A DNA stretch of 33,278 nt from Octopus bimaculoides. Its lineage: Eukaryota. Location: assembly GCF_001194135.2 (NCBI RefSeq), contig NC_068981.1, forward strand, positions 11,917,823 to 11,951,100, read 5' to 3'. Shown here in pieces: positions 1-33,278 of the stretch (the first letter of the stretch is position 1; each line of letters begins with the position of its first letter). The notes under the pieces are model-generated. The model did not search any database. It was not told where the DNA came from and saw only the letters and a list, made by a program, of their open reading frames with translations. The translations under genes and the position numbers were made by a program.

Positions 1-23
1 CACACATATATTTTCATTTTGTC

Positions 24-795
24 TTTTTGTAGTTTCAGTTCAGAGCTGTGACCTTGCAGGAGTACCGCCGTTTTCCTAATTACTCAAAGCCTCAACTAAT
101 ATATGGCGGTTGGTGAAGGATGGACAGTGATGTCGCTACCCTCATTTGAATCTCTTGCCGAGAGGTAGCTTCAGCTGGAGCTCGCAATAGGAAGAAGTTC
201 AGTTTTGATTTGAAAACACATACATCCACTTTGTGTAGATCTCTTAGGCTATTTGGGAGAATATTAAAAAGCCGAGAGCCCCTGAAACCCACGCTGTCGC
301 AGAGACCGGTCTCGAAGTGCGATGGCATTGCTGGGATCTTTGGCACTATGCAGTGTCGACCCGTTCTGGCACTGGTGTAGCTTTCAATGTCAAAATTTGG
401 CACAGTACCTTCCAGGATCTTACAGATGTATATTACTGCATACCTCTCATACCTTCGCTCCAGTGAGTAGAGTCTTGCGTGCTTCAGCTTTTTCCGGTAG
501 CTGAGCTATTGCAATGCGACGATCTTGTTTGTGAGGCTTCGTTGGATTGCTACAAGGACCGCTGTTAATTTTACACTGGTGGGTGTCCATAGTTAGGAAC
601 AGTAATCCAGGCGGCTGAGGACGAATGTCCTGCAGAGGACCATCATGGTTTCCTTTTCGCTGGTTCTCAACGTTCTCAGGATACATCTAGCCAGTCGTCT
701 GCACTTTGTCCCCATACTGGTAATGTGCACGTGGAAAGAGGTATCATCACTCATGTCGATACCAAGGTCCCTCACTGATTTAGGCTTTGGGATTG
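24..795 (-). mobile_element. CR1/L2-group LINE, 5'-truncated 3' fragment (RT C-terminus plus 3' tail), decayed
   Basis: ORF-track segments 593-862 (SVRDLGIDMSDD...RLDYCS) and 92-403 (PNFDIESYTSARTGRHC...RLFNILP...FKSKLNFFL) match the post-RT C-terminal region of CR1/L2/Jockey-group LINEs. The 3' tail lies at 24-73. Confidence 0.85.
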
Positions 796-817
796 TGTGT
801 GTGTGTATATATATACA

Positions 818-849
<32 letters not shown>

Positions 850-890
850 GATACACACACACACATTTATATATATATATATATATATAA
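796..890. repeat. Compound microsatellite (GT)n-(TA)n-(CATA)n-(CA)n-(TA)n
   Basis: Directly visible. Confidence 0.95.
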
Positions 891-1445
891 ATGTAAAATT
901 ATAAATAGCGTCAGAAATATATGACAAAATATTATATATTATAATAAATTCTCATTAACGACAATTTCGGAATTGAAATCTACAACAATCTCCGAACTGG
1001 ACGGCACTGCGCAGTACCAACGGTCTCATCTTCTCCATCAAGGATACGAACCCAATACTGTAATAGCGTGGGACTCAAGGGCCCACAAATTTTTAATGTC
1101 CTGCCATAGAACATCAGGGTTCTGCAAAGTATAGACATGGAAGTCTTCAAAAAATTCTAGTCCTTTTTATCTGCAATTCCGGACGAACCCACATCGTGGC
1201 AGGAAACACAAAGAAGAGCGGAGCGGCAACGTCCAACTCGCTACTTTACCAGAAGCTATACTGGAGAAATTTCGCGGACGCAGTAAAGGCAGTGCACCAG
1301 CATGGCCTCAACCTCATGCCGAAACCCATAAAATCTAAAAGATAAATTGTTATTAACTGTAATTGTCGTTAAATAAGAATTTCCAATGGTAAAATAAATT
1401 TTATCAAAATATATTCCTCGCGTTGTTGATAATTTTATACGTGCA
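885..1445. repeat. Imperfect inverted repeat (arms about 885-966 and 1361-1445) enclosing a LINE fragment
   Basis: 946-966 aaattctcattaacgacaatt matches the reverse complement of 1361-1382 (aaattcttatttaacgacaatt). Weaker similarity extends about 60 bp further out on both arms. Confidence 0.55.
960..1345 (+). mobile_element. CR1/L2-group LINE 3' fragment, same family as 24-795, opposite strand
   Basis: Manual translation from 960: DNFGIEIYNNLRTGRHCAVP...CNSVGLKGPQIFNVLP*NIRVLQSIDMEVFKKF*SFLSAIPDEPTSWQETQRRA, collinear with the 92-403 ORF. The tail GGCAGTGCACCAGCATGGCC starts at about 1288. Confidence 0.8.
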
Positions 1446-1564
1446 CTATGTTTTTATTTGGTATCGTATTATATATTCTATATTTTCTGTAGAATGATAC
1501 ATTAAGGAGCTTTCTTTTTCTACGAGTATCACCGGATTAGTTGAATCCATATATTGTGACTTAA

Positions 1565-1785
1565 ATATATATATATATATATACATGCACACCACCGCTA
1601 CAAACACACACATATATACTTACGTGTGTGTGTGTAGGTATACATGTACATACATACACACACACATGCACACGCACATATATATATACACACACAGAAA
1701 TAGATAGATAGATAAGTAGGTAAGTAAATAGGCAGGCATAGAGATACATAGATAGATAGTTATACATATCTCCGTGTGAGTGCAT
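1565..1785. repeat. Compound (TA)/(CA)/(GT)/(GATA) microsatellite block
   Basis: Directly visible; explains the low-complexity ORFs at 1561-1820. Confidence 0.9.
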
Positions 1786-1880
1786 GTGAGGGTTTCATAA
1801 TTGATTTCAAATATTGGCACAAAGCCACTAAATATTTTCTAGTTAAAAGCGAAAATGTCTTAATTTAGAATATAAATAAA

Positions 1881-2576
1881 CCTCAAAGACTTTCGCAAAA
1901 TTCTCTTCCCTTAAATTACGAAAATCTATAAAAATTATGATTATAACTAGTTGAAATAAAATTTCAAAAATAAGGAGTAATATTGATAAGAAAACAACAG
2001 CAAGAGATAATTAAATAGATAATTAGAAAAAATACTGCAAGTTTTAGTGAATAATCTTGTAAAAAAAAATAACGGATTTATGAAAAATACAATTTGAAAT
2101 ATGGTTTAGATGATATGAAGCAAATCTAACTTACTTTGAAGAAGAGATATGTCTAAAATGAATTTGAAAACTGAAGTAGGGAAAATAACTCCAAGTAAAA
2201 CTCATATAAAACAATAAAATGGTGATGGGGTATACATGAATATAAAATATCGGTGGGTTAATAATTCTGTTTATTTAGTGGTTCGTAACATGAATAGTTA
2301 TGAAAGTACCTCCATCGAAGAAGCAATTATTTTTCCATAGACGACAAAATTAGTAATCACAAAATAATTACGTTTATGCAATTACAAATTCAGTTCAAAA
2401 TTAACTTATTGTTGCTGCAAATTATTAACGATTCATATGCGAAAATCATTAAAGTAGAGCAATTTCATACACCTGTATACATCAATATAGGGAAATATAT
2501 ATTTAGATATATAAATAGATTTATTGACAAACCTACAAATGCAGATGGTAACGTCATACAAATTAGCTTTAAGTAG
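1881..2576 (+). pseudogene. Possible heavily decayed Maverick/Polinton minor capsid (penton) gene
   Basis: A-rich coding-like strand. Broken frames give LPLNYENL*KL*L*LVEIKF (about 1900-1964), YVY (2369) and QIINDSYAKIIKVEQFHTPVYINIGK...NADGNVIQISF (2418-2573). These resemble penton motifs as I recall them. Matched by eye only. Confidence 0.25.
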
Positions 2577-2784
2577 ATTCATTTGAGCACAGTAAGATAA
2601 TTATAGCTCGAATGTTATGTGTGCGCGTGTGTGTGTATGTGTGCGTTCGTGTGTGTGTGTGTATTAAGCGCGCGCGCGAGTTCATTAAAATTTAGATGTA
2701 AAATCGAAAAGTTGATTCCGAAGTTATATCAAAACATACTCTAAGAAAAAGTATTCAGTAATCCTCCAGTTTGCTTTCAATTCT

Positions 2785-2801
2785 ATTCATACACACACAC
2801 A

Positions 2802-2861
<60 letters not shown>

Positions 2862-2878
2862 CATATACATATATATAT
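2785..2878. repeat. (CA)n microsatellite
   Basis: Directly visible. Confidence 0.95.
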
Positions 2879-2996
2879 TTATTTAAAAGAAGATATTAAT
2901 CCATATATTTATCTGTGTGTTTGTGTCTGTGCGTGTGTATAGATGCAAAGAAACTGACTAATAGATAGACAGACTGAGAGACTGGTGTACATATAT

Positions 2997-3200
2997 TCAT
3001 TTATTCTTTTACTTGTTTCAGTCATTTAACTGCGGCCATGCTGGAGGACCACCTTTTGTCGAACAAATCCACCCAGGACTTATTATTTGTAAGCCTAGTA
3101 CTGATACTATCTGTCTCTTTTGCTGAACTACTATGTTACGGGTACGTAAACACACTCACACTGGTTGTCAGGCGATAGTGCGGGAGACAAAGAGAGACAC
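2997..3200 (-). mobile_element. tRNA-derived SINE family A, 3' half
   Basis: Collinear with the full copies at 21902-22277 and 30392-30780 (tttcagtcattt(a/g)actgcggccatgctggag...). Confidence 0.85.
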
Positions 3201-3215
3201 ACAAACACACACACG

Positions 3216-3248
<33 letters not shown>

Positions 3249-3657
3249 GCATATATGGGTACAGGATGTCACCAAGAGTAAACAACATGAAATACGAAAG
3301 AGTTGATTACGCTAACAATGAGGGAAACAAATGGAAAGCAGGACAATGGGTACACGAAATGAAACTGAATGAAAACAAACATGCAGGGTCTTATACCAGA
3401 ACGAATGTAAAATAGTGGACCCTGGTGAAATAATTGTTTGACAAGAGCATTGATAGAAAACAGAGATGGGATACGTCCAGTTCTTAGGACAGTCCTGAAA
3501 GAAAAGAAATATGATTACGTAAGGAAAAGAAAGATGGACGATGGTTACGTGTAAGCAACAAGACAGAGGAAATGAGAAAGAGGGGGAGAGAGACAGATAG
3601 AAAACGGTGAAGGGAAGGAAAAGGGGATTGTTAGTGACGTGTTGTACCCATATATGC
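3249..3657. mobile_element. Foldback element of about 410 bp with terminal inverted repeats (MITE or inverted Penelope-like ends)
   Basis: GCATATATGGGTACA at 3249-3263 is a perfect inverted match to 3643-3657. The match extends imperfectly to about 24 bp (ggatgtcac versus acacgtcac). Confidence 0.55.
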
Positions 3658-3923
3658 TTATGCATAATACATACACACACACACACACACATACACACAT
3701 ATGTATATATATATATATATATAATTATTATTTGATTGAACGCCACCCATCCATTTCCAACTACGTTTATCGTAATATTTTTGATGCGACTGAATACTTT
3801 TTCCTGCCCATCGTTTACTCGCCCATTCTTTTCTCTAATCCCCTTTTTCTCCCCTTCACCATTTTCTCTCACTCGTTGCACACATGTGGTCATCGTTAAT
3901 CGTTCTTTTCCTCCTGTGATCAT

Positions 3924-4343
3924 NNNNNNNNNNNNNNNNNNNNNNNNNNNNNNNNNNNNNNNNNNNNNNNNNNNNNNNNNNNNNNNNNNNNNNNNNNNNN
4001 NNNNNNNNNNNNNNNNNNNNNNNNNNNNNNNNNNNNNNNNNNNNNNNNNNNNNNNNNNNNNNNNNNNNNNNNNNNNNNNNNNNNNNNNNNNNNNNNNNNN
4101 NNNNNNNNNNNNNNNNNNNNNNNNNNNNNNNNNNNNNNNNNNNNNNNNNNNNNNNNNNNNNNNNNNNNNNNNNNNNNNNNNNNNNNNNNNNNNNNNNNNN
4201 NNNNNNNNNNNNNNNNNNNNNNNNNNNNNNNNNNNNNNNNNNNNNNNNNNNNNNNNNNNNNNNNNNNNNNNNNNNNNNNNNNNNNNNNNNNNNNNNNNNN
4301 NNNNNNNNNNNNNNNNNNNNNNNNNNNNNNNNNNNNNNNNNNN
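3924..4343. other. Assembly gap (N run)
   Basis: N characters. Confidence 1.
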
Positions 4344-4682
4344 CAGAGGGAGAGAGAGAGGAAGAGAGAGAGAAAGGCAGATAGAGAGATAAAAAGGTAG
4401 ATAAAACAAGTTTTATATCGAGTAAGTCAAGATGCTTTATGAACAGAAAAATCAGAAGAGTGACATAGAGAGTAGGGGAGAGAGGAAGGGAGGGAGAGGC
4501 AGAGGTGGGCAGTGAGAGGGAGGGAACGAGCGGGAGTGGGGGATGGGGAGAGAAAGGGAAGAAAAGGGAGATAGAGATTGGGGGAAAGAGAGTGTAGTGA
4601 GAGAGAGAAAGGGATCCAGAGAGTGGGGGAGAGAGGAACGGAGAGAAAGTGTGAGGGAGAGATTGGAAGGGGGAGAGAGGGA

Positions 4683-4721
<39 letters not shown>

Positions 4722-4731
4722 NNNNNNNNNN

Positions 4732-4775
<44 letters not shown>
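4344..4775. repeat. GA-rich polypurine tract with (GA)n and a 10-N gap at 4722-4731
   Basis: Directly visible. Confidence 0.9.
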
Positions 4776-5436
4776 AATTAAGTGAGGGAGAAGCAAAAGT
4801 TATAGTACACCCTACAAAATTTATTGTATGCCATCGACATTATATTTTCATTTCAGGTATATAACAATGAGACAGTCTTATTTGTATCCGTAATAACGAT
4901 TTAAGACTGAAGACGGCACATTCATTTTATATTCCGAAATCTTTTGACAGCTTTTATTTGTAGCAATCACTCAACCAGCCTCAGTATAACACGTTGTATG
5001 TTATTGAAGACAATAAAGCCACGGAAAACTGAAGCTTCATCTGCTGTTAAAATGTCGTTTAAATTTAGTTATTTCCTCAATCTTTTTCTTTATTGTTGAT
5101 TAATATCGCAGTTAACAATCTAAACGTCTGTTCATGTCATTTAGAATATTAAAAATACATTCAATTTATTCTACAACGCAATACATTAGATGAGGCAATT
5201 TTGAAGTATTTTAGACTCTGTTAGCATCAGCCACGTAGTTGGCTTTATATTTGAAAAGTTGCATGAAATATTTTACTACCATTGAGCCAATATCATGCCA
5301 GCTTGGGGGAAAATAATGGCAGCTAAATGAAAACGTTTTGTCATATATTAAACTTACAATCTTTTCCTCGTAATGAAGTGTGTTTCGCTTTTACGAACTG
5401 CGTAAAGGAAATATTTGCGTGGTTAATAGGGTAGAC

Positions 5437-5748
5437 TGGTAAAGACCGCACCATCCTTCAGTCATGAATGACCATGGGATTGCACCTAGAAAGTTCCAAT
5501 CCGAGGCACGAGTCTGGGCAAAGTTGTCTATGGAAAGTCAGAAGTCGCCCATGCAAACCAGTCTCTACTCCCAACATTGGCAATGTTATCCAGTGGAGAG
5601 CCAAAGGCCGATTCAGCTTGGCACCTGTGATGTCACAACTCATTTTTACAGCTGAGTGAACTGGAGCAACGGGAAATAAAGTGTCTTGCTCAAGAACATA
5701 ACCTCGTCTGGGAATCGAACTCACTATCTTTACCACTGAGTCGGGCAC
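5437..5748 (-). mobile_element. tRNA-derived SINE family B (CORE-like central segment)
   Basis: Reverse complement of the 16283-16605 copy. B-box complement gggaatcgaac at 5710-5720; CORE-like cttgagcaagacac segment on the minus strand. Confidence 0.85.
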
Positions 5749-6244
5749 ATTAATGCGTGGCTAATACTAATACGAATACTCTGCTATACGCAATCAAAGG
5801 AGCATTTGAATAAAATAGTCATCTATGTGTCATACTAAATACACGTTTTTGATAGGCCACATACAGCAGGATTCTCCCTGATATAACGTCTCTCATAAAA
5901 TTATTATGCTAAAACACGGTAAAAAAGTGGCCCAGCGACAGGGTGTACACAATATAATACGTACATACATACATACATACATGCTTGCATGCATACATAT
6001 ATATATATTAGAAAAAAATAATAATAATAATAAGGTACTCAGATATCTGGATGGTTGTACATTTACTTATTTTTATTAATATGTCACATGTTTTTTTATA
6101 AATTAGCGCTTGCGTTTATTCTTGTAGATTTTCCAGATTTAATTTTTCCCTGACAACATTTGTCTCTTTTTATAGTATTATTGAATGTGCAGGGATGGGG
6201 AGAGATATATAGGATAGTAAAAGAGGGTCAGGAATGGGGGGAAA

Positions 6245-6282
6245 GTGAGAGAGAGTGTGTATGTGTGTTTTTGTGTTGGTGT

Positions 6283-6334
<52 letters not shown>

Positions 6335-6705
6335 GCCTGTGTATTTGAAAGGAGTGTCAATGGAAAAGGGAAGGAAAGGTGAAAGAAGAAAGAAGAAAAT
6401 TGTGTTTACAGCTAGTCAGTTCTGTCAATGACAAGTTGATTCTTGGCCTTTAAAATGGCAAAACTAGCTGGTTATTTAAGGTGGGTCATTGTTTGGAGGA
6501 AGTTGTCTTTTCCAAAAAATTGCCATCATTGTCCAGTGAGAGAGAGTGTGGATGTGTTTTTGTGTGTGTGTGTGTATGTGTGCGCGCATATATGTGTGTG
6601 TGCTTGTGTATCTGAAAGTAGCGTCAATGGAAATCAAAAGGAAAGAAATAAGCAAGAAAGCAAGAAGAAGGAATTGTGTTTACATCTAAATAGCTGGTTA
6701 GTTCA
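6245..6705. repeat. Degenerate direct duplication (about 6245-6425 and 6535-6705) containing (GT)n
   Basis: Both units read gagagagtgtg...(GT)n...tgtgtat(t/c)tgaaag(g/t)ag(t/c)gtcaatggaaa...gaaga...aattgtgtttaca. Confidence 0.7.
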
Positions 6706-6759
6706 AAAGAGGAAGGAGTCAAATATGAAAACCATATTGGAACTGAGTGTGTAGTCCCT

Positions 6760-8330
6760 TACTTTAGGGTAGATATCTTATTAAGCTCTCTGGTTCGATA
6801 TGTACACAGTTTTCCACACTTATCATATCTCTTCCTCTGTTTGGTCTCTTCATGTATAGGTGAACAGTGTCAGCACGTGGATGATGGGCCCCATGCATCC
6901 TTATAAGCTTTCTTGACTTCCTGTCTATCTCCTTTAGCTCCTCCTCTTTCCACTTCAGGATATTAGCGCCACATCGAACTGCTGCGACTGCGCGCGTGTT
7001 TATTGCCAAAATTATGTTTCTGGCATTCAGTTTTAAAGCCATTATTATTCTCACTAAACGTGGTTAATTTCTTTTTGTTTTTTCCTTCATGTCGTTGTGT
7101 TTGGTTCCATCTGCCTCAAGTATTCTCAAGTATTTATAACTGAGCTGAGGTTGAATTGCCTTCATCATCTCACTATTTGGCAAACCTATGCTTTCTGTTC
7201 AGACAAGCTTTCCTCACCTCATCATCATAGTAGCACATTTTGAGAGCCCAAACTCCATCTTAATATCATTAGAAAAAATCGCAGAGACTGGAGTTGGCTG
7301 TCCAGTTTTGCCTCACTTTTAGTGAACAACTTCAAATTGTCCATGAAAAGCAAGGGGTTCAGTTATTCTTTACCTCTTTCCAGGCCATAACCCAACTTCG
7401 TTTTCTTTAGTATTTCACTCAAGCTGATCATTTTTAAAACAACACCAGTAAGGACGCACTGTCCCCCAGAAGATTTCTCTCTTGATTTTTTTACTTCTCC
7501 CAATACTTGATTCCCTGTTGTCAGTTCCGTTTCCACCATTTCATATCGTTGAAAATAAGGCTTCTATTGTTTTCTGCTACACCTTACATTTCCATTGGTC
7601 TTAATAGTCAGGAGCGTAGTATCATATCGTCTGTTTTTCGTTGACGCTCAGGTTTGTGTTCCTTGTCTTGCAGTTTCTAATAAGTACATTATTAAAATCT
7701 GCAAGATCCTTCGTTCCCCAGCACCTCTTTCAGCACACTTTGTGTTCAATAGATAAAAGCCCACTTTTTCCTAAGTATCTATACAATAAACCGGCCAAAG
7801 CACTGCGTTTTTATCATTTCTGTTGTTATTTTTATGTTTCCTTGGAATTCTATATTTCTTCACCTATCTTGGAATTCGTGCATCCACTCCGCTTCATCAT
7901 TATGCTCTGCAGGTTGGTCACAGATCTCTCTTCAGAATGCCTTGCTTTCCTTTGCATCTAGATTCATTGTTACGTGTATTTGTCCATCTAACTCATGAAA
8001 CTGTTTCTTCTGATTTGCTTCAAACAATATATTTTGCTTGTGTTGTTTTGTTCAATTCCCATATCTTTCCAGTTTCGCTTTGATTCATACGACTCTTTGT
8101 TTCAATCCTTCCAATATCAATTCATACACTTTATCTCTTATTCTATATGTTCTTTCCAGGATTATTCTCATCTTTTCATTCTGTAATTCCCCTCTACTCA
8201 ATCTACTTGTTCTAAATGTCTTTTTCACTTTCCTTCTCACAAATTCTTCTATGCCAGTATGGTTCTTTATGTTCTGAATGATTTCTTCTTTTGTATTCGA
8301 TTCTATCAGTGACAACGATAGCTGCAGGCC
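6760..8330 (-). mobile_element. R4/Dong-clade RLE LINE, decayed fragment with part of the RT and an internal deletion
   Basis: Manual translation gives EHKVC*KRCWGTKD...RNCKTRNTNLS, GDS, LLFMDNLKLF, DIKMEFGLSKCA and YKYLRILE. ORF 6764-7054 reads KLNARNIILAINTRAVAAVR...DRKSRKLIRMHGAHHPRAD. These are R4/Dong-type RT motifs. The 5' side abuts (TTA)n. Confidence 0.85.
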
Positions 8331-8349
8331 AAATAATCTTGTTAGTCTC

Positions 8350-8350
<1 letters not shown>

Positions 8351-8398
<48 letters not shown>
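8351..8398. repeat. (TTA)n microsatellite
   Basis: Directly visible. Confidence 0.95.
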
Positions 8399-8829
8399 GA
8401 GTGAGAGAGCAGTGCATGCCATCACAGTGACACTGGGGTAAAATATACGAAGTCCATTATACTCATCATGACTACCCGTCTGATAAGGGTACAACAGGCA
8501 CATGCATCAAAACCATATGTGTGCGACATGGTGATCTCATATCAAGATAAACAGCGCATGACCTCGCAAGTGGGGCCCAGTTAGAATTTCCTTCAGGTCA
8601 AATAGCCCATCCCGCCCAAAAGGTCCCTGAATAAGATATGTTTAAGGGTGTTGAGCAAAACACCCATTTTTCTAAAGATCTATTATCCAAACCCCAAACA
8701 TTTCCCTTTAACACATGTCTATGTTGCTCCCCCACTCCTTCTGCTCATGATCAGAGATGCACATATCGTCAGCCACAACTGACAAGCAAATCTGTGGGAT
8801 TAAGTAGAATATTTGTTGTAGTCCATCTT
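8399..8829 (-). mobile_element. Non-coding interspersed element flanked by (TAA)n, copy 1
   Basis: Highly similar to 13479-13929 and bounded by TTA-type tracts on both sides. Strand inferred from the (TAA)n tail. Confidence 0.75.
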
Positions 8830-8930
8830 ATCATTATCATTATTATTATTATTGTTGTTATTATTATTATTATTGTTATTATTATTATTATTGAGGCAGG
8901 TGTCTACTCTTCTTCTTCTTCTTCTTCTTT

Positions 8931-8972
<42 letters not shown>

Positions 8973-9085
8973 TTTCTAGTAGTAACAGTAGTATGACGAT
9001 GTCGAAGTTGATAACGATGACAGGAATGGTAATGAGGAAGAGGATGTGGTGGATGTTGATGTGATGATGATGATGATTATGATGA
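8830..9085. repeat. Trinucleotide mosaic (ATT)n-(TCT)n-(GTA)n-(GAT)n
   Basis: Directly visible; source of the poly-L/poly-S ORF at 8852-9064. Confidence 0.9.
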
Positions 9086-11020
9086 GGGTATTGATGTCTA
9101 TTATGTCTACTCCGAAGAGAGTCTGAGTGTAATTTAATCCCTCGGGATAATTACGTATGTCTATATATCGCAGAATTTCATATTACCATTCTTGAAACAA
9201 GGGAGGATGGGAGCAATAAAGTGGGTAAGATTTGAGAATTGTGTTAGATTCCTTTGACATTAAATTTACCAAAGAATATCGATTTCTTGTGCCATTTCAA
9301 AAGGTACGCTTATTTTCTCTTTCGAGTCTGCTGTAGAACACTATATACATAACATACAGCAACATGCATTAAATTCATTCTTATTACTCGTATTTATTAC
9401 TTTCTTGAAGATCAAATCCAGTTCTTATCAAGGTTTTTAGCATGGAAAGTTTTTACCTCTATAATAATAACACGAAAACAATTTTCCTAAATCAGAGATT
9501 TTTGTAACAATCAAATGCAATCTAAAGCATGAAAATTAAGTTTTGAGCGCAGTATCACTAAATTATAATGGTGTTTATGTTCTTTATTATATTATCTCAC
9601 CATTTGCCTTTTAATTGAAGTTGTAATTAACTTTGAAGCTAAATGAAATCATTATTCATCAAATAAACGTAGGAGATGTTTGAATAATTTTTTTCTCATT
9701 TCTTTGCAGTATTGGCATTATGAAATTAATTCTGGTTACGCTAACAACATTTTACTAATTAATATTTTTTTCTTTTGCTAAATCAAATGAAAAATTATAT
9801 ATAGAATATTTAATGTGTTTTATTATTTTGTTATTCACTTCTCAGACTCTATAGCAGAGCTGAGAAATCGTTACATAACATACATTGGAATTATAATTTC
9901 CTTCTCATACTCAATGCCCTTAAACTAATCTTTCCCGTTTGTTAATAGTTTACCTGGAATAAATTCCACTTGTTATCTCTCTACACCACTGTTTCAAAAA
10001 CTTTTGTAACTCACGCCATTCTTAAGATTAATGAAAATATGTGAGCGTATATTGATCCTAAAATCAAACACTGTACTAAAAAAAAGAAGATATTTATATA
10101 TTTCATTCTAAAAATATAAATGATGTGAGCAATAGATAATTATTCAAACAATCTAAATTTTTTAGGAAAGTGGGATCGCTCATTCACTGCAAATTCAACT
10201 TAATTTACTTCCAAACTTTACGTATATTTTATAGCATTTTAATTAGTCAGAGCTGTGGACATTCAAAGTTTTACAGATGTATTTCGATTTTGATGAATAA
10301 GTTTATGCAGCATTATATAGTTGCTCTATAAAGCTAATTTTGTTTCTTTCACTCTATAATTAATGTGTTTTATAGCAGGAGAAAATGAGTGCTATGTGGA
10401 ATTAAATAATATCATAACGATAGCATATTTAAAATTTCATTTTGTTTTTATTTTTCAAACTCATTAAATATAAATTTATTATTTTTATGCTGCACTAGCT
10501 ACAACATTTCGCTCACTAATGTGTCTCGGCGCCGTGTTTAGGGTCCATTTCTGCACATTACAACACATCTGTGTGGGAAACAAGGCAATATTATAATTAA
10601 CGGTAACTAGTAATCAGATATTTTAAACATTCATACTGCATGTGTGTATAAACTTATGGTATCATTACTTAATTTCCTAAATCGTAAAGCACACATATAC
10701 TCAGACATAAAACATATATTTCACTATAACATGCAATATTCATAGAAATTATAGGCTTAATTACGCGTGAATTCGGTGTTCTGTTTCTCTGCTAACCCTA
10801 TTTCATAGTTTTTTTCCTCTGCTTCAGTTTGCCTACCGCAAGATAGACTCAACCACGCCCTCTCCCGCCCTGAACATCTCTCTGAATATATGGTTATATA
10901 CCTCTTTCTCTCTGTATCTAACTCGGTTTCTTCGTCTCCTAATTCGCTTATTCTTCTTATCTATTCCCTAGTCTCTGTTTTTTTCTTTTTCTCTTTCTGT
11001 CTTTCTTTTTTCTTTCTCCC

Positions 11021-11023
<3 letters not shown>

Positions 11024-11060
<37 letters not shown>
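11024..11060. repeat. (CT)n microsatellite
   Basis: Directly visible. Confidence 0.95.
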
Positions 11061-11063
<3 letters not shown>

Positions 11064-11744
11064 TACAAAATATGTGTTACCTCTTGTAATATATTAAGTA
11101 AATCCCTGTCAATCATTACTATCAGTGATGTTTATCACGCATTATCAGAAGTTGAATATTAACGATAATAAGCGATAAAAATTATTTCTGCACATTCCCT
11201 TTGCCAAAGGATAATAAACATGCAATGTAATGGTAGTCTTGGGAAAGCCGTATCATTACATGGCTATGAAACTAAACGCAAGCGTACAGAAAAAGAACAA
11301 ACAAAACAAACCTAAGAAAACAAACATCCATAATCTCATCACTACACACACACACACACCACTGGATCAAGTGGAGAGGACCAATGTGGACGGTCGGCAT
11401 GTTAGAAATACTATAGACATCATGTTCACACCATGTCCAACTTACTTATGCTTATTCGTACATATTAGTCAATTGAGATCTCTAGGTGTTACTAGACACC
11501 TTCTGCACATCACAACCAAATGTATTATGTGTCGACAAGTATATCAGTAGAGAAGGTCAGCGTAAACAGATTTGGTAATTAAGATGCCACACACTAGTAA
11601 CTTATATTGGATCTCATCCATTGCATTAGACTCTTCGGTCATTCATAACAATGAATATACACAAATCATGTAACTTTTCCTTGCAGTTTGAAAGCCTTCT
11701 AAATTCGTAAGTTTACTGCCATTCCGTCGTTTACGTCGAGAAGT

Positions 11745-12033
11745 GTTTCATTTCATCCGATCAACGGATCAGTCTGATCGTAAATTTAACGTGCAAGTAG
11801 CTGAGCATTCCACAGGCACATGCACTCTTAATGTAGTTCTCAGGGAGCTTCAGCATAACACAGAATGTGACAAGGCTGACCCTTTAAATACAGGTACGTC
11901 TCATTTTTGCTAGCTGAAAACACTGGAATAACGTAAAATTAAGTGTTTTGCTCATGGTCACGATGCACCGCCAAGAATCGAACTCAGGACATTACCATCT
12001 TGGGCGAAATACCCTAACAACTAAGCCATGCCC
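11745..12033 (-). mobile_element. tRNA-derived SINE with the family B head and a different 3' body
   Basis: B-box complement gaatcgaactc at about 11975-11985. Its head and CORE-like part align with 16283-16430, then the sequences diverge after aaatgag. Confidence 0.75.
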
Positions 12034-13478
12034 CATCCCAAGTTATTGATTACATAAAAGAGAGTAACATTTATTTCTATTGAGGATCTCAAAATAACAA
12101 TTATTGCATGCTGTCCAATCGAAAAATATTAAATTTCCGTTTTTAATATTAAATCGCGCCCCATTACCCCAACCAGAATATTAAAAAAATCTATAATAAT
12201 ATTAAGAACAGCTGCCATTACTTTGATAGAAATTGCAACACCTAGGAATGTAGTTAGAGCACAAGGCTAATAGTTTGACCTGAATTACAAGTACAGGATA
12301 TCCGTGCATTTCTCTTAAAACAAATTTATCAACATGCGCACTCTTTAAGAAAGCCAAAAGCAAGAACTGAATATAGCGTTTGCTACATGCCTATTTATAT
12401 AAATAGAAAAAAATAAATTCTTTTTATAAACTAGCAAAAAACCCAACCTTGTCCATATCACAATTCAGAATCATATCTTGAATTGCTTAATGAACTATCG
12501 GAAGTTGTTTATAATCTTACAGGCATATGATGTTTAGAATATTATAACACGTAAAAACAATATTTTGAAACAAATTATAAGAGCATCCACACAATAAGTA
12601 CTAAAATTAAACTTCGTCCTGCAGAAACACCCAAACAGCAAATTCAATTCTGATTGTTATGGCTTTGTAACTTATTAAAAAGCTCTCGGAGCAACTACAT
12701 AAATCTAACATCTAATCCAGAAGCATTCAGTTCCACCTTTTTTCACGCGTTTAAGAGTGAGTTCAGATTAAAACAACATCCAACAATTAACTTTCCCTTT
12801 AACATAGTTCTAACCTTTCTGTCTCTAATATAGAATATCTAATCTATTTCATCGTTGCACACTAATCACAACCCTGGATGTTCTCTAGTTAAACAAAAGG
12901 ATTTTCAATCAACGCTTCTAGTACAGTGTAAACAGTTTAAACCAAAAGTGTCTAACCTAACACTTCAATCTTCCTTAAGAAACGTGTTCGAGCTCTTAAT
13001 TTTCACAAGGAATCTTTAATAGATTACTTTCCTTTCATCTTTTTCATTTTTCTATAGCGATTCTTAAACATATATCTATGTAGTCTTCTGACATAATCAG
13101 TTAATGGTTTTTATTATTATTACAATCGAGAAAATGACTGATCGTACACCAGTAGGACTCTGTTTAACCCTCTTATCTAATTTCCTTGTATCTATAATGT
13201 AATCTCGCAAAATTTCTTTTCATCAGCAATAATAAATTCTTTACTTGTGTTATAATAGCAATAAGATATTAAATACAACTTTGAATGTTTTTATCAGTTA
13301 AATTGTACATCTATCTTCATCTACGTTGTTGTCGTCGACCTTGTCGATGTCACCATCATCGTTGTCATCGTCATCGTCTACGCCCTCCTTCTACCCTTTC
13401 CCTTTCCCCCTCTGTGTCATCATCTTTATTACTACCTCTTCGTAGCCATTTACATCTTTACTATGCTTTATTATTATT

Positions 13479-13928
13479 GAGTGAGAGAGCAATGCATACC
13501 ATCAAAGTGACACTGGGGTAAAAAATACGAAGCCCATTATACCCACCATGACTGCCTGGGTGATAACGGTACACCAGGCACATGCATCACAACCATATGT
13601 GCGCGACATGGTGATCTCATATCAAGATAAACAGCGCATGTCTCGCAGGTGGGGCCCAGTTAGAATTTTCTTCAGGTCGAGTAGCCCATCCCGCTCAAAA
13701 GGTCCCTGAATAAGGTTTGTTTAAAGATGTTGAGCAAAACACCCATGTATCCAAGGGACATGCTCAACTGGTTAAGGTCAAACAACCGGAAAGCAAATCT
13801 GTGGTATTAAGAAGAATATTTGCTGTAGCCTATCTTTTTATACCAAGAGAAAACAATGTACATGATAACACTTCCAATCAATTAAGATCAGAAACCATGA
13901 GAGTCACTGCTTGGTACTGAATCCGGGG

Positions 13929-13929
<1 letters not shown>
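13479..13929 (-). mobile_element. Non-coding interspersed element flanked by (TAA)n, copy 2
   Basis: Similar to 8399-8829; preceded by (TTA)3-4 and followed by (ATT)n at 13930-13968. Confidence 0.75.
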
Positions 13930-13967
<38 letters not shown>

Positions 13968-13968
13968 G
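13930..13968. repeat. (ATT)n microsatellite / (TAA)n tail
   Basis: Directly visible. Confidence 0.95.
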
Positions 13969-14510
13969 TTCAGTAGTTTTATTTTTATAAAGTGCTTTCA
14001 CTTCACTATCGAGCGCAGCTCTGTGTGCCTTGGGTATGTGCTGTGGTTTGCTGTGATGCTCTTATGGTTACTGTATTGAAAGTGTTTTGCGTAGGAGGTG
14101 TGCAGTGCCCAGTAGTGCATTTTATATGTATGTGTTGTTGCGTTTTCGTTCTTTGGGTAGAGCACTGCTGTAAAATAAGCGTGTAGGATCGAAATGTATT
14201 CCTGACGTGTCCATTTATGCCGTTTTGGTTTTATTTGCGGGACATGAGGAACAACGTCCGGACCTTTATTTTGACGGTCATCATTTTCTTAGGGTTCATT
14301 TCTGTTGTCAGATTGTTTTGCACGTGCAGCTCTTCGTACTTTTTGCGTAACAAGTTTAAAGTACGCATCTCCCGGTTGTTATTCTTGGGTGGAATAATAC
14401 CGGTATTATTTAATCTGTTTGTAATTTTTTGGTACATGGTGTTTGGGGCTGGAGATGGTCTGGTGTTGATGTAACAAGCGTGATTACGTTTGCTGTGCGA
14501 GTCGTGGAGA
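13969..14510 (-). mobile_element. Internally deleted (bipartite) R4/Dong derivative: N-terminal region fused to the C-terminal end and 3'UTR
   Basis: The minus strand reads KPKRHKWTRQEYISILHAYFTAVLYPKNENATTHTYK (about 14231-14121). It is followed at once, in another frame, by ALLGTAHLLRKTLSIQ* (14118-14068), a 3'UTR and (TAA)n. Confidence 0.7.
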
Positions 14511-14708
14511 TGATATCTAGTTAAAATACATCATTATATTTGGAAAAATAGAAATAAATTTCAATGAGTATTACTTACTCGGATATAGTCCAACCCTTTG
14601 ACAGCTATTTTTTGGCTCCATGCGATGTCTTTATTTCCGATGTTTTTGGATAAATTTCGGAGCTGTGATTTATCGTTCTCACATGTTAAATGTCCCCAGT
14701 GTAATCCC

Positions 14709-14762
<54 letters not shown>
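14709..14762. repeat. (TAT)n microsatellite / (TAA)n tail
   Basis: Directly visible. Confidence 0.95.
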
Positions 14763-14763
<1 letters not shown>

Positions 14764-15425
14764 TTATATTTTGTTTTGTCATTGCACAGCTTGTGACGCT
14801 GGAGATGTACCACGGTGTCAGCTGTTCACTACCAGTGAACTAAGGTAACACTTCTAAGTTTTCGAGCACCATCCGGAGTATTCGAGCGGTTCCAAGCAGT
14901 GCTGTTTTCTGCAAGTGCTCCTCCCTTATTGTAGCCCCTATTTGCTCCATATGCTTCTCAAGATTTTTACTCACTGTTCCCGGGGTTCCGACATTTATTG
15001 GTAATACTACCAAGCTAACGTGTTATATCTATCGACTTGTCTTTCTTCCTTATAGCATACCTTGTTTTCATCTAGACATGGTATATCTATGATCCAGCTT
15101 CGTTCGCCTTCTCTCTCAGTTAACACTATGTCTGGTTTCCTATTCTCGATCTCATGTTCACACTGAATCATAAAATCCCATAGGATCTTTGCAATATCAT
15201 TTTAGATGATGCCTTCGGGTTTATGTTCGTAGCACTTTTTTGCTCTGTCAAGTCCATACTTGTTGCAAAGATCCAACAGACAATGATTGCTATTGTCATG
15301 ACGTATGTTATATTCCTTCTGGGCTAGTGGCGTACATTGACGGGTAATATGGTTTTACCATTTTGTCCACAAATTCTGCACTTATCACTTTCTGATGTGT
15401 TGTCTATTTTGTATTTGATGTAATT
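14763..15425 (-). mobile_element. R4/Dong-clade LINE 3' end (zinc knuckle, RLE domain, 3'UTR, TAA tail)
   Basis: Translation with frameshifts: DKCRICGQNG...CTPLAQKEYNIRHDN...KILWDFMIQCEHEIENRKPDIVL...IIDI...LQKTALLGTARILRMVLE. This contains the CCHC knuckle, RHD and PD-(D/E)xK-type motifs. Confidence 0.85.
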
Positions 15426-15724
15426 GGCATTATTTATAATTATCATCTTCATTCTAATCATCAACTCTTGTTGACAGAGATTTTAATATTGGACCCTGTT
15501 AATATCTATCACATCGCGATAATAATTTCTTGATAAATACTTGGCATTAGTCTCTCATATCCCGAGAGAGAAGGTCCAGCAATTTCTTGCAGGAGAACAA
15601 GTACAAATGATCTATTTATAATGATCAGATGTATGTGCGGTAGATTAGCTTACTTTCTCAATCAAATGAACGTTGCTCCGACAGATGCAGGGTGTTCCAA
15701 ATGTTACGTGTCGAATTGATTACA

Positions 15725-15830
15725 GAGCAACATGAAATTAACTGTTTTGCTTAAGAACTCAACCCACCACACGGTCTAGGAATTGAAGCCAACTCTCGTG
15801 AGCGCAACATCCTAGGCACTAGGCCGTGGT
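15725..15830 (-). mobile_element. Degenerate family B SINE head fragment
   Basis: agagcaacatgaaattaactgttttgcttaagaac...ggaattgaa...cactaggcc resembles the family B heads at 5660-5745 and 11920-12030. Confidence 0.5.
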
Positions 15831-16282
15831 CCCTGACGGCTAAATAACTTTCTTTCATATTTCCTGAACGTAGATCTTCCATTTAGCATTGGGAGAGATG
15901 TCATCGACTTACTTCTTCTCTAATTAGAATTAAATATTACTATTATATTCAGAACTATCGTTACTATTAATGTTAACACTAATTAAATACTAATCATGCA
16001 ATATAACTCTTAATACCATTACGAATTTTATTGTTTTTTTTATTTTTAAATACATGGGAATTTTTGAGGAAAAAAATCAAAAGCAATTGTATAATAATGA
16101 ATAGAAGCACCTAGTATCAAATTTCTAGCAAATTAAGCATAGATGTGTAATCTGTGACCTCTGACAGTTTAGGTCTATTATATAGAACTACATCAAATCC
16201 ATTGGTATCCCCAAATACACTTTTGTCGAATGTAACCAAATAAATTGTATATCTTAATATATATTCATATTCAATATATATA

Positions 16283-16605
16283 TGGATCAGTGGTTAGAGC
16301 AAAGAGCTGAGGATCATGAGGTTGTGAGTTCGAATTCCGGACCGGGCTGCGCGTTGTGTTCTTGAGCAAGACACTATATTTCACGCTGCTCCAGTTCACT
16401 CAGCTGTAGAAATGAGTTGCGACGTCACTAGTGCCTAGCTGTGCTGTCCCTTGCCTTTCCATTGGATAACATCGGTGGTGCGGAGAGGGGAGGCTTGTAT
16501 GCATGGGCGATTGCTGGTCTTCGACAAACAAGATTGCCCGGACTTGTGCCTGGGGGTAACGTTCTAGGTGCAATCCCATGGTCAGTCATGACCGAAGGGG
16601 GTCTC
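16283..16605 (+). mobile_element. tRNA-derived SINE family B, near full length
   Basis: A-box TGGATCAGTGG at 16283-16293, B-box GTTCGAATTCC at 16328-16338, CORE-like cttgagcaagacac, and tail ggtgcaatcccatggtcagtcatgaccgaagggggtct. Confidence 0.88.
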
Positions 16606-17129
16606 AGCTCAGCATTGGCACCGAATAGGTTATGCATTAGCTGAAAAATGGCACTTAATGTATGAGACTATACCTAACCACATAGTTGCAACAGTTCCTT
16701 AAATGTGATGATGTACAAGAACCAACGATTAATGTATTTCTGATGTGGGTTGATACTGGATATAAATTTTGTACATCAATTACGATGTTACTTTATTTTC
16801 CCTTCAAAATGTTGCAACATTTACTATCTTTGTGATAACCAAATTAACTTACATTAAAATCACACTTAATATGATATTAGTAAGATATCCTAGGAAGCAA
16901 GTCTAGCTGAATAAGTTGTGACGTATTTATGCGACATTTTCTAATATTAATTATTACAACAAATTTATTTGAAATATAATAATTTTGATTTATGTATTCG
17001 CTAATCGTTAGAACATTTTATGTAAGCCCATATACATCAAGTAACTCAAATGCACGGTGAAAATGTCTCTCATTCATCGTCTCAAATATAAAATGCAAAT
17101 TTTCAACAGTCAGTTGTACAGTTGCGATA

Positions 17130-17700
17130 TATTCCATCAGAAGGAGAAACAGGAAGAAAAGCTTAAGCAGGAAGTAATAGTATAACTAGTAGTGGTAGCT
17201 ATATATGGGTGACCTTGAATAAGAGGGAGATAGATAGAAACTATAACACACGACAAAGTGTAGATGTATAAGTTTCGTGCGTCAGAAGGATGTACGTGAA
17301 AAGTAGTTAGAGTGCTGGTATAGGTAGCTGTGATACGGAGTGAGAATGGTACGAAGAAGACCACGTCTAGAATAGCGACAGCGTGGCAAGGAAATTAGAA
17401 TCATCACTCATGTAAACTAGTCCCCGGCTAGGAGGAAAGGTTATTATGAAAAGAGTGGAGTTTAGAGTTTCACGGTAAAGGGGTGATGTACAATACAGAA
17501 TATTCGTAGTATCCTCTATATCGTCTGCCTACGCGGAATGCCGCTCAATGCAATGTGTTCGAAGGCGACGTTTATTCTAAGTAGAGGAGGGAAGAAGCAA
17601 AAGAATTGAGAGGTAATGTGGTTATAAATCAGGTGAGTATGGCGGAATTCTGGCTTATGTATTTAAAGCTATAAGATACACAATGAGGACAGGAGATAGG
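17130..17700 (+). mobile_element. Highly decayed RTE-clade LINE fragment (post-RT region)
   Basis: Broken frames VIRSENG...TTSRIATAW and KGVMYNT...IRSILY resemble the RTE motifs YLG.I...G...ARI..AW and KG.IY...VRS.LLYG. The match is weak. Confidence 0.35.
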
Positions 17701-18528
17701 ATTTGGTTGTATGTATTTGTGTAAAGTTACCAGAATAAAGAATTTATTTATTGTAAAAATAAGGAAATTATATTTTAAATTTCAATTCCAATGAAAAGAA
17801 TGAAAATAGCTAAATGTTGTTATATGTATGAAAGTGAAATGAAACATCTTAAAATACACACATTAGCTGAGAATATCTAAAGTGGTTGGTATAATATATT
17901 ATGTACTTGATAGAAAATAAAATTTACTTAAATCGTTGCACTGGAATTACTAGCAGAATTTAGAGTGATTTAAAGAATTGGGGCATGTAAAATAATGCAA
18001 AGTTCGAGATTTGTGAGATAAGCTGCTAGCATTTTTATTAGTTTCTATCTATCTTACTCTTATTATGGCCTAATATTCTCTCACTCTCTTCTCTAAAGCT
18101 ATCAGTATGTACCTCCCGCTATTGCATATCGTTACAACCCACTAAGGCCCTACCTTATTCTGCCTCTGATCATAGAATACATCGCATCTGTACTGATCTT
18201 TTTGAAGGGAAATTCACTATTTTCGTACCTTGTCTTGAAACACTTTTCTCTGTCTTCTCATCCAGCTTTAGAGTATTACCGACGATGCCTAGCTTTGCCA
18301 AATACCAGTAACTCAAAATTCCCGTATAACCGCTGTGAGAGAATACTAGATTATACCATAACCATTATAAACATTCCTCAAACAATCCTTTGCCGAGCTC
18401 CTGTACCTTTGAAATCTACCCTCGTTCTTTATCAATGTTTAGATATATAAATGTCATAATCTGACTTGATACGAGTTGTATAGCAGATTACACTTATATT
18501 TTATTCTAACATATCACACGCATACATG

Positions 18529-18529
<1 letters not shown>

Positions 18530-18605
<76 letters not shown>

Positions 18606-18647
18606 ACACACACACACACACACACACGCACACACACACACACACAT
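18530..18647. repeat. Long (CA)n microsatellite
   Basis: Directly visible. Confidence 0.95.
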
Positions 18648-19145
18648 ACGTGTGTGTCTCTGTGTGGGGGTTATATGTGAGTATTTGTGTTTTTGAAATG
18701 AGGATGTGTTTCAGGAATATTCTTCACAATTTATAGCGCATTTGCGTAATTGTTTTATCTAAATATTCATTTTTAAAATGTATTTTAACTAATATTCTAA
18801 AAATATATTTTAGCTAATATATTTACGTAAATTACTTATTGAGCTCTATATATGCTGAGATGGTAGACAGGTAGTCAAAATAGTTTGTCGTATAAGAATG
18901 ACTCATTTGATAATCCAGTGAAGATTATTGATAATTTCACGGAAAATAGAATCTGTACATGTAAATTCTTTCAATGAATACAGAAATAAACAATGAAATT
19001 AAAGATGAATAACAGAATATCATGCTGATGTATTCTTCTTCATGTTGTATATGTATTTAAAAAAAAATTCAATATGGTGTTTTTTTTAAGTTTGTTGTTT
19101 TTAACGAAGCGTTAGCACCAAGCAATGTTTAGGTAATAGCAGAAT

Positions 19146-19740
19146 TAAGGCTAGTTGAAATATATTTGTCACATAACTCAACTGCTAAAAGGCAAATACA
19201 CTGCCGTTACCGGAGGGATCTCTCTTATGGTAAAAAGGTGAGAAAAAGCATGTTCGTTCAGTGTCGCCACTTATTAGGAATCTCAGACATTGAGGATTCG
19301 AGTTTTTTAACTCTTGTCAAAGAGATATATCTAAGAGAGGCAACTGTGAACGAACTTAATGAAGCCGTAGCTTTATATATAATTCATATTTCTTTATTGC
19401 CCACAAGGGGCTAAACATAGAGGGGACAAACAAGGACAGACAAACGGATTAAGTTGATTACATCGACCCCAGTGCGCAACTGGTACCCAATTTATCGACC
19501 CCGAAAAGTTGAAAGGCAAAGTCGACCTCGGCGGAATTTGAACTCAGAACGTAGCGGCAGACGAAAAATCACTAAGCATTTCACCCGTCGTGCTAACGTT
19601 TCTGGCAGCTCGCCTTAATATATAATTCAGTCAACACGTTGATTGATTTGCGCCATAAGAGAGATTTTTCTCCACGGTTACTGCTGTGTATTTGCCTGTT
19701 AGCAGTTGAGATATGTGACAAACGTATTTCAACTAGCTTA
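19146..19740. mobile_element. MITE-like foldback element with inverted arms of about 85-90 bp (19146-19230 and 19653-19740), with a SINE inside
   Basis: Left arm: gctagttgaaatatatttgtcacataactcaactgctaaaaggcaaatacactgccgttacc...atctctcttatgg. Right arm, reverse-complemented: gctagttgaaatacgtttgtcacatatctcaactgctaacaggcaaatacacagcagtaacc...atctctcttatgg. Confidence 0.75.
19387..19614 (-). mobile_element. tRNA-derived SINE family C (Meta-domain-like central segment)
   Basis: Minus strand: B-box gagttcaaattcc, then gtcgactttgcctttcaacttttcggggtcgataaatt...taccag. The domain name is assigned from memory. Confidence 0.8.
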
Positions 19741-20696
19741 TATTGTGTTGTTTATGTCTTTGTATAATCTTTTTATTCAGTAAATTAAACACTTTAGCAT
19801 GAATGTGATATTAGTTGAAGTATCTTATGCTATCTGTTTTATAGAAAGATCGTTCAATATAATGCATATAGTGTTGTGTTGTAAAGAACTGATATGTCTT
19901 TGTTTTGAATACATGCGCCATTTTATATATGCGATATAATTGCATCGAATGTATAGTGCTTTTTAATTAAGTGGATCGAAGAATTACATTAATATCGTTG
20001 TAAGCTTCTGTCATCTATTTCTATGAAATAAATCAGTATTTCTCTTTTATTTTTTTCAACTCTCTTCTGTTACAAACATATTCTGTTGATTATGTTTTTT
20101 CACTCATTATTCAAATTATACGGTAGTTTCGAAAGAATTCCACAGAATCCAAATTTTGCTCTCAGGATTTGAAAGAAAACAAAAAAGGAAATTCTGGCAG
20201 TATGTGTTATGGAGTGACAACAACCGGGGATTTTCATGGTCACAAAGTCAACTACTTATCAAAGCTGCAATTGTTAACTCCAAGCTGATATCTTAAATTG
20301 TTACATACAATTATTAAGATGTGTCTCACAGTTTATAACTAACGTAACCCGAAGTAATACAGGGGTAAGAAAAATCGTGATTGATATTCTTACTTAATAA
20401 TACATATCAGATTATAGTTTATAAATCTAATCATTGCCTATGTATAACTGCATTCGTGTTTTGCGTACATGCAGGTAATTCAACTGGGGTATAAATAAAA
20501 TGGTGGAACATCGATGAGACATATCTCATCTTAATAGTTTATACGTTCAGCTGCGCATAAAATAGCAATAATAATAATAATAATGCGGAAGAAAGGTGTT
20601 ACATGGGTGACTTCAAGCTTCCAAAGATAAATTTGTATTTCTCAGTTGGTGTTATTTGTTGTCCCTCAGGCTACATACATGCATACATACACACAT

Positions 20697-20699
20697 AAA

Positions 20700-20742
<43 letters not shown>

Positions 20743-20760
20743 CTATACATACATAAATAC

Positions 20761-20825
<65 letters not shown>
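20697..20825. repeat. Compound (CA)/(TA)/(GT) microsatellite
   Basis: Directly visible. Confidence 0.9.
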
Positions 20826-20826
<1 letters not shown>

Positions 20827-21901
20827 TGAACCAATTATTATCACATGATTTAAAGTTACAGTTATAAACGATATGTCTTCTTTCTATTTTAACACGGGTC
20901 GTTTCTTTTGCTTATTATAAGCGATGACCAGTTTTAAGTCTCTACGACACGAACTCAAAATTTAGACAGACAAAACATAATGTCATACAGTACCCACATT
21001 ATAAATCACATTAATATTTCAATAACCTCAGTAATTTAGAATCCTAAGTCGGTTTTATATTCCACTAATACTTCCGTTATTTATTTGCCTCTGAAACAGT
21101 AATATAGAATTATTACCTGTTTCTAGCGCTATTTTCAAGCTTCTCTACTTTAGAAGTTATTAATCATAAGCTTTTACAAGTCAATTTCACCTATAACATC
21201 CACCTAGAGTGCGATTTTACGGAAGTTAATTTATCACAGGAAATATCTCAATTGAGATCTACTGATTTAAAATTACAATGGCAAACCTATCCACACGAAA
21301 TTGGTGTATTTCACATTTTCTTTTCAACTACAACAATATTGATGTCGATATATTTTTTTAATTCAGTAAACTGATTTTCGTTATTCTTCTTATGACTATC
21401 TTTGAACTATATTTCATTTGTTCATTTTATTAGCAATAAGTACCATCAATAAAGGAGCCATTATTTTATATATTCTTTCATCTATTTCCGTTTGTTTACG
21501 ACCGGATAAATCGATGTTTAGTCTAGTTTATATGAACCATACAACTCTAACTGATATATCGATTTTCGTATATAGGTAGTAGTCCTTTTTAATGAGATTA
21601 GGGTTCTGACCAACTATTTACTTGCCTGTGTCGGTGTCTTTAATCTACCTTAATACCGTAAGATAGTTATATGTGAAGAAAGGAATAATAACACATGTAA
21701 TACAGATAGTTGCTTCACTTAACTTCATAATTATTATTTCCCTATTGTAGAAACGAAAAATGAAATAAATATGAATTTATATACGCCCAGAGGTGTATAT
21801 GTGAATATCTATGTAGTAATTATTTGTTATACTTTGAAATACGGAAGATTAATACAAAACCTAGGATTGTCATTATAGATATCATTTTTATCTTAATAAT
21901 A

Positions 21902-22277
21902 GGCGCAGAAGTGGCTGTGTGGTAAGTAGATTGCTTACCAGCCGCATGGTTCCGGGTTCAGTCCCACTGCATGGCAAGTGTCTTCTACTATAACCTCGGG
22001 CCGACCAAAACCTTACGAGTGGACTTGGTAGACGGAAACTGAAAGAAGACCGGCGTATATATATATATAATGTTGGTGTGTCACTGTTTGTCCCCATCAA
22101 CATCGCTTGACAACCGATGCTGGTGTGTTTATGACCCCGTAACCTTAGCGGTTCGGCAAAAGAGACCGATAGAACAAGTACTAGGTTTACAAAGAATACG
22201 TCCTGGGGTACATTTGTTCGACTAAAGGCTGTGCTCCAACATGTCCGCAGTCAAATGACTGAAGAGAATAAAAAAAT
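21902..22277 (+). mobile_element. tRNA-derived SINE family A, near full length
   Basis: A-box TGGCTGTGTGG at 21912-21922, B-box-like GGTTCAGTCCC at about 21955-21965, CORE-like ggcaagtgtctt, an internal (TA)n, and tail gtgctccaacatgtccgcagtcaaatgactgaa. Confidence 0.9.
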
Positions 22278-22496
22278 ATTTGCATATGTGTGCATGCATA
22301 TGTGTATATTCGTGTAAGTGTGAATGCGAGCGTGTGTAATTGAGCCTCTACACAAATATATGTGTGCAGGCATAAATGTACGTACAAAAATATACGTAAA
22401 TGCAAGTCAATAGATTCATGTACACATATATATATATATATACAATTGCACATAGCATGCATGCATGCATACATGCATACATACATACATATACCT

Positions 22497-23250
22497 TTTC
22501 CTTTTTCTTTTCTTTTACTAATTTCAGCTCGAGAGCTGTGGTCATGCTGAGGCACAACCGTAGCTTTACTACTCTTTTGATAAACCTCCTTGATACGTGA
22601 CATTTGGTGAATGAGTGATTTTTATGTGGCTGCCTTCATCTGTGTTTCTTGTCGCGAGCTTCACCTGGAACTCTTCATAGGAGAAAATTGTATCTTGTTT
22701 TGAAGAAACCGACATCCAATCCATTAAGAATTTTCTGGCTTCCTGGGAGGATATTTAAGAGCAGTGGGCTCTTGAAACCCAAAGTGTTGCACTATCAGAT
22801 CCTGCATCCTGGAGGAATTGTTGGGTTTTTTGGTTCTATGCTGTGGCGCCACCTTCTGTTGTTTGTGTAACTTACAATACCAAAGTTAGGTTCAAGTTCT
22901 AGGAATTTCTACATGTATACCACTGAATACCATTCCTGCATTCATTATGGGGAGTAGAATCATGACTTTTATCACTCTCTCTCCGTAGCTGATATGTCCC
23001 ATTGAGACGATCATTTCGTATACCGAAGCTGGATGGCTTCGAGTTCAGTCCTTAATTTTACACTCTGTTGTGACCATAGTTGGGAGCAGTAATCTAAGCG
23101 GTTGAGAAGAATTGACATCCAGAGGAACATTACAGTTTACTGTTATCTAGTTCTGAAAATTCTAAGGACCCATCAGGCCAACTATCCTCGTGTTGTTGCC
23201 AATTTAGTAATATGCCCCTGGGAATATAAATCATTACACATGTCATGTTG
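22497..23250 (-). mobile_element. CR1/L2-group LINE 3' fragment, third copy
   Basis: Manual translation: MCNDL...WVLRIFRTR...LLNRLDYCSQLW...ELEAIQ...EPNFGIVSYTNNRRWRH...LLNILP...LDVGFFKTR, collinear with the 24-795 copy. The tail lies at 22497-22567. Confidence 0.85.
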
Positions 23251-23329
23251 ATACACACACATATATATAGAGGCAAATCAAAAATACCTCTCCACGCAAA
23301 AGACAGCAAAAGTCAGAAAGATGTACACA

Positions 23330-23468
23330 GTGAATGCTTACGAACCACATGGTTCCGAGTTCAGTCCTACTGCGTGGCACCTTGGGCAAGTGTCTTCTCC
23401 TATAGCCTCGGGTCGACCAAAGCGTTGTGAGCGGATTCGGTAGACGGAAACTGAAAGAAACCCGTCGT
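23330..23468 (+). mobile_element. SINE family A, 5' half
   Basis: ccacatggttccgagttcagtcctactgcgtggcaccttgggcaagtgtcttc...gacggaaactgaaagaaacccgtcg matches 21940-22055. Confidence 0.85.
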
Positions 23469-23490
23469 ATATATGTATATATATATATAT

Positions 23491-23640
23491 ATATGGGAGA
23501 ATATACAAATAATAACAACAGACGAGGACAGGTGGTGTAAATAACAAAAGTATATATTAGTATGACGCTCGGGAATACGGAAAGTCTTTGACGTTTCGAG
23601 CTACGCTCTTCAACAGAAAGAATACGGCGACAAGGAGAAA
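23491..23640 (-). mobile_element. Penelope-like pseudo-LTR, copy 1 (cut off by the gap)
   Basis: 149/150 identical to 31142-31291. It contains a minimal hammerhead, starts at a (TA)n tract, and lies in tandem with the copy at 24244. Confidence 0.65.
23585..23621 (-). ncRNA. Minimal type-I hammerhead ribozyme motif with variant core
   Basis: Minus strand: UCUUU CUGUUGA A GAGC-GUA-GCUC GAAA C GUC AAAGA. This gives stem I (UCUUU/AAAGA), stem II (GAGC/GCUC), a palindromic ACGU stem III and a GUC cleavage triplet. Confidence 0.65.
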
Positions 23641-24243
23641 NNNNNNNNNNNNNNNNNNNNNNNNNNNNNNNNNNNNNNNNNNNNNNNNNNNNNNNNNNNN
23701 NNNNNNNNNNNNNNNNNNNNNNNNNNNNNNNNNNNNNNNNNNNNNNNNNNNNNNNNNNNNNNNNNNNNNNNNNNNNNNNNNNNNNNNNNNNNNNNNNNNN
23801 NNNNNNNNNNNNNNNNNNNNNNNNNNNNNNNNNNNNNNNNNNNNNNNNNNNNNNNNNNNNNNNNNNNNNNNNNNNNNNNNNNNNNNNNNNNNNNNNNNNN
23901 NNNNNNNNNNNNNNNNNNNNNNNNNNNNNNNNNNNNNNNNNNNNNNNNNNNNNNNNNNNNNNNNNNNNNNNNNNNNNNNNNNNNNNNNNNNNNNNNNNNN
24001 NNNNNNNNNNNNNNNNNNNNNNNNNNNNNNNNNNNNNNNNNNNNNNNNNNNNNNNNNNNNNNNNNNNNNNNNNNNNNNNNNNNNNNNNNNNNNNNNNNNN
24101 NNNNNNNNNNNNNNNNNNNNNNNNNNNNNNNNNNNNNNNNNNNNNNNNNNNNNNNNNNNNNNNNNNNNNNNNNNNNNNNNNNNNNNNNNNNNNNNNNNNN
24201 NNNNNNNNNNNNNNNNNNNNNNNNNNNNNNNNNNNNNNNNNNN
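23641..24243. other. Assembly gap (N run)
   Basis: N characters. Confidence 1.
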
Positions 24244-24450
24244 ATGGGAGAATTTACGAAATAAACAACAACAGATGAGGACAGGTGGTGTAAACAACCA
24301 AAGGATGTATTAGTTTAACGCTCGGGAATAGAGAAAGTCTTTAACGTTTCAAGCCACGCTCTTCAACAGAAAGAATACGGAGAAAACAAGGAGAAAAACA
24401 CGGAGAAAAAAATTGAATGTTTTGGTGAGCGATCTCTCATGGCGATCTAT
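24244..24450 (-). mobile_element. Penelope-like pseudo-LTR, copy 2 (diverged)
   Basis: Collinear with 23491-23640 and 31142-31320 but carries multiple substitutions; retains the hammerhead. Confidence 0.65.
24338..24374 (-). ncRNA. Minimal type-I hammerhead ribozyme motif with variant core
   Basis: Minus strand: UCUUU CUGUUGA A GAGC-GUG-GCUU GAAA C GUU AAAGA. Stem II is kept through a G-U pair and the triplet is GUU. Confidence 0.6.
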
Positions 24451-24627
24451 ATATATATATATATGTGTGAGTGTATGTGTATGTATGTATACATACACGC
24501 GTATCTACACACAGACACACACACACACACACACAAATATACGCTTATATGTTTGTGTGTGTGTGTTTGGGGTTATTAGCAAGCGATTATGATGTGTAAA
24601 CATTCTCTGGCCAATTATTCTTGGTGC

Positions 24628-24830
24628 CTATATAATGGTGAGCGGGCGTGAACATATTTCAGTTCCCTCAAACCTCAGTCTCACGTGACGGCCATGGAAA
24701 GGGAGCTTTACCAAATACGGTCTTGTACACTTTTCAGCTAAATACACCGATCCAATGTTAAATAAACTGTTGTGAACTAGAATACAGCGCTCAACCTTTC
24801 TAACCGATAGTCTATGCGGCTTCACACAGA
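24628..24830 (-). mobile_element. Possible decayed Penelope-like ORF fragment (region between RT and GIY-YIG)
   Basis: ORF 24628-24825 contains AEKCTRPYLVKLPFHG, which resembles the KCP(V)YLKLP(W/Y)IG segment I recall from Penelope-like elements. It is on the same strand as, and upstream of, the pLTRs. Confidence 0.4.
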
Positions 24831-25139
24831 GGGTCTCTTCGCATCACACGCACACACGCACACACGCACACACTCATGCACACCTTCAGAAAAAACACAC
24901 ACATACAAACATGTTTCTATATGGTGTGAAATATAGATTATCTACAACTAAGAGTTGCTTTATCGAATTCTGTATTCACAAGTATGTAAACATACCCTTC
25001 TTCAATCAACGTTTACTCATTTTAATGTATCATTTTCTTTTCTTGTGCCTGTGATGTCATAAGCCGATTACTAGGTTTTCATGTTGTATAAGTGAGCGAA
25101 ATCACAAAATTCCCCTGATTGAGATGCCGGTCCGTTGTA

Positions 25140-25265
25140 GCGCTCAAAGGCAGTAATTTTGCGGGAAGGGAACAAGTTGATTATATCGATACCAGAACAT
25201 CGCTGGTATTTCACCTACTTGGAAGGGATGAAGGGTAAAGTTTACCTCGAGAAGATTTGAACACC
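25140..25265 (-). mobile_element. Degenerate family C SINE fragment
   Basis: aaggcagtaattttgcgggaaggg...gttgattatatcga...ggatgaagggtaaagtttacctcg...gatttgaac resembles 19450-19550. Confidence 0.55.
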
Positions 25266-25304
25266 GTACATAAAATGCTACAATAAATAATTATTCACAC
25301 TTCG

Positions 25305-25495
25305 ACAAAAGGCCACCTAATTGGGAGAAGTCATGTCGATTACATCGGCCCCATTGTTCAAAATGTACTTATTTTATCGACTTCGAAAAGACGAATGGTG
25401 AAGTCGACCGTAGCCGAATTTGAACTCAGAACGTAAAAACGGACTAAACGCCGTGAAGCATTTAGACCGGCATGTCAATTATTCTGCCACTTACT
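25305..25495 (-). mobile_element. Family C SINE, diverged
   Basis: gtcgattacatcggcccc...tacttattttatcgac...aagtcgacc...gaatttgaactcagaacgta...aagcattt is collinear with 19455-19614. Confidence 0.75.
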
Positions 25496-26230
25496 CGTTT
25501 TGAAGCTGCAATAAATAACCCTTATTATTTTGTTCACCGTGCTAAAGCTTCCACCAGCTCGATGCCTTCTTGAGTATCAATGCAAAATAATTTGTTCTTT
25601 GGTCGCCGATACAGAAGTTTATCAGCGCTATTGTACAATGGTATTGTATTAGTGAACTTGTAATAAAGATTTTACATTACATTCTAATAGATTTTCTACT
25701 TCAATTATTTAAAAAATGTACTGGTGCGTATTTTACTGGCATCAGCTTCAGTTGTTCACTCAATCAGTTGGCCATTATTTATTAGGATCTCATCTTCGTT
25801 TGAGTGTCTATGAACGTGTCGCTGATAATTGTGGTACGCAATTACAAAGTTTTGACGAACGAACTTCTCATTATTTTTGCTGCATTTCTTAACGAAGACG
25901 TCGAAGAATTATGTAGTCTGAAGTTCTGATTGCTCTGTTTTTTTCTTGTTGTTTTTCGACAGTTAGATATTTACGTAATCATGACTATCATATAAATAAC
26001 TACTTCAACTTTTTTTCTGCAAAACAATGTTGTAGTAATCAGTATGTACGGCACATTTTCTCTCATATATTTACCGGAACAAAAAAAATGTGCGGGATTA
26101 ACTTGCTTAACAGTGGAAGTTATTCCTGAATGTCTTCCCTTTCTTTTTATTTTATTACATACAAATTTATGAAAATTATCCAGTGAATATATTTTATCCC
26201 ATTTGTATTTGATTTTTAATAAAATACCCC

Positions 26231-26340
26231 NNNNNNNNNNNNNNNNNNNNNNNNNNNNNNNNNNNNNNNNNNNNNNNNNNNNNNNNNNNNNNNNNNNNNN
26301 NNNNNNNNNNNNNNNNNNNNNNNNNNNNNNNNNNNNNNNN
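26231..26340. other. Assembly gap (N run)
   Basis: N characters. Confidence 1.
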
Positions 26341-26371
<31 letters not shown>

Positions 26372-26574
26372 ATATCCGACTCATGATCTATAAATCAAAA
26401 TGGATTCTGATTGCAATATAGGATTTAAAGCAATCCTTTTACAAGAAGCATAATTATGAATTGAAAAAAATTATGACAGGTAGGGCCCGTAATGAAATTT
26501 AGAACATACTTTTCCATTACATTATAACATATATCCCCTTAAAATGAATAATATTAAACCTGTATAAAAACAAT

Positions 26575-26739
26575 ATATCAAGATACACACGCATATACAC
26601 ACATATATACATACATACACACACACTGACATACAAAGATACGCATATATATATATGCATACATAAAATAAATTCATATCTATAGTATATCTATATGCCT
26701 TTGTACACACATACAGATATACATACACATAAACACACG

Positions 26740-26786
<47 letters not shown>

Positions 26787-26960
26787 ATATAAACATAATA
26801 AATGGCAGCATGTAATATTCTTAAAAGCTATATCGGCAAATAAATTTTGACAGCAACAGGAAAAATATTAAAGCACAGACTAAAAAAAATTATATATATA
26901 TATATATATATATTGATGTGTGTGTGTGCATATATATGCATGTATATATGTAAGTATGTA
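26575..26960. repeat. Compound (CA)/(TA)/(CATA) microsatellite region
   Basis: Directly visible. Confidence 0.85.
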
Positions 26961-27339
26961 TATATTTCCATTATTAAAAATGCTATGTTACAAGTTATGA
27001 CAACAAGAAATTCTGTTTAAGTTAAATGAAAAAAAATATATAAATATTAATACATTTCTAAACATAGAATTATTCGTTTTGAAAATATCAATTTTCCTAT
27101 TCTTTTATATAATGTGGAAATGAAGTTATCGAGCAAATTTATATTAAAAGATTCGCAATGCAATTTTGAAAACAGTATGTGTTTACGTAAAAAAAAAAAT
27201 ACACACTATATTATATTTTCGATGGTACTCTATGGTAGAATTTCACCAGGTTCTAGATAGAGAAACATTGATTAATGACGGAGAGAAACATGAAAAGAGT
27301 AATTTCTTTTAAACTAATGAAAACATTTATTAATAATAT

Positions 27340-27425
27340 TAGTTCACATGTAAACTCACACACAATGATCTCTGTTCGCATTTACATATGCATATATACA
27401 TGCATACATATATATGAAGATGTAA

Positions 27426-27456
<31 letters not shown>

Positions 27457-27535
27457 TGAATATATACATATGAACATACATACATGCATAAACACATGCA
27501 TAAACACATGCATACATACATGCACAAAACACATT
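27340..27535. repeat. Compound (CA)/(CATA)/(CATG) microsatellite region
   Basis: Directly visible. Confidence 0.85.
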
Positions 27536-27759
27536 TATATTTCTTCTTTCTATTACATGCTACAGACTGTTTACTGCAGCAATTCTAGGATTTTGTCTCG
27601 CATGGTTTCCTCTAACATATCTACTCCAATTATTTGATCTGATTTTTATTTAACGTTTATTCTGTTTCACGATCGTCTAAGCTGTACCACACAAAGAAAA
27701 CCATCTTTTGTAAAATTGCTTACGTAAATCCACCCATCGACACATAAAAACCATACACT

Positions 27760-27990
27760 TGTAAATGTATATATAGAACAAAGATATTACTACTTCGAAA
27801 CCTTGAGCTTCTATATCCGGATTACAAATTTACATTTATACGAATAATAATTGGTGCACTTGTGTTTCTTAGTAAATGCCTAACTGTCAGTATGGATAAG
27901 CTTGGATTTTCAGAAAAAGAAATCAACCGACCTGTGCATTACAAATACAATCTGTAAGTAAAACTTTGCAACATTTTTATCAGGTTTAAA
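27760..27990 (+). mobile_element. 3' end of a further RLE-type LINE (distinct lineage), decayed
   Basis: Frame from 27790: LLRNLELLYPDYKFTFIRIIIGALVFLSKCLTVSMDKLGFSEKE, then LQIQS after a frameshift. This fits the (P)IIIGALG C-terminal motif of RLE LINEs. Confidence 0.55.
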
Positions 27991-28659
27991 ATGCGACATT
28001 GTTTCCATTATCTACATCAAATCCATTGAACTTCGTTAGAATCCAGCTCCTTCTTCAAAGGAAGAATTCAAATAATTAAAAGCAGAAAAGAACTGACATA
28101 CATACCGTTACGTCTCAAACTTCTGCTATCTAACACCTTCGGATGATCTCTATTCAACTGCTACTCAATAGTTACTCAACGGCTCTACCAACTCCTTACC
28201 ACGGTCAGACTACCCCTATCTATATGTCTTGGGAGGTTCAACTTCTTCGATTGGGGGCGTAGACACAACACATACATATATACATTCATACATACATAAA
28301 ACTATGATATTAAATTCCGTATTGATCTCTTTAAAATATAAGCAATTCCTTATGACAACCGTTGAGAATCAGAATTGTATACTCTAGCATATGTTGCTAA
28401 AATCTTGAATAGAATCATTTGGTTGTTTATTGTTTACATGAGAATAACTAAACTATTAATTGTAGCTTCCCTTAGACTCGGGTGTATCTAATTATGTCAC
28501 ATTTCGACGCATAAACTTTAGCGGTCGACGACAAGGTGTAGCTACGAAATACTAACTGAAGAAAAACAGCAGTAAAGTGTTTAAACTGCAACCAGCAACA
28601 AGATGGGGTAGTTGTTCCATAGTTCATTGAGAATCTTTAAAGACGCATTGCAAGTTGTC

Positions 28660-28850
28660 CAAAATACAATCAAGGCATTGTGGCATAATAGGGTTGCAAA
28701 ATCCATACGTTGCCATACAAAACAAAGACTGTCCCGGAATTCATATATGCATTAACGACGGGAATGCATTTTCCTTTTTTGGTAACACATTGCATTCGGC
28801 TATCTTCGCCAAATCATATGACAGTATAATCGTCCTAAAAGTTGGATTTT
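28660..28850 (-). mobile_element. Possible decayed CRE-clade LINE fragment
   Basis: Broken frames DLAKIAECNVLPKKENAF (to 28762), EFRDSLC (28742-28722) and YGFCNPIMPQCLDC resemble the WLNVLP.KE.GF.L.K.EFRDAL.LRYG motif I recall from CRE-like elements. Confidence 0.4.
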
Positions 28851-28970
28851 CTGCACCAGCAGTATTCCGGCCTTTGCTTGGATTCCGACAGTGTTAATGG
28901 CCTAGTAATCGGGTTGAAGGCTTCTCTGGAAATACCCCAACTGACTTTAGCTGTACATATGTTTATATAT

Positions 28971-29378
28971 NNNNNNNNNNNNNNNNNNNNNNNNNNNNNN
29001 NNNNNNNNNNNNNNNNNNNNNNNNNNNNNNNNNNNNNNNNNNNNNNNNNNNNNNNNNNNNNNNNNNNNNNNNNNNNNNNNNNNNNNNNNNNNNNNNNNNN
29101 NNNNNNNNNNNNNNNNNNNNNNNNNNNNNNNNNNNNNNNNNNNNNNNNNNNNNNNNNNNNNNNNNNNNNNNNNNNNNNNNNNNNNNNNNNNNNNNNNNNN
29201 NNNNNNNNNNNNNNNNNNNNNNNNNNNNNNNNNNNNNNNNNNNNNNNNNNNNNNNNNNNNNNNNNNNNNNNNNNNNNNNNNNNNNNNNNNNNNNNNNNNN
29301 NNNNNNNNNNNNNNNNNNNNNNNNNNNNNNNNNNNNNNNNNNNNNNNNNNNNNNNNNNNNNNNNNNNNNNNNNNNNNN
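28971..29378. other. Assembly gap (N run)
   Basis: N characters. Confidence 1.
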
Positions 29379-29796
29379 ATATATATTACCGTATCTGGGG
29401 AGAGTCATTCATTTTTAATACCTTATTAATTAACACAACACTGGTTCGATTTCCACTCATTTACTTACGTATTTATTCTACATATCCATGTTTCTACGGG
29501 TGTATGTATTTGTGTGTGCACGAAATGTGCGCGTGTATATATATTGTCCTGTGTTTCAGTCTACTTTTGTGTATGTATATGTGTGTATGTGCTTGTTTGC
29601 TCGTATTACCTATGTACTATCTACCTACTTATCCATGTAGTATCTATCTGCATGTCTATGTGTCTACTTACATAACAATTTAGCTAATTATATATATTTA
29701 TATTTACGTCTATATAAGAGCGTCCTAACAAATCTACCAGGACTATGTATAAATTGTGAGTATTGCGGTATCGCTATATCCTAAGTTTATCTGCTA

Positions 29797-30342
29797 TCAG
29801 GTCATCCCATAAGGTCTGTCCGAATTTTGAATAAAGAAAACAAGTGATCAAATGTTATATTTAATTGAAATTTAATCATCAATGTACTTTCCCTGATTAT
29901 CTATGACTTCCCTCTATCTATTTACAAGCTTTTTAATCCCATCATTGTAAAGCTCTTTTGGTTTCAAAGCGAAGAACCCTGAAATGTCACTTTCGACCTC
30001 CTCGTGGTTTGTGAAATTTATNNNNNNNNNNGAAACAAACGGTTGTCTGAAGGATCAAGGTCGGGAGAATAAGATAGATGAGGAATTTTTCCCAACCCAG
30101 CACTTCGATCTTCTCTGATGTGATATTTGCAGTGTGGGGTCGCACATTGTCCTGATAAAATATAACTCCTATTCGAGTCATTGAAGCGAGACATTTTTAC
30201 TTCAAAGCTTGGCTCAAGCGCTCTAATTGCTGACAGTAGACTTGAGCATTGATTGTTGTATTAGGTTGTAACAATTCAAAGTGAATTACTCCTTTGCAAT
30301 CCCACCAGATAGAGAGAAGAACCTTTTTCCCATGAAGTTCCC
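29797..30342 (-). mobile_element. Mariner (Tc1/mariner) transposon, 3' part with one TIR; decayed transposase
   Basis: Translation: LHGKKVLLSIWWDCKGVIHFELL...YCQQLERL...GVIFYQDNVRPHTA...LGWE...YSPDLDPSD, which carries the mariner HDNARPH and YSPDLAPSD motifs. A TA at 29795-29796 is followed by the TIR TCAGGTCATCCCATAAG. A 10-N gap lies at 30022-30031. Confidence 0.9.
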
Positions 30343-30391
30343 TTCTCAGTTGTGGTTGAGCTTTTCCCTTTTACCAAACCCCTGTTTACGA

Positions 30392-30780
30392 CTCTTTTAC
30401 TTGTTTCAGTCATTTGACTGCGGCCATGCTGGAGCACTACCATTAGTCGACCAAATCGACACCAGGACTTATTCTTTGTAGGCTTAGTACTTATTCTATC
30501 GATTATTTTGCCGAACCTCTAGGTTACAGTGATGTAAACACACCAGCATCAGTTGTCAAGCGATGTTGGTGGGGGGACAAGCACAGACACACAAACACAC
30601 ATACATATATATATAGATATATACGATGGGCTTCTTTCAGCTTCCGTCTACCAAATCCACTCACAAGGCTTTGGTCGGTCCGAGGCTATAGTAGAAGACA
30701 CTTGCTGGAAGTGCCACGCAGTGGGACTGAACCTGGAACCATGTCGTTGGTAAGCATGTTACTTACCACACAGCCACTCC
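30392..30780 (-). mobile_element. tRNA-derived SINE family A, full length
   Basis: Reverse complement of the 21902-22277 copy along its whole length. Confidence 0.9.
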
Positions 30781-30924
30781 TTTCGATAGAAGATCCATTT
30801 TTCAGCACCAGTCACAAGTCTATCCAAAAAGGGTGAAATGAGTTCGCGAGAATGGAGAGAAGAGCAGATGTCAACTCGGGACTTGCGGTTGCTTTCGGAC
30901 AATTCATGAGGCACACATTTCCCA

Positions 30925-31000
30925 CTATTGTTGTCATTAACATTAACATTGTTATTGCTATTGTTGTCATTAACATTAACATTGTTATTGCTATTGTTGT
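30925..31000. repeat. Perfect 33-bp tandem duplication (about 2.3 units)
   Basis: ctattgttgtcattaacattaacattgttattg at 30925-30957 and 30958-30990, plus a partial unit to 31000. Confidence 0.95.
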
Positions 31001-31141
31001 TGTTGTTTCGGTTACGTATGTTCGAGTTGTTTATCTTGTATTATCCCAACCTCCGTCTTAATTTTAAGAATGCTTTTTCAATGTCAGATACGAAATTATT
31101 TTTTCTTACCTTGTCAGGTAAACGTTATATATGTGGAATAT

Positions 31142-31330
31142 ATATGGGAGAATATACAAATAATAACAACAGACGAGGACAGGTGGTGTAAATAACAAAA
31201 GTATATATTAGTATGACGCTCGGGAATACGGAAAGTCTTTGACGTTTCGAGCTACGCTCTTCAACAGAAAGAATACGGAGACAAGGAGAAAAACACGGAG
31301 AAAAAAAATTGAATAGTGTTCAGTCAACGG
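31142..31330 (-). mobile_element. Penelope-like pseudo-LTR, copy 3
   Basis: Near-identical to 23491-23640 and continues with sequence shared with 24375-24415. Confidence 0.65.
31236..31272 (-). ncRNA. Minimal type-I hammerhead ribozyme motif with variant core
   Basis: Identical to 23585-23621. Confidence 0.65.
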
Positions 31331-31828
31331 TCAATCATAATAATGGTGCAATAGTCAGATGAAACGTCTGCTTGTCATGAAGCTCAACAACTTTAGAAGA
31401 ATTTAATAATTCTTCTAAAGCCAGTGTAATCAAAATATATCAATACATGGATCCATTTCGCTCTTTCTCTATGTTCATCAGAAATTCAATATAATTTTAT
31501 AGCACTTAGCAATGTTATTAAACCCGTGACAATCTCGTAACCAGCTAAAATTCCTTTTACGTATAGAATTCGTTAACAAAGAGTAAAATGTGCAGAATGT
31601 TTCTAGAGAACAAAATGCCATATTTATATGGCATTTTAACCAACTTCCAACGATGATGTTTCTGTGAGAAACCAGCTGTAATCTTCTAAAAATATTTCAT
31701 ACAATTTAAAAGAAAATAAAGTACTCACGCTTCCACGCGCGGAAATACAGACACACCCACATATATAACATATTTTATGATGATCCTATTAACCAACAAT
31801 GTTATATGATTTCCTGCTCAACTTACAG

Positions 31829-32138
31829 GTGGTCACCCTACACACAGTGTGCTGAATGCGTACCGTTCAGACTAGACTTCTGCATCATGCACAGTGGCCT
31901 TCACATTACAGTGACACTTAACCGGGGAAGTTGTTTTAACTCAACAAGAATAACTGGCTTCACTGCTACGCGAGATCTTGCTGGAGAAGATGAACTTCGT
32001 GTTGGATCTGCAAGTGAAGGAAACTTGAAGTGTATGCTTGTTGAAAAAACTGCTAATCGGAAGTGCGTAACATCTAACATAAGAAATACCTTGTCTATGC
32101 TGGTCTTTACATTAAGAGAATAGTGCGATACAAACCAG
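31829..32138 (+). other. Candidate exon of unknown host gene (unverified)
   Basis: Non-repetitive, higher-GC segment. Acceptor-like ttcctgctcaacttacag ends at 31828, a frame is open to TAG at 32121-32123, and a donor-like CAG|GTATAA lies at 32138/32139. No protein family recognised. Confidence 0.22.
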
Positions 32139-33278
32139 GTATAACTTTTTTTATGCCAGAATCAAATATATTTCAATAAGATTCGAAGATTAGTAACAGT
32201 TCTATGAGGTCATATTGAAACTATCGTATTCTAGACGGGTACAGATCTATAACCTGACAATAGAAATAATCCATCGACGAACGATATGATACTGCCGTTT
32301 CGATGTTAGATTTTAATAATTGGAATTTTCTCTTTGCAAAATAACGATTTTACTTTTCTGAAAGTCATTCCGCTCATGATTACCGTCCTAACAATTTCCT
32401 GATATCTCCAGCACAAATGTAAAACGCGCAGAGTAGGTTGATTAAACTTAGATGTTGCTTGCATAATCATCATTAAATTATATTATACACACTCATTAAT
32501 GACGTATACTTAATTGCAATTTTTGATTAAAAGCACAATCCATCAAAGAGCGAAATATACACGCACGCACGCACACACATACACACACAGGCGCAGATAC
32601 ACACACGCGCGTAACACATTGACTGACAGTCATAGAGAGGGACCTGAAGTAGGAAACTATGAATTAAGATTCATTCATATCAACTTATTTGCTTCAAATA
32701 ATATTCCTATAGAGCGGAAATGATCTCTATTTTCAATGACTGATTATTGAGGAGATAAGTGCACAGATTGTGTGTTGTGGCTGCTAAAAGCACCATATTT
32801 ATCACTCTCGCAGAAAAGGTTATGTTCAAAGTGATATGACTAGTTTTGCTTGGAGACGACAACAATGGCTGCATGATGTTCACTGTCATTTCCTAAATAT
32901 TTTATTGGGTAAGAAAGCTGGGAGTTGCTAAATAACAAGAAACGAAATTATGATTTCATAGAAATTAATATATTCTACCAAGTCAATGTTTGGGGGTGAT
33001 CAAGACGTTAAGCCTTAGATCAATACATAATAGAAATTTGTGTTTATTTTCACTATTTTCGCTTTACTCCAAGTTCAAGACGAACAAAACATTCCAGGCC
33101 TTGCCAAATTACAAATTTGCAAACCGTGCATAATAGAGATACAACAATTTCATTTCTATTCATTTTTCTGTTTTTATTTTATATCAGAGTGTTTAGTAAT
33201 AATTGCAAAAATACAAGTGTCAAAGTATAGGGGTCACAACAGATGAAAAATTGATCACAGTACTAAATTCATTCTTGT

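What the first reader, a model, noticed from the sequence alone, without database searches (positions are those of the whole stretch)
13969..14510. Bipartite mini-Dong: N-terminal motif joined straight to the C-terminus and 3'UTR
Seen: on the minus strand, KRHKWTRQEYISILHAYF...TTHTYK runs directly, at about 14118-14121, into ALLGTAHLLRKTLSIQ*, about 100 bp of 3'UTR and a (TAA)n tail. The first motif is the kind found near the start of R4/Dong ORFs and the second at their very end. The entire RT and RLE (several kb) are missing while both ends are kept. Established: internally deleted LINE derivatives that retain both ends can spread as non-autonomous elements (known for R2 SIDEs and RTE bipartite SINEs). 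Inference: this may be a member of such a Dong-derived family.
Basis: partly seen in the sequence, partly recalled or inferred. Interest (0 to 1): 0.7.

Follow-up and report, generated by a model that had tools for sequence, protein, structure and literature searches.

The report
Internally deleted Dong-like LINE copy
This is a 741-bp dead remnant of a jumping gene that targets TAA microsatellites: it kept both ends and lost the roughly 3 kb in between, which is a known kind of relic, and I could not test whether it ever multiplied as a parasite of its parent.

Summary
On the minus strand, window 14708-13968 is one 741-bp unit between two (TAA)n arrays. It consists of a full-length 5' end, with 5'UTR and about 106 N-terminal codons (14708-14119). 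This is fused to the last 16 codons, the stop, a 100-bp 3'UTR and a (TAA)13 tail (14118-13929).

The N-terminal part matches a conserved N-terminal domain (profile E=9e-29). In two related loci that domain is followed by a reverse transcriptase. One of them, L007, continues through the zinc-binding CCHC motif and a restriction-like endonuclease (RLE) to a '...GTAH...' C-terminus.

Six independent related loci all lose similarity to the window at exactly base 14119. The C-terminal peptide matches the extreme end of a Dong-like C-terminal profile (E=4e-5). It carries the His signature of the lineage that has this N-terminal domain. By comparison with L007, about 3.2 kb is missing.

The family claim could not be tested. 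Related loci carry other internal deletions with different breakpoints, so I favour a one-off deletion derivative (0.6) over an amplified SIDE-type family (about 0.2). Interest is low to moderate.

The parts
14709..14767 (-). (TAA)20 array directly upstream of the element's 5' end. It is the target microsatellite and also the tail of the neighbouring 5'-truncated Dong-like copy.
   Evidence: Tandem Repeats Finder, (period 3, 20 copies, 96% matches); sequence.
14438..14708 (-). 5'UTR of the mini element (271 bp), with a full-length 5' end (GGGATTACACTGGGGACATTTAAC...).
   Evidence: Homologous 5' ends in relatives start at a microsatellite at the equivalent of mini nt 12. L014 starts right after (AGA)n and L006 about 13 nt after (ATG)n. 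blastn similarity to L006 and L014 runs from mini nt 50-97 onwards.
14119..14437 (-). Remnant of the ORF's N-terminus: ATG at 14437, a frameshifting 10-bp deletion near 14298-14301, and the first half of the conserved N-terminal domain (14288-14119: ENDDRQNKGPDVVPHVPQIKPKRHKWTRQEYISILHAYFTAVLYPKNENATTHTYK).
   Evidence: phmmer against 1.84 billion representatives: 14 hits, best E=1.9e-20 at 67% identity. Alignment A1. Profile E=9.3e-29. The 10-bp gap is seen against L004.
14118..14119 (.). Deletion breakpoint: 14119 is the last base with N-terminal homology and 14118 is the first base of the GCA (Ala) codon of the C-terminal remnant.
   Evidence: All related loci lose similarity at 14119. Relatives continue ...AAAATCTGGAAGAAA (TYKIWKKN), whereas the window continues GCACTACTGGGC.
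14068..14118 (-). Last 16 codons of the parental ORF (ALLGTAHLLRKTLSIQ) plus the stop codon TAA (14070-14068).
   Evidence: C-terminal profile hit, E=3.7e-5, to profile positions 39-53 of 53. 12 of 15 residues are identical to the L008 C-terminus ...TLKGTAHILRKTLSI*.
13968..14067 (-). 3'UTR, 100 bp, ending ...AAAACTACTGAAC directly before the tail.
   Evidence: Sequence. It has no DNA-level relative among the fetched loci. The predicted fold is not significant (z=-1.7).
13929..13967 (-). (TAA)13 tail or remaining target array, 100% pure.
   Evidence: Tandem Repeats Finder.

Best explanation
This is a single, dead, internally deleted copy of a Dong-like non-LTR retrotransposon. The parent belongs to the R2 superfamily, carries a restriction-like endonuclease (RLE) and is specific for microsatellites.

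A full-length element of about 4 kb, or its RNA, lost roughly 3.2 kb between codon ~106 of the ORF and the 16th codon from its end. The lost stretch held the second half of the N-terminal domain, the reverse transcriptase, the CCHC motif and the RLE. What remains is 590 bp of 5' end fused to 151 bp of 3' end, sitting in a (TAA)n array. It encodes nothing usable, because the remnant ORF is also frameshifted.

I think it most likely arose once at this locus. Between the two one-off routes, I lean slightly towards a DNA-level deletion after a full-length copy had inserted. A template jump by the reverse transcriptase during target-primed reverse transcription would give the same product and cannot be told apart here. 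I do not think it is a member of an amplified family.

Shown: the anatomy, the breakpoint, and the homology of both halves. Inferred: the size of the deletion, a single parent, and the one-off origin.
For: Anatomy and flanks.

N-terminal half:
- Profile E=9.3e-29, with the alignment cut at profile position 72 of 187.
- Relatives continue TYKIWKKNN..NKLANLRR.
- The breakpoint falls at 14119 in six independent loci.

Link to a Dong-like LINE:
- L007 carries the same domain followed by RT (RVT_1), CCHC, RLE (NRPDVI...LIDM) and ...QKITLMGTAHI.
- L015 has the domain followed by the start of the RT (E=3e-11).
- A related RT-to-RLE ORF (from L002, the His-type lineage) matches solved R2 retrotransposon proteins (E=1e-20) and the Pfam families RVT_1 and zf-RVT.

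C-terminal half:
- Profile E=3.7e-5, at the very end of the profile.
- His at the R/H position occurs in 4 of 4 members of the lineage that has this N-terminal domain and in 0 of 33 of the other lineage.

Full-length 5' end.

Deletion size: about 3.2 kb, by L007 coordinates.

One-off reading:
- Relatives L008 (2,234 bp lost), L012/L013 (about 650 bp lost) and L015 carry other internal deletions with other breakpoints.
- There is no second copy in the 33-kb window, although it holds at least two further Dong-like fragments.
- No mini-type junction ORF appears among the 14 representatives found.
- The literature calls SIDEs rare (PMC6740152).
Against: - The one-off claim therefore rests on base rates.
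- Both termini are kept precisely and the size (741 bp) is typical of a SIDE.
- The remnant N-terminus is close to the family consensus and has no stop codon, and the flanking arrays are nearly pure. These features fit a fairly recent insertion of an already short RNA.
- The window also holds a SINE-like repeat with an (AAT)n tail in two copies. Trans-mobilisation into TAA arrays may therefore occur in this genome.
Confidence: 0.6

Rival explanations
1. It is a member of an amplified non-autonomous family, a Dong-derived SIDE. An internally deleted RNA that kept the 5' end and the 3'UTR plus tail is recognised in trans by the reverse transcriptase/endonuclease of autonomous Dong-like elements. 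It is then copied into (TAA)n arrays by target-primed reverse transcription.
For: - It has a precise full-length 5' end and a complete 3'UTR with tail, inside a TAA array.
- The remnant ORF is near the family consensus, with no stop codon.
- Other Dong-like copies in the window show the machinery has been active here.
- A TAA-tailed SINE-like repeat occurs twice in the window.
- R2 SIDEs have exactly this architecture (PMC3414825).
Against: - No second copy was found anywhere: not in the window and not among the protein-library hits, which are all parent-type at the junction.
- Relatives show different one-off deletions.
- No 5' ribozyme was detected.
- None of these is decisive, because the source genome itself could not be searched.
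Confidence: 0.22
2. It is a hybrid of two different Dong-like lineages, with the 5' part from one and the 3' 151 bp from another. It would have been joined by a template jump or by recombination, as in the R2/R1 hybrid SIDEs.
For: - The window holds at least two C-terminal lineages: ALLGTAR in the neighbouring copy and GTAH in the mini.
- The first three residues (ALL) fit the other lineage better.
- No parent carrying both halves was recovered.
Against: - His, Thr and Ser-Ile in GTAHLLRKTLSI match the C-terminus of the family that carries the N-terminal domain (L008: GTAHILRKTLSI*).
- His occurs in 0 of 33 members of the other lineage.
Confidence: 0.08
3. There is no real single element. Either a heavily 5'-truncated Dong copy inserted into an older copy, or the assembly joined two repeats wrongly.
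For: The window comes from a scaffold with six N gaps. Repeats in microsatellites are hard to assemble.
Against: - The sequence just upstream of the junction is not a TAA array.
- Nothing downstream of the tail continues the older copy: there is no similarity to the parental sequence beyond the breakpoint anywhere in the window.
- At most about 5 nt of possible shared sequence lie at the junction, too little for an assembler to collapse on.
- No N gap lies within 9 kb of the element.
Confidence: 0.05

Closest known systems
R2 SIDEs (Short Internally Deleted Elements) of Drosophila (Eickbush and Eickbush 2012, PMC3414825)
   Same: The 5' end of an RLE-type, site-specific LINE is joined directly to its 3' end. 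RT and endonuclease are lost, and the element sits at the parent's specific target.
   Different: - R2 SIDEs are shown to be multi-copy, with 5' junction variation typical of TPRT, and they keep a demonstrated 5' self-cleaving ribozyme.
- Here there is one copy, and no ribozyme was found.
- The target is a TAA microsatellite, not the 28S rRNA gene.
Dong of Bombyx mori and the R4 clade (PMC3774820 and references in it)
   Same: - Insertion in (TAA)n with a TAA tail.
- Judged from relatives, a parental ORF with a central RT and a C-terminal CCHC motif plus restriction-like endonuclease.
   Different: - The window copy lacks RT and RLE, so it is a derivative and not an autonomous member.
- The RT of its relatives was not placed in a phylogeny here.
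- Relatives abut other microsatellites as well: (AGA)n, (ATG)n, (CAA)n and (TA)n.
- The 5' HDV-like ribozyme shown for Dong was not detected.
Persaeus, a SIDE derived from the CR1 element Zenon in Lepidoptera (PMC6740152)
   Same: It is an internally deleted derivative of a LINE that keeps both ends.
   Different: - Persaeus is an abundant family whose copy number tracks that of its partner.
- Its parent has an AP-type endonuclease and no microsatellite target.
RIME/ingi of Trypanosoma brucei (from my own knowledge, not checked here)
   Same: It is a bipartite element made of the first and last few hundred bases of its autonomous LINE.
   Different: RIME is a high-copy family in a different LINE clade. 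No copy number is known here.

Membership tests
Dong-like / R4-clade RLE LINE (autonomous element) | Sits in, and ends with, a (TAA)n microsatellite. | tested here: met
   (TAA)20 lies 5' at 14709-14767 and (TAA)13 lies 3' at 13929-13967.
Dong-like / R4-clade RLE LINE (autonomous element) | Encodes a reverse transcriptase followed by a CCHC motif and a restriction-like endonuclease. | tested here: not met
   None of these is present between 14708 and 13968. They are present in the relative L007, and CCHC plus RLE in the neighbouring copy. The window unit is therefore filed as a derivative, not as an autonomous member.
Dong-like / R4-clade RLE LINE (autonomous element) | The conserved extreme C-terminus (...LLGTAxxLRKxL, with the stop a few residues later), about 80-150 bp before the tail. 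| tested here: met
   Profile E=3.7e-5 against the last 15 profile positions, followed by the stop and a 100-bp UTR.
Dong-like / R4-clade RLE LINE (autonomous element) | The RT of the parental lineage groups with R4 and Dong in a phylogeny. | not tested
   No reference R4 or Dong sequences were on hand. The only result is that a related RT-to-RLE ORF matches solved R2 proteins (E=1e-20), which places the lineage in the R2 superfamily.
Dong-like / R4-clade RLE LINE (autonomous element) | An HDV-like self-cleaving ribozyme at the 5' end (shown for B. mori Dong, PMC3774820). | tested here: inconclusive
   No Rfam match at E<=10 in 13400-15800. There were no hits to my own strict nested double-pseudoknot descriptor in the mini, L006 or L014. 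These copies are decayed and the descriptor is strict.
SIDE (short internally deleted LINE derivative that propagates in trans) | Both termini of the parent are retained and the coding interior is deleted at one junction. | tested here: met
   The 5' end matches the 5' ends of relatives. There is a single breakpoint at 14119|14118. The C-terminus, UTR and tail are present.
SIDE (short internally deleted LINE derivative that propagates in trans) | Several copies share the same junction at different genomic sites. | not testable with these tools
The source genome is absent from the searchable collections. The window has no second copy.
SIDE (short internally deleted LINE derivative that propagates in trans) | An autonomous partner with matching 5' and 3' ends exists in the same genome. 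| tested here: inconclusive
   The window holds other Dong-like fragments (14768-15425 and 6770-7276), but none matches the mini's ends at the DNA level. The closest relatives found elsewhere are 67-76% identical over the 5' half only.

The most novel reading that the evidence does not exclude
The unit is one copy of an amplified Dong-derived SIDE family. That would be the first short internally deleted, trans-mobilised derivative described for a microsatellite-specific R4-clade LINE. It would show that about 590 nt of 5' end plus 151 nt of 3' end are enough for recognition by the parental RT/RLE and for insertion into (TAA)n.
Probability: 0.2. Interest if true: 0.45.

Novelty: new member of a known kind. 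Interest (0 to 1): 0.25.

Why it matters
If it is a one-off, it is ordinary transposon debris. Its use is for annotation: it marks a compound TAA microsatellite that has been hit repeatedly by site-specific LINEs, and it defines the 5' end, N-terminal domain and 3' end of a poorly described Dong-like lineage.

If the junction proves to be multi-copy, it would add a rare case of a SIDE (the literature calls them rare, PMC6740152). It would also delimit the minimal cis-acting RNA needed by a microsatellite-targeting R2-superfamily reverse transcriptase. That is of some interest because R2-type enzymes are being studied for site-specific insertion.

Tried and rejected

Searches that found nothing:
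- The word-indexed protein search with the stitched mini ORF found nothing. The exhaustive search was needed.
- The junction 20-mer gave no hit in metagenome, prokaryote-genome or viral contigs. This says little, because those sets are unlikely to hold this genome.
- An exact look-up of six window ORFs found none in the collection.
- Pfam gives no family for the N-terminal domain. My impression that it is Myb/SANT-like is unsupported.
- No HDV-like ribozyme was found by Rfam or by my own descriptor.
- No significant RNA structure was found in the 3'UTR or 5' end, and there was no covariation in the conserved 5'UTR block.
- The 3' 151 bp has no DNA-level relative among the 15 fetched loci.

Rejected readings:
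- A nested insertion of a truncated copy is rejected, because nothing downstream of the tail continues the parental sequence.
- I noticed a splice-site-like motif in the 5'UTR (GA|GTAAGT ... TTTTAACTAG), but the acceptor is not conserved in relatives, so I dropped it.

Full report
**What is there**

Read on the minus strand, the region is a chain of insertions in a TAA microsatellite:
- a 5'-truncated Dong-like copy (about 15425-14768), ending in (TAA)20 at 14767-14709;
- the unit in question (14708-13968), followed by a perfect (TAA)13 at 13967-13929;
- a SINE-like repeat (13928 to about 13465).

The unit is 741 bp long. Its parts are:
- a 271-bp 5'UTR (14708-14438);
- a remnant ORF that starts at the ATG at 14437;
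- the peptide ...KPKRHKWTRQEYISILHAYFTAVLYPKNENATTHTYK, ending at 14119;
- directly after it, in another reading frame, ALLGTAHLLRKTLSIQ and a stop (14118-14068);
- 100 bp of 3'UTR.

**The 5' half**

The word-indexed protein search found nothing. The exhaustive phmmer search of 1.84 billion representatives gave 14 hits, all to the N-terminal half. The best was E=1.9e-20 at 67% identity.

Aligned (A1), the hits define a conserved domain: KRHKWTREEYISILHAYFTAxLYPKNENTTTYTYKIWKKNN...NKLANLRR.IxK. A profile built without the window's own sequence hits the window with E=9.3e-29. The alignment stops at TYK(M), which is profile position 72 of 187. The window therefore holds only the first part of this domain.

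At the DNA level, seven contigs representing six independent related loci are 67-76% identical to the 5' half:
- L004, from an ENA metagenome assembly;
- L006, L009/L010/L011, L012/L013 and L014, from Logan assemblies of runs SRR11869384, SRR11869385, SRR11869391 and SRR11869394.

The six whose alignment reaches that far (all but L014, which ends at 14166) lose similarity at window base 14119. They continue ...AAAATCTGGAAGAAA (TYKIWKKN), where the window has GCACTACTGGGC.

**Is this the N-terminus of a Dong-like LINE?**

L007 is a 20-kb ENA contig. It carries the same domain, followed by an RT (Pfam RVT_1), a CCHC motif, an RLE block (NRPDVIAKDYEAQTCFLIDM...) and ...EMQKITLMGTAHI. L015 carries the domain followed by the start of the RT (tblastn E=3e-11).

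A related RT-to-RLE ORF, taken from a 5'-truncated copy in L002 of the same His-type lineage, matches solved R2 retrotransposon proteins across RT and endonuclease (E about 1e-20). It also matches Pfam RVT_1 and zf-RVT.

The lineage is therefore an RLE-bearing LINE of the R2 superfamily. Its association with TAA arrays is the Dong hallmark (PMC3774820). I did not place its RT in a phylogeny, so 'R4/Dong clade' remains a description by features.

**The 5' end is full length**

In L014 the homologous sequence starts immediately after an (AGA)n array, at the equivalent of mini nt 12. In L006 it starts about 13 nt after an (ATG)n array. The window unit thus begins where full-length relatives begin.

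**The 3' half**

The C-termini of 33 Dong-like ORFs found with the neighbouring copy as query all read QKTALLGTAR(I/L)LRKVL, with the stop 2-8 residues later. A profile of these hits the window piece 14121-14071 with E=3.7e-5, at its last 15 positions.

The window has His where all 33 have Arg. His is found in all four C-termini of the lineage to which L007 belongs (L002, L003, L007 and L008). L008, from the same family as L007 (86% DNA identity over their shared 5' part), ends ...TLKGTAHILRKTLSI*, followed by a UTR and (AAT)4. That is 12 of 15 residues identical to the window, including the His, Thr and Ser-Ile positions.

This is the best available evidence that both halves come from one lineage. 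It is suggestive and not proof, because no parent holding both halves at high identity was recovered.

**Size of the gap**

By L007 coordinates, the segment between the two breakpoint equivalents is about 3.2 kb (8323-11498). It holds the rest of the N-terminal domain, the RT, the CCHC motif and the RLE.

The remnant ORF is additionally frameshifted by a 10-bp deletion near 14298-14301 that none of the relatives compared shares. The unit therefore cannot encode a function of its own.

**How it arose**

Three routes give this product:
- (a) a DNA-level deletion after a full-length insertion;
- (b) a template jump by the RT during target-primed reverse transcription, a behaviour documented for R2 in vivo (PMC3414825);
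- (c) copying of an already short RNA that belongs to a SIDE family.

A nested insertion of a truncated copy is excluded, because nothing beyond the tail continues the parental sequence.

The indirect evidence is as follows:
- The window has no second copy, although it holds two or more other Dong-like fragments.
- All library hits that reach the junction are parent-type.
- Internal deletions with other breakpoints are common among relatives: L008 lacks 2,234 bp including the RT, L012/L013 lack about 650 bp, and L015 is shortened between the N-terminal domain and the RT.

This makes a one-off origin (routes a or b) the more likely reading, at 0.6. Within it I lean slightly to route (a).

Some features point the other way and keep the SIDE reading alive at about 0.2:
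- both termini are kept precisely;
- the remnant N-terminus is near the consensus and has no stop codon;
- the flanking arrays are nearly pure;
- a TAA-tailed SINE-like repeat occurs twice in the window.

**If it were mobile**

By analogy with R2 SIDEs, the 3' 151 nt plus tail would be the RT recognition and priming module. The 5' end would supply processing or second-strand functions.

I found no HDV-like ribozyme and no significant or conserved RNA structure. These negatives are weak, because the copies are decayed.

**Verdict**

The family inference is untested and somewhat disfavoured. This is a known kind of object: an internally deleted LINE copy with SIDE-like architecture, in a lineage for which no such derivative seems to have been described. 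Interest is low to moderate.

Noticed in passing
window 14768-15425 (minus strand): A 5'-truncated, frameshifted Dong-like copy of a different C-terminal lineage lies directly upstream. It has CRICG (CCHC), RKPDIVL...IIDI (RLE) and ...QKTALLGTARILRMVLENLEVLP*, then a 79-bp UTR. Its (TAA)20 tail is the 5' flank of the mini element. Its best protein relatives are 54-60% identical ORFs from ENA metagenome assemblies.
   Followed up: yes
window 8399-8827 and 13465-13928 (minus strand): A SINE-like repeat is present in two copies that are about 92% identical over their 3' 270 bp. Both end ...CTCTCTCACTC(AAT)n and both abut TAA arrays. It may be a non-autonomous element mobilised by the TAA-specific machinery. 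Its 3' end shows no obvious similarity to either Dong-like 3'UTR.
   Followed up: partly
window 6770-7276 (minus strand); weak pieces at 27748-27954 (+) and 28803-28901 (-): There is a further Dong-like RT fragment (tblastn E=8e-32, 41% identity to the RT of L002). There are also two weak fragments resembling the Dong-like C-terminus (E=0.012 and 0.55). The lineage is evidently abundant in this genome.
   Followed up: partly
L008:1058-2260 (ENA ERZ25072740 ctg49759): A related element in another sample is 5'-truncated inside the N-terminal domain. It has its own 2,234-bp internal deletion that removes the RT, at the junction GAACCAGCA|CCAGACATCAT, which has a short imperfect homology. It ends ...GTAHILRKTLSI*, then a UTR and (AAT)4. 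It is an independent RT-less derivative with different breakpoints.
   Followed up: yes
L012/L013:1-700 and L015: L012/L013 is a 5'-truncated copy in (TAA)n with an internal deletion of about 650 bp just after the N-terminal domain. L015 sits at a (TA)n array and is shortened between the N-terminal domain and the RT. Internal deletions are frequent in this family.
   Followed up: partly
L014:1-25, L006:1-35, L008:960-1057, L012:1-23, L015:1-17: The 5' ends of relatives of the same N-terminal family abut different microsatellites: (AGA)n, (ATG)n, (CAA)n, (TAA)n and (TA)n. Subfamilies may target different repeats (my recollection is that named R4-clade relatives do this; not checked here), or target choice may be loose.
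   Followed up: no
window 14505-14575 (minus strand) and the homologous parts of L006, L014 and L009: A block of the 5'UTR (TATCCGAGTAAGTAATACTCATTGAAATTTATTTCTATTTTTCC) is clearly better conserved than its surroundings across copies that are otherwise 63-76% identical. No conserved RNA structure or covariation was found, and its function is unknown.
   Followed up: partly
window ~15700-15880 and ~16290-16600: These sequences look like tRNA-derived SINE heads and bodies (...GGTTGTGAGTTCGAATTCCGGACCGGG...TTCTTGAGCAAGACAC on the plus strand). ARAGORN and Rfam call nothing in them. The source organism was not identified.
   Followed up: no
window 3924-4343, 4722-4731, 23641-24243, 26231-26340, 28971-29378, 30022-30031: There are six runs of N, 1561 bases in all, so the window comes from a gapped scaffold. 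None lies within 9 kb of the element.
   Followed up: yes
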